Origin: an uncultured Actinomycetes bacterium
Lineage (GTDB): Bacteria; Actinomycetota; Acidimicrobiia; Acidimicrobiales; CADCTF01
DNA length: 64,000 nt
Direction: 5' to 3'
Assembly: GCA_963750255.1 (NCBI GenBank)
Contig: CAVVPZ010000009.1
Span: forward strand, 134,602 to 198,601
In this document: positions 1 to 64,000 of the stretch, piece after piece
Layout of the letters: each line of letters begins with the position of its first letter
Position numbering within the stretch: position 1 is the first letter of the stretch
Notes under the pieces: model-generated
Database searches by the model: none
What the model was told of the DNA's origin: nothing
Seen by the model: the letters and a program-made list of their open reading frames with translations, nothing else
Program-made: the position numbers and the translations under genes

Positions 1-699
1 GTTCGTAGCGGACGTGGCTCTCGAGGTCGATCGACGTGGTGGCCTTGCCGATGGTCCGCTTCGTCGATCGGGTGGTGATGGGGGAACGCTCGGCGAGGAG
101 GGCGCAGTAGGAGGCAAGGCGGTCGGCGAACTCGTCGTCGTCGACGACCTCGCCGACCATGCCGAGGGCACGGGCTTCGTCGGCGCCGACCGTCCGGTTC
201 TCGAGCAGGAAGCGCATGGCCTGCTCGTAACCGATGGCCTGAGGGAGGGTCCAGGTCAACCCGCCGTCGGGCAAGCCACCGATGCGGGGATAGCCGGCGA
301 TGAGCCGTGCGCTGCGGGCCATGAGGCGGATGTCGCAGGCCATGGCCAACGACAGGCCGGCTCCGGCGGCGACCCCGTTCAATCCACCCACGACCGGCTT
401 GTCGCACACCTGGCGCACGGCGAGCGGGAACCGACCGACCCAGCTGATGTCGTCGAGGAACGCCGAGTGCCCCGACAACGGAGAGCCGTCGGCTTCGCTG
501 CCACCCAGATCGAGCCCGCTGCAGAACGCGTCGCCCGATCCGGTGATGGCCACGATCCAGACGTCGTCATCACGGGCCGCCTCCTCGACGGCGGCGACGA
601 CGCCCCAGGCCAGTTCGCTCGACAAGGCGTTCTTCTTCTCGGGCCGGTTGAGGCGGATGGTGCGGACCCGGCCGGCGTCGCTGATCTCGAGGATGCTCA
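1..699 (-). CDS. enoyl-CoA hydratase/isomerase (crotonase) family protein; C-terminus cut by window edge
   Basis: Not in the ORF track because it runs off the edge. Reverse translation from GTG at 697-699 gives VSILEISDAGRVRTIRLNRPEKKNAL...VVGGLNGVAAGAGLSLAMACDIRLMA, a typical crotonase fold pattern. Confidence 0.85.
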
Positions 700-725
700 C
701 CGCCCGAGCGTACGGCGAGCGGCGG

Positions 726-731
726 TAGGTT
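726..731 (+). promoter_or_regulatory. putative -10 hexamer TAGGTT, 7 nt upstream of GTG 739 (leaderless-type arrangement)
   Basis: TAGGTT-ggcccgg-GTG. The same TAGGTT-N6-8-start pattern recurs at 40511, 41048 and 60240. Confidence 0.3.
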
Positions 732-738
732 GGCCCGG

Positions 739-1182
739 GTGTTGGTGGACCGGCTCGACGAGGACGCGGCCGACGCCTGGCGAGACGGCGTGGGCGCCGC
801 GACCGAACGATGGGGCGACGGAGCGGTCGACGACCTCGTGCTGCTTCGCTCGCTGCTCGAACGGGCCGACGACGACCTCCTCAAGATTCTCGGTCCGCAC
901 CTGCGCCGCGTGTTGGTCGAGATCGATGTCGAAGAGAAGGCGTTGGCCGAATCGGGCGCAGGACGACGGGTGCCCTTTGGCGATCACCTCTTGGAGGCGG
1001 CGCTCAACGAAGCCATCGACTTGACCGGTCAGGCCAACCGAATCGCCGACGTGCATCTCGTGCTCGCGCTCTTCTTCTTTCCTGGCGCCCACGCCGCGCT
1101 CGTCCTCGAGCGGTGCGGCATCGACTGGCGTCCGTTGCGGTCCTTGGCTCGACGACTCACGAGTCGGTGGTACGACTGGTGA
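739..1182 (+). CDS. Clp N-terminal (Clp_N repeat)-like domain protein
   Basis: ORF 730..1182. HLLEAALNEAIDLTGQANRIADVHLVLALF...AALVLERCGIDWRPL resembles Clp_N repeats. In-frame GTG 739 is preferred because of the upstream TAGGTT. Confidence 0.5.
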   Translation: MLVDRLDEDAADAWRDGVGAATERWGDGAVDDLVLLRSLLERADDDLLKILGPHLRRVLVEIDVEEKALAESGAGRRVPFGDHLLEAALNEAIDLTGQANRIADVHLVLALFFFPGAHAALVLERCGIDWRPLRSLARRLTSRWYDW

Positions 1183-2606
1183 CGATCGTGAGCGACACCC
1201 GGCCCCCGTGGTTTGCCATCGTCGACAGCCTTCACCGTGACGCGCTGACCGGCGGAAACACCATCGACGGCAGGCGCCGAGGCAACCACCGCAGGGTCGA
1301 CGAGTTGCACGACGGCCATCCCTTTGGTGACGGCCGTGACGACGGCGTCGAGCGGGCGCGTGCCACAGGCTCGCAGCACGGCCGACTCGACCAGATCCAC
1401 GGCGCGACTGTCGGCGGCCCCCTCGACGCGGCGGGCAGCCGCCATGACGGCAGGCAGTCCATCGAGCGCGGCCAGGACCCAGTCGGGGACGGGGCTCCCC
1501 GACACCAGCGCCAGGACGATCTCATTGGCGAAGCGGTCGACGAGTCGCCGGAGCGGAGCAGTCACGTGGGCGTAAGGCGCGGCGACGGCGGCGTGGAGCT
1601 GCGCATCGCCGACAGGAACCGTGCCGTTGAAGGCGACGTAGCCCGCTCCTCGGAAGAGCCGGACCGCCTGGGTCAACAACGCCGCCTCGACGGGCACGTT
1701 GGGATCGAGGTCGCGCACGAAGCGTTGGTAGCCGCCTGGCCCGTCGGGCCACGTGCGCCCCAGGGCCAACGCACGCGAGCGAAGCGTGTCGAGCGTCTCG
1801 TCTGACGGCGGCGGGAGCGTTCGGAGAATTCCGACCCGCCCCTCGAGCATGAGACCGGCAGCCGCCATCCCGGTCAGCAGCGAGATCTGTGCGTTCCAAC
1901 CCTCCATCGGCACCGGTGCCCGGTACTCGAGCCGGTAGCGACCGTCGTCGTCGACGATCTGTTGGTCGGGCAGCGGGAGCGACACGCCGCCGCGGGCCAC
2001 CTCGGCCTCCTCCCTCCGGAGTCCGACCGCCCGCAGCCCATCGAGTTGCTCGTCGGTGCCCAGTGCCGCCTGAGCCTCCTCGTAGGTGAGGCGCCGGCGT
2101 GAACGAACGGTGGCCCGCCGCACGACGACATCGGTCTGCGCCCCGTCCCCATCGAGGGTGATTGACCAGACCAAGGCCTGCCGCTCGCGGTCGGGCAGCA
2201 GCGATGCTCCGTTTTCGCTCAGGGCCGGCGGATGCAGGGGCGTGTTGTGGTCGGGCAGGTAGATCGTCACACCCCGCTTTCTGGCCTCGGTGTCGATGGC
2301 TCCGCCGGCGGGAACAAGGGCGGCGACGTCGGCGATGGCGTAGTGGACGACGTGGCCCGCACCGCGCGTCTCGATGTGGACGGCCTGGTCGAGATCCATC
2401 GCCCCCGGCGGGTCGATGGTGAAGAACGGGAGGTGGCGCAGATCCTCGGTCGCCGCCGGGACCGGGCCGCGCTGGATCGACGCTGCGGCCTCGGCCAAGA
2501 CCTCGGGCGGAAACAACTCGGCCACTTGCAGGTCGGCCCGAATGGCGTCGAACCCAGCCTCGAGCTCGTCGTTGGTGCGTTGGACGCGAAGGGGGACCGA
2601 GGGCAC
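1029..2606 (-). CDS. RNB-domain exoribonuclease (RNase II/R family)
   Basis: 525-aa ORF with FFTIDPPGAMDLDQAV, HYAIADVA, LPDHNTPLHP and YAHVTAPLRRLVDR (RNB catalytic motifs). The 3' end is uncertain: the tail is R/S-rich and overlaps the convergent ORF. Confidence 0.8.
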   Translation of the reverse strand: MPSVPLRVQRTNDELEAGFDAIRADLQVAELFPPEVLAEAAASIQRGPVPAATEDLRHLPFFTIDPPGAMDLDQAVHIETRGAGHVVHYAIADVAALVPAGGAIDTEARKRGVTIYLPDHNTPLHPPALSENGASLLPDRERQALVWSITLDGDGAQTDVVVRRATVRSRRRLTYEEAQAALGTDEQLDGLRAVGLRREEAEVARGGVSLPLPDQQIVDDDGRYRLEYRAPVPMEGWNAQISLLTGMAAAGLMLEGRVGILRTLPPPSDETLDTLRSRALALGRTWPDGPGGYQRFVRDLDPNVPVEAALLTQAVRLFRGAGYVAFNGTVPVGDAQLHAAVAAPYAHVTAPLRRLVDRFANEIVLALVSGSPVPDWVLAALDGLPAVMAAARRVEGAADSRAVDLVESAVLRACGTRPLDAVVTAVTKGMAVVQLVDPAVVASAPAVDGVSAGQRVTVKAVDDGKPRGPGVAHDRHQSYHRLVSRRAKDRNGRQSMPHRSRTSAAWAPGKKKSASTRCTSAIRLA

Positions 2607-2626
2607 CTCGTCATCTTGCCCACAAC

Positions 2627-2632
2627 TAGCCT
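2627..2632 (+). promoter_or_regulatory. putative -10 hexamer TAGCCT, 6 nt upstream of mca ATG (leaderless-type)
   Basis: TAGCCT-ggaccc-ATG fits the actinobacterial TAnnnT -10 at leaderless spacing. Confidence 0.3.
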
Positions 2633-2638
2633 GGACCC

Positions 2639-3547
2639 ATGTCCGCTGCGTCGTCTGACCCGCAAGAGCGTCTGTGCATCCTCACGGTGCACGCCCACCC
2701 CGACGACGAGTCGTCGAAGGGACCCGGCACCATCGCCCGCTACGCCGCTGAGGGCGTGCACACGGTCCTCGTCTGCTGCACCGATGGCGCCGCCGGCGAC
2801 ATCCTCAACCCGGCCATGGATTCCCCCGAGATCAAGGACAACTTGCCGACGGTCCGCATGGGCGAACTGGCAAAGGCGACCGAGATCATCGGCTACCGCG
2901 AGGTGATCCATCTGGGTTACAAGGACTCGGGGATGCCGGAGACACCGGCAAACGAGGATCCGGAGTGCTTCTGGCGGGCCGACCTCGACGAGGCCATCGG
3001 ACGACTCGTGGAGATCATCCGGCGCACCCGGCCCCAGGTGATCGTCACCTACGGCGACGATCAGCAGGGTTACCCGCACCCCGATCATCTGCGGGTGCAC
3101 GACATCTCCTTGCCGGCTTTCGATCTCGCCGGCGACGAGGCCTACCGTCCCGACCTGGGCCAGCCCTGGGAGCCGAAGAAGCTCTATTACACGGCCTGGA
3201 GCCGCCAGCGCATGGTGGCCATGCACGAGAAGTTCATCGAGCTCGGCCTCGAAAGTCCCTTCGGCGATCGCTTCCTCAACCGGCCCAGCCAGGACGAGCG
3301 CATCACGACCAAGGTCGACGTGTCCGGCCACATGGATGTCCGCCGAGAGGCCCTGCTCGCCCACGCCACGCAGATCGACCCCAACAGCCCGTTCTGGTTC
3401 GGCCTGCCGCCCGAGATCTCCAACACCGTCTATCCGATCGAGGATTACGTGTTGGCCCGCAGCCGGGTGTCCGTGCCCGAAGACCTCGGCACCGACGGCA
3501 ACTACGAGGACGACCTGTTCGCCGGCGTGTTCGAGACCGCCAACTGA
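2639..3547 (+). CDS. mca: mycothiol S-conjugate amidase Mca (LmbE/PIG-L deacetylase family; MshB not excluded)
   Basis: 302 aa with VHAHPDDES, VLVCCTDGAAGDILNP and YPHPDH, the zinc-deacetylase LmbE signature with Mca-like length. Confidence 0.8.
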   Translation: MSAASSDPQERLCILTVHAHPDDESSKGPGTIARYAAEGVHTVLVCCTDGAAGDILNPAMDSPEIKDNLPTVRMGELAKATEIIGYREVIHLGYKDSGMPETPANEDPECFWRADLDEAIGRLVEIIRRTRPQVIVTYGDDQQGYPHPDHLRVHDISLPAFDLAGDEAYRPDLGQPWEPKKLYYTAWSRQRMVAMHEKFIELGLESPFGDRFLNRPSQDERITTKVDVSGHMDVRREALLAHATQIDPNSPFWFGLPPEISNTVYPIEDYVLARSRVSVPEDLGTDGNYEDDLFAGVFETAN

Positions 3548-3559
3548 GAGGAACCGTCG

Positions 3560-3946
3560 ATGCCGAAGTGGATGACCCAGGAGTGGATGGACGAACAGAC
3601 GAGTTTGGCCCAGGACCAACCCGAGCGACCCGGGGCATCAGCCCGGATGCAATATGTGATCAACGGCGGCCCCGATGGAGCTATTCGCTACTACTGGGTT
3701 CTCGAGGATGGGCACCTCGTGGAGAACCGTCTCGGTGACCTCGACGACGCCGAGGTGACGTTGACCCAGAGCTATGAAGACGCGCTGCTCATCCAGAAGG
3801 GCGAACTCGACGAGCAGACCGCCTTCATGCAGGGCAGGGTCAAGGTCGAGGGCAACATGGCCAAGCTGATGGCCCTCCTGCCGATCACCGGCTCACCGGA
3901 GTACAAAGAGCTTCAGTCACGCATCCGGGAGATCACCGAGTACTGA
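3560..3946 (+). CDS. SCP2 sterol-binding domain protein
   Basis: 128 aa. The C-terminal QKGELDEQTAFMQGRVKVEGNMAKLMAL is the SCP2 signature. Confidence 0.75.
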   Translation: MPKWMTQEWMDEQTSLAQDQPERPGASARMQYVINGGPDGAIRYYWVLEDGHLVENRLGDLDDAEVTLTQSYEDALLIQKGELDEQTAFMQGRVKVEGNMAKLMALLPITGSPEYKELQSRIREITEY

Positions 3947-3949
3947 TCG

Positions 3950-4786
3950 TCAGCGAGTGGCGATGTCGGCGAGTGCCAGCCCGGCACGGGGCAGCGAGAT
4001 CGCGACGGCGCTGAGAGCGACGACCCGCCCGGCGAGCACCCATCGTTGCGACTGCACCGCCTCGAGCACGGCCCGCCTCCGGGTGGCGGCCACGGCGATC
4101 AAACAGGCGGCGAGGAGCACGACATTGAAGCTGACGGTCACCGCCGCGATCAGCGCCGGTCCTGCGTAACGCAACAGGACGCCCCTGTCCCAAGAGATGA
4201 GGGGGAGGGCGGCGCTGATGCGGTTGGTCAGCGAGGCCAGCGTCATCCCGAAGGCCAACGCCAGCGCGGCGAAGACCGCGATGGCCAACCACCCGGGTCC
4301 GACGAGGTCGAAATCGGGATTGTCGGTGCGGATCGGGTCGATGACCGGACCGAGGACGAGGAACAGCCCCAGGCCGAAGGCCAGGCCGCCCAGCCGACCC
4401 GGCGGAAGGAAGCGTCTCACGACGACGAAGAGGACGCCAGCGGCCGCCCCACCGAGCACCCCCGTGAACAACACGAACCCGAGGGTGCCCTCGAGGGTGA
4501 TCTTCCCGACGACCTCCTCGGCTTCGGTCACTCGACCCTGGGCGTCGGCCCCAGCGGTCACGGCTAAGAGGCGCATGGCCAAGCGGCCGCCAGCCCCGAT
4601 GACCGAGACCCCGGTCACGACGCCGCTGGCGAGGGCAACGGCCACATAGAAGACGAAGCGCCGGGCCACCTCCCGTGGCGAGAGGTCGACCGCCTGGGGT
4701 GGAGCAACGAAGGAGCGGCCGCTCCACCACGCTCCGGCGACGAGACCTATGAGCAGGAGGACGCCGCACGCCACGGTGATCGCCAC
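3950..4786 (-). CDS. integral membrane protein, unknown function
   Basis: 278-aa ORF with about 7 hydrophobic segments and coding-like composition. Confidence 0.65.
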   Translation of the reverse strand: MAITVACGVLLLIGLVAGAWWSGRSFVAPPQAVDLSPREVARRFVFYVAVALASGVVTGVSVIGAGGRLAMRLLAVTAGADAQGRVTEAEEVVGKITLEGTLGFVLFTGVLGGAAAGVLFVVVRRFLPPGRLGGLAFGLGLFLVLGPVIDPIRTDNPDFDLVGPGWLAIAVFAALALAFGMTLASLTNRISAALPLISWDRGVLLRYAGPALIAAVTVSFNVVLLAACLIAVAATRRRAVLEAVQSQRWVLAGRVVALSAVAISLPRAGLALADIATR

Positions 4787-4821
4787 CGCAACAGCCTGCC
4801 AGCGTCGAGGCCTGACGCGGA

Positions 4822-4851
4822 GGAGCCCGCCCCCTTGCGGGGACGGGCTCC
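4822..4851 (-). terminator. GC-rich hairpin downstream of the ferritin-like/cupredoxin operon
   Basis: GGAGCCCGCCCC-ttgc-GGGGaCGGGCTCC, with a T-run (GGTTTTCG) only on the + side. It lies 60 nt after the stop of the 4914..5690 gene. Confidence 0.3.
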
Positions 4852-4913
4852 GGTTTTCGAGTGTCGCCGTCGTCCGGCTGGCGTCCGATCGACGCGTCGC
4901 TCGAAAGGGGTGA

Positions 4914-5690
4914 CTAGACGCCAGTACCGGGGGCGACTGCGCCGTCGGTGGTCTGGAACGCCTTGGGCGCCGCAGGCTGCTTGAGAACGCTCGACAGCAC
5001 AGCCACGTGGCGGGCCTCGACGCCGCCCACGCTCATGGCCGCCTGGTTGAGGGTGACGTCCTTGAAGGCACCGACCGTCGACTGGTAGGTCGCGGCGGCC
5101 GCTTGCTCGAGCATGAGGGCGAGCATGACCACGCCGTTCTCATCCTTGAGGGCGGCGATGGGGCCCTGGAGGCTCTGGAGGACGACCGGGTTGGCCTCTT
5201 CCATCGCCGTGCCGCCCATCTTCTTCGTGGCGCCCTGGAACAGCGCCGCGTGCTCCTTGTGCTGGGACTGGAACAGCTTGGCCGCGTCGGCGATCGCCGC
5301 CGTCTTGACCAGGCCACTGTCGATGGCCTTCTGGTACACGTCGACGGCGAGGACCTCGAGCGAGGACGCCGTACGGAGGATGGTGATGTCACCCTTCGCA
5401 TCGCCGGCCCCTCCGGACGCTGCCGTCGTCGTGGTGCCGCCGTCGGCACTCTTGGTGTTGTCGCTGCCGCAGGCGGCGAAGACGGCGGCGGTGGCGACGG
5501 TGATGCCGCCGATCTGCATGAACTTGCGTCGGTTGAGCCCGCCGGTGGCGAAGTCCGCCTTGGCGATGCCCGACTCGTTGGTGTCGCCGAAGAGGCGGGA
5601 CACCAGGTCGCGCATCGTCTTCATCGACGCGTTGTGCTCGACTTGGGACTCGCGGGCCTCACGGCGAACGAAATCGCTGCTGATTTCCAT
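4914..5690 (-). CDS. Tat-signal ferritin-like domain (lipo)protein
   Basis: Twin-arginine motif LNRRKFMQIGG followed by AACGS. Four-helix E/H motifs: LEVLAVDVYQKAI, QHKEHAALF, LEQAAAATY, VEARHVAVL. Confidence 0.8.
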   Translation of the reverse strand: MEISSDFVRREARESQVEHNASMKTMRDLVSRLFGDTNESGIAKADFATGGLNRRKFMQIGGITVATAAVFAACGSDNTKSADGGTTTTAASGGAGDAKGDITILRTASSLEVLAVDVYQKAIDSGLVKTAAIADAAKLFQSQHKEHAALFQGATKKMGGTAMEEANPVVLQSLQGPIAALKDENGVVMLALMLEQAAAATYQSTVGAFKDVTLNQAAMSVGGVEARHVAVLSSVLKQPAAPKAFQTTDGAVAPGTGV

Positions 5691-5720
5691 GTTGTTCTCT
5701 CTCTCGATCTCGTACGGGGG

Positions 5721-6440
5721 TTAGGAGGCGACCGGGAACTTGGCCGGGTCGACGGCCTTGTCCGAGGTCTGGAAGGAAGGCACGTAGTCGGTGGCCGGCT
5801 TGCCGAGGGCGGAGCCGAGAACGACGGCGTGCTGGGACTCGACGGGGAGGATCGAAGCGGCCAACTTCAGGGCCGCCTCGCTCTTGAGGGCGCCGAGGCC
5901 GAACAGGTACGTGGCGGCGGCGGCGTTCTCCAAGTCGTAGGCGATGGCCAGGATGGCGGCCTGATCCTTGGCGTCCTTGAGCTGTCCGCCCACGGCGTCG
6001 AGGAGCTTGGGGTTGGGCTTGCCAGTGGCCTTGCCGCCGGACGCACCGGCGAAAGCGGCAGCGTGCTCGGAGTGGTGACCGGCGAACATCGTGCCGATCT
6101 CGACCACGGCCGGCTGCAGCTTGCCCGAGCCGGCGGCGGCCTTGTAGGCCTCCACGGCTGCGAGTTCGACGCTTTCGGCGAAGGCGGCGATGTCGCCGTC
6201 GGTCAGTTCCTGGGCGCCGGCCGGAAGCAGGCTCCGGAAGGTGAGCACGGAGCTCCCGACGGTCAGGGCGCCGGCGCCGAGGCCGGCCTTGCGCAGGAAG
6301 CTCCTGCGGTCGCCGGCCCGGAAGGATCGGGTCTCGGCATGCAGGTCGGCAATGTCCGCCGCCATGGTGCCCATGCCGTCACGATGCTGCTCGTTGACGT
6401 CATCGCCCATTTGGCGGAGGTGCCGCTCGCTGATCTCCAT
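5721..6440 (-). CDS. Tat-signal ferritin-like domain protein (paralog of 4914..5690)
   Basis: GDRRSFLRKAGLGAG Tat motif. VELAAVEAYKAA, HHSEHAAAF, LENAAAATY and VESQHAVVL align with the neighbouring gene. Confidence 0.8.
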   Translation of the reverse strand: MEISERHLRQMGDDVNEQHRDGMGTMAADIADLHAETRSFRAGDRRSFLRKAGLGAGALTVGSSVLTFRSLLPAGAQELTDGDIAAFAESVELAAVEAYKAAAGSGKLQPAVVEIGTMFAGHHSEHAAAFAGASGGKATGKPNPKLLDAVGGQLKDAKDQAAILAIAYDLENAAAATYLFGLGALKSEAALKLAASILPVESQHAVVLGSALGKPATDYVPSFQTSDKAVDPAKFPVAS

Positions 6441-6539
6441 GTAGCTGTCTCCTCAGTGTTGGTCTTGGGTACTGCGGGGGTGCGAATGTTGCGGGGGTTG
6501 GTGCGGTGCTGCGTTACTGCGGACGAGGGCCGGGTGGCC

Positions 6540-6947
6540 TCAGCCCACGACGACCTTGCCGGTCATCGAGTTGTGGATGGAGCAGAAGTAGTCGTACGTG
6601 CCGGCCTTGTCGAAGGTCTGCTCGAACGTCTTGCCCTCATCGAGGTTGCCGCTCTTGAAGGAGTCGTCCCGCGCCGTGACCGTGTGGGCGAACGAGTCCT
6701 TGTTGGTGAAGGTCACCTTGGTGCCGGTCTTCACGTTCAAGGTGTCCGGCTGAAAGGTGAAGTCCTTGATGGCCACGGCGTCGCCGGTGGCCGACTCGCC
6801 GCCCTTTGCCGCGGCCGTCGTGGTGGCGGTGCCGCCCGACGAGCTCGCGCTGTCCTTGTTGTCGCCGCCGCAGGCTCCGAGCCCGAACAGGGCGAGGGCG
6901 GCGGCGACGGCGGCGAGTTTGCGGGTGGTGGGGTTCCGGGTCATCAC
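6540..6947 (-). CDS. cupredoxin (plastocyanin/amicyanin-like) lipoprotein
   Basis: Lipobox LFGLGAC. C-terminal FAHTV...YDYFCSIHNSMTGKVVV is the type-1 copper ligand pattern H...C..H..M. Confidence 0.85.
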   Translation of the reverse strand: MMTRNPTTRKLAAVAAALALFGLGACGGDNKDSASSSGGTATTTAAAKGGESATGDAVAIKDFTFQPDTLNVKTGTKVTFTNKDSFAHTVTARDDSFKSGNLDEGKTFEQTFDKAGTYDYFCSIHNSMTGKVVVG

Positions 6948-7001
6948 GGGTCTCTACGGGGCCTCGCTCCAGACCGGATGACGGTAGGACGACTTTTCTG
7001 A

Positions 7002-7026
7002 GGAACCACCAGGTTCGTCAGGCGTC
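7002..7026 (+). promoter_or_regulatory. candidate ECF-type promoter GGAAC-N16-CGTC upstream of the sigma factor gene
   Basis: GGAAC at 7002-7006, a 16-nt spacer and CGTC at 7023-7026, about 36 nt before ATG 7062, which has a GAGAGGG Shine-Dalgarno sequence. Confidence 0.35.
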
Positions 7027-7061
7027 CATCCGGAGCCGACCTCGGTACCGTAGAGAGGGCA

Positions 7062-7647
7062 ATGGCACAGATCCTGAAGGACGCGAGCGATGGCGCCCTC
7101 GTCATCGCCATCGGCCGGTGGCGCGAGGACGCACTCGCCGAGGCGTATCGACGCCACGCCGGCGCGGTCGTATGCGCTCGCCCGGCGGGTGACCGGCGAC
7201 ACCACCCTGGCCGAAGAAGTCGTCCAAGAGGTGTATCTGCGTCTCTGGAACTCGCCGGACAAGTTCGATCCTGACCGAGGCTCGCTGCGTTCCTATCTGC
7301 TGGCGCAGTGTCACGGCCGGTCCGTCGACCTGATTCGCTCGGAGTCCTCGCGCCGGCGTCGTGAGGAGACCGACGCTCGTCGCACGGCCGAGGGCGGATA
7401 CGACCTCGAGCGCGAGGTCTGGGACCTGACCGTCGCCGACCGGGTGAAAGACGCTGTCGCCGAGCTTCCTGCCGACGAGCGCCAAGCGATCGAGCTCGCG
7501 TACTTCGCCGGGCATACGTATCGAGAAGTTGCCGTGATGTTGGGTGCCCCCGAGGGCACCGTGAAGAGCCGAATCCGGTCAGGCATGCGCCGGCTGGCAA
7601 GCGAGCTGGCTGGGGCCGGCATCAACGCAAAGGGACTGGAAGGATGA
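7062..7647 (+). pseudogene. ECF (sigma-70 family) RNA polymerase sigma factor, one frameshift as assembled (about 7170)
   Basis: The frame of 7062 gives MAQILKDASDGALVIAIGRWREDALAEAYRRHAGAV. The frame of 7090 continues YALARRVTGDTTLAEEVVQEVYLRLW...ELAYFAGHTYREVAVMLGAPEGTVKSRIR. The junction is gcggtc-g-tatgcg. Confidence 0.8.
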
Positions 7648-8366
7648 CCACCAAGCCGCACGACGAGGTCCAAGAGCTGCTGGGCGTCTACGCCCTCGAC
7701 GCGCTCGATGGAGACGAATTGGCCGAGATCGAGCTGCACCTTGCCGAGTGCCCGCGCTGTCGGGCCGAGGTCGAGGAGTACCGCGAAGCGGCGGCACAGC
7801 TCGCTTTCACCGGTATGGAAGCGCCTGCGGGCGTCTGGCAAAAGATCCAGGCCGCGCTCGAAGAAGCGCCGCCCGAGATCGCTCTCGCCCGGGTGGTGCC
7901 GTTTCGGCCCTCCCGCTGGCAGTCACTCGGCGCCCGCTTGGTGGCCACTGCCGCCGTGGTCATCTCGCTGATCGCCCTTGGCGTCGCCGTCACCCGCAGC
8001 GGTGACTCGGCGCCGTCATCGGTCGACGCCGAGATCGCCAGCGCGGCGCTCGACCCAGCGGCTCGCCAAGTCCACCTGGTTTCCTCCGAAGGTCGCTCGG
8101 CCGACGTGATCCTCTTGCCGTCCGAGGGCAAGGCCTTCCTGGCCAAGCACTCGCTGCCCAAGCTCGCGGCCGACGAGACCTACCAGTTGTGGGGCCAGCA
8201 GAACGGCACCAAGGTGTCCCTCGGCGTCCTCGGCTCCGATCCCGGGCACATGGTGCTCCCGCTCGGCAGCAGTTACGAGGCCTTGGCCATCACGGCAGAG
8301 AAGAAGCCGGGTGTTGTCGCTTCGGACAATCCCGCCGTCGTCGCCGGTCTCGTTCCCACGTCCTGA
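7644..8366 (+). CDS. anti-sigma factor (zf-HC2 N-terminus, RskA/anti-sigma-K-like C-terminus)
   Basis: HLAECPRCRAEVEEY zinc-finger motif, one TM segment and YQLWG in the C-terminal domain. ATGA overlap with the sigma gene stop. Confidence 0.85.
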   Translation: MTTKPHDEVQELLGVYALDALDGDELAEIELHLAECPRCRAEVEEYREAAAQLAFTGMEAPAGVWQKIQAALEEAPPEIALARVVPFRPSRWQSLGARLVATAAVVISLIALGVAVTRSGDSAPSSVDAEIASAALDPAARQVHLVSSEGRSADVILLPSEGKAFLAKHSLPKLAADETYQLWGQQNGTKVSLGVLGSDPGHMVLPLGSSYEALAITAEKKPGVVASDNPAVVAGLVPTS

Positions 8367-8382
8367 CCAGTACTGTCGCCGC

Positions 8383-9235
8383 GTGCAGCGGTGGGTTCGG
8401 GAACGATCCGGCGAGTTGACCGCCATCGTCGACGAGGCACTCCCAGGCGAAAACCTGAGCGAGGACGAGCTCGTCGCCATCGCCTTCGACGACCCGGACC
8501 CGACGGTCGTCGTCGGTGGCGACGAGGGTGTCGCCATCGGCGTCGTGCGTCGCGGGAGCCGCGGACCCCATGCGTCGATACAACTCGTGGCGGTGCGACC
8601 GTCGTGTCGCCGTCGCGGTGTGGGCCGCACCCTCATCGACTCGGTGGCCGAGTGGGCCTTCGCCGAGCACGGCGCAACGGGGCTCCGGGCCGGCGGTGGC
8701 GCTCCGTTCTATTTGTGGCCCGGCGTCGACGTCCACGCGACCGCTGCGCTGTGCTTGTTCGAGTCGGCCGGATTTCGTGGCGTTGGCGCTGAGATCAACA
8801 TGTCCTACCCGAGCCGGTTCCGTACGCCGCCGATTGCCGACATCGAGGTTCGGCGCGTGCTCGAACCCGACGACGTCCGCCATGCCCTCGCCTTCGTGAG
8901 CCGCCACTTTCCCGATTGGGTGCCCGAGACCCAGCGGGCCATCGACCACGGCTCGTGTCACGTGGCCATCGGTGATGAGGAGATCCGCGGGTTCGTGTGC
9001 CACTCGGTGAACCGGCTCGGCTGGCTCGGTCCGATGGGCACCGACCCGACGCGCCGCGGTCGAGGGCGCGGGACGCGTCCTGCTCGGCGCCGTGGCCACG
9101 GATCTGATGGCCGCTGGCCTCGACCGGGTCGAGGTGTCGTGGGTCGGCCCGATCCGGTTTTACGCCAAGGCCGCCGAGGCCACGGTCTCTCGGTCTTTTC
9201 GGAGCCTCGAACTCCGCCAGCCCGCCGCTCCCTGA
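8383..9235 (+). pseudogene. GNAT family N-acetyltransferase, one frameshift as assembled (about 9067)
   Basis: LVAVRPSCRRRGVGRTLI is GNAT motif A. After GTDPTRRGRG the conserved continuation AGRVLLGAVATDLMAAGLDRVEVSWVGPIRFYAKA lies in the +1 frame and ends at TGA 9233-9235. Confidence 0.75.
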
Positions 9236-9322
9236 CCCCCCGCCGCTTTCCGGCGCGAAGTGTCGGTAGGACGACCGTTGGCGCCGGAAAGCGCCGTTGG
9301 GGACCGGGCATCCGGCCCGCGG

Positions 9323-10171
9323 CTAGACGGCGACCGGCGCTTGGGCGCGCATGAGGTCGCGCAGCGGTCGATATCCGATGAGGTGGACGTCGGCGTCGGC
9401 GAGGCGGGTTGCGAAGTCGTCCTCGGTGACGAGCGACAAGTCGTCGACCCGGCCGGTCCAGTCGGTCTCGGCGAGGGCGCGGAGTTCGGGAGTGTCGAGG
9501 GCGGGGTGGACGTAGACCTCTGTGACTCCCGGTCGGAGCCGGTCGACGAGCGGCAGCACCGAACCTCGGCTGCCGACGCCTCGGACCACGACGAAATGAT
9601 CGGGGAAGACGACGCCCTCCTCTGCGGCCAGACGACGGAACGGAAACCCGATGGCGCGCTCGGTCGAGGTCCCCGAGAGGCGGAGCGGCAGTCGGAAGTC
9701 GACGGCGAGCTCGAGGTAGACGTCGAAGAACTCGGGGCGGAGTTGGAGGGTGCCCATGTGCGAGTCGAGGTGGCTGACGTCGAATCCCCAGTAGATGGCT
9801 CGCTCGACCTGCGCCCGCAGCTCGCGGCGGACCTCGTCGAGGTCGGCGTGCTCCCAGACGTCCTCGACGGTGCGAGGGAACCCGCCATCACCGTCGAGCA
9901 ACGAGGGGGCGTGCGTGATCGGGCCCCAGCGGTAGAGGTCGTACTCGGCGTTGAGGGTGAGATGGACGCCGACGTCCTCTCCGCGGTAGCGGGCGGCGGC
10001 CTCGCGAGCCCACGGGCAGGGCACCATCAAGGTGGCGCTGGTGGCGAGGCCCGTGCGGAGCGCCTCGTACACGCCGAGGTTGGCCGCGTGGCTCGACCCG
10101 AGGTCGTCGGCGTTGACGATGAGGAGCTTGTCGTCGGGCGAATAGCCGAGCTGTTCCGCCAGCGAGATCAC
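9323..10171 (-). CDS. ChbG/HpnK (YdjC-like) carbohydrate deacetylase family protein
   Basis: From GTG 10171: VISLAEQLGYSPDDKLLIVNADDLGSSHAANLG...HLDSHMG are YdjC motifs. The upstream part of the 392-aa ORF is R/P-rich non-coding-like. Confidence 0.8.
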   Translation of the reverse strand: MISLAEQLGYSPDDKLLIVNADDLGSSHAANLGVYEALRTGLATSATLMVPCPWAREAAARYRGEDVGVHLTLNAEYDLYRWGPITHAPSLLDGDGGFPRTVEDVWEHADLDEVRRELRAQVERAIYWGFDVSHLDSHMGTLQLRPEFFDVYLELAVDFRLPLRLSGTSTERAIGFPFRRLAAEEGVVFPDHFVVVRGVGSRGSVLPLVDRLRPGVTEVYVHPALDTPELRALAETDWTGRVDDLSLVTEDDFATRLADADVHLIGYRPLRDLMRAQAPVAV

Positions 10172-10203
10172 GGGGCCATCACGGCCGCGCAGCCTAGGTC
10201 CGC

Positions 10204-10740
10204 TCAGAGCGGTTTGTCGGGGCCGCCGCAACGACCCCACAGGCCCCGGCCGTCGCGTCGCGCTCGGGCGGCGGCGTCGACGAACTCGCTGCTGTGGGCC
10301 ACGTTGGGCGGAATGGTCAGGGGAGCGGCAAACCCGTCGCGGGCGAGGCTGAGGTTGACGAAGAGGTCGTCGCTGGCGCGATACACGTAGGCCAGGAGGC
10401 GCCCGTAGCGATCGCGGGCTTCGGCATCGCGCACGAGCCGCACAGTCGTGCCCGCCGGCACGAGCTTGGTCGTGCGATCTGACGCTTCCTGGCCGAAGCA
10501 CTCGCGAAGGCCGCCGGGGCCGTGGGTCTCGGGCGTGTCGATCCCGATGAGTCGCACCGACTCGGTGTCGCGCTGGCCCGGAAAGCGGATGCGGATGGTG
10601 TCACCGTCGACGACCTTGGTCACCACCGCCGCGCCCGCCAGCGCCCCATCGGTGACCGCCGTCGTCGGCGGTGGCGCCCCACAGGCCCAGGCGGTCAGGG
10701 CCACGCCGACGACGACGATGACGGCGAGTCGGCGGAGCAT
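10204..10740 (-). CDS. thermonuclease (SNase/micrococcal nuclease-like) lipoprotein
   Basis: Signal plus lipobox LTAWAC. VVDGDTIRI, VRLIGIDTPE and YGRLLAYV are the SNase signature. Confidence 0.85.
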   Translation of the reverse strand: MLRRLAVIVVVGVALTAWACGAPPPTTAVTDGALAGAAVVTKVVDGDTIRIRFPGQRDTESVRLIGIDTPETHGPGGLRECFGQEASDRTTKLVPAGTTVRLVRDAEARDRYGRLLAYVYRASDDLFVNLSLARDGFAAPLTIPPNVAHSSEFVDAAARARRDGRGLWGRCGGPDKPL

Positions 10741-10753
10741 CCCCTCATTGTGA

Positions 10754-10820
10754 CCCCTCCCCGTTTTGGGCAGGACCAGAGCGCGATCGCGCTCTGGTCC
10801 TGCCCAATACGGTGGGGGGG
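10754..10820. repeat. palindromic element copy 1 (perfect 38-bp palindrome 10768-10805)
   Basis: CCCCGTTTTGGGCAGGACCAGAGCGCGA|TCGCGCTCTGGTCCTGCCCAATACGG. Same core as the copies at 40528 and 41065. It lies between divergent starts 10740 (-) and 10821 (+). Confidence 0.9.
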
Positions 10821-11204
10821 ATGGTCGGGCGATGGACGTGGGCGGCGGGGTTGGGGCTGGCGGTGTTGGCGTGCGCCGGGTGCGGGCGGGCGGAGGATCC
10901 GAGCGCGCCCGCAGCGTTCGGCGGTCGGTTCGGTCAGATCTACCGCGGGGTGTGCGACGCCGAACGAGAACTCGTCGCTGGCGACGCCGTGGGCGCTCGG
11001 CGGTCGTTCGACGACGTCCATCTCGGGCTCCACGACCTGGCGGCGGCGGCCGAGAATAGGGATCGCGGCGCTGCGGCCCGGTTGCTCGAGGCCAAGCAGG
11101 CGGTCGAGGCGTCGTTCACCGACGACCACCTCGCCCAGCTGGCTCCGACGGTTGGTGCCGCCATTGTGGCCACGGGGGGCAACGCCCCGGCGGAGTGTCC
11201 TTGA
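10821..11204 (+). CDS. putative lipoprotein, unknown function
   Basis: From ATG 10821: MVGRWTWAAGLGLAVLACAGCG (signal plus lipobox). Helical, A/E/D-rich remainder. Confidence 0.55.
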   Translation: MVGRWTWAAGLGLAVLACAGCGRAEDPSAPAAFGGRFGQIYRGVCDAERELVAGDAVGARRSFDDVHLGLHDLAAAAENRDRGAAARLLEAKQAVEASFTDDHLAQLAPTVGAAIVATGGNAPAECP

Positions 11205-11221
11205 TCGGGGAGACTGTCGGG

Positions 11222-13401
<2,180 letters not shown>

Positions 13402-13431
13402 CTAGGCCGGGGTCGTTTGTCGACGGCGGGC

Positions 13432-13602
13432 TCAGGCAGCGGCGCGCCGCCCGTGCTTGGCCTGCCCGCCGCCGTCGTGCTCGTCGGCCTTGCGCAGCAA
13501 CTCGCGGGCGGCGGCGATGCCCCGGCGGCCCACCTCGCGGGTGTGCTCGTCGAGTCGGTAGTCGGCGCTCCGCTCCTCGATGAGGACCAGCTGTCGTTCC
13601 AT
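13432..13602 (-). CDS. small conserved-looking hypothetical protein (56 aa)
   Basis: From ATG 13602: MERQLVLIEERSADYRLDEHTREVGRRGIAAARELL. Immediately upstream of the thiolase on the same strand. Confidence 0.4.
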   Translation of the reverse strand: MERQLVLIEERSADYRLDEHTREVGRRGIAAARELLRKADEHDGGGQAKHGRRAAA

Positions 13603-13710
13603 GTCTGAAGTGTGCCCAGGGGGTGTGACAACAATGCGTCGTCGGCGGGAGTTCACGATCGTTTCAACCGCCTGACCTGCAAATTTGTGCCGAGACTAGG
13701 GTCACATTTC

Positions 13711-14695
13711 ATGGATCGATTCGGCATCACCATTCCCTTCGACGGGACGCCGCTGGCCGACCAGAAAGGTCTCCTGCAGGAGTGCGCTGACCTCGGCTAC
13801 ACCGATTTTTGGTCGAGCGAGGCCAACGGCACCGACGGGTTCACGCCGCTGGCCATGGCGGCGGCCTGGATCCCCGACATCCGCCTTGGGACGGCCATCG
13901 TGCCTGCGTTCACCCGTGGTCCGGCGATCATGGCCCAGAGCGTTGCCGCCATGGCCGAGGCGGCACCGGGACGCTTCGCCTTCGGCATCGGCACCAGCAG
14001 CGACGTCATCGTCGAGCGGTGGAACGGCATTCCGTTCGAGGAACCCTTCCAACGCACGCCGCGACATGACCCGTTTCCTCAAAGAAGCCATGACGGGCAA
14101 CAAAGTGGAGACCGAGTTCGAGACCTTCCGGTCCAAGGGCTTCCGCCTCGGACGCAAGATCGCCCAGCCGCCCGAGATCCTGATCGCCGCCCTCCGGCCG
14201 GGCATGTTGCGCCTCGCCGGGCGCGAGAGCGAGGGCGCCATCATCAACTGGCTCGGGGCCGACGACGTGAAGACGGTCGTGCCCGAGGTGCGGCAGGGGT
14301 GGGGCGACAAACCCGGCTCGCCCGAGGTCGTGGCCCGCTTGTTCGTCTGTCCCAATCCCGACGCCGACGCCGTGCGCAACGCCGGGCGCTTCCTGATCAG
14401 CAGCTATCTCAACGTGCCCGTCTACGCCGCCTTCCACGAGTGGCTCGGGCGCGGGGGCCAACTGCAGGGCATGTGGGATGCGTGGAAGGCCGGCGACCGC
14501 AAGGCGGCCCTGGCCGCCATTCCCGATCAGGTGGTCGACGACCTCATCGTGCACGGCACCCCCGAGGAGTGCCGCGAGCACCTGGCCCGCTACGTAGACA
14601 ACGGCGTCACGACACCCGTGTTGGCCCTGTTGCCCTTCGGGATCGACGGTCGCCAAGCCATCCGCGACTTGTCGCCGTCGGCGGGCAAGGCCTGA
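13711..14695 (+). pseudogene. luciferase-like (LLM class, probably F420-dependent) oxidoreductase, one frameshift (about 14056)
   Basis: MDRFGITIPFDG...DFWSSEANGTDGFTPLA...FAFGIGTSSDVIVERWNGIPFEEPFQR is followed in the +1 frame by RDMTRFLKEAMTG...INWLGADDV...DDLIVHGTPEECREHLARYVDNGV. Confidence 0.8.
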
Positions 14696-14698
14696 GGG

Positions 14699-16567
14699 TC
14701 AGCCCGAGCGCCGCAGTCCGTCGGTCCAGAACCGGGTGCGGGTCAGATAGGCGCCCTCGGCATCGGCCCCGCTGCGGCCGTAGGCGCCGTCGTAGGACCG
14801 GTAGCAGTACGCCGCCGGGTCGCTGTTGGCACACACCCCGGCGCGGGCCGGTTCGATCTGCGTGCCCTCGTGCCACTCGTTGTAGGAGGTGATGCTGATC
14901 ACGTCGGCGCCGGCCCCGTAGGCGCCGACCCAGAACTCGTCGAAGCGATCACCGGCGCGCCGCTCGCGCACGGTGTCGTCGGGCACGCCCCGTCGCCCGT
15001 CGTAGCCCGGGTTCACCGACGGCGAGCAGGCCAAGCCTCGAGCGCGAGCACGGGCGCAGAAGGTCCCGAGTTCGGCCGGCGTGTACCCGAGCGGGTCGTA
15101 GGTGTAGACGCCATCGAACCCGGCGCGGGCGGCATAGGCGGCGAAGAGTCCCCGCACGCCGTTGCTGGCCGAGTGACCGTGGGCCCAGAAGGTGAAGTCG
15201 GGCAGCCGGTCGGTGAGCGCTTTCCAGTCGTCGGCCGGCGGACCATCGGATGCGTAGATCCAGAATTCGTAGATACCGAACCGGTGGGCGAGCGTGAGCA
15301 CGTCGCGCTGCACACTGTCGACGGTCCGGCCCGGGTAGGGCTCGATGTGGACCGCGGCTCGGATCCCGTGGGCACGCGCCAGCGCCACGACGGCGCCGAG
15401 ACGGGCGTCTTCATACGACCCGAGCCCCCACCACGAGATCACGACGGTGTCGACGCCGGCGGCGGCGAGGTCGGTCATGTGTTGGTCCACGACCTCTGAG
15501 TCGCTACTGCGATAGGGGCCCCGAGACGGGAAGAAGTTGGCTGCGATGTCTGCCGGGGGTTGATGGCCGTGATCGGACCAGTGGAACCACGCCGGGTTGT
15601 CGTCGGGTCCGCCGTACCACGGGTAGTAGAAGGCGGCGCTGGTGACCGGACCGGGCTTGGGCCGAGCGGCCATGGCCACGACGGGCGAGTTGAGGGGGCT
15701 GCCGCCCGCCGATCCGAAGAACCTGGCGTCACCAAACGTGAAGATGCCGCCGTCGCGAGCGGCGAGCCAGTACCCGCTCCCCAGTCCGGTCGGTGCCATG
15801 GCGACGATGGGTTGGTTGAGTTTGATGTTGCCGGTGGATCCGAGGAAGGCGGCGTCGCCGAAGGTGAAGATGCCGCCGTCGCTGGCGGTGAGCCAGTAGC
15901 CGTTGCCGGTGGGGGTGGCGGCCATGGCGACGATGGGTTGGTTGAGTTGGATGTTGCCGGTGGATCCGAGGAAGGCGGCGTCGCCGAAGGTGAAGATGCC
16001 GCCGTCGCTGGCGGTGAGCCAGTAGCCGTTGCCGGTGGGGGTGGCGGCCATGCCGACGATGGGTTGGTTGAGTTGGATGTTGCCGGTGGATCCGAGGAAG
16101 GCGGCGTCGCCGAAGGTGAAGATGCCGCCGTCGCTGGCGGTGAGCCAGTAGCCGTTGCCGGTGGGGGTGGCCGCCATGGCCACGATGGGTTGGTTGAGAC
16201 GCTGGCCACCCGTCGAGCCGAGGAACCGGGCGTCGCCGAACGAGAAGATGCCGCCGTCGCTGGCCACGAGCCAATAGCCGCGGCCCGATGGTGTCGAGGC
16301 CAGGCCGACCACCGGGCGGCGCAGCGGCAGGTCGCCGGCCGACCCGCGGAACTCGGCGTCGCCGTAGGTGAAGATGCCGCCGTCGGCCGCCGCCAATCGG
16401 TACCCGCTCGACGTACGGCTCACCGGTGGGGGAGCGGTGACGGTCTCGGCCAGCGCCGGGGTGGCAGGCGTGAAAGCAAGCGAGGCGAGGGTGACGAAAG
16501 CGACGACGGGCAGGATCGAGGCGGCCGTCCGTCGCCGACGCCGCCCGGGGGGACGGGGCGGGGACAT
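14699..16567 (-). CDS. secreted protein: six ~42-aa GYWL..DGGIF.FGDA.F.GS repeats plus a C-terminal GH99-like glycoside hydrolase domain
   Basis: From ATG 16567: MSPPRPPGRRRRRTAASILPVVAFVTLASLAF signal. The C-terminus has FYYPWYG, FHW, VISWW, HIEPYPGR, GFDGVYTYD, PSVNPGY and ISITSYNEWHEGTQIEPA, matching the GH99 endo-alpha-mannosidase pattern. Confidence 0.85.
   Translation of the reverse strand: MSPPRPPGRRRRRTAASILPVVAFVTLASLAFTPATPALAETVTAPPPVSRTSSGYRLAAADGGIFTYGDAEFRGSAGDLPLRRPVVGLASTPSGRGYWLVASDGGIFSFGDARFLGSTGGQRLNQPIVAMAATPTGNGYWLTASDGGIFTFGDAAFLGSTGNIQLNQPIVGMAATPTGNGYWLTASDGGIFTFGDAAFLGSTGNIQLNQPIVAMAATPTGNGYWLTASDGGIFTFGDAAFLGSTGNIKLNQPIVAMAPTGLGSGYWLAARDGGIFTFGDARFFGSAGGSPLNSPVVAMAARPKPGPVTSAAFYYPWYGGPDDNPAWFHWSDHGHQPPADIAANFFPSRGPYRSSDSEVVDQHMTDLAAAGVDTVVISWWGLGSYEDARLGAVVALARAHGIRAAVHIEPYPGRTVDSVQRDVLTLAHRFGIYEFWIYASDGPPADDWKALTDRLPDFTFWAHGHSASNGVRGLFAAYAARAGFDGVYTYDPLGYTPAELGTFCARARARGLACSPSVNPGYDGRRGVPDDTVRERRAGDRFDEFWVGAYGAGADVISITSYNEWHEGTQIEPARAGVCANSDPAAYCYRSYDGAYGRSGADAEGAYLTRTRFWTDGLRRSG
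15801..16178. repeat. three near-identical tandem 126-bp units (coding; propeller blades 3-5)
   Basis: Units 15801-15926, 15927-16052 and 16053-16178 differ by 1-2 nt each. More diverged units flank them, from about 15675 to 16430. Confidence 0.9.
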
Positions 16568-16702
16568 GGTCCGACCACGGTACCGGCGACATGGGACGGC
16601 TCGACGGCACCCGGTCGAAGCCCCCGGGTCCTTCCTCGTTGCCGTAACGACCGCTATCCTCGCCGGATCCCATGAAGCACTTCCGCTCTGCCGCGCGCGT
16701 CG

Positions 16703-17308
16703 ATGGTGATCGCCGGTCTCGTGGCTGGTTCGATCACTGCGTCCACCGCCTTTCGCTCCGATCCCGCCGGCGAGGTGGCCGCGGCTCCGCCTCCGCCGGC
16801 GCCGGCGGTGGCGCCGATGCCGGCGCCCGTGGTGGGCTCGGTGCGGGTCGGTGAGTCCGCGATCGCGGAGTGGGAGTACCGCCGCACCGGCGTCGCGCCC
16901 AAGGCCTCTCGTGGCGTTGCCGCCGGGTCGATGGTGCGTCCGGCGGCGGGACCGAGGACGGGCTGGTTCGGCGAAGGGCGGCGATCTCACCGCCACACGG
17001 GCATCGATTTCGACGGCAACACGGGTGACCGGGTCGTGGCCGCAGCGGCAGGCGAGGTCGTCCACGCTGGCAACGCCCCGTCGGGCTACAGCGGCTATGG
17101 CCGGATGGTGCTCATCGATCACGGCGGCGGCATCACGACGCTGTACGCCCACTTGTCTCGTCTGTCGGTGTCGGTGGGGGATCGCGTCGTGCCCGGGGAA
17201 GCCATCGGCGCCATCGGCACCTCGGGCAACGTCACCGGCAGCCACCTGCATTTTGAGGTGCGGGTGGGCGGTGTGCCGGTGAACCCGGCCAACTGGGTGC
17301 CGAGCTGA
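16703..17308 (+). CDS. M23 family metallopeptidase
   Basis: HTGIDFDG, GYGRMVLIDHGGGITTLYAHLS and GTSGNVTGSHLHFEV are the LytM/M23 motifs HxxxD and HxH. Confidence 0.85.
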   Translation: MVIAGLVAGSITASTAFRSDPAGEVAAAPPPPAPAVAPMPAPVVGSVRVGESAIAEWEYRRTGVAPKASRGVAAGSMVRPAAGPRTGWFGEGRRSHRHTGIDFDGNTGDRVVAAAAGEVVHAGNAPSGYSGYGRMVLIDHGGGITTLYAHLSRLSVSVGDRVVPGEAIGAIGTSGNVTGSHLHFEVRVGGVPVNPANWVPS

Positions 17309-17342
17309 GCCCAGCGCTGAAGTGAGCTCAGGCGGCGATGCG

Positions 17343-17585
17343 TCAGAAGAGTTCGAGTTGGACGGTGCGGGCGGCCCGTTCGACCAGGGGTTCCCAGCGC
17401 GATCCTCGCCCTTTCACCTGCACGAGCTCGATGGGAACGGCCCGATGTGCTCCTTCGGCGTCGGCTACCGACAAGCTCCCGTCTCGCTCGATGCCCGTTG
17501 CCGTGCCGGGCTGCCACCGCGACCGGTCGAGCCGGCGGAAGCGGATGGCCTCCCCGGGGTGAAGTCCAAGGCGTTGGATACCCAC
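17343..17585 (-). CDS. hypothetical small protein (80 aa)
   Basis: Only the C-terminal third of ORF 17343..17804 looks coding and it cannot overlap the WS/DGAT gene. GTG 17585 is in frame. Confidence 0.35.
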   Translation of the reverse strand: MGIQRLGLHPGEAIRFRRLDRSRWQPGTATGIERDGSLSVADAEGAHRAVPIELVQVKGRGSRWEPLVERAARTVQLELF

Positions 17586-17596
17586 GTTGCCGCCGG

Positions 17597-18997
17597 TCAG
17601 GCCTTGACGGCCAACAGCTCGTCGAACGAGGCCTCGATGCATGCCTTCAACAGACCAGGGTCGTCGATGGCAGCGGTGTCGACGTTGAGGCCGAGGTCGA
17701 GGCCACCCCGATACGACATCACCGTGGCGTTGAACGCCGTGCCACCGGTCGGGCCCATCGGGTGGTTGCCGAGGATCTCCGCGCCGGCGATGAACAGGTC
17801 CCACGGGGCGCCCCGAAGGTTCGACGTCGCAAAGTCGACGGTCTCGACCTGCTGGCGGGCGAAGTTGACCACCAGCGACGTCGGGAGCACATTGAGAATG
17901 CCGGCGAACGCGTCGGTGTAACCCGTGCCTGGTTCAGTCTTCGTTGCACTGAGCCGGTCTCGGACGACGGCGAAGCGTTCGACAGGATCCTTGGTCCCGG
18001 CCGGAACCAGCGCCCGCGTCGGCGTGAACGAGTTGCCTCCGGCCGATTTGTCGGTGCGGGTGCTCACCGGCATCGAACAGCGGAGCTCGTCGACCTCGGA
18101 GCCCTTCTCGCGGTGGTACGTGCCGGCGGCACCGGCGATGGCGCAGACGAACCCGTCGTTGACGGTCCCGCCCAGGGCGTTGGAGACAGCTTTGAGCGCG
18201 TCGAGGTCGACGTTGAGCACCTCGAATTGACGCCGCAGTGACCGACGGCCGGCCCACAACGGCGACCGAGCGGCGTCAGTGACCAGCAGCTGGCGGCTGA
18301 GCGATCGGATGATGGCGGCGACGTCGGCGGCCTGACCCGGAACCCGTTGGGGGTGGAGGAGGGTGTCGACGGTTGCTGCTGCCGCCCGCCGGGTGAACCC
18401 GAGTTGGCGTCGGAGCCCGTGGCCCATCGCCTCGCTCAGCTCTGACAAGAGCCCGTCGCGCCGGTCGACGAAGGGGACCGACTCGACGGCGACTGGGTCG
18501 GCTGCGTCGCGTTCGAGATCGATGAACATTGCCGACAACCGGATGCCGCCGACGCCGTCGGTGATGGTGTGATGCATCTTGGCCAAGAGCGCGGCTCGCC
18601 CATCCTCGAGACCCTCGACAATGGTGTAGCGCCACAGAGGTCGGGCCCGGTCGAACGGATCCTGGAACTCGGCTGCGGCGTAGTCGAGGAGCTGCCGGTT
18701 GGTGCCGGGATAGGGCATCGCGACCCGGCGGACGTGAAAGTCGAGGTCGAAGGCGGGGTCGTCCGCCCACGCCGGCGGGGCCAGGTTGGCGGTGGACGGG
18801 ACGACCCGCTGTCCGAGGCGGGGGATCTCTTCCACGGCGTGGGCGATCCGGGCCCGGAACCCCTCGAACGAGGGCGCTCGGTCGAGGAACGTGACGTTGA
18901 GGAACGTCGAGCGGAGGCTCGGGTCCTTCTCGAGGTTCCACATCAATGCCTCGGCGTCGGACATCCGCCGATCGGATCGGACGACGCGCTCAGCCAT
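17597..18997 (-). CDS. wax ester synthase/diacylglycerol acyltransferase (WS/DGAT)
   Basis: 466 aa with the HHTITDGVGG active-site motif (HHxxxDG), N-terminal MSDAEALMWNLEKDP and C-terminal NATVMSYRGGL. Confidence 0.9.
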   Translation of the reverse strand: MAERVVRSDRRMSDAEALMWNLEKDPSLRSTFLNVTFLDRAPSFEGFRARIAHAVEEIPRLGQRVVPSTANLAPPAWADDPAFDLDFHVRRVAMPYPGTNRQLLDYAAAEFQDPFDRARPLWRYTIVEGLEDGRAALLAKMHHTITDGVGGIRLSAMFIDLERDAADPVAVESVPFVDRRDGLLSELSEAMGHGLRRQLGFTRRAAAATVDTLLHPQRVPGQAADVAAIIRSLSRQLLVTDAARSPLWAGRRSLRRQFEVLNVDLDALKAVSNALGGTVNDGFVCAIAGAAGTYHREKGSEVDELRCSMPVSTRTDKSAGGNSFTPTRALVPAGTKDPVERFAVVRDRLSATKTEPGTGYTDAFAGILNVLPTSLVVNFARQQVETVDFATSNLRGAPWDLFIAGAEILGNHPMGPTGGTAFNATVMSYRGGLDLGLNVDTAAIDDPGLLKACIEASFDELLAVKA

Positions 18998-19021
18998 GTC
19001 GTCGATGCTAGGCGTCGAGAG

Positions 19022-19624
19022 TCAGCGCTTGATCGAGGTGTGCTTGAACTCGTTGAGTTCCGGGAAGCCGCCGAGCAGGTCGACGACGCGCTCGACGGTG
19101 CGGGTCGACGCTGCGGTGTCGTCGGTGGGCCTGGTCATGAGCCGCACGAAGACGGCGGCGTCGTCACGGATGAACGTGGGCACGCCCCAGACCGAGTGCT
19201 GCGAGGCGGCGGCCTCGTGCTCCTTGCGGAAGGTCTCGAGCGGCCACCCGTCGGCGATCTCGGTGAAGACGGCGTCGGCGTCGGCGCCCTGTTCGATGAG
19301 GATCTCTCGGAGTACAGCCTCTTCGCGGATGTCACGACCCTCGTCGTGCCGGGCCCGGAAGAGGGCGCCGTGGACATCGAGGAAGCGGTCGGGGAACCGA
19401 TCTCGGACGACGATGCCCGCCATCATGGCCAGCAGGGCGTCGGTCTTCGACGGGTCGTCCCACACATCGATGCCGCCCTCTTCGACGTGGACCTGGTTGA
19501 GGGAGAACGGCACGAAGGTGACGTCCCAATCGGCGCCGCCACGGAGGCCGGCCACGAGGTGCTCGTGGGCGTTGCGGGCAAAGGGGCAGCGGTAGTCCCA
19601 GGACACGGAGAACGCGGTGGTCAT
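19022..19624 (-). CDS. DsbA-like thioredoxin-fold protein
   Basis: From ATG 19624: MTTAFSVSWDYRCPFARNAHEHL...SVWGVPTFI, a DsbA/FrnE-type pattern. Confidence 0.75.
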   Translation of the reverse strand: MTTAFSVSWDYRCPFARNAHEHLVAGLRGGADWDVTFVPFSLNQVHVEEGGIDVWDDPSKTDALLAMMAGIVVRDRFPDRFLDVHGALFRARHDEGRDIREEAVLREILIEQGADADAVFTEIADGWPLETFRKEHEAAASQHSVWGVPTFIRDDAAVFVRLMTRPTDDTAASTRTVERVVDLLGGFPELNEFKHTSIKR

Positions 19625-19631
19625 GCGGGGC

Positions 19632-20228
19632 TCAACGCCGGGGCGCTGCGGAAGATTCCTCGTCAGGCGGATAGGGGAGGGGGAACAGGCGTCGGCCGAG
19701 TCTCCCCAGCACGACGCCCACGGCCATGCCGGCGACGACATCCGAGGCGTGGTGGATCTTGACGTACACCCGGCTCCAGGCGACGACCACGGCGACCACG
19801 TAGTAGAGCGGCCGCAGCCGGTCGCGGTCGGAGAGGAGCGCGGCGGCGGTGAACGCTGACGTTGCGTGCCCGCTGGGGAAGCTCGAGGTGCGGGGCTGGC
19901 GAAGGTGGAGTGGTCGTTCGAGCTCCCACGCCGGACGCTGGCGCCGGAACAGCGACTTGATGCCCAGGTTGACGAGGGCTGACTCGACGCCCATGCCCGC
20001 GCCGAGGCGCACCGCGGCGTGCCACTCGTGCTCGGATCGAAGACCGCGCAGCGCGCCGAGGATCAACCAGATCAGGCCGTGGTCGCCAAGCGCGGACGCG
20101 CCGTAGAACACGCGGTCGGCGACCGGATTGCCTCGGAGGCGGTCGAACTCGACATCGACCCGTCGATCGAAGGCGTCGACGGCGGCGCCGAATTTGGATC
20201 CGCTCGGGAGGCGAAAGACGATGGGCAT
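19632..20228 (-). CDS. PAP2 family phosphatase
   Basis: From ATG 20228. KSLFRRQRP, SFPSGHA and SRVYVKIHHASD are the PAP2 motifs KxxxxxxRP, PSGH and SRxxxxxHxxxD. Confidence 0.8.
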   Translation of the reverse strand: MPIVFRLPSGSKFGAAVDAFDRRVDVEFDRLRGNPVADRVFYGASALGDHGLIWLILGALRGLRSEHEWHAAVRLGAGMGVESALVNLGIKSLFRRQRPAWELERPLHLRQPRTSSFPSGHATSAFTAAALLSDRDRLRPLYYVVAVVVAWSRVYVKIHHASDVVAGMAVGVVLGRLGRRLFPLPYPPDEESSAAPRR

Positions 20229-21052
20229 CAGCCCAGTGTGGCGAGTTGTGCCTGGGGGGTGCGAGCCGGGAGCGCGGAAAGGTCGCCGCCGAAGGCCGGG
20301 CAGTAGGCCTTGAACGAGCAGTAGTCGCACAGCTTCGATGTCTTGGGGCGGAAGTCTTCGGTGGCGCAGGCGAGCTCGACGGCGGACCAGATGGCCTGGG
20401 CGCGGTTGCGCAAGCCCCGGATGGACTGCTCGCTCGGCACGACGCTGATCGACACCGGCTCGGCGAGGTGGAGCAGCTGGACCCGAGCCGGCCGGCGGCC
20501 GAGTACCTGCTCACAGAGGAACGCGTAGAAGTGGACGCCCGCCAATCGTGACTGCTCGAAGGTGACGCCCGGCGAGCGCCCGGTCTTGTAGTCGGTGATG
20601 ACGAGCTCGCCCTCGTCGTCGAGCTCGAGGCGGTCGATGATCCCGCGCAGCAACAGCGAGTCGAGGCGGGCCTCGAGGCGGAGCTCGAGACCGATGTCGC
20701 GGACCTCGTTGGGATCCTCGAGCTCGAAGTAGCTGCGTACCAGGACCTCGGCTTGGTCGTGGAAGAGGCCGGCCTCGTCGTCGCTGAGGCCCAGCCCGGT
20801 GTACTCGGCGTGGGTGGCCAACTCGGCCTTGGCCGTCTCGAGGTGGGCGAGGGCGGCGGTGATCGACCGCGCACCCTGCGGCTCGTGCCAGAACAGCAGT
20901 TGCAGGGCGCGATGGACGAGTGTGCCCCTGGTGGCCGCCGGCGACGGCTCCTCGGGGAGCTTGTCGATGTTGGAGAGCCGAAACGCGAGCGCGCAGTCCT
21001 TGAACGACGAAACCTTCGACGGGCTGAGCGAGGTCGGCAGCGGGAGGCTCAC
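20228..21052 (-). CDS. PD-(D/E)XK nuclease, RecB/Cas4-like with a 4-Cys cluster
   Basis: From GTG 21052. KDCALAFRL, GIIDRLE, ITDYKTG and C-terminal CDYCSFKAYC form the Cas4/AddB-type nuclease and Fe-S Cys pattern. Confidence 0.8.
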   Translation of the reverse strand: MSLPLPTSLSPSKVSSFKDCALAFRLSNIDKLPEEPSPAATRGTLVHRALQLLFWHEPQGARSITAALAHLETAKAELATHAEYTGLGLSDDEAGLFHDQAEVLVRSYFELEDPNEVRDIGLELRLEARLDSLLLRGIIDRLELDDEGELVITDYKTGRSPGVTFEQSRLAGVHFYAFLCEQVLGRRPARVQLLHLAEPVSISVVPSEQSIRGLRNRAQAIWSAVELACATEDFRPKTSKLCDYCSFKAYCPAFGGDLSALPARTPQAQLATLG

Positions 21053-21220
21053 GTTCCCCAAGGTACGCCCCGGGTGTGACGAGCCGGTGGGTCCTCCTGC
21101 CCGCCCTCGTTGCTGTGGCCGATCCGGTCGTCCCAACCCGTTGCAGTGGCCGAAACGGCGGCCGCAACAGCCACAACAACGGTCTGGAACGACCGGGAGG
21201 GCCACTCAAATGACGATCGG

Positions 21221-21884
21221 TCAGAGGGCGCGGGTGGCGGCGACGATCCCGCCGGCGGCGGCGACCAGCAGGGTGGCGGTGCGGGCCGCGTGTTCCGGTA
21301 CCCGCCGGCTGGCCGCCAGCCCGGCGCCGAGGCCGACGAGGAGTGCGATTGCGAGGCGGAACCAACTGCGGTCGAACGAGGGCAGGCCCAAACTGGCCAG
21401 CGCGACGATGTTCGAGGCAAGGAAGATGACCTGGAGCGTGGGACGGGCTCGTTCGGGTGGCCAGCGGGCGTTGACCGAATAGAGGGCGAGGGCGGGGCCG
21501 CCGATGCTTCCGATCACGTTCATCGCCGCGCTCACGACGCCGGCGGTGACGCCGGCCCACGGCGCCGTGCCGCGAGCCCAGTGCAGCCCCGTCAGGAGGG
21601 CGGCGGCCGAGACCACGGTGAGCACCCCGGCTGCCACCGTGAGCACCCGTCCGTCGACTTGGCGGCTGGCCCACGCCAGCAGGGGCGTCGCGGCGACCGC
21701 GGGCACGAACAGGAGCGACCCTTCGCGCACGAGGACCGACCGGTGCGTGCGAACCAGGAGAGCGACGTTGAGCACCGTCGACAGGACCAGCGCGGTGCGC
21801 ACCCCCTCGCGGGGCCCCAGCGTGGCGATGAGGATCGGCGCGGCAGACAAGCGAGAACCCGAGACCCGTCACTCCCTGGGCCAC
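21221..21884 (-). pseudogene. TauE/SafE family sulfite-exporter-like membrane protein, one frameshift near the N-terminus (about 21845)
   Basis: VAQGVTGLGFSLV (frame of 21884) should continue SAAPILIATLGPREG (frame of 21850). The span is 664 nt, not a multiple of 3. Hydrophobic throughout. Confidence 0.7.
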
Positions 21885-21913
21885 GGCCCCAAGAGCAACG
21901 GCGAGGGCGGCGA

Positions 21914-22774
21914 TCAGGGTACGAGGCCGGCGAACGCCGACTCGATCGAGGCGGCGATGGCCTCGGGGTCTTCCAAGGGACCGAAGTGGCCGAGGTCAGG
22001 GAACGGTTCGGCGCGACCATCGGGCAACACCTCGGCAAGTCGAGCCATGAGGTCGGGACCAAAGGGCGTGTCGGTGCGGCCGCCGGCAGCGAGCACGACG
22101 GGACAGGTGATCTCGGACAAGCGGTCGCCGGCGTGGTGCTGCACGGCCATCTCGTAGGTCGCGGCCTCGATGTCGCGGCGGCACTTGAGTCGGACGGTGC
22201 CGTCGTCGAGGTCATCGAAACCGTGGTCGACGTAGGCCCGAAGCGACTCGGGGTCGAGGATGGAGAACGGCGGTTTGCCGGCGTAGTTGGCGTAGGCCGC
22301 GTCGCGGGAGTCGAACACCTCGCGGCGGCGCCGAGCGCCCTCGGCGAGCGGGTTGGCGTGCGACGGAAAGGCGCCCGATCCGGACGGCACCGACGGCGGC
22401 AGGATGGGCTCGAAGCACCAGATGGCGCGGAACGTGCCCGGTCGAGCCAACTCGGCGAGGAGGAGTGCGGCGCCGCCGGCCGAATGGCCCACGCCGAATG
22501 GCCGATCGAGACCGGCGGCGTCGACGACGGCGAGCGCATCGACGGCGAAACCGTGCCAACTCTGGCCGCCCTCGCTCGGCGGCGTGTCGCCGTGGCCCCG
22601 CTCGTCGAAGAGCACACTGGCGAAGGCGGGGAGCCGACGGGCCACGGGACGCCAGACGTGACCGTGAAAGCCCGTGGCGTGGGCAAAGAGAATCGCCGGT
22701 CGCTGGTTCTCGAGTTCGACCCCACCGAGTTCGGTGTACGCGACCGGGACCCCGTCCGGCGTCGTGGCCCGCAT
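21914..22774 (-). CDS. alpha/beta hydrolase
   Basis: From ATG 22774: ILFAHATGFHGHVW and the nucleophile elbow GVGHSAGG. TGATG overlap with the upstream gene. Confidence 0.85.
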   Translation of the reverse strand: MRATTPDGVPVAYTELGGVELENQRPAILFAHATGFHGHVWRPVARRLPAFASVLFDERGHGDTPPSEGGQSWHGFAVDALAVVDAAGLDRPFGVGHSAGGAALLLAELARPGTFRAIWCFEPILPPSVPSGSGAFPSHANPLAEGARRRREVFDSRDAAYANYAGKPPFSILDPESLRAYVDHGFDDLDDGTVRLKCRRDIEAATYEMAVQHHAGDRLSEITCPVVLAAGGRTDTPFGPDLMARLAEVLPDGRAEPFPDLGHFGPLEDPEAIAASIESAFAGLVP

Positions 22775-24357
22775 CACGATCGCCGCCCTACGCGCAACCG
22801 AGCCCGCAGTGCACCGGCGATGGCGGCCCGGGCTGCGTTCGACCCGGGCGCGCCGTGGACGCCGCCGCCCGGATGGGCCGAGGCCGAACCGAGGTACAAG
22901 CCCCCGATCGGTGTCTCGGGACGGCCGAGGCCGGGGACGGGGCGGAACACGAGTTGTTGATGGAGTTGGGCCGTGCCTCCACCGATGGCCCCGCCCACGA
23001 GGTTGGCGTCGGCCGCCTCGAGATCGGGGGGCGTGAACACGTGCCGGCCCCGAATGAGGGCCCGGAACCCGGGCGCCTTGTTCTCGATCTCTTGTTCCAT
23101 GCGTTGCACGAACTCCTCGGTCTCGGCCGCATCCCACGACCCGGTCAGGTTGCCACCGGCGTCCCCCGTGATCCGGAGCGGCACGTGGGTGTAGGCCCAC
23201 GCGGTCTCCTTGCCCTCCGGCTGGCGGGTCGGGTCGGTCATCGACTGTTGACCCACGAGCAGGAACGGGCGATCCGGCAACATCCCCATCGCGTAGTGGC
23301 TGGTGACGGCGGTGAGGTGGTCGAGGCTGTCGACGAGGTGCACGGTGCCGGCACGTCGAGCGGCCTCGCCGGACCAGGGGATGGGGCCGTCGAGGGTCCA
23401 GTCGACCTTGACCGTCCCAAGATCCCAATGGAACTTGCCGAGGTCCCTCACCATCGACGCCGGCAGGTGGCCCTCGCCGACGAGGTCGAGGAACAGGCTC
23501 GGTGCAGCCACGTCGGCGATCACGGCCTTCGACGCGTCGATCATCGTCCCGTCGGCCGTCTCGACGGCGACAGCTCGGCCCCCTCGAACCACGATTCCGG
23601 TGATGGGCGTGGACACCTGCACGACCCCGCCGCGCGCCTCGAGCCGCGCCACGAAGGCCTCGGTGAGCCGGCCCGCTCCGCCTTGGGGAACGGGGAAGCC
23701 CACGTCTTGCCCGAGGGCCATCAGGAACCAACCGAAGAAGCCGCCGATGGCCGTCTCCGGGGAGAAGTCGGCGTGGAGGGCGTTGCCGGCCATGAGCCGA
23801 CGGGCGGCGTCACCCCCGAACTCTTCCTCGGCCATCCGGCGTACCGGCAGGGTGGCAAAGCGGGCGAACCGCAAGAGTTCCGAGGGCCGGAGGGCGCCGA
23901 CCAGCTTGAGGCCGGCCCGCACCGGGGGAAAGGGCGTGAACAGGGCGCCGGTGATGCCGGGCCGTAGTCGTTCGTAGAGCGAGTAGAGCCGCCGCCACGC
24001 GTCGCCATCGCCGGGGTGGCCGAGGTTGAGTCCCTCGACCGTGGCCTCGAGGTCGGTCGAGACGAACGGGCAGGTGTCGTCGTCGCCAGGGTGGGCGACC
24101 ACGAGCGGGGCGCGCTTCCACCGAAGTCCGAAGTCCTCGAGACCGAGGTCGCGGATCACCGGAGACGCTGCCGCCAACGGATAGAACGCGCTGAACTCGT
24201 CGGTGACGAAGCCGGGCTCGATCAGTTCGCTCGACTTCACCGCACCGCCCGGTCGGTCCTGGGCTTCGCACACGACCACCGACCAGCCGCGGTCGGCCAG
24301 GAGGTTGGCCGCCACCATGCCGTTGGGGCCGGAACCGATGACGACGGCGTCGGGCAC
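22774..24357 (-). CDS. phytoene desaturase (CrtI)-family NAD(P)/FAD-dependent oxidoreductase
   Basis: N-terminal VVIGSGPNGMVAANLLADRGWSVVVCE (Rossmann) and C-terminal GLYLGSASAHPGGGVHGAPGSNAA. Confidence 0.85.
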   Translation of the reverse strand: MPDAVVIGSGPNGMVAANLLADRGWSVVVCEAQDRPGGAVKSSELIEPGFVTDEFSAFYPLAAASPVIRDLGLEDFGLRWKRAPLVVAHPGDDDTCPFVSTDLEATVEGLNLGHPGDGDAWRRLYSLYERLRPGITGALFTPFPPVRAGLKLVGALRPSELLRFARFATLPVRRMAEEEFGGDAARRLMAGNALHADFSPETAIGGFFGWFLMALGQDVGFPVPQGGAGRLTEAFVARLEARGGVVQVSTPITGIVVRGGRAVAVETADGTMIDASKAVIADVAAPSLFLDLVGEGHLPASMVRDLGKFHWDLGTVKVDWTLDGPIPWSGEAARRAGTVHLVDSLDHLTAVTSHYAMGMLPDRPFLLVGQQSMTDPTRQPEGKETAWAYTHVPLRITGDAGGNLTGSWDAAETEEFVQRMEQEIENKAPGFRALIRGRHVFTPPDLEAADANLVGGAIGGGTAQLHQQLVFRPVPGLGRPETPIGGLYLGSASAHPGGGVHGAPGSNAARAAIAGALRARLRVGRRS

Positions 24358-24402
24358 GGGCCGAGACTAGGCCAGGGCCTGCGTGGGTAACGTCGACCAG
24401 AC

Positions 24403-26271
24403 ATGCGCGAAGACCCGGCCACGACCCCGGCGGGATCGCCTCACCAACCGGACGCCTGGGGCATCGACCCCGGCTACGAGGACATCGCCCAGCAGTGGCA
24501 CGACGCACCGCCAGCCACGCTGCGGGCCATCCGCACGGCCATGGGAGCCGAGGGGGCCGAGCCGCCGGCACCGCCGGCGTTGTGGATCGTGCGCCAAGGA
24601 GAGCCGCTCGAGATCGCCGGGCGGTGGGATCTCCACACCGAGGACGGGGCCACGGAGTCAGTGGCCGGCTCCCTGCCAGAGATCCCTCTCGGCTACCACG
24701 ATCTGTACCGCGAGAGCGACGGGCGCGGCGTGAAGTTGATCGTGACCCCGGGCCGATGCCACCTTCCCGAAGGTCTGCGGACGTGGGGTTGGGCTGTTCA
24801 GCTTTACGCCCTCCGCTCGGCCGAATCGTGGGGGATGGGGGATCTCTGCGACCTCCGGCGGTTGGGCGCATGGTCGGCGAGTCGAGGAGCGGGCCTGCTT
24901 CTCGTCAACCCCCTCCACGCGTCGATTCCCGTGCCCGGCTTCCAACAGGCGAGTCCGTACTATCCGAGTAGTCGGTGCTTCCGGAGTCCCCTGTATCTGC
25001 GCGTCGAGGACGTGCCCGGCGCCGAGCGGTTGGGCGCCGATCTGGACACCGCCGCCAACGCCGGACGAGCCCTCAATTCCTCGCCCTCCATCGACCGTGA
25101 CGTCGTCCTCGCGCTCAAGCTCGACGCCCTTCGACGCATCTTCGCCGGGTTCGACGGAGACGCCGACTTCGCCCGGTTCGTGGCCGACGGCGGTCAGACC
25201 CTTCACCACTTCGCGCTGCACTGTGCTCTGGCCGAGGAGCACGGTGGTGACTGGCGACGGTGGCCGGCCGACCTGCGCCACCCGACCACGTTCGAGTCGC
25301 GACAATTCGGTGCCGATCATCCCGACCGCGTGGGTTTCCACACGTGGCTGCAATGGCTCGTCGACCGCCAACTGGCGGCAGCCGGCACCGAGATCGACCT
25401 GATGCAAGACCTCGCCATCGGGGTCGACCCCGGTGGTGCCGACGCCTGGATCTGGCAGGACGTGCTGGCGCCCGACATGTCGGTCGGCGCCCCGCCCGAC
25501 GAGTACAACACCCAGGGCCAGGACTGGGGGCTGCCGCCGTTCGACCCGTGGAAGCTTCGGGCCGCGGCGTACGAGCCCTTCATCGAGACCGTCAGGGCGG
25601 GCTTTCGCCATGCGGGCGGACTGCGCTTCGACCACGTGATGGGTCTCTTCCGCCTCTTTTGGGTGCCGGCCGGGACGTCGCCGCAGGTAGGTACCTACGT
25701 GCGCTATCCGCATGCCGACCTGCTCGACATCCTTGCTCTCGAGAGCGAGCGCGCCGGCGCGTATGTCGTGGGCGAAGACCTCGGCACCGTCGAACCGGCC
25801 ACCCGCACCGAGCTGGCCGATCGCGGGATCCTGTCGTACCGGCTCCTCTGGTTCGAGGACGGCCGCCCGGCGACGTTCCCGGTCCAGGCGCTGGCCGCCG
25901 TCACGACCCACGACCTGCCGACGGTGGCCGGGCTCTGGACTGGAGCCGACCTTGCCGCCCAACGCTTGCTCGACATGGCACCCAACGAGGCGTCGACGGA
26001 GGAGTTGCTCGTCCGACTTCGCACCTGGACCGGTCTTGACGCCGACGCCGCCGTCGACGACGTGATTTCCAAGGTGCACGAGTTGCTGGCGGCCGCACCG
26101 TCGATGTTGTTGACCGCCACCCTCGACGACGCCGTCGCCGCAGGGGACCGCCCGAATTATCCAGGCACCACGGTGGCGTCGAACTGGTCGGTAGCGCTTC
26201 CCAAGACGCTCGAAGAACTGCTCGAGGATCCGTTAGTCGCCACCTTGGCTCGAACGCTTTCGGATCGCTGA
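24403..26271 (+). CDS. malQ: 4-alpha-glucanotransferase (amylomaltase, GH77)
   Basis: WGWAVQLYALRS..SWGMGDL, LVNPLHA, DLAIGV, FRLDHVMGLFRLFW and VGEDLGTV are GH77 catalytic motifs. Confidence 0.9.
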   Translation: MREDPATTPAGSPHQPDAWGIDPGYEDIAQQWHDAPPATLRAIRTAMGAEGAEPPAPPALWIVRQGEPLEIAGRWDLHTEDGATESVAGSLPEIPLGYHDLYRESDGRGVKLIVTPGRCHLPEGLRTWGWAVQLYALRSAESWGMGDLCDLRRLGAWSASRGAGLLLVNPLHASIPVPGFQQASPYYPSSRCFRSPLYLRVEDVPGAERLGADLDTAANAGRALNSSPSIDRDVVLALKLDALRRIFAGFDGDADFARFVADGGQTLHHFALHCALAEEHGGDWRRWPADLRHPTTFESRQFGADHPDRVGFHTWLQWLVDRQLAAAGTEIDLMQDLAIGVDPGGADAWIWQDVLAPDMSVGAPPDEYNTQGQDWGLPPFDPWKLRAAAYEPFIETVRAGFRHAGGLRFDHVMGLFRLFWVPAGTSPQVGTYVRYPHADLLDILALESERAGAYVVGEDLGTVEPATRTELADRGILSYRLLWFEDGRPATFPVQALAAVTTHDLPTVAGLWTGADLAAQRLLDMAPNEASTEELLVRLRTWTGLDADAAVDDVISKVHELLAAAPSMLLTATLDDAVAAGDRPNYPGTTVASNWSVALPKTLEELLEDPLVATLARTLSDR

Positions 26272-26299
26272 ACGAATCGACGCCGCTAGAAAGGAACCT

Positions 26300-27371
26300 A
26301 TGGCGCTCGACGACCTCCCCGTGCGGCCCCCGGTGTCGCCGATGCTGGCGAAGGCGGCCAAAGAGCTCCCGGTTGGCGACAACTTCGCGTACGAGCCCAA
26401 GTGGGACGGGTTTCGTTGCATTGCCTTCCGGTCGGGCGATGAGGTGTTCCTCGGCAGTCGCAACGAGCGGCCGTTGGGCCGGTATTTTCCCGAGTTGCTC
26501 GATCCGCTCCGCGAGCAGTTGCCCGACCGGGTCGTGCTCGACGGGGAGATCGTGATCGCCACGCCTTCGGGCCTCGACTTCGATGCACTCCAACTGCGGA
26601 TGCACCCCGCCGAATCCCGGGTGAAAAAGCTGGCGGCTGAGATCCCGGCCTCGTTCGTCGCCTTCGATCTGCTGGCCCTCGGCGACGTCGATGCTCGGCC
26701 GCTCCCGCTCGAGGACCGGTGGCGTTCGCTGACCGACGGTGATGGCCGGCGCAAGACCACCTCTCTACTTGACGCCGTCGACGCGCGATCCGGAGGTCGC
26801 CCGCGACTGGTTCGAGCGGTTCGAGGGTGCGGGTCTCGACGGCGTGGTGGCGAAGAAGCTCGACACGCCCTACCGCGAGAACGAGCGAGTTCACATCAAG
26901 TTGAAACACGATCGGACGGCCGACTGCGTGGTCGCCGGGTTCCGCTGGCACAAGAGCGGCGGAGTCATCGGGTCGCTGCTGCTCGGGCTCTTCGACGACG
27001 CCGGCACTCTCCATCACGTCGGCGTCATCGGAGCGTTTCCGATGGCGGCGCGGCGCTCCCTCGTCGACGAACTGGCCCCGTTGCGCGACAACGCGCTCGA
27101 CGGTCACCCGTGGCGCGACTGGGCCGAGGCGGCAGCGGGCCAGCGACGGCCAGGAGCTGCGAGCCGCTGGAACGCGAAGAAGGACCTGTCGTGGGAGCCG
27201 CTGCGCTGTGAGCGGGTCGTTGAGGTGGCCTACGACCAGTTGCAGGGCGACCGGTTCCGCCACGCCGGGCAATTCCGCCGGTGGCGGCCCGACCGCGACC
27301 CGTTGGACTGTCGCTACGACCAACTCGAGGCGCCCGTGCCCGAGGTACTTGCCGAAGTGTTCGGCGCGTGA
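26300..27371 (+). pseudogene. ATP-dependent DNA ligase (LigC-like size), one frameshift (about 26737)
   Basis: YEPKWDGFRC (adenylation KxDG), LDGEIV and FVAFDLL are followed in another frame by LDGVVAKKLDTPY, VKLKHDRTADCVV and DRFRHAGQFRRWRPDRDP. Confidence 0.85.
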
Positions 27372-27378
27372 CGCAGTC

Positions 27379-28852
27379 ATGACGACAGAGCGCCGCACCA
27401 AGATCGTCGCCACCATCGGACCGGCTACCGACTCACCGCTCGCCCTCGACGCGCTCATCGCCGCCGGCATGGACATGGCACGGCGTCTCGCTCTCGCCAC
27501 GGACCGCGTCGAGGAGACCCTCGACCGGATCGCTCGGGTCCGTCAAGCGGCTCGGCGGGCCCGCCGCTTCATCGGGGTGCTGGCCGATCTCCCCGGCCCC
27601 AAGATCCGCGCCGCCGAGTTCCCCGAGGAGGGCGTCCGTCTCTACGAGGGCGCGGCCGTCGACCTCGTGCCGGCCCGCTCGGACGAGCGATCGCAGCACC
27701 GTCGAACGGATCGCCGTCGACCACCCGACCCTCCTCGACGACCTCGAGGCCGGCGACAGTGTCGCCCTCGGTGACGGGGCGTCCTCCTCGTCGTCGAGTC
27801 GGTCGACGGCCGACGGCGCGACCGCGCGTCGTCTGCTCCGGCGGCCGGGTCGCAAGGGCGGCCCGGCGTGAACCTGCCGCCCGAGCGATTCAGCATCGAT
27901 CCGGCCCACCGGCCGAGGACCTGCGGATGCTCGAGACCGTGGCCGACGTCGGCGTCGACGCCGTGGCGGTCTCGTTCGTCCGCGACCACCATCGACGTGC
28001 GGACGGTCAAGCGAGCCGGCGGGCCCGACGGGCCGATGGTCGATCGCCAAGATCGAGACGCAGTCGAAGCGGTCGACGACATCGAGCGAGATCATCGCCG
28101 AGTCCGACGGCGTGATGGTCGCCCGCGGCGACCTCGGGGTCCGCTGCGCCCTCGAGGACGTGCCGCACTACCAGAAGCGCATCATCCGGGTCGGTGTCGC
28201 CTACGGGCGGCCGGTCATCACCGCCACCCAGATGCTCGAGTCGATGATCCAAGCGCCGACGCCCGACCCGGGCCGAGGTGACCGACGTCGCCAACGCCGT
28301 GTTCGACGGCACCAGCGCGCTGATGCTGTCGGCCGAGACCGCCATCGGGCACGACCCGGTCGAGCGTCGTGGCCACGATGGCCGACATCGCGGTGCGGGC
28401 CGAGCGCGACTTCGACTACGCAGGCTGGGGCAGCCGCCTGGGCCGGCTGCAGGCGTCGCAGCGACGCAGGACGCTGGCGTCGCACGACCGCATCACCGCC
28501 GCGATCTCGGCGGCGGCGTGGCGGGCCGCGGCGGAGCCGACGTCGGCGGCGATCATCGCCTGCACGAACAGCGGGGCGACGGCGCGGGCCATCTCCCGGT
28601 TCCGCCCGACGGCGCCGATCATCGCCGCCACGCCGTCGGCGACGACGGCCCGGCAGTTGTCGGTGGCGTGGGGGATCCGCCCGATGCTCGTCGACCCGCA
28701 GGGCTCGACCGACGACATCGTCTGGTTCGCGGTGAAGGCGGCCGTCGAGCGCGGGCTGGTCGATGCCGGCGAACGTGGTGGCCGTGCTCGTCGGCTCGCC
28801 GGTCGAACCCAACGGGACGACCGACACCCTGCGCCTGGTGCGCATCTCCTGA
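27379..28852 (+). pseudogene. pyk: pyruvate kinase, many frameshifts as assembled
   Basis: Fragments are spread over all three + frames: TKIVATIGPAT, DLPGPKIR, PGVNLP, GVDAVAVSFVR, VMVARGDLGV...YQKRII...[50 protein letters not shown], and the end [25 protein letters not shown]-stop at 28850-28852. Confidence 0.85.
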
Positions 28853-28878
28853 CCCCGCCGGCGCCGAACCCTTCCATC

Positions 28879-29262
28879 ATGGACGCGGATCGGTGGACGA
28901 GGCGGGGCCGGCTCGGGCTCGGGGCCCTGCTCGTGGTCGCGGGCGTCCTCCACTTCGTTGTGCCGTCGACCTTCGTGCGCATCATCCCCGCCGCATTCCC
29001 CGCGGGCTGGGATCGTCCGCTCGTCTTCGCCAGCGGCGCGGCCGAGCTGGCCGGCGGGGCCGGCCTGCTCGCTCCCTGGCCCGGCCTCCGCCGCTGGGCC
29101 GGTTGGTTCGTCGCCGCCTTGTTGGTGGCCGTGTTTCCGGCCAACATTCAGATGGCGATTGACACACCGAACGCCGTCAGCCTGCTGCGGCTGCCGCTGC
29201 AAGCGCCACTGATCTGGGCCGCGATCCGGGTGGCTAGACCCGCTCGGTCGCCTCGGTCTTGA
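28879..29262 (+). CDS. DoxX-like small membrane protein
   Basis: From ATG 28879: [18 protein letters not shown]...[14 protein letters not shown]...[17 protein letters not shown]. The 3' end is uncertain. Confidence 0.55.
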
Positions 29263-30860
29263 GCCGCTTGTAGTCGACCTTGCCGTTGGGTGCCCGGCCG
29301 ATCGTGTCGAGACGGCCAGCACTCGCTTGGGCGCCTTGTAGGCGGCCAAGCGGCTCTTCACGTGAGCGATCGACGTCGGCCTCGTCGATCTCGACGCCCG
29401 GGCACGAGCTCGACCATCGCGGTGATCGCCTCGCCGAACTTGTCGTCGGGCACGCCGACGGCGACGGCGTCGCGGACGTCGGGGTGGGTCTTGAGGGCCT
29501 CCTCGACCTCCTCGGGGAAGACCTTCTCGCCGCCGGTGTTGATGCACGACCGAGCCGCGGCCGAGCAGCGTCGAGCGTGCCGTCGGCCTCGACGGTGGCG
29601 AAGTCGCCGGGCACCGAGTAGCGCTCGCCGTCGATGACCTGGAACGTGCGTCGCCGACTTCTCCGGGTCCTTGTAGTAGCCGATCGGGCGTGCGGCCCTT
29701 GACGGCCACGATGCCCGACCTCGCCCGAGCCCGGCTCGACGTCGCGGCCGTCGTCGGTGATCACGCGGGCGTTGCTCGCCGAGCTTGAACTTCGCCGTGT
29801 TCGACGCTGCCGCCGGCGGACGACACCGAGCTGCCCATGCCGAGCGCCTCGGACGACGAGAACTGGTCGACGCAGGATCATGCCGCTGTGGTGCTTGAGC
29901 AGGCCCTGCTTGGTCTCCTCGCTCCACATCACGCCCGAGGAGATGATGGCGACGAGGCTCGACAGGTCCCATCGACCGGGATCGGCCTCGAGGGCGCGCA
30001 GCATCGGTTTGGCGAACGCGTCGCCGACGATGGCGAGGATGCTGACGCCGTGTCGCTCGACCTCGTCGAGCAGCTCCTCGGGGTCGAAGGCGCGGTTGGA
30101 GAGGGTGACGATGCAGCCCGCGCTGCCGAGCGACGAGAACGAGGTGAACGCGCCGGTGCCGTGCATGAGCGGGCACGCCGGCATCGTCTCGGGGCCGGGC
30201 GCCTTGATCGACTCGCGCACGAGGTCGAGGTCGGGGTTGGACGGATCGAGCCGCACGCCGAGGCTGGTCGCATTGAGGGTGCAGGAACAGGTCGTCCTGG
30301 CGCCACATCACGCCCTTCGGCATGCCGGTCGTGCCGCCCGTGTAGAGCATGTAGAGGTCGTCGCCGCTGCGGCCCCACGGCGCCTCGACCCGCTCGGCGT
30401 GCGAGTTCGCCGACGTCCTCGTACGGAGTCGCCCAGTCGGGGCAGGGGCCCGAGTCGTCGTCGACCCACAGCCATCCCTTGACGTTGGGCAGCTTGTCGC
30501 GGAGCGTCTCGATCGCGCTCGGCGAACGCGCCGTGGAAGACGACGGCGATGGCGTCGGCGTTGTCCCACAGGTAGAGCAGCTCGTCGTCGGCGTAGCGGT
30601 AGTTGGTGTTGACCGGGACGAGCCCGACCTTGAACATCCGCGAACATCGACTCGAGGTACTCGGGGCAGTTGTAGAGGTAGTGGGCCACCTTGTCCTGAT
30701 GGACGGCGCCGAGCGCCGAGCAGGCCAGTTGGCGATGCCGTTGGCCCGGGTGTCGAACTCGCCCCAGGTCACCGTCCGATCGCCCTGGATCTGGCAGGGC
30801 GCGTCGGGCAGATTCGTCTGCGGCGATCTCCCAGACGTCGGCGAAGTTCCATCCGGCCAT
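29234..30860 (-). pseudogene. AMP-dependent acyl-CoA synthetase/ligase, many frameshifts as assembled
   Basis: Fragments lie in three minus frames: [115 protein letters not shown]. Confidence 0.8.
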
Positions 30861-31036
30861 GTGTGTGTTCCCCCACTGGTGGTTGTGCGATGAGCACGTC
30901 AGTCTAAGAACCCAATCCGCCCTCCGTGCGAAGCGTCCCCTCCCGTTGTCGTGGCCGTCGTGGTCGCCGTTTCGGCAGATTCAACGGCTTTGCACGACCG
31001 GATCGGCCACCCAAACGCCCGTGGCGGACGTCAGCG

Positions 31037-32146
31037 TCAGAGATAGCTGCCGGGGCGAACGTGGTCGTCGTGGTCGGTGGCGATGGTCTCGAGGTCGCCT
31101 CGGGACCGATACAGCTCGGCCAGGGTGAGGCTGTCGGACGGCGCGCTGCTGGGCGCTCGTCCGAGCCACTCCTCGGCCTCGCGATGGGTGAAGGGCCGGA
31201 AGTGCACGTCGGCCAGGCACCGGCCCGGGCGTACGACCGCGGGGTGCAGGGCTCGCATCGGCTCATTGGTGGTGATGAGCAGCAGCACGCGAAGTCCGTG
31301 GCCGAGGATGCCGTCGGTCAAGTTCAACAGCCTGCCCAGCGAGGCACCTGCCTCTTGGCGGGCGTCGGCCCGGATCAACTCGTCGGCGTCCTCGACGACG
31401 AGCACCTTCCACCGGCTGCCGGCGATGAGACGGGGGTCCCACGCATCCTCCTCGGCGACCACGTGCATGAGGTAGTCCGGCCCGCCGAAGAACGCCTCAG
31501 GGTCGAGCACGAAGTGCACGTCGGCCCACGACTGCCACTGGTGGGCCAAGGCTCGGATGGCCGTCGTCTTGCCTGTGCCCGGCTCGCCGTACCAGAGGAG
31601 CAGGCGACCACCGCCCGACGGCCCGTCGTCGAGGCCCATCAATTGGGCGAGGGGCTTTCGGACATCGTCGGGATAGTTGCGGTCGATGGCGTCCCAACGG
31701 GGCGCGTCGACCCAACGACGGTGGCGGACCGGGCTACCGCCGGTCCCTGCCGTCCACAACGTGAGTTTGGCCTGGGCGTCGGTTCGCACCGGGGGTGGCA
31801 CGGCGGCGCGAATCTCGTCCAGGACGGCGTCGGCCACTTCGGCGGACTCGGCCGTCACCAGCACTTGCACCTCGGGCCGCCGCCGGACCAGCACCAGGTG
31901 GGCCTGCCAGCCCTCGCCGGACACGATCTGTTGGCGATCGCCGCTGTCTTGGGCCAACTCGCGCTCGATCTGCGCCCCCTCGGGCACCAATCCCTCGAGC
32001 GTGTCGACATCGGAGAGGAACGCCTGGCGGGCGAAGGGATGGTCGCCGGTGACGAAGGGCAACGTGGCCAGGTCCATGAGCCGAGGGGCCAGGCCCCGGT
32101 CGCTGAGCGGCCAGACGATCTGGGGCAGGGGCAATCGGGACGCCAT
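31037..32146 (-). CDS. AAA+ ATPase with an uncharacterised N-terminal domain
   Basis: From ATG 32146. Walker A LLLWYGEPGTGKTT, Walker B KVLVVEDADEL and sensor LLITTNEP...LHPAVVRPGR. Intact, unlike its neighbours. Confidence 0.8.
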   Translation of the reverse strand: MASRLPLPQIVWPLSDRGLAPRLMDLATLPFVTGDHPFARQAFLSDVDTLEGLVPEGAQIERELAQDSGDRQQIVSGEGWQAHLVLVRRRPEVQVLVTAESAEVADAVLDEIRAAVPPPVRTDAQAKLTLWTAGTGGSPVRHRRWVDAPRWDAIDRNYPDDVRKPLAQLMGLDDGPSGGGRLLLWYGEPGTGKTTAIRALAHQWQSWADVHFVLDPEAFFGGPDYLMHVVAEEDAWDPRLIAGSRWKVLVVEDADELIRADARQEAGASLGRLLNLTDGILGHGLRVLLLITTNEPMRALHPAVVRPGRCLADVHFRPFTHREAEEWLGRAPSSAPSDSLTLAELYRSRGDLETIATDHDDHVRPGSYL

Positions 32147-32177
32147 GGCCGGACTGTAGGTGGATAGGTTTCGGGTC

Positions 32178-33068
32178 ATGACGGGAATCTGCGATGGACG
32201 GGTCGTGATCGTGACGGGCGCTGGGCGTGGCATCGGGCGGGAGGAAGCGCTGTTGTTCGCGGCCGAAGGGGCCAAGGTGGTGGTCAACGACTACGGCGTC
32301 GACCTCGACGGCGGCGGCCCAAGAGCGAGGTGGCCGAGTCGGTGGTCGCCGAGATCGAAGCCATGGGCGGCGAGGCGGTGGCGAACGGCGACGACATCGT
32401 CCGACTGGGAGGGGTCGCAGCGCCTCGATCAACCTGGCGGTCGAGACCTTCGGCGGTCTCGACACGCTGGTCAACAACGCCGGCATCCTCCGCGACCGGA
32501 TGCTCGTCAACATGACCGAGGAGGAGTGGGACGCGGTCATCCGGGTCCACCTCAAGGGCACGTTCTGCACCACCCGCTGGGCGGCGGCGTACTGGCGGGA
32601 GCGGATCAAGGCGGGCGAGACGAACGAGGCGCGCGTGGTCAACACGTCGTCGGGGTCAGGCCTCTACGGCAACCCGGGCAGAGCAACTACGGCGCGGCCA
32701 AGTCGGGCATCGCCTCGTTCTCGGTCATCGTGGCCAAGGAACTGGCCCGCTACGGCGTGACGGTCAACGCCATCGCTCCCGGCGCCCGCACCCGGATGAC
32801 GCTGAGCGTGCCTCGCCCCGGCGCGGCCGCTCCCGCCGAGGTGCCGGCTGACGAATTCGACCGCCGCGACCCGGCCAACGTCGCGCCGCTGGTCGTCTGG
32901 CTCGGGGGGTCCACATCGGGCGAGGTCACCGGACAGGTGTTCAATGTCGCCGGCGGGATGATCGGCGTGGCCGAGAACTGGCGGCGGGGCCCGTCGCGCG
33001 ACAAGGGCGACCGCTGGTCTCCGGCCGAGGTCGGCGACGTGGTGCCGGCCCTCCTGGCCGAGGTCTGA
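32178..33068 (+). pseudogene. short-chain dehydrogenase/reductase (SDR), about 4 frameshifts (about 32318, 32400, 32428, 32679)
   Basis: [14 protein letters not shown]; [10 protein letters not shown] in a second frame; [13 protein letters not shown] then [11 protein letters not shown] (YxxxK) back in the first frame. Confidence 0.8.
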
Positions 33069-33131
33069 CCAACCACCCTCCCTTTGGGCGCATCGAGTCC
33101 ACGCTGTGCGTGGACTCATGCGCCCCAGTTG

Positions 33132-34383
33132 TCAGCTGGTGCGGGTCTCCCGGAAGGGCACGTCGCGATCGACCGAGGGCTCTTTCGGGAGCCCGAGGAC
33201 GCGCTCGCCGATGATGTTGCGCTGCACCTCGTCGGTCCCGCCTGCGATCGACGAGGACTGGATGCGCAGCGCCATCTGTTGAAAGCGGCCACCGGCGGGC
33301 GCGTCGTCGCCGACGAGCATCCCCGACGGCCCCTCGATGGCCAGCGAAAGGTCGCGGGCTCGCCGGCCCAACTCGGCCGACAACAACTTGCCCGTCGACA
33401 CTTCGGGGCCGGGCATCTTGCCCTTGGCCGCTGCCGCCCGCATGCGGAGCGTGCTCATTCGGTGCGCCTCCGACAGGGAATACATCGACGCCAGCCGGTC
33501 CCGCAGTACGGGCTCGCCAACCCGCCCCAGCTCCCGGGCCAGGTCGATCACCGACGACACCGATCCGGCGGTCATCGCCGCCTGCTGCTCGCCGGCCCGC
33601 TGTCGGGCGGCGGCCCGCAGTTCGCTGATGGGCCGGTCGAGCATGCCGTTCTTCTCGCCCGGCGCGCCGACGCCAGACATCCCGGCCCGGCCCCGCCGAT
33701 GCCTTGGCGCTCGTAGGCCAACGTCGAGACAGGCCACCATCCACCCGTCGTTCGAACGAGCCGACGAGGCGTCGTGGGACACGACGGCGTCGGTGAAGAA
33801 CACCTCGTTGAACGTCGCCCCGCCGTCCATCTGCTTCAGGGGCCGGACCTCGACGCCGGGCTGATCCATGTCGATGATGAAGTAGGTGATGCCCCGGTGC
33901 TTGGGCTACGTCGGGGTCGGTCCGGGCCACGAGCATGCCGCGGTCGGTGCTGCCGGCGCCCGACGTCCACACCTTCTGGCCGTTGACGATCCACTCGTCG
34001 CCGTCGCGGATCGGCCGTGGTCTGCAGCGCCGGCCAGGTCGGAGCCGGCCTCTGGCTCGCTGAAGAGCTGGCACCACGAGCCTCGATGCCCGAGGCCAGG
34101 GCGGAGCACCAACCGCTCCGTTGCTCCTCGGTGCCGTGTTCGAGCACGACGGGCCGCCCATCATCTGGCCCAGGCCACCGGGGGCGCCGATGGCGTCGGC
34201 TGCGGCCAGGGCCTCGCCGATTTCGCGGGCCTCGCCTTGGGTTGCCCCGCAGCGCCGTAGCCCATGGGGAACGACGGAAAGGCGTAGCCGGCGCCAGCCA
34301 ACTGGCCCCACCACTCGCGAAGTGTGAGGACCGGGAGTCCAGGTCTCGGACACCCACGCCGCTGCTTGTTCGACCACGCCCAT
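33132..34383 (-). pseudogene. acyl-CoA dehydrogenase family protein, multiple frameshifts
   Basis: MGVVEQAAAWVSETW; WCQLFSEPEAGSDLAG; DGDEWIVNGQKVWTSGA; the C-terminal half is intact (IAGGTDEVQRNIIGERVLGLP). Confidence 0.8.
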
Positions 34384-34440
34384 CTCGCTCCCCCCGGACT
34401 CGTTCGCCTCGACGCCCGCGACGGTAGCTTCCCCTGATGT

Positions 34441-35589
34441 TCAGGCGCTCACGGTCGAATCCACCGGGATTTCTTTTTCCGGCCGGGGGAGGCGGGTCGC
34501 CGAGGCCGGTGTCCTCGTAGATGGCGTCGGAGACGGCGGCGAGGCGGGCGTAGTGGCGATCGGTCCCCGGCATCCCGTTGGTCTGGAAGGCGACCACGAG
34601 GTGGTGCTGCGGGTCGCAGTAGGCGATGGAGGACTGGGCCCCGCCGTGGCCGAAAACCCGGCGCGAGGAGTGCCGACCGTGCGAGCTCGAGTCGATGCCG
34701 AGGCCGAGGCCCCAGTCGAGGGTGATCCCGAACGTCTCGTCGAAGATCCCGACGCGGTGCCGCGCCGTGACCGCCTCGACCGTCTGCCGGCCGAGGAGGC
34801 GCACGCCGTCTCGCTCGCCATGCCCGTCGAGCATCTCGTAGAGGCGGGCCAGCTGACGCATGGGGCCCCGCCCTCCGCCGCCGGGCGAGCAGCGGGTCGA
34901 GCGAGCCCAGGGAGTCGAGTTGGGTGAGTGGGATGGCGGACCCGCCGGCGGTGTGGTGCATGGTGCCGACGCGCTCGCCGTAGGCCTCCGCCGCTTCGAT
35001 GGGCATGCCGACCCAGCAGTCGTCCATCCCGAGGGGGACGAACACCTCGTCGCGCACGTATTGGGAGTAGAAGCGACCGTCGACCCGGCGCAGGACTTCG
35101 GCGAGGATCGTCATCCCGCACGTGAGGTGGTAGCCGGCTCGTTCGCCCGGCACCCAACCCTCTTCCTGAGTCGACGGCGCAGATACCGGCGATGACCTCG
35201 TGCCAGTTGGCCTCGGGCTCCTTTGCCGAGCTGGTGACCGCGTCGCCAGCCCGGAAGCCTGCGGTGTGGGTGAGGCAGTGGCGGATGGTGATGGCGTCCT
35301 TGCCGTTGACCCCGAACTCGGGGATGTAGGTGGCGATGCGGTCGTCGAGGTCGATCTGGCCTTGCTCCCACAACTGCGCCATCGACACAGCCACGGTGGC
35401 CTTGGTCATCGAGAACCAGATCACCATCTGATCGGGCGTCATCGGCCTGCCTGTGCGGGCTTCGCCGACGGCGCCGTCGGCGATCACCTCGCCGTCGAGC
35501 GACACGTACAACTGGGCGCCGAGGTGGAGGCCCTCGGCGATCCCGGCTTCGATCACCTTGGTCGTACGGGGCACGGCAGTCAGCGTCAT
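34441..35589 (-). pseudogene. beta-lactamase-related serine hydrolase (class C/esterase family), multiple frameshifts; 3' end uncertain
   Basis: From ATG 35589: IWFSMTKATVAVSM (SxxK). Later fragments PGERAGYHLTCG and FGHGGAQSSIAYCDP lie in other frames. Confidence 0.75.
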
Positions 35590-35614
35590 GGTCGCCGAGC
35601 GTAGATTCCAGAGC

Positions 35615-36772
35615 ATGGACTTCGAACTGCCCGGTGAAGACGACCCCCGTCGCGTCGAGGTGCGGGAGTGGCTCGCAGCCAACCCCTCCCCGACCGGGCG
35701 GCAGTTGGCCGAGGCCGGCTACGTGGTGCCGCACTGGCCCGCACCGTGGGGCAAGGGGGCCGACCCCGTCCACCAGCTGATCATCGACGAGGAGCTCCGC
35801 TCGGCCCGGGTTTCTCGGCCCGGCAACGTCATCGGCATCGGGTGGGCGGGCCCCACCATCGTGCACGCCGGCACGCAGGCGCAGAAGGAGCGCTACCTCT
35901 GGCCCATCCTCTCCGGCGAGGAGATCTGGTGTCAGCTCTTCAGCGAGCCCGGCGCCGGGTCAGACCTGGCCAACCTCGGCACCCGGGCCATCAAGGACGG
36001 CGACACCTACGTGGTCAACGGACAGAAGATCTGGACGTCGCTGGCGCACAACTCGAAGTTCGGAATCCTGATCGCCCGGACCAACCCCGACGCACCCAAG
36101 CACAAGGGCGTGTCGTACTTCATCTGTCCGATGGACCTCCCCGGCATCGAGATCCGCCCGATCATCGAGATGACCGGAGGCCACACGTTCAACGAAGTCT
36201 TCTTCGACGAAGTGCGTCTCCCGGCCGAGAACCTCGTCGGCGACGAGCACGAAGGCTGGGGCCTGGCCAAGGTCACCCTCGGCAACGAACGGGTGTCGCT
36301 GTCGGGCGAGGGAGCGTTGTGGGGTCGGGGACCGACCGCCGGCGACCTCGTGGACGCCGTTCGCTCGGGTGAGATCCCGGGCCGGGACGACCCCTTGGCC
36401 CGCCAGCGTCTGGCGTCGGTCTACACCGAGGCCGAAGTCCTCCGCCTCATCCGGCTCCGCACCGTGAGCGCAGCCGTCAAAGGTCGCCCGCCCGGTCCGG
36501 AGGCTTCGGTCCGCAAGGCGCTGTCCGACGAGCACGGCCAACACATCATGGGCGCGGCCAAGGACCTGGCCGGGACGCGCGGCATGCTCACCGAGCCGGG
36601 CGGTATGTGGCACTACGGCTTCTTGTTCGCGCCGGCGTTGACCGTGGGCGGCGGCACTTCTGAGGTTCAACGGAACATCATCGGCGAGCGTGTTCTGGAT
36701 CTGCCGCACGACATCGACGTCGAAGCCGGTCAGACTTGGAGCGAGGCTCGGGCCAAAGGCGCCCGCGCCTGA
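35615..36772 (+). CDS. acyl-CoA dehydrogenase family protein (intact)
   Basis: From ATG 35615: WCQLFSEPGAGSDLANL, YVVNGQKIWTS and GGGTSEVQRNIIGERVL. Confidence 0.9.
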   Translation: MDFELPGEDDPRRVEVREWLAANPSPTGRQLAEAGYVVPHWPAPWGKGADPVHQLIIDEELRSARVSRPGNVIGIGWAGPTIVHAGTQAQKERYLWPILSGEEIWCQLFSEPGAGSDLANLGTRAIKDGDTYVVNGQKIWTSLAHNSKFGILIARTNPDAPKHKGVSYFICPMDLPGIEIRPIIEMTGGHTFNEVFFDEVRLPAENLVGDEHEGWGLAKVTLGNERVSLSGEGALWGRGPTAGDLVDAVRSGEIPGRDDPLARQRLASVYTEAEVLRLIRLRTVSAAVKGRPPGPEASVRKALSDEHGQHIMGAAKDLAGTRGMLTEPGGMWHYGFLFAPALTVGGGTSEVQRNIIGERVLDLPHDIDVEAGQTWSEARAKGARA

Positions 36773-36785
36773 GGGGGATTCCGAC

Positions 36786-38368
36786 GTGGCCATCACCGAC
36801 CTGGCAGCGATCGTCCGGACGCACGGCGCCGAGCGCCCCGATCGGACCGCCATCGTCTATGAGGACCGCGAGATCACGTGGCGAGACCTCGACCAACGCT
36901 CCAACGCCGTGGCCGCCGGCCTGGCCGCTGCCGGTGTCGGCGCCCAGGCTCGCGTGGCCCGCATCGACAAGAACGACCCCACCTATTACGAAATGCTCTT
37001 CGGCGCGGCCAAGGGCAACGGCGTGCTGGTCGACGTCAACTGGCGCCTGGCCGCACCCGAGATGGTGCAGATCGTCAACGACGCCCAGGCCCAGGTCTTG
37101 TTCGTCGGAGCCGACTTCGCCCCGCTGCTCGACAAGATCGAGCCCGAGCTGACCACGGTCGAGACGATCATTGTCTTGGGCGACGGCACCGGCATCGTGT
37201 TGGGCGAGGGCACGGGCCATGACTCGTACGAGGACTGGATCGCCCGGACCGCCGGAGCCGCCGATCCCGGCGTCGTACCCGATGGTGACGACGTCGCCCT
37301 CCAGCTCTACACGTCGGGCACGACCGGCCTGCCCAAGGGCGTGATGCTCACGAACGACAACTTGTTCTCCTTCGTCACCGAAGTGGCGCCGGCGTGGGGC
37401 TTCACCGGGGATTCGGTGTCGATCGTGGTGATGCCCCTGTTCCACATCGCCGGCGGCGGCTGGTCGATCGCCAGCATGGTCATGGCGGCCAAGTGCGTCC
37501 TGCTCCGCGACGTCGACCCCACGCTCATCCTCCGCAAGGTCGAGGAGGAGCGGGTCACCCACGCCATCTTCGTGCCCGCCGTGCTCCAGTTCCTGCTCAT
37601 CACGCCCACGCTGGCCACAACCGACCTGTCGAGCTTCGAGCTCATCGTCTACGGCGCGTCGCCGATCACCGAGAACGTGCTGCGGGGCTCGATGGACGCC
37701 TTCGGCTGCGAGTTCATCCAGGTGTACGGGCTCACCGAGACGACCGGGGCCTGCATCCAGCTCGACGGCGACGACCACGACCCCGACAACCGCCCGGAGC
37801 TGCTCCGCTCGTGCGGCAAGCCCTACCCCTGGGTCGAGGTGCGCATCGTCGGCGACGACGGCGAGGACGTGCCCGAGGGCGAGGTCGGGGAGTTGTGGAT
37901 CCGGTCGGTCCAGGTCATGAAGGGCTACTGGAACAAGCCCGAGGACACGGCGGCCGCCCTCACCGACGACGGCTGGTTCAAGACCGGGCGACGCCGGCTA
38001 CTGGCGCGACGGCTACCTCTACCTCCACGACCGGGTCAAGGACATGATCGTGTCGGGCGGCGAGAACGTGTACCCGGCCGAGGTCGAGAACGCCCTCATG
38101 GCCCACCCGGACGTGGCCGACGTCGGCGTCATCGGCGTCCCCGACGACAGGTGGGGCGAGGCCGTGCAAGGCCATCGTGGTGAAGGCCGAGGGGTCCGAC
38201 CCGACAGCCCAGGAACTCATCGCCTTTGCTCGCGAGCGGCTGGCCGGGTTCAAGTGTCCCAAGTCGGTGTCGTTCGCCGAGGCGCTGCCCCGCAACCCGT
38301 CGGGCAAGATCCTCAAGCGCGAACTGCGCCAGCCCTACTGGGAGGGTCGGGAGCGCCAGATCAACTGA
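36786..38368 (+). pseudogene. long-chain-fatty-acid--CoA ligase (FadD-like), two frameshifts (about 37986, 38167)
   Basis: LQLYTSGTTGLPKGVML, YGLTETTG and DGWFKTG are followed in the +1 frame by [33 protein letters not shown], then in the +2 frame by KAIVVKAEG...[14 protein letters not shown]. Confidence 0.85.
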
Positions 38369-39598
38369 CCCGGGAGCCCCGATAGGCGCCGGGTCCGGTG
38401 AGCATGCGCCGGTGCCAACGCGCCGGGGTGCCCAGCACGGCGCGGGGGTAGTCCTCGAAGAGCCACCGACCGAAGTTCCGGCGGGTCCAGTCGGAGGTGC
38501 CGGCGACGCGTACGGCGAGGTCGGCGCCGAACCGGTGCGCGAGCGCCTTCGACAGGGTTGCGGCCAAGCGGTGGTCGACGGCCAAGCCGGCGATCACGGC
38601 GCGTTCGTAGCGGGCGGCGGCCCGCCGCGGTCGGCCGAGCCGGCAGCCACGATGGCGTCGGCGGCGAGGATGCCGGTCTCCAGCGCTTGGCCGATGCCCT
38701 CGCCCGTCATCGGGTCGGTGGCCCGGGCGGCATCCCCCACGAACAGCACCCGTCCGTCGCCGCCGTGCAAGGCCGTCTGGTCGACCCGCGCAGGGATGGG
38801 CCATGCCTTGTGGGCCGACTCGGGGGTGGCGTCGGGACCGAGGACCTCGGTGATGTGGGGGCGGCGAAGGAGGTCGGTCCACTGGGACTTCATCGACCTG
38901 GTGGGCTCGCCGGGCTGGCGGAGGATGCCGAATCCCACGTTGGCCCGTCCGCTGCCGAGGGGGAACGACCACGCGTAGCCCGGCAACAGGTCGTCGTCGA
39001 ACCACACCCACAAGCCTTCGGCTGCCCTCGGGCCCACCGAGTGGAAGTACTGCCGGAAGGCGTGCCACTCGCCGAGGTATCCGACGCCGTCGGCGTCGAC
39101 CGGGAGGAGCGTCTTTCGCAGCGGCGACCACATCCCGTCGGCGGCGATCGACGAAGCGGGCTTCGACGGCGCCGAGATGCTCGACGTCGAGCACGACCCG
39201 GTCGGCTTGCGCCTCCACACCGAGCACGGCCGAGCCCTCGTAAACGGTGACGCCGGAGCGGCGGGCGACGTCGAGAAAGGCGGCGTCGAGTTCCTGGCGG
39301 CGGGCGACGACGGCGTAGGTGCCGCGCTCGCGGGGGAGGGGGAACGTCGACCAACTGACCGGACGGGGCCCGGACGTGCACGTCGTCCACCGCGCGTCCA
39401 ACTCGGCACGGCGGCGGGGTCGAGGCCGAGTCCCTCGAAGCGCCGGAGGGCGCCCGTGGTCAATCCGTCGCCGCAGCACTTGTCCCGCGGGAACTTCGCC
39501 TTGTCGACCAGCACGACCCGCCGGCCGGCCCGGGCCAGGGTGATGGCCGCGGCTACCCCCGCCGGGCCACCGCCGGCCACGAGCACGTCGGCGATCAC
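38361..39598 (-). pseudogene. geranylgeranyl reductase family FAD-dependent oxidoreductase, about 4 frameshifts
   Basis: From GTG 39598: DVLVAGGGPAGVAAAITLARAGRRVVLVDK, CCGDGLT, IAADGMWSPLRK, VLFVGDAARATDPMTGEGIGQALE. The tail ...RYERAVIAGL is in another frame. GTGA overlap with the upstream gene. Confidence 0.8.
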
Positions 39599-40504
39599 TT
39601 CTCCAGCACGGCCCGCAGCGCCGCTTCGACGTCGGCGTACTCGAATCGGTACCCGGATGCTTCGGCAACGGTGGGCAGCACCCGTTGGCCGGCCAGGATC
39701 ACCTCCTCGGTGAGTTGGCCACCCATGAGCAGGGAGAGTGCGAACTTCGGCACCGGGAGCACCGTCGGCCGGCCGAGCACGCGCCCGGCGGCCTTGACCA
39801 CCTCGGCGTTGGTGGCAGGGTTCGGGGCGGTGGCGTTGAGCGGACCGGACACCGAGTTCGTGCACAAGGCATGGACGATGAGGCCCACCTCGTCGGCCAG
39901 GCTGACCCAGCTCCACCACTGGTCGCCACGCCCGAGCTTTCCACCTACGCCGAGCTTGAGGAACGGCAGCATGCGTCCCATCGCGCCGCCCGATCCGGAC
40001 GAGCACGATGCCGGTGCGGAGATGGACGGTGCGGATGCCGGCCTCCTCCGCCGCTGCGGTCGCCGCCTCCCAGGCCACGCACACCTCGGCCAAGAAGCCG
40101 GCGCCGGCGGCGCTGGCCTCGGTGAGGATCTCATCGCCCCGCAGTCCGTAGTAGCCGACTGCCGAACCAGAGACGAACACGGCCGGCCTGGGGTCGAGTC
40201 CGGCGATGGTCTCAGCCAGCAGGCGAGTTCCGCGGACGCGACTGTCGCGGATCTTGCGCTTCTGTTCGTCGCTCCAACGCTTCTCGCCGATGCCCTCACC
40301 CGCGAGGTGGACGACGCCGTCGATCGGTCCGACCGAACGCACCGCCGCGAGGTCGACCGACCCGGCGCCGATGTCCCAGGAGACTTCGTCGCCCCCATGG
40401 CTGGCCTGGCGCACCAATCGAATCGGATGGTGGCCGTCGCGGCGCAGCCACGCGATGAGCGCCTCACCGATGAGTCCGGATGATCCGCTGACGAGCACAC
40501 GCAT
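39595..40504 (-). pseudogene. TIGR01777-type NAD-dependent epimerase/dehydratase family protein, one frameshift (about 40000)
   Basis: MRVLVSGSSGLIGEAL...VVHLAGEGIGEKRWS...HLRTGIVL is followed in another frame by SGSGGAMGRMLPFLKLGVGGKLGRGDQWWSWVSLADEV. Confidence 0.8.
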
Positions 40505-40585
40505 GCCCGCAACCTACGCCCCGTTTTGGGCTTGGTGAGAGCGCGATCGCGCTCTCACCAAGCCCGAAACGGAAGGGTGGAGGGG
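40505..40585. repeat. palindromic element copy 2 within a duplicated 81-nt spacer (perfect 38-bp palindrome 40528-40565)
   Basis: GGGCTTGGTGAGAGCGCGA|TCGCGCTCTCACCAAGCCC with CCCCGTTTT / GAAACGG extensions. The whole spacer aligns with 41042-41121. Confidence 0.9.
40511..40516 (-). promoter_or_regulatory. putative -10 TAGGTT, 6 nt upstream of epimerase ATG 40504
   Basis: The minus strand reads TAGGTT-gcgggc-ATG. Confidence 0.3.
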
Positions 40586-41041
40586 TCAGTAGGTGCCCTT
40601 GATGACGAAATAGGAGCCTCGGATGGTCCCGGCGAGCTTCGATTTCTGCCTGGCGAACTTGAACGCCGAGAGCTCCTCGGGGATCTCCATGCCGTCGGAC
40701 AGTTTGAACCCGACGGCCCGCTTCTTCGGCTCGTCGAGCAGGACGTTGATCGACAGCCCGCTCTCGTAGAAGACGTAGGTCCAGCGGATGCCTTCGACCT
40801 CGAAGCTCGTCGCCTCGAGAGGAGGCGACTCGATCACGATGTCGCGCTCCTCTTTGAGAATCCGGTGAACCCAGGCGATGGCTTTCTTGGCCTTGGCTGC
40901 CGGTTCGACCGTGAAGTCGTGGTCGTACTTGTTCTTGAAGTACCGGGCCTCGTTGGCCCGCAGGCCGGCCAGCGCCGCCGCCACCGGCGACGAGTCCACT
41001 CCGACGGTCGACACGTTCACGAAATCCACCGTGTAGCTCAT
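40586..41041 (-). CDS. orphan hypothetical protein (151 aa), visibly lower GC than its neighbours
   Basis: Clean ORF MSYTVDFVNVSTVG...SYFVIKGTY, rich in K/F/Y/I/E unlike the surrounding A/R/G-rich proteins. I recognise no motif. It is bracketed by the two spacer copies. Confidence 0.7.
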   Translation of the reverse strand: MSYTVDFVNVSTVGVDSSPVAAALAGLRANEARYFKNKYDHDFTVEPAAKAKKAIAWVHRILKEERDIVIESPPLEATSFEVEGIRWTYVFYESGLSINVLLDEPKKRAVGFKLSDGMEIPEELSAFKFARQKSKLAGTIRGSYFVIKGTY

Positions 41042-41121
41042 GCCTGCAACCTAGGCCTCGTTTTGGGCTTGGTCAGAGCGCGATCGCGCTCTGACGAAGC
41101 CCAAAACGAAAGGGGGGAGGG
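41042..41121. repeat. palindromic element copy 3 within a duplicated 80-nt spacer (38-bp palindrome 41065-41102, one mismatched pair)
   Basis: GGGCTTGGTCAGAGCGCGA|TCGCGCTCTGACGAAGCCC. The flanks CATGCCTGCAACCTAGGCC... and ...GGGGGGAGGGTCA match copy 2. Confidence 0.9.
41048..41053 (-). promoter_or_regulatory. putative -10 TAGGTT, 6 nt upstream of orphan ORF ATG 41041
   Basis: The minus strand reads TAGGTT-gcaggc-ATG. Confidence 0.3.
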
Positions 41122-41547
41122 TCAGTTGACCTTCTGGTTGTCCATGGCGTGGATGCGACGGGCCATGCCGATCAGCAGCTTGTGGGCCAGGGTGGGCACG
41201 ATGTCGAGGAGGGCGCTGAACTCACGCTGGCCCAGGATCAGTGCGTCGATCTCGGTCTCGGCCACGACGGTGGCATTGCGGGGGGCGCGGTCGAGGAGCG
41301 AGAGCTCGCCGAAGGCGTCGCCGGGGCCGAGCGTGTTGATCTGCTTCTTGCCTCGCCGGACCGAAGCCTTGCCGTCGATGATGACGTAGAACTCGTAGCC
41401 GACTCGACCCTCGGTCGTCATCTCGGTACCTGCGGGGATCTTCAGGTGCTCCGAGTGCTTGGCGACCGTAGCCAGATCCTTCTTTGTGCAGGCGCTGAAC
41501 AGCGGCACCTTCGTGAGATACCCGAGAACATCGTCCCGCCGAGCCAT
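41122..41547 (-). CDS. stand-alone cyclic-nucleotide-binding (CAP effector) domain protein
   Basis: 141 aa with FYVIIDGKASV and LGPGDAFGELSLLDRAPRNATVVAETE (cNMP-binding signature). There is no HTH or other output domain. Confidence 0.85.
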   Translation of the reverse strand: MARRDDVLGYLTKVPLFSACTKKDLATVAKHSEHLKIPAGTEMTTEGRVGYEFYVIIDGKASVRRGKKQINTLGPGDAFGELSLLDRAPRNATVVAETEIDALILGQREFSALLDIVPTLAHKLLIGMARRIHAMDNQKVN

Positions 41548-41618
41548 GAGTGGTCCTCCCCAGTTGGATTCGAGTCGACAGTCAACATCGCCGGACGGCG
41601 GCCGTCAACGCTGCGTGG

Positions 41619-43259
41619 TCAACAGTTCACGCCCTCGGACGGACGGTAGGTCGCAAAGACCTTGTCGACCTCGGTGCGCCCGTCATCGAGGAAGGTTCTC
41701 GTGCGCTCGGTCGTGACCCGGGTGCAGTTCCCTCGCTTGCCCTCGGACTGGCCGGTCTGGCGGGAGTCGGCGAAGCGGGTCGAGTACAGGGTGACCGTGA
41801 TCGACTTGTCGGTGTAGGTCGGCCAGAGCAGGACTCCCCACTTCGAGTTGTTCTCGATCTGGAGATCGGGGGCCGGGAAGCTGAGCGTTGCCTCCCTCCC
41901 GTAGGGATAGCGACTGATGTAAATGCTGTGGCTCTGATATTCGCCGAAGTCGAGCCCGGCTTCGAAGGCGGCGTTGAACAGGGTCGTGGCGAACTGGGAA
42001 ATGCCGCCTCCCACGTCCTCGGTGAACTTCCCGTCCTCGATGACACCGGCGGACACGAACCCCTTTTCGGTCGTGCGCTTGCCGATCGTGTCGTTGACCG
42101 AGAACGTCGTGCCCGGCCTGATCAGTGTGCCCCGCAACAGGTCGGCGATCCGATGAATGTTGGCGACCCGAGGTTGGCCGGCTGCGTGCTTCGTGGTGAA
42201 CGAACCGATGGGTTCCTTCACCCCCAACTTGATGGCGTCCTCGGCCGAGAGTTTCGGCGGCCGGGCCGTCAGCGGGAGGTCGGGCGGCGCCCCCTTCAGA
42301 TCCTCGAACGCCTGGCGTTGGACGAGGGCGACGGCCTCGGGAGCGCAGCACGCGGTACCCGGTCGGCCCGGGATGATCTTGACGCCGCCGCCCTCCACAC
42401 TGAACGACGTCTCGACCGCCGGTTCGCCGGCCTTGGACAACAGCTTGCTCAGGTCATCGATCGTCGGGCCCGGGTCGAGGGCTGGTTGGAGCTTGCTGTC
42501 GACCACCCGTCCGATCACCCACGAACGGAGCATCGACACCGGGACCGTCGCCTGTGTCGTGCCGGTGCGGACATCGATGGTGGACGAGAGGCGGGCCTGC
42601 ATCTGGGCGGCGAGGAGTTCGGCGTTCGACACGGGAATGCGGGGCGGGATCGCACCCCGGTCGACGTTGACCACGATGTTGTCGCCCGCCGTCGCTGCCG
42701 AGGGCAGACGCTGAAGCACTTCGGCCGGGTCGATTCCCCGCCCCGGTTTGCCGGCCACGCCCCGGATGGCACCGTTGGTGAAGGCGATCGATGGCTCCAC
42801 GGGCGCCGTTCGGGGCCCGGGATCGCGGTCGGCCACAGTCCGGTACACCGCGTCCTCATCGACTTTGGCCTGCACGGGGGCTCGACGGTCAGCGGTGAAC
42901 GAGCCGGCCCACGTCGTGAACCGCTCCCACAATCCGCCGGTGCGGCCCACCTCGAGCGCGGCCCGGACCGTGGCGTCACCGTCGACGGCGAGACCGATCT
43001 CGCGGGCAGGCACCGAGAAACCGCCGTCGGGGGCGCGGACCTCGACCTGGCGGGTGGGGATCTCGTCGGCGACCTCGGCGACGACGGGACGCAGCGCGGC
43101 TCGGCTCAGTCCGCCCACCGTGTGGCCGCCGAGCGTCGTCCGCCGGAGTACCCGTCCGTCGTGAGCCGACGCGTCGATCGCCCAAATGGCGACGATGGCG
43201 ACGGCCACGCCGACCATCGCCACGAGCGCGACGAGGACGCGCTTGAGCCACCGGGTCAT
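41619..43259 (-). CDS. VanW family protein, N-terminal membrane anchor
   Basis: From ATG 43259: MTRWLKRVLVALVAMVGVAVAIV. The C-terminal VanW core is GGGISQFATTLFNAAFEAGL...ISRYPYGREATL. Confidence 0.85.
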   Translation of the reverse strand: MTRWLKRVLVALVAMVGVAVAIVAIWAIDASAHDGRVLRRTTLGGHTVGGLSRAALRPVVAEVADEIPTRQVEVRAPDGGFSVPAREIGLAVDGDATVRAALEVGRTGGLWERFTTWAGSFTADRRAPVQAKVDEDAVYRTVADRDPGPRTAPVEPSIAFTNGAIRGVAGKPGRGIDPAEVLQRLPSAATAGDNIVVNVDRGAIPPRIPVSNAELLAAQMQARLSSTIDVRTGTTQATVPVSMLRSWVIGRVVDSKLQPALDPGPTIDDLSKLLSKAGEPAVETSFSVEGGGVKIIPGRPGTACCAPEAVALVQRQAFEDLKGAPPDLPLTARPPKLSAEDAIKLGVKEPIGSFTTKHAAGQPRVANIHRIADLLRGTLIRPGTTFSVNDTIGKRTTEKGFVSAGVIEDGKFTEDVGGGISQFATTLFNAAFEAGLDFGEYQSHSIYISRYPYGREATLSFPAPDLQIENNSKWGVLLWPTYTDKSITVTLYSTRFADSRQTGQSEGKRGNCTRVTTERTRTFLDDGRTEVDKVFATYRPSEGVNC

Positions 43260-43348
43260 GTCGCGACGATGGCACAGCACCGGTGGGTTCTGGTTGCAAC
43301 CCGTGTTCAGGAGCCGGGTTCGGGGGACGCGGCTTAGTATCCGGCTCC

Positions 43349-44326
43349 ATGAAGACCCGGCTGACCGACATCCTGGAAGTCGAGCACCCCGTGATGCTCG
43401 CCGGCATGGGGGGCGTGTCGTATTCGGCCCTCGTGGCGGCGGTGTCCGACGCCGGCGGCTTCGGCTGTCTGGGCGCCTCGACCATGCAGGCCGACGAGAT
43501 GGTGTCGGAGATGGAGGCAGTCAAGAAGGCGACCGACAAGCCCTTCGGCGTCGACCTCCTCACCGCTGCCGCTCGCGACATGGAGGCGCAGGTCCGCCAG
43601 ATCATCGAGCACGGCGGGCGCGTGTTCGTGGCCGGTCTCGGCGTGCCCCGCGACGTCATCAAGCTCTGCCACGACAACAACGTGCTCGTCGTCAACATGT
43701 GCGGCAAAGTGCGCCACGCCATCAACGCCGTCGAGGCCGGATGCGATCTCGTGGTGGCTCAGGGCACTGAGGCGGGCGGCCACACCGGTCAGGTTGCGAC
43801 GATGCCGCTCGTGCCCCAGATCGTCGACGCCGTCGGTGATCGGGTCCCGGTCGTAGCTGCAGGCGGAATTTTCGATGGGCGCGGTCTCGCCGCCGCGCTC
43901 GCCCTCGGCGCTGACGGCGTGTGGGTCGGCACCCGGTTCATCGCCACCCCCGAGGCCCGCGCCGTCGTCGGCTACAAGGACACCCTCGTTCGCCTGCACG
44001 AGGACGAGACCGTCGTCTCCCGGGCCTATACCGGCAAGACCTGCCGTGTCGTACGTACGCCCTACACCCAGTACTTCGAGGAGCATCCCGACGAGCTGCA
44101 GGCGTTCCCGATGCAGGCCGGTCGAGCCATGCGCGACGGGGTCTTCCACCTCGGCGCCGACGAGACGGCCGACGTCGACACCGAGCGGGAATTCATGCCG
44201 GCCGGCCAAGGCGTCGGTGCCATCCACGACCTCGTGCCGGCGGCCGAGTTGGTGCGGCGCTTCGTGGCCGAAGCCGAGCAGGCCATGGCCAAGACCAGCA
44301 GCTACCTCACGGCCGGCGCGAGCTGA
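43349..44326 (+). CDS. nitronate monooxygenase / NAD(P)H-dependent flavin oxidoreductase (NMO family)
   Basis: ILEVEHPVMLAGMGGVS, FGVDLL, VAQGTEAGGHTG, VVAAGGIFDGRG and GADGVWVGTRF. Confidence 0.85.
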   Translation: MKTRLTDILEVEHPVMLAGMGGVSYSALVAAVSDAGGFGCLGASTMQADEMVSEMEAVKKATDKPFGVDLLTAAARDMEAQVRQIIEHGGRVFVAGLGVPRDVIKLCHDNNVLVVNMCGKVRHAINAVEAGCDLVVAQGTEAGGHTGQVATMPLVPQIVDAVGDRVPVVAAGGIFDGRGLAAALALGADGVWVGTRFIATPEARAVVGYKDTLVRLHEDETVVSRAYTGKTCRVVRTPYTQYFEEHPDELQAFPMQAGRAMRDGVFHLGADETADVDTEREFMPAGQGVGAIHDLVPAAELVRRFVAEAEQAMAKTSSYLTAGAS

Positions 44327-44327
44327 G

Positions 44328-44555
44328 TCAGCCGCGACCTTCGGGGATGGCCGCCGGCCCGTACGGCTCGTCGGCTTCTCCGTAGCAATCGGCGTGGTAG
44401 TGCTCGACCCGCTTCCACACGCCATCTTCGTAGACGTTGGCGATCACCTGCTTGAGCTGGGCCCGGGCCATGAACTTCACCTGGGCGCCGCAGTGTGCGC
44501 ACATGGCCGAGTTGCCGGCCTCGACCGTTCGTACGACAGCTCGGCTCTTGTTCAT
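44328..44555 (-). CDS. small Cys/His-containing hypothetical protein (75 aa)
   Basis: From ATG 44555: MNKSRAVVRTVEAGNSAMCAHCGAQVKF...HYHADCYGE, a possible CxxC...HxxxC zinc site. Confidence 0.45.
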   Translation of the reverse strand: MNKSRAVVRTVEAGNSAMCAHCGAQVKFMARAQLKQVIANVYEDGVWKRVEHYHADCYGEADEPYGPAAIPEGRG

Positions 44556-44726
44556 CGTCGTCGCCTTTGCCACATGGAGATCATCGGCATCTGAGGCCCG
44601 AAATGAAGGGTTCGGGGCACCTTTGCGCACGTGCCCGAGTTGACGGCCCGACTGAACGGTGTGAAAGTGCAGGCGGCGCCGGGTGCGTCGGGTGCGTCCG
44701 CCGTGCACCTGACCCCGGCGCCACTT

Positions 44727-45050
44727 TCATGCGCCCGTCCGGCCGAACCGCACGGCCAACCCGACGAGTTGCCGCACCTGACGCTCGTCGCTGCCGCCGT
44801 CGACCAGCGACTGGATCTCGTTCTCGAGGGCTTGCCCGAGCACGTCGTGGGTCGGTGGCGGATCCGCAGCCGGGTCGCCGGTGTCGTGCGAGACGGCTGT
44901 GGCGACGATGAGGCACAACACGGCCACGGCGGTCATGAGCCCGGCGGTGAGGGCTGCACCGTTGTTGTCGGCGATCGAGCTGACGATCATCCCGGCGATG
45001 CCAGCCACGCACACCGTGATGACAACTCGACGAACGGCGCGAGGTGACAC
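44727..45050 (-). CDS. small membrane protein, unknown function
   Basis: 107 aa with two hydrophobic helices (VVITVCVAGIAGMIVSSI; LTAGLMTAVAVLCLIVATAV) and an acidic tail. Confidence 0.5.
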   Translation of the reverse strand: MSPRAVRRVVITVCVAGIAGMIVSSIADNNGAALTAGLMTAVAVLCLIVATAVSHDTGDPAADPPPTHDVLGQALENEIQSLVDGGSDERQVRQLVGLAVRFGRTGA

Positions 45051-45062
45051 GTCGGGAAGGAC

Positions 45063-46742
45063 CTAGCTCCGGACCAGGGGCTTGTACTTCACGCGGTGGG
45101 GTTGGTCGGCGTCGGCGCCCAATCGCTTCTTCTTGTCGGCCTCGTAGTCACTGAAGTTGCCCGGGTACCAAAAGACGCTGGAGTCGCCCTCGAAGGCCAG
45201 CACGTGCGTCGCCACCCGGTCGAGGAACCACCGGTCGTGGCTGATCACCACTGCGCATCCGGCGAAGCCGAGCAGCGCGTCCTCGAGGGCGCGGAGCGTG
45301 TCGACGTCGAGGTCGTTGGTCGGTTCGTCGAGGAGCAAGACGTTGCCACCGGCGATGAGAGTCTTCGCCAAGTGCAGCCGGTTGCGCTCTCCGCCGGACA
45401 GGTTGCCCACCGTCTTCTGCTGGTCGGTGCCCTTGAAGTTGAAGCTTGATACGTAGGCCCTCCCGTGGACGTCGCGGCCGCCGACGACGAGGTTGTCGAT
45501 CCCGCCTGTGATCTCCTCGTACACGGTGGCGTCGGGGTTGAGGCTGGCCCGGCTCTGATCGACGTACGCGATCTGTACCGTCTGGCCGATCTTGAGGTTG
45601 CCTTCGTCAGGTGTCTCTTGGCCCGTGATCATCCGGAACAAGGTCGTCTTGCCGGCACCGTTGGGTCCGACGACCCCGACGATGCCGCCGGGGGGGAGGA
45701 CGAAGGTCAGGTCGTCGATGAGGAGCCGGTCGCCGAATCCCTTGGACACGCCCTCGGCTTCGATGACGACGTCGCCGAGGCGGGGTCCGGGCGGAATGAA
45801 GATCTCGAGCTTCTCGGCTCGGTCCTTGCCCGACTGGGCCTCGGCCAACAACGCCTCGTAGCTCGAGAGCCTCGCCTTGCCCTTGGACTGGCGGGCCTTG
45901 GGCGACATCCGGATCCACTCGAGCTCGCGGCTCAGGGTCTCTTCGCGCTTGCGGTCGCGACGTTCCTTCTGCTCGAGACGGACCTGCTTCTGTTCGAGCC
46001 AGCCTGAGTAGTTGCCCTTGTACGGGATGCCCTCGCCGCGGTCGAGTTCGAGGATCCACTCGGCCGCGTTGTCGAGGAAGTATCGATCGTGGGTGATGGC
46101 GACGACCGTGCCGCTGTAATCCTGGAGAAAGCGCTCGAGCCACGCCACTGACTCAGCGTCGAGGTGGTTGGTCGGCTCGTCGAGGAGGAGCAGATCGGGA
46201 TGTTGCAGGAGGAGCCGGCACAACGCGACGCGGCGCCGTTCGCCACCCGAAAGCGGGCCGATCTCGGCCTCGGCGGGTGGCAGCCGGAGCGCGTCCATGG
46301 CGATTTCGATCTTTCGGTCGATCTCCCAGGCACCCGTTGCCTCCAGGCTCGCCTCGAGGGCCGCCTGCTGTTCGCCGAGCTTGTCGTAGTCAGCGTCGGG
46401 ATCGGCCCACTTGGCCATCAACGCGTCGTAGTCAGCGAGGTGTTGCTTGATCTCGGCCACACCGTCTTCCACGTTGCCGAGCACCGTCTTGGTCTCGTCG
46501 AGTTCGGGCTCCTGGGCGAGGTAGCCGACGGTGAAGCCCGGCGTCAGACGAGCTTCACCCGTGTAGCCGTCGTCGACGCCGGCCATGATCTTGAGGAGGC
46601 TTGATTTTCCCGAGCCGTTGGCGCCGATCACGCCGATCTTGGCGCCTGGATACATCGAGATGTTGATGCCCTTCAGGACCTCGCGGTCGGGCGGGTAGAA
46701 CCGCTGGAGGTCCCGCATCGTGTAGATGAACTGCGCCGTCAT
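45063..46742 (-). CDS. ettA: energy-dependent translational throttle protein EttA (ABC-F)
   Basis: 559 aa starting MTAQFIYTMRDLQRFYPPDREVLKGINISMYPGAKIGVIGANGSGKSS, with two ABC cassettes (LSGGERRRVAL, LSGGERNRLHL). Confidence 0.95.
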   Translation of the reverse strand: MTAQFIYTMRDLQRFYPPDREVLKGINISMYPGAKIGVIGANGSGKSSLLKIMAGVDDGYTGEARLTPGFTVGYLAQEPELDETKTVLGNVEDGVAEIKQHLADYDALMAKWADPDADYDKLGEQQAALEASLEATGAWEIDRKIEIAMDALRLPPAEAEIGPLSGGERRRVALCRLLLQHPDLLLLDEPTNHLDAESVAWLERFLQDYSGTVVAITHDRYFLDNAAEWILELDRGEGIPYKGNYSGWLEQKQVRLEQKERRDRKREETLSRELEWIRMSPKARQSKGKARLSSYEALLAEAQSGKDRAEKLEIFIPPGPRLGDVVIEAEGVSKGFGDRLLIDDLTFVLPPGGIVGVVGPNGAGKTTLFRMITGQETPDEGNLKIGQTVQIAYVDQSRASLNPDATVYEEITGGIDNLVVGGRDVHGRAYVSSFNFKGTDQQKTVGNLSGGERNRLHLAKTLIAGGNVLLLDEPTNDLDVDTLRALEDALLGFAGCAVVISHDRWFLDRVATHVLAFEGDSSVFWYPGNFSDYEADKKKRLGADADQPHRVKYKPLVRS

Positions 46743-46799
46743 GCCCCCGACGCTAATGGGGATGTCTGGACGGGGCGACCAGAGCCAGCCGCGGCGAGG

Positions 46800-47198
46800 T
46801 CACGCGGGGTGAGCCTGGGGCTTCACCTTCTGGTCGCCGGCAAAGTCGCCACGCAGGATCCGAACGGCCAACTGCCCGTTGGCCAGCGTCGCCTCGAGGC
46901 CGCTGCCGTAGCCTTCGGGAACGTCGACTTCTCGCTCGTAACCGCCGTACTCCCATTCATGGACGAGGTAGTCGCGCTGGCCCGCGCTTCGCAGACTGGC
47001 CCAGAACCGGAGTTTGCCCTCGCGGAGTTCGACCGAGACGTCCTCGGCGGTCACGGCGGGGAGCGGGGCAACGACGACCAGCGCCGCCGGTGTCTCGTAC
47101 ACGTTGACCGACACCCACTGGGGTTGCATGGTGGCCTCGGTGGAGGCGGTCGACTCCTTGACCTTGGCTTGTGTTCTTTCCTCGGCGGTGGTGTCCAT
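46800..47198 (-). CDS. Hsp20/alpha-crystallin family protein
   Basis: VNVYETPAALVVVAPLPAVTAEDVSVEL...YGGYEREVDVPEG...ATLANGQLAVRI matches the alpha-crystallin domain layout. Confidence 0.8.
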   Translation of the reverse strand: MDTTAEERTQAKVKESTASTEATMQPQWVSVNVYETPAALVVVAPLPAVTAEDVSVELREGKLRFWASLRSAGQRDYLVHEWEYGGYEREVDVPEGYGSGLEATLANGQLAVRILRGDFAGDQKVKPQAHPA

Positions 47199-47260
47199 GC
47201 TCTGGTGTGTACCCAGACCGTCGATCTGGGAAAATTCCAGGCGCCGATAGGCTGGCCGTG

Positions 47261-50200
47261 ATGCCTGACGAACCGCCGTCGACGTTCGGACCCAACGCCT
47301 GGCTGGTCGACGAGATGTACGACCAATACCTCGTCGATCCCACCTCCGTGAGCGAGTCGTGGCGGGAGTTCTTCGCCGACTACAAGCAAGAGGCAGCCGC
47401 GCCCGCCCTCAACAACGAGGGCACGAACGGTGTCGCGTCGACGCCGGCTACAGCAGCCAAGAGCGTCGCTCCGACGGCCGCCCCTGCTCCGGTGGCGGCG
47501 ACCTCGACCTCGACCTCGGCCCCGGCTCCGAGTTCGAGCGGCGCTCCCAAGGCCGAGGAGGCGCCGGCGCCCGGCGATCCGATCCGTGGCGCGGCGGCGG
47601 CGATCGTGAAGAACATGGCCGCCAGCCTCGGTGTGCCCACGGCCACCAGCGTCCGTCCGGTTCCGGCCAAGCTCCTCGAGGTCAACCGGCGGATCGCCAA
47701 CAACCATCTGCAACGCACGCGCGGCGGCAAGCTCAGTTTCACCCACCTCATCGGGTACGCCGTGGTGCAGGCCCTCAAGTCGGTGCCCAACCTCAACAAC
47801 ACCTTCGTCGAGCGCGACGGCAAACCCTTCCTGGTGCGCAACGAGCACGTCGGTCTCGGCCTGGCCGTCGATGTCCCCAAGAGCGACGGCAGCCGCACGC
47901 TGATGGTTCCGGTGATCAAGAACGCCGACACCATGGACTTCCGTCAGTTCTGGGATGCCTACGAGGAGCTGATCCGCAAGGTCAAGACCAACAAGATCAC
48001 CGTCGACGACTTCAGCGGGGCCACCGTGAGCCTCACCAACCCGGGGACGATCGGCACCGTGAGCAGCGTCCCCCGACTCATGCCGGGCCAGGGCGCCATC
48101 ATCGGCGTCGGTGCCCTCGACTTCCCGGTCGAGTACAGCGGCGCCGACCCTTCGACGCTGGCCGAGTTGGGCATGAGCAAGGTCCTCACGATCACGTCGA
48201 CCTACGACCACCGGATCGTCCAAGGCGCCGAGTCCGGCCTCTTCCTCCAGAAGGTCCATCAACTCCTGACGGGGGAGGACGGCTTCTACGAGCACGTCTT
48301 CAGCTCGCTCGGAGTTCCCTACGAGGCGGTCGCCTGGCGCCAGGACATCAACCCCGAGAACAGCGAGCGGGTGCGCCTCCAGAAGCAGGTGCACGTGCAG
48401 ACCCTCATCAACATGTACCGGGTGCGGGGCCACCTCATCGCCGATCTCGATCCGCTCCAGGCCGCACCGCCACGGATGCACGCCGAACTCGACCCTGCGA
48501 CGTACGGCCTCACCATCTGGGACCTCGACCGCGAGTTCTACGCCGACGGTCTCGCCGGCCACGACTACCTCGCCCTCGGCGACATCCTGGGTCTCCTCCG
48601 CGACGCGTACTGCCGCACCATCGGCGTGGAGTACATGCACATCCAGGAGGTGGAACAGAAGCAGTGGGTGCAGGAACAGGTCGAAGGCGTCTCGGGCGTG
48701 TTGCCGACCGAGGAGCAGTTGCACATCCTCACCCGGCTCAACGCAGCCGAGGCGTTCGAGCGGTTCCTCAACACGAAGTACATCGGGGCCAAGCGGTTCG
48801 GGATCGAGGGCGCCGAGTCGGCCATCGTCATCTGCGACATCGTGCTCGACGAAGCGGCCAAGGCGGGCATGGCCGAGGCTGTCATGGGCATGTCGCACCG
48901 CGGTCGGCTCAACGTGCTCGCCAACATCGTCGGCAAGTCGTACCGGGAGATCTTCCGGGACTTCGAAGGTGATCTCGATCCCTCCACGGTGCAGGGTTCG
49001 GGTGACGTCAAGTATCACAAGGGGTACTCGGGCAAGTTCGTCGGACTCTCCGGCCGGGACATTCCCGTCACGCTGGCGGCCAACCCCAGCCATCTCGAGG
49101 CCGTCGACCCCGTCGTCGAAGGCATCACCCGGGCCCGCCAGGATCACCTCGACCAGGGAACGGCGTATCCGGTGCTGCCGTTCCTCCTCCACGGCGACGC
49201 TGCCTTCGCCGGACAAGGCGTGGTGGGGGAGACGCTCAACCTCTCCCAGTTGCGGGGCTACCGCACGGGCGGAACCATTCACCTCGTCATCAACAACCAG
49301 GTCGGCTTCACCACCAACCCCGACGAGGCCAGGTCGTCGGTGTACGCCACCGACGTCGCCAAGATGGTCCAGGCGCCGATCTTCCACGTCAACGGCGACG
49401 ACCCCGAGGCATGCGCACGAGTCGCCCGTCTCGCGTTCGCGTTCCGACAGACGTTCCACAAGGACGTCGTCATCGACATGGTCTGTTACCGGAGGATGGG
49501 ACACAACGAGGGCGACGATCCCCGTCTCACCCAACCCAAGATGTACGAGCGCATCGACAGCCGCCGCCCGGTCCGCAAGATCTACACCGAGGCGCTCATC
49601 AAGCGAGGCGACATCTCCCTCGAGGACGCCGAAGCAGCGATGGAGGACTTCTCTTCTCGACTGTCGGTGGCGCTGGAGGAGACCCGCTCGACCGCACCGC
49701 CGAAGTTCGAGACGGTGCCGCCGCCCCCGGCCGAGCGTCTTCTCCCCGCGGTCGACACCTCGGTTCCCGATCGTGAACTCCTCGATCGCATTGCCACCAT
49801 CGTCACGCAGGCGCCCGAGGGCTTTCACCTCAACCCGAAGCTGACGAAGGTCTTCGAGACCCGAACCAAGCTCTACGCCGAAGGGCAGGTCGACTGGGCC
49901 CTCGGCGAGGCTTTCGCCTACGGCACGTTGTTGGCCGAGGGTCACGACGTACGCCTGGCCGGCCAGGACTCGAGTCGTGGGACGTTCGGCCACCGCAACG
50001 CCGTGCTCGTCGACACGCAGACCGAAGAGGAGATCGTCCCGCTCAACCAACTCGGGCTCGAGCGCCAAGGTCGCTTCTTCATCTACGACTCGCTCCTGTC
50101 TGAATACGCCGCGCTCGGCTTCGAATACGGCTACTCGGTCGTGGCTGCGGACGCCCTCGTCGTGTGGGAGGCCCAGTTCGGCGACTTCGTCAACGGCGCC

Positions 50201-50923
50201 CAGATCGTCATCGACCAGTTCCTCTCCTCTGCCGAGGACAAGTGGGGCCAGACCTCCGGCCTCACCCTGCTGTTGCCCCACGGCTACGAGGGCCAGGGCC
50301 CGGAACACTCGTCGGCTCGGGTCGAGCGGTTCTTGACGCTCTGCGCCAACAGCAACATGCAGATCGTCAACGTCACCAACGCGGCCCAGCTCTTTCACGC
50401 CCTCCGGCGTCAGGTCAAACGCACCGAGCGCAAGCCTTTGGTCGTGTTCACGACCAAGTCCGGCCTGCGGGCGCCGTGGAGCCGGTCGCCGATCGAGGAT
50501 TTCACCGACGCCCAGTTCTCCGAAGTGCTCGATGACCCGGCCACAGCCGAGCGCCCAGAGGACGTCCGTCGAGTGGTGTTGGTCACGGGCAAGGTCGCCT
50601 TCGATGCAATGAAGGAGCGTGACCGATTGGCGGCCCCCGTCGCCGTCGTCCGGGTGGAGCAGATCTATCCCTGGCCCGAGGAGCACATCAACGAGGTGTT
50701 GGCTCGCTACGGCGACATCGACGAGGTCGTCTGGCTCCAGGAGGAACCCGAGAACATGGGCGCCTGGAGCTTCGTCCACGGACGGATGCACAAACTGCTG
50801 CGCGAGGACTTCCAACTGCGGCATGTCGCTCGCGTGGCGTCGGGTTCTCCCGCCGCCGGGTCGACCTCGCTGCACGACCTCGAGACCACTGACCTGATGC
50901 ACCGGGTGTTCCAGGGCCTGTAG
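47261..50923 (+). CDS. kgd: multifunctional 2-oxoglutarate decarboxylase/dehydrogenase E1 with fused E2-like succinyltransferase domain (Kgd/OdhA type)
   Basis: From ATG 47261: FGPNAWLVDEMYDQY. E2 catalytic STYDHRIVQGAESG. E1 motifs MGMSHRGRLNVLAN, HGDAAFAGQGVV and LLLPHGYEGQGPEHSSAR. Confidence 0.95.
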   Translation: MPDEPPSTFGPNAWLVDEMYDQYLVDPTSVSESWREFFADYKQEAAAPALNNEGTNGVASTPATAAKSVAPTAAPAPVAATSTSTSAPAPSSSGAPKAEEAPAPGDPIRGAAAAIVKNMAASLGVPTATSVRPVPAKLLEVNRRIANNHLQRTRGGKLSFTHLIGYAVVQALKSVPNLNNTFVERDGKPFLVRNEHVGLGLAVDVPKSDGSRTLMVPVIKNADTMDFRQFWDAYEELIRKVKTNKITVDDFSGATVSLTNPGTIGTVSSVPRLMPGQGAIIGVGALDFPVEYSGADPSTLAELGMSKVLTITSTYDHRIVQGAESGLFLQKVHQLLTGEDGFYEHVFSSLGVPYEAVAWRQDINPENSERVRLQKQVHVQTLINMYRVRGHLIADLDPLQAAPPRMHAELDPATYGLTIWDLDREFYADGLAGHDYLALGDILGLLRDAYCRTIGVEYMHIQEVEQKQWVQEQVEGVSGVLPTEEQLHILTRLNAAEAFERFLNTKYIGAKRFGIEGAESAIVICDIVLDEAAKAGMAEAVMGMSHRGRLNVLANIVGKSYREIFRDFEGDLDPSTVQGSGDVKYHKGYSGKFVGLSGRDIPVTLAANPSHLEAVDPVVEGITRARQDHLDQGTAYPVLPFLLHGDAAFAGQGVVGETLNLSQLRGYRTGGTIHLVINNQVGFTTNPDEARSSVYATDVAKMVQAPIFHVNGDDPEACARVARLAFAFRQTFHKDVVIDMVCYRRMGHNEGDDPRLTQPKMYERIDSRRPVRKIYTEALIKRGDISLEDAEAAMEDFSSRLSVALEETRSTAPPKFETVPPPPAERLLPAVDTSVPDRELLDRIATIVTQAPEGFHLNPKLTKVFETRTKLYAEGQVDWALGEAFAYGTLLAEGHDVRLAGQDSSRGTFGHRNAVLVDTQTEEEIVPLNQLGLERQGRFFIYDSLLSEYAALGFEYGYSVVAADALVVWEAQFGDFVNGAQIVIDQFLSSAEDKWGQTSGLTLLLPHGYEGQGPEHSSARVERFLTLCANSNMQIVNVTNAAQLFHALRRQVKRTERKPLVVFTTKSGLRAPWSRSPIEDFTDAQFSEVLDDPATAERPEDVRRVVLVTGKVAFDAMKERDRLAAPVAVVRVEQIYPWPEEHINEVLARYGDIDEVVWLQEEPENMGAWSFVHGRMHKLLREDFQLRHVARVASGSPAAGSTSLHDLETTDLMHRVFQGL

Positions 50924-51634
50924 GTGGAGTTCACTTCAGTCTCCATCGTCATCCCCGTGTACAACGAGGTGGCGACGCTCGAAGAACTCGTCCGCCGCGT
51001 CGAAGTGGCTGACGTGTGCGGTCTCGACAAGGAGATCGTGCTCGTCGACGACGCCAGTACCGACGGCACCGCCGAGGTGATGGTCAAGCTGGCCGAGTTG
51101 CACCTCACCCATACCCACACCAGAAACCGGGGCAAGGGCGCGGCGCTGCGCACGGGATTTGCGGCGGCCACGGGTGATGTCGTCATCGTGCAGGACGCCG
51201 ACCTGGAGTACGACCCGGCCGACTATCGCCGTCTTCTCGAGCCGATCCTCGAGGATCGGGCCGATGTGGTGTTCGGCTCTCGATTCTCGGGCGGCGGCCC
51301 TCACCGGGTCGTGTACTTCTGGCACTACGTCGGCAACAAGTCCCTCACCCTGCTTTCGAACATGATCACCAACCTCAACCTGACCGACATGGAGACCTGT
51401 TACAAGGTCTTCCGCCGTGATGCGGTCGAGGGCATCGTCTTCGAATCCGACCGCTTCGGTTTCGAACCCGAGTTCACGGTCAAGGTCGCCCGCCGCCATC
51501 TGCGCATCTACGAGGTCGGCATCTCGTATTACGGGCGCCGGTACGCGGAGGGCAAGAAGATCACGTGGAAGGACGGCTTCTCCACCATCTGGTGGCTGGT
51601 GCGCTATGGACTCCTCGCTGGTTCCACTCGGTAG
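50924..51634 (+). CDS. family 2 glycosyltransferase (polyprenyl-phosphate sugar synthase-like)
   Basis: The GTG start directly follows the kgd stop. [19 protein letters not shown] and [12 protein letters not shown] (DxD). Confidence 0.85.
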
Positions 51635-51714
51635 AGGCTCGCGTCACCGAAGCGTCTGATCTTGGCCAGGCCGGGATCTGCGTCGAGCCGTTGCAACACG
51701 ATGTCGGGTCCGGG

Positions 51715-52365
51715 TCAACCTCGTAGGGGGAAGCCGACGATCGTCTCGAGTTCGGCGAGAGCGATGCTGGGATCGCCGACCTTGATCGTGCGCATTCCCA
51801 TCGCCCGGGCGGGTTTGAGGTTCACGCCGAGGTCGTCGAGGAACACCGCCTCGGTGGGCTCGATCTCGAGAGTCGAGCAAGCGATTTCGTAGAACCGGGG
51901 GTCGGGCTTTCGAACGCCGACCTTGCTCGACTCGATCACGGCGTCGAAGAGACCGAGGACCTCGTCGCGTCCGGTGGCCCGGCCCTGACGGGGAAAGTCG
52001 TTGAAGCCCACGACGTTGTTGGTGAGGCACGCGGTTTTGAACCGAGTCCCGCATCGGCGCAAGGCCTCCACCATCTCGGGTCGAATTTGTCCGGCGAGCA
52101 ACGGCATCACTTCACGGGCCACGATCGTCTGGCCCAGGCCCCGCGCCTCGGCCTCGAACAGATCGCAGAACTCATCGAAAGGCACCTGGTTGCGCTCGAA
52201 CTTCGCCCATGCGTTGGTGTCGGGGTTGGTGGCGTTGAGCGTGCGAATGAAGTCCTTGGGCAAGCCTTGTTCGACCTCGTAGCGACGGAACGCTTCGAAC
52301 GGGCTCGACAGGATGACGCCGCCGAAGTCCCACAGCACGGCCCGCAGTTCACGCTCCTCGCTCAT
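51715..52365 (-). CDS. HAD family hydrolase
   Basis: From ATG 52365: VLWDFGGVI (DxG variant of motif I), CLTNN, KPDPRFYE and FLDDLGVNL. Confidence 0.85.
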   Translation of the reverse strand: MSEERELRAVLWDFGGVILSSPFEAFRRYEVEQGLPKDFIRTLNATNPDTNAWAKFERNQVPFDEFCDLFEAEARGLGQTIVAREVMPLLAGQIRPEMVEALRRCGTRFKTACLTNNVVGFNDFPRQGRATGRDEVLGLFDAVIESSKVGVRKPDPRFYEIACSTLEIEPTEAVFLDDLGVNLKPARAMGMRTIKVGDPSIALAELETIVGFPLRG

Positions 52366-53699
52366 GCGAGCACGTCCTCGGCCAACTCGGTCCATAGCTC
52401 CGTCGACAGTCGCAGCGACTCTTGGTCGACCCGCTCGTCGTCCCCGTGGAACATCGCTCCGAACTGCTCGAATCCGATTCGCTCGCTGAAGAGCCCGAAC
52501 CCGTAGGAGGGGATGCCCATCCTTCGGAAGAACCGAGCGTCGGTGGCACCGACGGTGAGGAAGGGAATGTTTTGCGATCCGGGCGCCACTCGATCGGTCG
52601 CTCTTTGCAACGCGCCCCAGAGCGGGGTGTCAATCGGTGAAGCGGTCGAGGGGTCGTCATTGGCGGCGATGAGGGTGACACTGGCGGCGAGATCCGGGCC
52701 GATGATCTCGTCGAGTTGGGCCCGCACCTCCTCGCCCGTCTGGCCCGGCAAGGTGCGAATGTCGAGCTGCAGGTCGACGCGATCGGGGATGACGTTGGTC
52801 TTCGTGCCTGCGTGCATCACGGTCGGCGCAAAGGTCGTGTGGGTGCAGGCATGCGCTTGCCGGGCCAGTCCCAACGGGAGTTGTTCACACAAGCCGACCA
52901 ATTCGTCGGCGTCGAGGAGCGAGCGTGTGAGGCCGGGTTCCCACTCGAGGCCCTCGACGAAGCGACGCCAGATGTCGTGTATCTCGGTCTCGGGCCGGTA
53001 CGCCTCGATACGGCGCACGACCTCGGCCGCTTTGACCAACGCGTTGTCCGTCCGAAATGGCAGCGACGCGTGGCCCGGCGTGCCCGAGATCCGGAGCGTG
53101 CACCAGAAACTGCCCTTCTCTCCGACGATGACAGGACGCTTGGTGCCGCCCTCGGAGGCCATCGGAAAGCCGCCCGACTCGGTGATCACGTAGTCGGCCC
53201 GCACGGCGTCGGACTCGTGCTCGGCGAGGTATTTGGCGCCGTAAGTCCCGAGCGCCTCCTCGTCGGCGACGGCGAGATAGATGAGGGTGCCGGTCGGCGA
53301 GAAGCTGCGCCGGGCCAGTCGTTTGGTCGCCACCGCCATCGACGCCGTCAAATTGAGCATGTCGACCGCGCCGCGGCCCCACACCTCGCCGTCGATGAGC
53401 TCGCCACCGTATGGATCGTGTCGCCAGCCGTCCGGATTGGCCGGCACCACGTCGGTGTGACCCATGAGCAACACGGTCGGCGCCGAAGGGTCGCGCCCCT
53501 CGATCCGTGCCACCAGCGAGGGACGCCCACGCTGGCTTTCGAAGCGAGCCAGATCGAGGCCTGAGCCCTCGAGATAGGCCTCCAACACCCCGACGCTGCG
53601 CTCCTCGAAGCCGGACTCCGGCGTGCCATCGTTCACGCAGGCGTTGCGAATGAGGTGCTGCAAGAGGTCGGTGACCTCAGCGGTGGGGTCATCGGGCAC
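52362..53699 (-). CDS. M20 family metallopeptidase (ArgE/DapE/CPG2-like)
   Basis: LLMGHTDVVP, WGRGAVDMLN, YLAVADEEALG and GTPGHAS. ATGA overlap with the HAD gene. Confidence 0.9.
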   Translation of the reverse strand: MPDDPTAEVTDLLQHLIRNACVNDGTPESGFEERSVGVLEAYLEGSGLDLARFESQRGRPSLVARIEGRDPSAPTVLLMGHTDVVPANPDGWRHDPYGGELIDGEVWGRGAVDMLNLTASMAVATKRLARRSFSPTGTLIYLAVADEEALGTYGAKYLAEHESDAVRADYVITESGGFPMASEGGTKRPVIVGEKGSFWCTLRISGTPGHASLPFRTDNALVKAAEVVRRIEAYRPETEIHDIWRRFVEGLEWEPGLTRSLLDADELVGLCEQLPLGLARQAHACTHTTFAPTVMHAGTKTNVIPDRVDLQLDIRTLPGQTGEEVRAQLDEIIGPDLAASVTLIAANDDPSTASPIDTPLWGALQRATDRVAPGSQNIPFLTVGATDARFFRRMGIPSYGFGLFSERIGFEQFGAMFHGDDERVDQESLRLSTELWTELAEDVLA

Positions 53700-53728
53700 G
53701 GCCGGACTCTATGGTTGACTGAGCGACG

Positions 53729-55270
<1,542 letters not shown>

Positions 55271-55301
55271 GGGTTCGCCCTCCGGTTCGGTCGGCATCGT
55301 C

Positions 55302-56108
55302 GTGCGCATCGCGACCTGGAACGTCAACTCACTCAAAGCCCGGCTGGAAAAGGTCGAGGAGTGGATCGGCTACGCCGCGCCCGACGTCCTGTGTCTCCAA
55401 GAGACCAAACTGGCTGACGCCGCTTTCCCGGCCATGGCATTCGCGGCGCTGGGGTATGAGTCCGCCCACCACGGCGAAGGCAGGTGGAACGGCGTGGCGA
55501 TCGTCAGTCGCGTCGGCCTCGACGACGTCGTGGCAGGGTTCGCGGCCCCACGTGAGCCCCAGGTCGAGGCCAGGCTGCTCTCGGCCACGTGCGCGGGTGT
55601 CCGGGTGTCATCGGTCTACGTGCCCAACGGACGGCAGGTAGGCACCGACCACTTCGAGGCCAAGCTCTCTTGGCTGGAGGATCTTCGTCGCCATCTCGTC
55701 GCCACCTGCGACCCGACGACACCCGTGGCGTTGTGTGGTGACTTCAACGTGGCCCCCGACGACCGCGATGTGTGGGATCCCCGCCGAGCCAACGGGGGCA
55801 CCCATGTCACGGACGAGGAACGGGCGGCGATCCACGCTCTCGAGAAGTGGGGCCTCGTCGACGCCTTTCGCCTCCAACACGACGGCGATCGGCTCTTCAG
55901 TTGGTGGGATTATCGGGCCGGCGACTTCCATAACCACCGCGGGATGCGCATCGATCTCGTGCTCGCCAGCCGTCCGCTGGCTGACCGAGTGACCTTCGCG
56001 CTGATCGACCGCCAGGCCCGAAAGGGCAAGCTTCCCTCCGATCACGCCCCGCTCTTGGTCGACTTCGACGTCGACACGGCCATCATCGAGGAGTCCCGCC
56101 ATGACTGA
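55302..56108 (+). CDS. xthA: exodeoxyribonuclease III
   Basis: From GTG 55302: [15 protein letters not shown]...DVLCLQETK...GDFNVAP...[10 protein letters not shown]. Confidence 0.9.
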
Positions 56109-56793
56109 TGTCCCCTTCGGATCGCCTGAATTCGGGCGCCGACTGCTCGAGGGACGGTCCGCCGAGGTCACGCCCCAGCGAGCGGAGATGCGTCGACTCG
56201 CTGACGCCGCCCGCCTCTTGGTGGAGCGCCTCGTCGCGACCCAAGCGCCGGTCGAGACCTTGGCCGAGGCGGCCAACGCGGTCGAGGCGGTGGCCGCGAC
56301 CCTCGACGGGTTCGGTCGGGGCCATTCCTTCGAAGGGTTCGCCGAATCGGCGACGGCAGGCGATCCGCACGCCTTCTTCGATCACAGTCCGATCATCGGT
56401 CGGGCGAATCCGTTGGCCCCGCCGCTCACGCTCGAGGTGATCGACGGCAAGGTGGCAGGGCGGGCGACGTTCGGCTCGGCCTACGAGGGCCCGCCGGGCG
56501 CCGTCCACGGCGGTTACGTCGCCGCCGCCTTCGACGAGGTGCTGGGGATGGCCCAGTCGCTCGGCGAGAAACCGGGAATGACGGGCACGCTCACCGTGCG
56601 CTACCGGCGCCCGCACCCGTTACGTACCGAGATCGAATTCGAGGGCGAACTCCTACGGGTCGAGGGTCGCAAGATCTTCACCGCCGGCCGATCCTTCGCC
56701 GGCGGCGAACTCCTGGCCGAAGTCGAGGGCATCTTCATCTCGGTCGACTTCGCCAAGATGGCCCAGATGATGACGCCGAAGGCGCCGGACTAG
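56101..56793 (+). CDS. PaaI-family (hotdog fold) thioesterase with an N-terminal extension
   Basis: GAVHGGYVAAAFDEVLGMA and TGTLTVRYRRP form the PaaI/4HBT pattern. Confidence 0.8.
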   Translation: MTDVPFGSPEFGRRLLEGRSAEVTPQRAEMRRLADAARLLVERLVATQAPVETLAEAANAVEAVAATLDGFGRGHSFEGFAESATAGDPHAFFDHSPIIGRANPLAPPLTLEVIDGKVAGRATFGSAYEGPPGAVHGGYVAAAFDEVLGMAQSLGEKPGMTGTLTVRYRRPHPLRTEIEFEGELLRVEGRKIFTAGRSFAGGELLAEVEGIFISVDFAKMAQMMTPKAPD

Positions 56794-57229
56794 CCGAAGC
56801 TCAGGATGCGAGCCGGCGGCCCGAAGCGCTCATGGAAGAGCGACCACTCCTCGTCGAGCGGCAGCGGCAAAGCAGCGGCGCCCGAGCCGATCAACGGCTT
56901 GGGTTTGCGCGGCGCGTCGGCTGGCGCTGTTGCCGCCGCGGCCCTTGTAGACGATCAGCCCGCTCAGCGGATCAGGGACGGCATCGAGGGCGACTTGGAC
57001 GCCGAGGCTCGACCGGTAGCGGTCCCACGCCTCTTCATCGATGAAGGCGACCTCGAAGATGACGCCCCAGGAGCTGCGCTCCCAGTTCCAGTCGGTGGCA
57101 CCCGAAACGATGGCGTTCTCGACCAGTCGATCGCCCCACGCCTCGGCCCACGACCCCGCGCTCGAAGACGCCGTCGAATACTTCGATGGACATCCAGTAG
57201 GGGCCAGCCACGGCGCCAGGGTACGTCAT
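56790..57229 (-). pseudogene. hypothetical protein, two frameshifts as assembled (about 57150, about 56900)
   Basis: Manual three-frame tracing gives MTYPGAVAGPYWMSIEVFDGVFERG / SWAEAWGDRLVENAIVSGATDWNWERSSWGVIFEVAFIDEEAWDRYRSSLGVQVALD...YKGRGG / ...PKPLIGSGAAALPLPLDEEWSLFHERFGPPARILSFG-stop. Confidence 0.45.
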
Positions 57230-57243
57230 CTCAGCGCCGGCCG

Positions 57244-57534
57244 TCAGGCCGAGAGGTGGAGACGGAGCTTTTCCAGGCCTGATCCGTAGGCCGATCGCAG
57301 CCGGTCGCCGCCCACGCCGAGGTCACCGCGCAGCTGTGTCATGGTCCGGATGGCGTGGCCCCGCAGCCCGAAGCGGGCCGCGATCACCTCCCGTTCGAGG
57401 TCGGAGAGATCGTCGAAGAGGTGGGTGTCGACCCGAATGGCGACCAGGTCGTCATCAGCTTCGCCCCCCACATCGACCAGATCCCCGAGCGCATCCGGAT
57501 ACGGCCATCCGTCTTCTGCGGGCCACAGAGTCAT
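57244..57534 (-). CDS. small sigma-70 region-4-like HTH protein
   Basis: From ATG 57534: LSDLEREVIAARFGLRGHAIRTMTQLRGDLGVGGDRLRSAYGSGLEKLR resembles region 4.2. Confidence 0.5.
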   Translation of the reverse strand: MTLWPAEDGWPYPDALGDLVDVGGEADDDLVAIRVDTHLFDDLSDLEREVIAARFGLRGHAIRTMTQLRGDLGVGGDRLRSAYGSGLEKLRLHLSA

Positions 57535-57565
57535 GCATCTGTTCTCGCGCCCGAAGGCGCCGGCG

Positions 57566-58063
57566 TCAAGGCTTGGCGGCGATCCAGGAGTCGACGACGC
57601 CTTCTTCCACGGCGGCGTGCTCACGCAATCCGGACACGATGGCTGCTTCGACCTTTCCGCCCACGAGCGGCACCGAGACCTTGATCTCGGCCTCGGTCAG
57701 ACGCCAGGTCCGACCGGGCTCGACTTCGCTCAGGACGAAGGTGCCCGACCCTCGAAGGAGGTTGCGGTAATGCTCGGGCACGATGCGCCAGGTGGTGTGG
57801 TGGGTGCGGCGGTCGAGCGTCGACTCCTCGACCCAACTCAGTCGCCCCGGGTCGACCACCCGGCGTACGGCGGAGTTGACCTCGCCCGTGAACGCATAGC
57901 GGACCCAGAGGTGGAGGAGATCACCGGCCTCGACCCGGTGCACCAGGGTCGGGCGGCCGAGGTCGGGGAGTTGGCCGAGGTGCTCGATGAAATCGGGATC
58001 GGTGAACGCGGTCTCGACCGAGGCAAGGCTCCCGGAGAAGTGCTGATCGATGGTGAACCGCAT
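57566..58063 (-). CDS. SRPBCC/DUF2505-like protein
   Basis: 165-aa clean ORF MRFTIDQHFSGSLASVETAFTDPDFIEHL..., typical of actinobacterial DUF2505 proteins. This call is from memory and is moderate. Confidence 0.65.
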   Translation of the reverse strand: MRFTIDQHFSGSLASVETAFTDPDFIEHLGQLPDLGRPTLVHRVEAGDLLHLWVRYAFTGEVNSAVRRVVDPGRLSWVEESTLDRRTHHTTWRIVPEHYRNLLRGSGTFVLSEVEPGRTWRLTEAEIKVSVPLVGGKVEAAIVSGLREHAAVEEGVVDSWIAAKP

Positions 58064-58083
58064 TCGGCCGACGCTACCGGCGG

Positions 58084-60077
58084 TCAGGCGCTCTCGCGTT
58101 GGTCAGCGACGAGGGCGAGGAGGGCATCGCCGTATCGCTCGACCTTGACCGGACCGATGCCGGGGACGCCGAGCAGCGAGGCGCGGTCGTCGGGACGCCA
58201 GCAGCGAGTGCGGCCAGGGTGACGTCGGCGAAGACCAGGTGGGGCGGGATGGCCGCCGCTTTGGCCGTGCGGCTCCGCCACTGCTTGAGCGCGGTGAGGA
58301 CCGCCTCGTGCTCAGGATCGAGCGCGGGGCCGAGTGAACGCAACCGCGTGCGCTGGCGGTCGAGGGCAGGGCGCCACGTGACGGCGGTGCCGCCACCGAG
58401 TCGATGCAGGGCGGCCTCGACGGTCTCGAGCCACGGCGACGGGGATCGGCGCATGCTCCGTTCGCCGAACGTGCGCCGCTCGGACCACGAGCAATGCAGC
58501 TCGTCTCGGGCTCGGGTCATGGCGACGTAGAGCAGGCGGCGCTCCTCGGCCAGTTCTCCTTCGGACTCGGCCCGCCCGATGGGAACAAGACCCCTTTCGA
58601 GCCCGGCGATGAAGACGATGGGCCACTCGAGGCCCTTGGACCGGTGAAAGGTGACGACCTCGACCGCGTCGGCGCCAGCCTCGGGCTCGTCGCCCTGCAC
58701 GGTGGCGACCAGCCAAGCCTGGAATGCGGGCACCGAAGGTCGGGCGTCGAGCAGCGCGTACTCGTGACCGAGCCGCACGAGTGCAGCGAGGTGGTCGCGC
58801 CGGTCGGGGTCGGTGAGGCCGAGAAGCCCGGACTCGAGGTCGGCAAGGCGACTGGCGAACGGAACGCGGGCCGGCGACGCGGCGAGGTCGGCCAACGCGG
58901 CGGTCACTTCGGGCTGACGGAGGAGGCCGCCGCCTCCCCTGACTCGGAAGGGAATCTGCGCTGCCCGAAAGGCCCGCTCGAACTCGACGGATTGGGCGTT
59001 GGTGCGGACCAACACGGCGCAATCGGACCACGGCCGGGTCGGCCCGTGGTGACGTCGGATCTCGGCGGCGATGGTGGTCGCCTCGGCGGCGGCATCGGGC
59101 ATCGAACGGACCGTCGGGAGACGGCCGTCGGCTTGGTGGGCCTGGATCGGCGCCGGCGACTCTTCCTGGCCGGCCAGCACGGCCGAGGCGACGGCCAGCA
59201 CCTGGGGACTCGATCGGTAGTTGTCGTCGAGGCGAATCGTCGACGCTGTCGGGAAGTGGGACGCGAAGTCGACCAGCAGATCAGGGTCGGCACCGTTCCA
59301 CGAATAGATGGCCTGGTTGGGGTCGCCGACCACGCACAGGTCGAGCCGATCCCCGAGCCAGCCTCGGAGGAGGTGGAACTGGACGGGGTTGACGTCTTGG
59401 AATTCGTCGACGAAGAGGTGGCGGAAGCGCCACCGTTGGCTGGCGGCGAACTCCTCGTCGTCGGCCAAGGCGGCTGCGCACCGCCCGAGCAGGTCGTCGA
59501 AATCGACGACGCGGCGCTTGCGCTTCTCGGCTTCGTAGCGGAGATAGAGCGTTGCCATCTCTTCGAACGGGAGGGGAGGGGTGCGGCCGACGCGCTCGGC
59601 CTCGGCGCCGTACCGCTCGGGGCTGACCAGGCGGGCCTTGGCCCACTCGATCTCGGAAGCTGCATCAGCGGCGAGCAGCCGGGCCGACTCGGAGGGACCG
59701 AGCAGCGGCACGAGGAGTCGCGACTTGCGGTCGAGCAGCGCGGGAGCGCTCTCGCCCCGGTCGGCCCACCGGCGCCGCAACTGGGCGTAGGCAACTGCGT
59801 GGAACGTGCCGGCGACGACGGCGGGCCGCACCCCGAGGCCACGCAGCCGTTCGCGCAACTCGCCCGCCGCCTTACGGGTGAAGGTGAGGGCGAGCACGTG
59901 CGGAGCGTCGGCAGTGCCGGTGAGCACCCGGTGGGCGATGCGCCGGGTCAGGACCCGGGTCTTGCCCGAACCAGCACCGGCGAGAATGCGCAGCGGCCCG
60001 TCGTCGGTCGTAACGGCCCGGCGCTGGTCGGCGTTGAGGCCGGCCAAAAGCGCGTCGGGAGTGGTCGGGTGCGGCAC
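58084..60077 (-). pseudogene. uvrD2: UvrD/PcrA-family helicase with a C-terminal HRDC-like domain (UvrD2-like), one frameshift (about 58199)
   Basis: From GTG 60077: ILAGAGSGKTRVLTRRIA, LALTFTRKAA, LFVDEFQDVN, VVGDPNQAIYSWNGA, TFHRSKGLEW and LLYVAMTRAR. The HRDC tail LVFADVTLAALAA / RPDDRASLLGVPGIGPVKVERYG is split over two frames. Confidence 0.85.
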
Positions 60078-60084
60078 CCGTCGA

Positions 60085-60106
60085 ACGTTACGGACCGGGT
60101 GCGACA
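60085..60106 (-). promoter_or_regulatory. RecA-NDp-like motif TGTCG-cac-N8-TAACGT, 7 nt upstream of uvrD2 GTG
   Basis: The minus strand reads gTGTCGcac-ccggtccg-TAACGT-tcgacgg-GTG. As I recall it, the mycobacterial consensus is tTGTCRgtg-N8-TAnnnT. Confidence 0.3.
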
Positions 60107-60125
60107 CGAACGCGGATGGTCCCCG

Positions 60126-60226
60126 CCCCCCAATCCCCCCGTTGAGGTGGCTCTTGTGGTGGTCGAAATCGGACAATTCGGGCGGATCAACGACCGGATC
60201 GGCCACCTCAACGCGGATTGGGGGGG
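60126..60226. repeat. imperfect inverted repeat (about 25-nt arms, about 50-nt spacer) in the divergent uvrD2/hydrolase intergenic region
   Basis: Left arm CCCCCCAATCCccccGTTGAGGTGGC (60126-60151). Right arm GCCACCTCAACgcGGATTGGGGGGG (60202-60226). Perfectly complementary blocks of 12 and 11 nt. Confidence 0.7.
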
Positions 60227-60239
60227 TTTGGGGAGGGGG

Positions 60240-60245
60240 TAGGTT
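60240..60245 (+). promoter_or_regulatory. putative -10 TAGGTT, 8 nt upstream of hydrolase GTG 60254
   Basis: TAGGTT-gcccgccc-GTG. Confidence 0.3.
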
Positions 60246-60253
60246 GCCCGCCC

Positions 60254-61007
60254 GTGGCCAAGCGGGCGTTCGATGGGGGCCGACTGTTCGGCGTGACGCA
60301 CGGCGAGGCGCCGTTCGGAGTGCTGGCCCTGCCTGGCTGGATGCACACCTCGGCCGACTGGGACGCGACGCTGCGTCCGCTCTCGGTCGGTGCGGTGGCC
60401 CTCGATCTGCCCGGCTTCGGCGGCGCCACGCCCGAGCCGGCGAGCGCTACGGGGTCGGCTGGGTACGCCGAGGTGGTGCGACCGGTGCTGGTCGAGATGG
60501 ACGCTCCGGTGGTCGTTGTCGGCCACAGCTTCGGGGGACGGGTGGCGCTGCACCTCGCCGCTTCGCACCCCGACCTGGTGCGGGGCGTGGTGATCACGGG
60601 GGTGCCCAAGCTGGTGGCGCCTACGGCGGCAGGTCCTGGACCCTCGCCCGCCTACCGCCTGGCCCGCTGGCTGCATCGAAGGGGTTTGATGAGTGACGAG
60701 AAGATGGAGGCCCGGCGGCGCAGGAGCGGATCGGCCGACTACCGCAACGCGGCGTCGCCGGTCATGCGCGATGTCCTCGTGCGGGTCACGAACGAGCACT
60801 ACGAGGACCAACTGCGAGCCATCCGCTGCCCGGTCGAACTCGTCTACGGCGCGCGAGGACACCGCGGCACCGGCGGACATGGCCGAGGCAGGCGCCCGAC
60901 TCCTCGGTGATCGGGCCAACCTGACGGTGCTCGACGGCGTCGACCACTTCACCCCCACGGCGGCGCCGGAAGCCCTGACCGCCGCCATCGAGCGGTGCCT
61001 CGGATGA
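60254..61007 (+). pseudogene. alpha/beta hydrolase, one frameshift (about 60853)
   Basis: VVVVGHSFGGRVAL (GxSxG). After CPVELVYGA the conserved end EDTAAPADMAEAGARLLGDRANLTVLDGVDHFTP is in the next frame, ending at TGA 61005-61007. Confidence 0.75.
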
Positions 61008-62533
61008 CCGCCGTGGCGGTCCTCGCCGGCCTCGTCGCCGCCGGGTTGGCCGGGATGCGTTGGCTGCGGGTGGCACAGCGCGAGCACTACCTCGTCGGGT
61101 CGTGCACCCGCTTCGCCCGCCGTTGGTGGCTGGGGCTCGGCTTCAACACCCTCCTCGCCGTCGGCGTCGGCGTCAACCTGCTGCTCTCGCTCGTGTCGCC
61201 GTTCTTCGGGTTCCTCGTCGCCGTTCCCGTCGCCGTGGGACCCTTCGGACTGAAGCTTCGGGGCACGGCCCCCGGTCCGATCGCGTGGACGAACCGGCTG
61301 AAGACCTTGACCGCGGTGTGGGTCACCATCTCGGTGGCCGTCGTCGGCGTGACCGGGCTGCTGGGACGTCCGGCGTTCGGGGCCGCCCTGGTCGCCGCCG
61401 CCGCTCCGGTCCTGGTCGACGTCGCCCTGCGCATCACCGCGCCGATCGAGCGACGCAAAGCGGGTGTCTTCGTGGACCGGGCGACGGAGAAGCTCCGGTC
61501 GATCAACCCGACCGTGATCGCCATCACTGGCAGCTTCGGCAAGACCGGGACCAAGGGGTACGTCACCCACCTCGCGTCGGCCAGCCGCACCGTCGTGCCG
61601 ACGCCGGCGAGCTTCAACAACACAGCCGGGCTCTCTCGCGCCATCAACGAAAACCTCGCCCCTGGCACCGAAGTGTTCGTGGCCGAGATGGGCACGTACG
61701 GACCGGGCGAGATCGCCGACATGTGTTCCTGGGTGCGCCCGTCGATCGCCGCCATCACGGCCATCGGTCCCGTGCACCTCGAGCGCATGGGTGACGAGGA
61801 GACAATCACCCGAGCGAAGGCCGAGATCTTCGCCACCGCCGACACGTGCGTGCTCAACATCGACGATCCCCACCTCGCTCCGTTGGCCGACGAGCTGGCC
61901 GTCGAGGGAAAGGCGGTGGTCCGCTGCTCGGGGGTCGATCCGTCGGTCGACGTCGCCGTGATCGACGACGAGGGCGAGCGCACCGTGAGTGTCGGGGGCC
62001 ATGAACTGGTTCGGCTGCCGCGAACCGACTCGCCGCCGACCAACGTCGCCATCGCCATCGCCCTCGCCCGCGCCGTCGGCGTTCCCGATGATGTGATCGC
62101 CCGCCGGCTCGGCGATCTCCCGACGGCCCGCAATCGGCGGACCATCAGTCGAGGTTCGACCGGTGCGACGTTCATCGACGACACCTACAACTCCAACCCG
62201 ACCGGCGCTCGGGCCGCATTGGTCACCCTCCAGCAGCAGGCGGCGACGCTTCACGGGAGCGGGGTGGCCTTGGTCACGCCCGGGATGGTCGAACTCGGAA
62301 GCCGCCAGTACGAGGAGAACCGGGCCTTCGCCGCGGCCGCCTCGGAGGTGTGTACCGACATCGTCGTGATCGGGGCCACCAACCGCAAGGCCCTGATGGC
62401 CGGCGGTCACGAAGGCCGGGCCCGCGTCGTACTCGTCGATGATCGGGCCGCCGCCACGGCGTGGGTGCGGGAGAATACGGGCGAGGGCGATGTCGTGCTC
62501 TTCGAGAACGACCTGCCCGACCACTTCCCGTAG
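61004..62533 (+). CDS. MurF-type Mur ligase family protein with an N-terminal ~150-aa multi-pass membrane region in place of the usual N-domain
   Basis: ATGA overlap with the upstream stop. About 4 hydrophobic helices are followed by IAITGSFGKTGTKGY (Mur P-loop), VAEMGTYGPGEI, AITAIGPVHLERMG and IDDTYNSNP (MurF-like C-domain). Confidence 0.85.
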   Translation: MTAVAVLAGLVAAGLAGMRWLRVAQREHYLVGSCTRFARRWWLGLGFNTLLAVGVGVNLLLSLVSPFFGFLVAVPVAVGPFGLKLRGTAPGPIAWTNRLKTLTAVWVTISVAVVGVTGLLGRPAFGAALVAAAAPVLVDVALRITAPIERRKAGVFVDRATEKLRSINPTVIAITGSFGKTGTKGYVTHLASASRTVVPTPASFNNTAGLSRAINENLAPGTEVFVAEMGTYGPGEIADMCSWVRPSIAAITAIGPVHLERMGDEETITRAKAEIFATADTCVLNIDDPHLAPLADELAVEGKAVVRCSGVDPSVDVAVIDDEGERTVSVGGHELVRLPRTDSPPTNVAIAIALARAVGVPDDVIARRLGDLPTARNRRTISRGSTGATFIDDTYNSNPTGARAALVTLQQQAATLHGSGVALVTPGMVELGSRQYEENRAFAAAASEVCTDIVVIGATNRKALMAGGHEGRARVVLVDDRAAATAWVRENTGEGDVVLFENDLPDHFP

Positions 62534-62544
62534 AAGGAGCGACC

Positions 62545-63660
62545 TTGCCCCGACCCGCCATCCTCTTCGGAGGCCCTTCGCCGGAGCACGACGTCAGCAT
62601 CATCCTCGGCCTCCTGGCGTCGCGTGCGCTGCGCAACCTGGGTGAGGGGGTCGACGCCATCTATTGGACCAAGTCGGCCGACTTCGTGTTGGTCGACGAC
62701 GATCTCGAGGCCGAGCACTTCCTCGAAGGCATCCCGAAGAACTCCCGGCCGGTTCGACTCGTCGCCGGCGGCTTCGAAGTCGAGGGCGGCGGCGGGTTCG
62801 GTCGACGCAAGTCGGGACGGTTGGACACGACCGCCGTGCTCAACTGCTGCCACGGTGGTCCTGGCGAGGACGGGACGCTGCAAGGCGCCCTCGATCTGGC
62901 CGGCGTGCGCTACACCGGCCCGACGGTGGCCGGCGCCGCGCTCGGCATGGACAAGCTGGCGTTCGCCTCCGCCGTCCTCGCCGCCGGGCTCCCTCACCTT
63001 CCCGTGGTCGCCTTGGATCCCGCCGACCCCGGGCCGCCGCCTTTCGACGGGCCGTACATCGTGAAGCCGCGGTTCGGGGGCTCGTCGATCGGGATCGAAG
63101 TGCTGGCCGACTGGCCGTCGGTGTGCGCCTACGTGGCGTCGCCCCAACCCCACCTCCGGGCCGGCGCCGTGGTCGAGCCGTTCAAGGAGGCCAGCTTCGA
63201 CCTCAACATCGCCGTGCGCACCTACCCCGAGGTGCAGCTGTCGGCCATCGAGAAGCCCATCCGCTCGACCGATGGCGCGGCCATTCTCGACTACCGAGAC
63301 AAGTACGTCGGTGGCGAAGGGATGGTGAGCGCGCCCAAGGAACTTCCCGCCGTCATCTCGGCCGAGTGGGAAGCGACGATTCGAGAGACGGCTCGCAAGC
63401 TGGTGACGTTGGCTTCGGTGCGGGGCGTGGCCCGGATCGACTTCCTGGCCCATGGCGACGACCTGTTCGTGAACGAGATCAACACCATTCCCGGCTCGAT
63501 GTCGAAGCACCTCTGGATCGACCCGCCCATCGCGCCCGCCGACCTCTTCGGTGACCTGCTCCGCGAGGCAGCCAGCGGCCCAGGCCGGCCGTATTCGACC
63601 CAGGGCGCCGACGGGTCGGCCCTTCGGTCGGCCGGCTCGATCACCAACAAGCTCGGCTAG
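62545..63660 (+). CDS. ddl: D-alanine--D-alanine ligase family ATP-grasp protein
   Basis: TTG 62545 is preceded by GAAGGAG. ILFGGPSPEHDVSI, CHGGPGEDGTLQGALDLAGVRYTGP, LGMDKLAF, IVKPRFGGSSIGI and VNEINTIPG. Confidence 0.85.
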   Translation: MPRPAILFGGPSPEHDVSIILGLLASRALRNLGEGVDAIYWTKSADFVLVDDDLEAEHFLEGIPKNSRPVRLVAGGFEVEGGGGFGRRKSGRLDTTAVLNCCHGGPGEDGTLQGALDLAGVRYTGPTVAGAALGMDKLAFASAVLAAGLPHLPVVALDPADPGPPPFDGPYIVKPRFGGSSIGIEVLADWPSVCAYVASPQPHLRAGAVVEPFKEASFDLNIAVRTYPEVQLSAIEKPIRSTDGAAILDYRDKYVGGEGMVSAPKELPAVISAEWEATIRETARKLVTLASVRGVARIDFLAHGDDLFVNEINTIPGSMSKHLWIDPPIAPADLFGDLLREAASGPGRPYSTQGADGSALRSAGSITNKLG

Positions 63661-63669
63661 GAAGCATCG

Positions 63670-64000
63670 ATGGTCGAGGTGGAAGCCGAGCGGTTCGCCG
63701 AACTCGTGGGCGATGCCCTCGACGGGATCCCGGACGAACTCGGACGCCTCATGGACAACGTCAACGTGTTCGTCGATGACACCAGCCCGCCCGGTCGGCT
63801 GTACGGCCTCTACGAGGGCATCCCGCTTACCCGCCGCGAGACCTATGGCGGCATGGTGATGCCCGACCGGATCACGATCTTTCGCCGCACCATCTGCGCC
63901 GGTTGCCGGACGGAGGCCGAAGTCGTCGAGCAGGTGCGGGTGACGGTCGTCCACGAGGTCGCGCACCACTTCGGCATCGACGACGCTCGACTCCACGAGC
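63670..64000 (+). CDS. zincin-like metallopeptidase family protein (DUF1025-like); 3' end beyond the window
   Basis: Not in the ORF track (no stop in the window). ATG 63670: MVEVEAERFAELVGDALDGIPDEL...VFVDD...GLYEGIPLTRR...ITIFRRTI...VVHEVAHHFG (HExxH). Confidence 0.7.
   Translation, partial: MVEVEAERFAELVGDALDGIPDELGRLMDNVNVFVDDTSPPGRLYGLYEGIPLTRRETYGGMVMPDRITIFRRTICAGCRTEAEVVEQVRVTVVHEVAHHFGIDDARLHE

Follow-up and report, generated by a model that had tools for sequence, protein, structure and literature searches.

Gene order and duplicated spacers at the junction

The 64-kb stretch of DNA analyzed here (hereafter the window) carries, on its minus strand, a gene for a cNMP-binding-domain protein and an epimerase-family gene, between which lies a gene for a 151-aa protein (ORF151) bracketed by two copies of the same spacer. 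In the direction of transcription, the features of this locus are as follows.

41122..41547, minus strand: upstream neighbor, gene for a 141-aa cNMP-binding-domain protein (Pfam PF00027, E = 2e-15), ending AAC TGA
41042..41121, minus strand: spacer copy 2, from the cNMP stop to the ORF151 start; about 90% identical to copy 1 and without a counterpart at this position in relatives
41048..41053, minus strand (AACCTA on the plus strand): TAGGTT −10-like hexamer, 6 nt before the ORF151 ATG, read from the sequence as a copy of the putative epimerase promoter
40586..41041, minus strand: ORF151, inserted gene of 151 aa, coding sequence only (characterized through homologs, comparison with the native leader, composition, and AlphaFold2)
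40505..40585, minus strand: spacer copy 1, from the ORF151 stop to the epimerase start; aligned with copy 2, its 3′ end matching the ancestral epimerase upstream sequence
40511..40516, minus strand (AACCTA on the plus strand): ancestral TAGGTT −10-like hexamer of the epimerase gene, with 6 nt between it and the ATG; L108-L114 all keep it as TAGGTTGCGGCC-ATG
39595..40504, minus strand: downstream neighbor, epimerase-family gene with an Epimerase domain (Pfam PF01370) and a DUF1731-type C-terminus

An alignment over the full length of the two spacers, with the CAT of the start codon at one end and the TCA of the preceding stop at the other, shows nine substitutions and a single 1-nt indel; this recount agrees exactly with the manual alignment of a first-pass annotation of the window, which had also recorded the TAGGTT hexamer and its identical 6-nt spacing to the ATG in both copies. 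The indel sits in a C-run and may be a sequencing error, since several genes in the assembly are frameshifted; the epimerase gene switches frame near 39990-40001 when the L109 orthologue is used as a tblastn query. Spacer copy 2 is made up of a C-rich tract, a 52-nt palindrome, and the duplicated epimerase promoter. The similarity between the spacers extends into their non-repeat parts, namely the TAGGTTGC(A/G)GGC-ATG promoter and a TGACCC(C)TCC tract. Both spacers contain the ancestral TAGGTTGCGG promoter of the epimerase gene, which lies outside the palindrome unit, as a third palindrome copy elsewhere in the window is without it, and both carry a derived GGC-ATG where relatives have GCC-ATG. 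The shared derived GGC-ATG and TAGGTTGCGG promoter therefore indicate that the whole spacer was duplicated, and not the repeat element alone. BLAST comparison of the spacer with plasmids and phages gave no match.

Orthologues of the cNMP protein are 76-88% identical and occur in the same gene order. In seven loci from relatives the surrounding gene order is kept, and the cNMP gene is followed directly by the epimerase gene, without the ORF and without the palindrome. In L109-L114 and L116, a gap of 30-88 nt separates the called epimerase gene from the cNMP gene, and in L108, where gene calls are fragmented, the epimerase start codon lies 44 nt downstream of the cNMP gene in the sequence. The cNMP proteins of L108, L109, and L110-L114 are 87-88% identical to that of the window and the one in L116 is 79% identical; the adjacency of the two genes can be taken as ancestral because the more distant L116 displays it too. 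None of the eight loci examined from relatives, the seven empty ones and the rearranged L115, has ORF151 at the junction, and the spacers of the relatives are free of the palindrome and differ from one another. The proposal of the first-pass annotation that an ancestral cNMP/spacer/epimerase junction gained the ORF together with a second spacer is thus upheld by the empty sites found in L108, L109, L110-L114, and L116, and by the derived bases and promoter that the two spacers share. No relative with an occupied junction was found among these loci, and the age of the insertion, dated from the 11% divergence of the spacers, is for that reason known only roughly.

A dispersed palindromic repeat

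The spacers at the junction each contain one copy of the palindrome, and a third lies 30 kb away.

40521..40572: palindrome copy 1; mismatched at one position (C/A when read on the minus strand, T/G on the plus); covariance-model score 79.1 bits
41058..41109: palindrome copy 2; a single C/C mismatch; covariance-model score 78.5 bits
10759..10814: palindrome copy 3; divergent genes on either side; covariance-model score 74.8 bits

A palindrome had been recognized in both spacers by the first-pass annotation, which gave its length as 38 bp; the palindrome scan extends it to 52 nt around the core AGAGCGCGATCGCGCTCT, and 25 of the 26 arm positions form pairs. Copy 3 had escaped that annotation; it is flanked by a gene for an SNase-family nuclease (10204-10740, minus strand) and a lipoprotein gene that starts at 10821 (plus strand). 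The core AGAGCGCGATCGCGCTCT occurs three times in the window without mismatch, where shuffled sequences would lead one to expect 0.21 occurrences even if up to three mismatches were allowed. Folding energies of the hairpins range from -47 to -66 kcal/mol with z-scores of -7 to -9 (copy 1, -54.4 kcal/mol, z = -8.3; copy 2, -46.8 kcal/mol, z = -7.0), and their covariance-model scores are 72-79 bits, compared with at most 15.5 bits in the rest of the window. The palindrome scan and the covariance model together find three copies in the 64 kb and no other long intergenic palindromes.

Each palindrome consists of the apex AGAGCGCGATCGCGCTCT and of arms made up of GTTTTGGGC plus six variable bases, closed by a GATC loop without bulges, so that the fold is symmetrical on both strands. 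Related hairpins that share the same 18-nt apex and have other arms were found twice in another Acidimicrobiales MAG (L041 and L054) and once in a metagenome contig (L106). The apex is invariant in the six copies found, which come from three different genomes, an identity that is partly owed to the apex having served as the search query. The arms covary by Watson-Crick pairing: 93% of cells are paired, 13 of 24 pairs are altered on both sides, with no one-sided changes, and G-U pairing occurs once; copies 1 and 2 are themselves distinguished by a compensatory exchange of C-G for G-C. All six hairpins are intergenic (the three in the window, L041, L054, and L106). Five of the six lie 8-25 nt downstream of a TGA stop, and three start codons with −10-like hexamers have the hairpin 17-21 nt upstream of them.

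Searches of Rfam with the whole window returned nothing at the gathering threshold, and a scan of 40300-41300 with permissive settings brought up nothing beyond hairpin look-alikes below threshold, chiefly microRNA precursor families. When a genome collection was scanned with the 18-nt core, most of the matches listed were chance or coding occurrences, many of them in cyanobacteria rich in GCGATCGC, and the only extended palindromes among the matches listed were L041, L054, and the unrelated L031. A metagenome scan with the strict pattern GGGC-N6-core-N6-GCCC returned one contig. The one match in a scan of viral contigs has the core without the extended palindrome and was treated as chance. 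In a covariance-model search of 274 kb of fetched loci, no palindrome was detected in the relatives’ syntenic and neighboring loci; the spacer between the SNase and lipoprotein genes is without it in L117 and L118, providing a second empty site. Presence/absence polymorphism at orthologous sites, a criterion of mobility, was thus observed at both palindrome spacers. No target-site duplication or transposase ties the palindrome to transposition, and the spacers of relatives are too divergent for such duplications to be defined.

The palindrome is a dispersed, lineage-specific repeat, and it appears to behave as a REP/MITE-like hairpin repeat at the DNA level. It may double as a 3′-end hairpin of the upstream gene. 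The hairpin has no T-tract or U-tract that would mark an intrinsic terminator, being followed on either strand by AAAACGG; the terminator scan makes no call, and no canonical terminator or sigma-70 promoter was called at the palindromes of the spacers. Whether the likeness of the spacers is that of a general intergenic repeat, a point raised in the first-pass annotation, can be answered in two parts: the palindrome is indeed dispersed, with a third copy in the window and others in other MAGs, but the end-to-end similarity of the spacers exceeds the repeat.

Among the closest known counterparts are the REP/REPIN-RAYT systems (Bertels and Rainey, 2011; PMC3116915), whose repeats are likewise short, palindromic, and exclusively extragenic, dispersed within one lineage, missing at the orthologous sites of relatives, maintained as hairpins by compensatory changes, and often placed directly past the 3′ ends of genes. 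The copies in the window are, however, single perfect hairpins of 52 nt, whereas REPs are 20-40 nt long and occur in doublets, and the 18-nt apex of the window palindrome is kept across genomes while the arms differ. REPs reach high copy numbers (tens to hundreds per genome); three copies of the palindrome were counted within 64 kb. A RAYT gene (IS200/IS605-like Y1 transposase), which in such systems usually has REPs on either side, was not found in the window. REPIN-RAYT systems are not known to have been described in Actinomycetota, Acidimicrobiales included. Among actinobacterial repeats, the mycobacterial interspersed repetitive units (MIRUs) of operon intergenic regions are reportedly 40-100 nt long and situated in short co-directional spacers, abutting the stop and start codons of their neighbors. 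The window palindrome occupies its spacers in the same manner, abutting stop and start codons, but MIRUs are tandem direct units without a long perfect palindrome, while the window element is a single hairpin with no sequence similarity to them.

The inserted gene and its putative promoter

ORF151 had been described as an orphan, which it is not: homolog searches recover more than 8000 homologs at 83-100% identity, and the family forms 812 clusters at 50% identity. Homologs are also carried by Bacillota, and conservation is very strong, with 65-90% identity across Actinomycetota and Bacillota. No Pfam, NCBIfam, or PHROG family was matched, and the AlphaFold2 model (mean pLDDT 92) has no structural neighbor in PDB or BFVD (best E = 0.01, TM ≤ 0.36). 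ORF151 belongs, in short, to a highly conserved family of unknown function with a confident fold that lacks structural neighbors. Some homologs are labeled as phage tail (tube) proteins by NCBI. This identity was rejected, there being no family match, no similarity in fold, and no tail genes nearby; the genes around homologs in seven loci encode regulators and enzymes, not tail proteins. The sole phage match is a 3.9-kb record labeled ‘UNVERIFIED_ORG’, which was not counted as evidence of phage origin. No paralogs of ORF151 were found among other genes of 151-153 aa near the homologs.

The lower GC content noted in the first-pass annotation is real (0.62, versus 0.685 for the genes of the window), but the deficit lies entirely at codon positions 1 and 2, and the suggestion of a foreign composition was rejected. 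GC3 is 0.89, compared with 0.85±0.04 in the window, and the codon-usage fit of ORF151 ranks 37th of 40 genes. Synonymous codon choice and GC3 are native, which is the outcome that the annotation had itself named as counting against a foreign composition.

In L101, L103, and L105, the ORF151 homologs are preceded by a conserved native leader of 45-60 nt (CCGTCGACGG ... GGGAG ... ATG). By comparison with these, the window ORF151 has neither the native leader nor a Shine-Dalgarno sequence. For ORF151 and the epimerase gene alike, TAGGTT spans -12 to -7, counted from the A of the ATG, and the hexamer and its spacing are conserved in eight orthologous epimerase upstream regions, that of the window included. 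In Mycobacterium tuberculosis, transcription start sites are preceded by TANNNT at a distance of 7-12 bp (PMC3898074). The distance from hexamer to ATG at both genes is that of the actinobacterial TANNNT leaderless-promoter geometry; from this geometry and from conservation, TAGGTT-N6-ATG is predicted to be the ancestral, leaderless-type promoter of the epimerase gene. ORF151 is probably transcribed as a leaderless mRNA from the copy of that promoter.

Origin of the insertion and its implications

Most likely, the coding sequence of ORF151 was inserted at the cNMP/epimerase junction with duplication of the whole spacer, through a local rearrangement and not through an integron-type cassette system. 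The ancestral state in this Acidimicrobiales-like lineage, as seen in the relatives, was a cNMP gene with the epimerase gene, and its leaderless-type TAGGTT-N6-ATG promoter, 30-88 nt behind it. The patterns of presence and absence imply that a palindromic element of about 52 nt then entered the junction spacer, as well as at least one other short spacer (10759-10814); both palindrome insertions left the adjoining −10 hexamer and start codon intact. The bare ORF151 coding sequence was next placed at the junction along with a duplication of the spacer, which reached from ACTGA at the stop to CATG at the start, to give the order cNMP, spacer, ORF151, spacer, epimerase. As a result, ORF151 would have lost its native leader and Shine-Dalgarno sequence and gained a copy of the epimerase promoter, and the same strong hairpin would now follow each gene.

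Microhomologies of 4-5 nt, CATG at starts and ACTGA at stops, are common to ORF151, the end of the cNMP gene, and the start of the epimerase gene. These junctions suggest a template switch during replication, or else recombination at the palindrome, although the microhomologies are weak evidence for a route because they include start and stop codons, and many genes share ATG and TGA. The simplest route would be a replicative template switch of the FoSTeS/MMBIR type, in which the spacer was tandemly duplicated with a templated insertion at the duplication junction, and stalling of the fork at the palindrome would be a plausible trigger of the switch. In FoSTeS/MMBIR, microhomology-mediated template switching gives rise to tandem duplications with templated insertions at their junctions. 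The locus resembles such products in that a short spacer is tandemly duplicated, a foreign or ectopic sequence sits exactly at the junction, microhomologies of the same kind are present, and a palindrome able to stall forks lies inside the duplicated segment; it differs in that the microhomologies are start and stop codons with one or two further bases and could reflect selection for an expressible product. Alternatively, a circular intermediate may have integrated at the repeat by a single crossover.

The attC-like logic invoked in the first-pass annotation would make the hairpin a single-stranded recombination site, ORF151 with one hairpin a cassette, and the site-specific recombinase the product of a gene elsewhere in the genome. 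The locus does resemble an integron cassette (Nivina et al., 2016; PMC5027507) in having a promoterless coding sequence between direct copies of a hairpin-bearing repeat, expressed from an acquired promoter, and an empty site in relatives. The features that define attC sites are nevertheless missing, as this near-perfect palindrome has none of the extrahelical bases, unpaired central spacer, or variable terminal structure by which attC strands are distinguished, and its arms (GTTTTGGGC ... GCCCAAAAC on both strands) do not provide the R″ (RYYYAAC) and R′ (GTTRRRY) cores (PMC5027507); with GTT 5′ and AAC 3′, their order is opposite to that in attC, and the purines and pyrimidines do not follow the attC pattern either. 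The duplicated unit, moreover, reaches past the hairpin to take in the stop-proximal tract and the neighbor’s ancestral promoter. There is no neighboring intI with attI and Pc, and no cassette array; ORF151 is the only repeat-bracketed ORF in the window, and the third palindrome, between divergent genes, has no repeat-flanked cassette-like ORF beside it. As the annotation had stated, no integrase or transposase is present among the approximately 55 window ORFs scanned with Pfam. Cassette capture is accordingly extremely improbable. No more credence can be given to two independent palindrome insertions on either side of a pre-existing ORF151, a reading already disfavored, which the dispersal of the palindrome and its entry into other spacers would allow, but which is at odds with the similarity of the non-repeat promoter and TGACCC(C)TCC tract, with the absence of ORF151 from the junction in all eight relatives’ loci, and with its position, without a native leader, exactly where the epimerase ATG would be.

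That ORF151 and both spacers are ancestral and were lost in relatives by direct-repeat recombination is very unlikely. Deletion can proceed between direct repeats of 80 nt, and the polarity rests on few lineages, the sampled relatives all being at or below 88% cNMP identity; deletion would, however, leave one palindrome-bearing spacer, whereas those of relatives have none and differ mutually, the more distant L116 is also empty, and relatives are without the palindrome at the second locus as well. A somewhat better, though still low, probability attaches to the palindrome being mainly a functional signal in regulation or termination, either as an operator bound by a dimeric protein or as a hairpin at RNA 3′ ends, with separate recruitment to each of its places. 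An apex identical in three genomes, with arms that vary yet stay complementary, and the regular placement of hairpins after stops and before start codons with −10-like hexamers, would accord with such a role, while the lack of a U-tract, a length of 52 bp that far exceeds that of operators, the position of one copy between divergent genes, the near-absence of G-U pairs, which argues against RNA-level selection, and the contribution of the search itself to the apex identity weigh against it. This reading is compatible with the preferred explanation for the insertion of the ORF. Very improbable, finally, is a role of the palindrome family as the recombination site of an undescribed Acidimicrobiales gene-shuffling system, in which an enzyme, host- or element-encoded, would read the AGAGCGC-GATC-GCGCTCT apex of the extruded hairpin and make staggered cuts at the spacer ends, promoterless coding sequences would be inserted, and repair would duplicate the spacer in a manner likened to the duplication of repeats at CRISPR spacer acquisition. 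If it were true, every captured gene would gain a leaderless promoter and a 3′ hairpin.

Local rearrangement with spacer duplication, the preferred reading, does not overturn current views, and makes the ORF151 locus a clean, internally controlled, and datable example of bacterial gene relocation. The ORF151 protein, with its strong conservation and confident fold without structural neighbors, merits closer attention. The palindromic repeat family, which has no Rfam match and is newly defined here in Acidimicrobiales, could be tracked throughout the genome, either to mark hot spots of recombination or as a substrate for some unknown enzyme that binds hairpins. Duplication of a neighbor’s putative leaderless promoter would have made a bare coding sequence expressible at once, and promoter capture of this kind would be possible only in lineages that use leaderless mRNAs.

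The cNMP-epimerase junction and its empty counterparts

Every gene in the region between the gene for a cNMP-binding-domain protein (the cNMP gene) and the epimerase gene lies on the minus strand, and an inserted gene, ORF151, is set off from each neighbor by a short spacer.

41122-41547, minus strand: cNMP-binding gene
41042-41121: spacer of 80 nt between the cNMP gene and ORF151
40586-41041, minus strand: ORF151, 151 codons
40505-40585: spacer of 81 nt between ORF151 and the epimerase gene
start at 40504, minus strand: epimerase-family gene

Aligned from stop to start codon, the two spacers match end to end with nine substitutions and one 1-nt indel, which reproduces the count made in the first-pass annotation, and both end in the TAGGTT hexamer at the same 6-nt distance from the ATG that was noticed there. 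ORF151 and the epimerase gene are each preceded by TAGGTT-N6-ATG, and a hairpin lies 3' of both the cNMP gene and ORF151. Roughly dated by the 11% divergence between the spacers, the event is not recent.

Relatives were chosen as the closest homologs of the cNMP protein, and the contigs encoding them were read. The epimerase gene directly follows the cNMP gene in L109 (NCBI GCA_046597375.1; 87% cNMP identity) and in the JGI metagenome contigs L110-L114 (88%). The longest of these, L109, keeps the full order of the window (nitronate monooxygenase, VanW, cNMP, epimerase, FAD-dependent reductase, AMP-ligase, acyl-CoA dehydrogenase, beta-lactamase-like, short-chain dehydrogenase, and DUF5925-AAA), parts of which are visible on the shorter L110-L114. 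Direct adjacency is also found in L108 (87%), where gene calls are fragmented, and in L116 (GCA_035525495.1; 79%), with a 30-nt spacer; L115 (78%) has a rearrangement downstream of its cNMP gene. The palindrome described below is absent from the cNMP-downstream spacers of L108-L116, and no junction occupied by ORF151 was found among the relatives examined. The spacers of L108-L114 all end G[CG]GTGC[CG]TAGGTTGCGGCC-ATGCGCGTC, and TAGGTT-N6-ATG is therefore the ancestral sequence upstream of the epimerase gene. Judged from these empty sites, cNMP-epimerase adjacency is ancestral and ORF151 is a derived insertion in the lineage of the window, as had been proposed from the window alone for an ancestral junction that gained the ORF and a second spacer. 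Nearly all of the L116 spacer (621-650) consists of a separate small hairpin, GCAGGACGC-GTA-GCGTCCTGC; a hairpin of whatever sequence may be functionally favored at this junction.

The epimerase gene is read in two frames (break near 39990-40001), as is the FAD-dependent reductase (break near 38585-38633). The beta-lactamase-like gene is divided (33836-34861 and 34441-35682), two further genes, for an acyl-CoA dehydrogenase and a short-chain dehydrogenase, are incomplete, and the two-frame regions extend over 38379-40504, 33135-35682, and 32160-33065. Fragmentation of a like kind occurs in L108, which comes from the same project as the window. The two-frame genes are probably long-read indel errors rather than pseudogenes, and since several genes are frameshifted in this assembly, single-base indels should not be over-read.

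A coding sequence behind a duplicated spacer

ORF151 homologs in L101, L103, and L105 have a leader of their own, with a conserved CCGTCGACGG motif and, 6-8 nt ahead of the ATG, the Shine-Dalgarno sequence GGGAG. In each (9940-10000), the leader reads as a -10-like hexamer, (T/C)CCGTCGACGG, a second related GC-rich box, and GGGAG; it matches no Rfam family at the gathering threshold and may be an undescribed cis-regulatory element or operator of the family gene. ORF151 in the window lacks this leader, and its ATG is placed relative to TAGGTT exactly as that of the epimerase gene. What was inserted is the coding sequence only. The insertion junctions coincide with two short identities: C-ATG, common to the starts of ORF151 homologs and of the epimerase gene, and AC-TGA, common to the ends of ORF151 and the cNMP gene.

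Both spacers carry the epimerase promoter and a derived GGC before the ATG (GCC in relatives), and the promoter-side flanks of a third palindrome copy (10759-10814) are unrelated to theirs. For these reasons the duplicated unit is the whole spacer after palindrome entry and not the repeat alone. In Mycobacterium tuberculosis, the distance from TANNNT to the transcription start sites downstream of it is 7-12 bp, and a -35 consensus was not found (PMC3898074). TAGGTT-N6-ATG has the geometry of such an actinobacterial leaderless promoter, and both copies would fire to give leaderless mRNAs. A similar arrangement (CACAAT or CAAGAT, six bases, ATG or GTG) precedes an SNase-family gene in the window (10741-10760) and in L117 and L118; its conservation makes leaderless promoters seem common in the lineage.

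ORF151 had been called an orphan of foreign composition. It has instead more than 8000 homologs (E ≤ 0.001), falling into 812 clusters at 50% identity in an exhaustive search; the best 120 are 83-100% identical and nearly all 150-155 aa long. Conservation is unusually strong, with 83-90% identity across many Actinomycetota and 65-73% to Bacillus/Paenibacillus, and the plasmid collection PLSDB includes replicons from Arthrobacter, Bacillus thuringiensis, and Paenibacillus that carry homologs at 65-73%. Overall GC is indeed low (0.62), the lowering being confined to codon positions 1 and 2 (0.56 and 0.40). GC3 is 0.89, against 0.85±0.04 for 61 window ORFs, and its synonymous codon choice matches the usage pooled from the other genes more closely than is the case for most genes (rank 37 of 40, z = +1.5). 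The AT-richer look therefore reflects amino-acid composition (K, F, Y, I, E), and the compositional argument for foreignness falls. That the protein bears no recognizable motif held up in profile and structure searches: it has no match in Pfam, NCBIfam, PHROG families, or PDB sequences, and its confident AlphaFold2 model (mean pLDDT 92; predicted alpha+beta fold) has no structural neighbor in PDB or BFVD (best E = 0.01, TM at most 0.36). Genes beside the homologs encode small regulators or ligand-binding proteins (TetR, ArsR-AHSA1, GyrI-like) and small enzymes, not tail genes, and none of these results supports the label "phage tail protein" on some homolog records.

A dispersed palindromic repeat

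The palindrome reported with a shared core in both spacers is present, and is longer than the 38 bp ascribed to it: each copy (40521-40572 and 41058-41109) spans 52 nt, with 25 of 26 arm positions paired around AGAGCGCGATCGCGCTCT. This core occurs three times in the window without mismatch, against 0.21 expected in shuffles that tolerated as many as three mismatches. Fold energies of the hairpins run from -47 to -66 kcal/mol (z = -7 to -9), and with a covariance model the three copies reach 72-79 bits, no other sequence of the window exceeding 15.5 bits. The third copy (10759-10814), unseen in the first-pass annotation, occupies the spacer between the SNase-family gene (on the minus strand, with its ATG at 10740) and a lipoprotein gene that diverges from it. 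In L117 (77% SNase identity) and in L118 (68%; same MAG as L116), the local order is the same, with 39-62 nt between the two genes; the palindrome was not found in this spacer, and the -10-like hexamer six bases before the SNase start is kept (CACAAT or CAAGAT, N6, GTG). The palindrome has therefore entered at least two short spacers of the window's lineage, in neither case disrupting the leaderless-type promoter beside it. Among 274 kb of fetched loci scanned, no copy lies in the syntenic and neighboring loci of the relatives, and the palindrome has, like the spacer, no match in Rfam or on known plasmids or phages; a palindrome scan found no other long intergenic palindrome in the window. Its distribution is that of a dispersed repeat specific to the lineage.

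Other hairpins share the 18-nt apex but have different arms: two, with arms TCTGGCGTCTGTG, in L041 and L054, from another Acidimicrobiales MAG (among the genome-collection matches listed), and one in a metagenome contig, L106, downstream of rplL. All six hairpins were found by way of the apex, whose sameness from genome to genome is thus in part a product of the search. In five of six cases, the hairpin lies 8-25 nt past a TGA stop and a C-rich tract. Across the six, 93% of cells are paired, two-sided changes affect 13 of 24 pairs and one-sided changes none, and G-U pairs fill 1 of 144 cells; between copies 1 and 2, a pair beside the apex is swapped in compensatory fashion from C-G to G-C. Because Watson-Crick symmetry is strict, without the wobble intermediates that RNA-level selection would tolerate, a DNA-level constraint (hairpin or cruciform, or symmetric site) is suggested.

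A perfect 88-nt palindrome with the same core in a long-read proteobacterial MAG (L031, 2277-2364) represents an unrelated hairpin repeat or else a fold-back artefact of assembly. L041 also carries a second, unrelated 56-nt palindrome (4566-4621; GAGATTTCCACAGCTGTTTCGGGGGC...), and these Acidimicrobiales genomes may generally contain long intergenic palindromes. Other repeats in the window are a 15-nt-period tandem repeat in the C-terminal tail of an NYN-type ribonuclease-domain protein (54725-55291), matching histone-H1-like HC2 (PF07382); five 126-nt units in the N-terminal part of a GH99-domain protein (15666-16421); and inverted repeats of 45 nt (34032-34076/35927-35971; 87%), enclosing the beta-lactamase-like region, and of 107 nt (29428-29534/38056-38162; 79%). 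The arm at 38056-38162, in the AMP-binding enzyme region, may stem from a paralog encoded on the opposite strand.

Routes to the present arrangement

Cassette capture by attC-like logic, raised initially, was not borne out: attC sites are defined by R'/R'' cores, extrahelical bases, and an unpaired central spacer (PMC5027507), which the hairpin lacks, and the window holds neither an array nor an integrase. Among about 55 window ORFs scanned with Pfam, no transposase or integrase was found. A canonical terminator was also rejected, as the stem is followed by AAAAC and not by a T-run; the hairpin may act at 3' ends. The initial interpretation is thus partly supported, for insertion with spacer duplication and not for orphan status, foreign composition, or attC-like capture.

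The comparisons show an ancestral adjacency, palindrome entry into the cNMP-epimerase spacer, and insertion of the bare ORF151 coding sequence with whole-spacer duplication, giving the present order. The route would be replicative template switching, which produces just such a pattern: a short segment duplicated in tandem, with ectopic sequence where the copies meet and microhomology on either side. Forks could plausibly be blocked by a perfect palindrome of 52 nt, which may have been the trigger. Alternatively, a circular intermediate made of the ORF and a spacer could have integrated at the repeat by a single crossover. The locus presents a new family of palindromic repeats, probably REP/MITE-like, and an unusually tidy coding-sequence-only insertion that would have captured a leaderless promoter.
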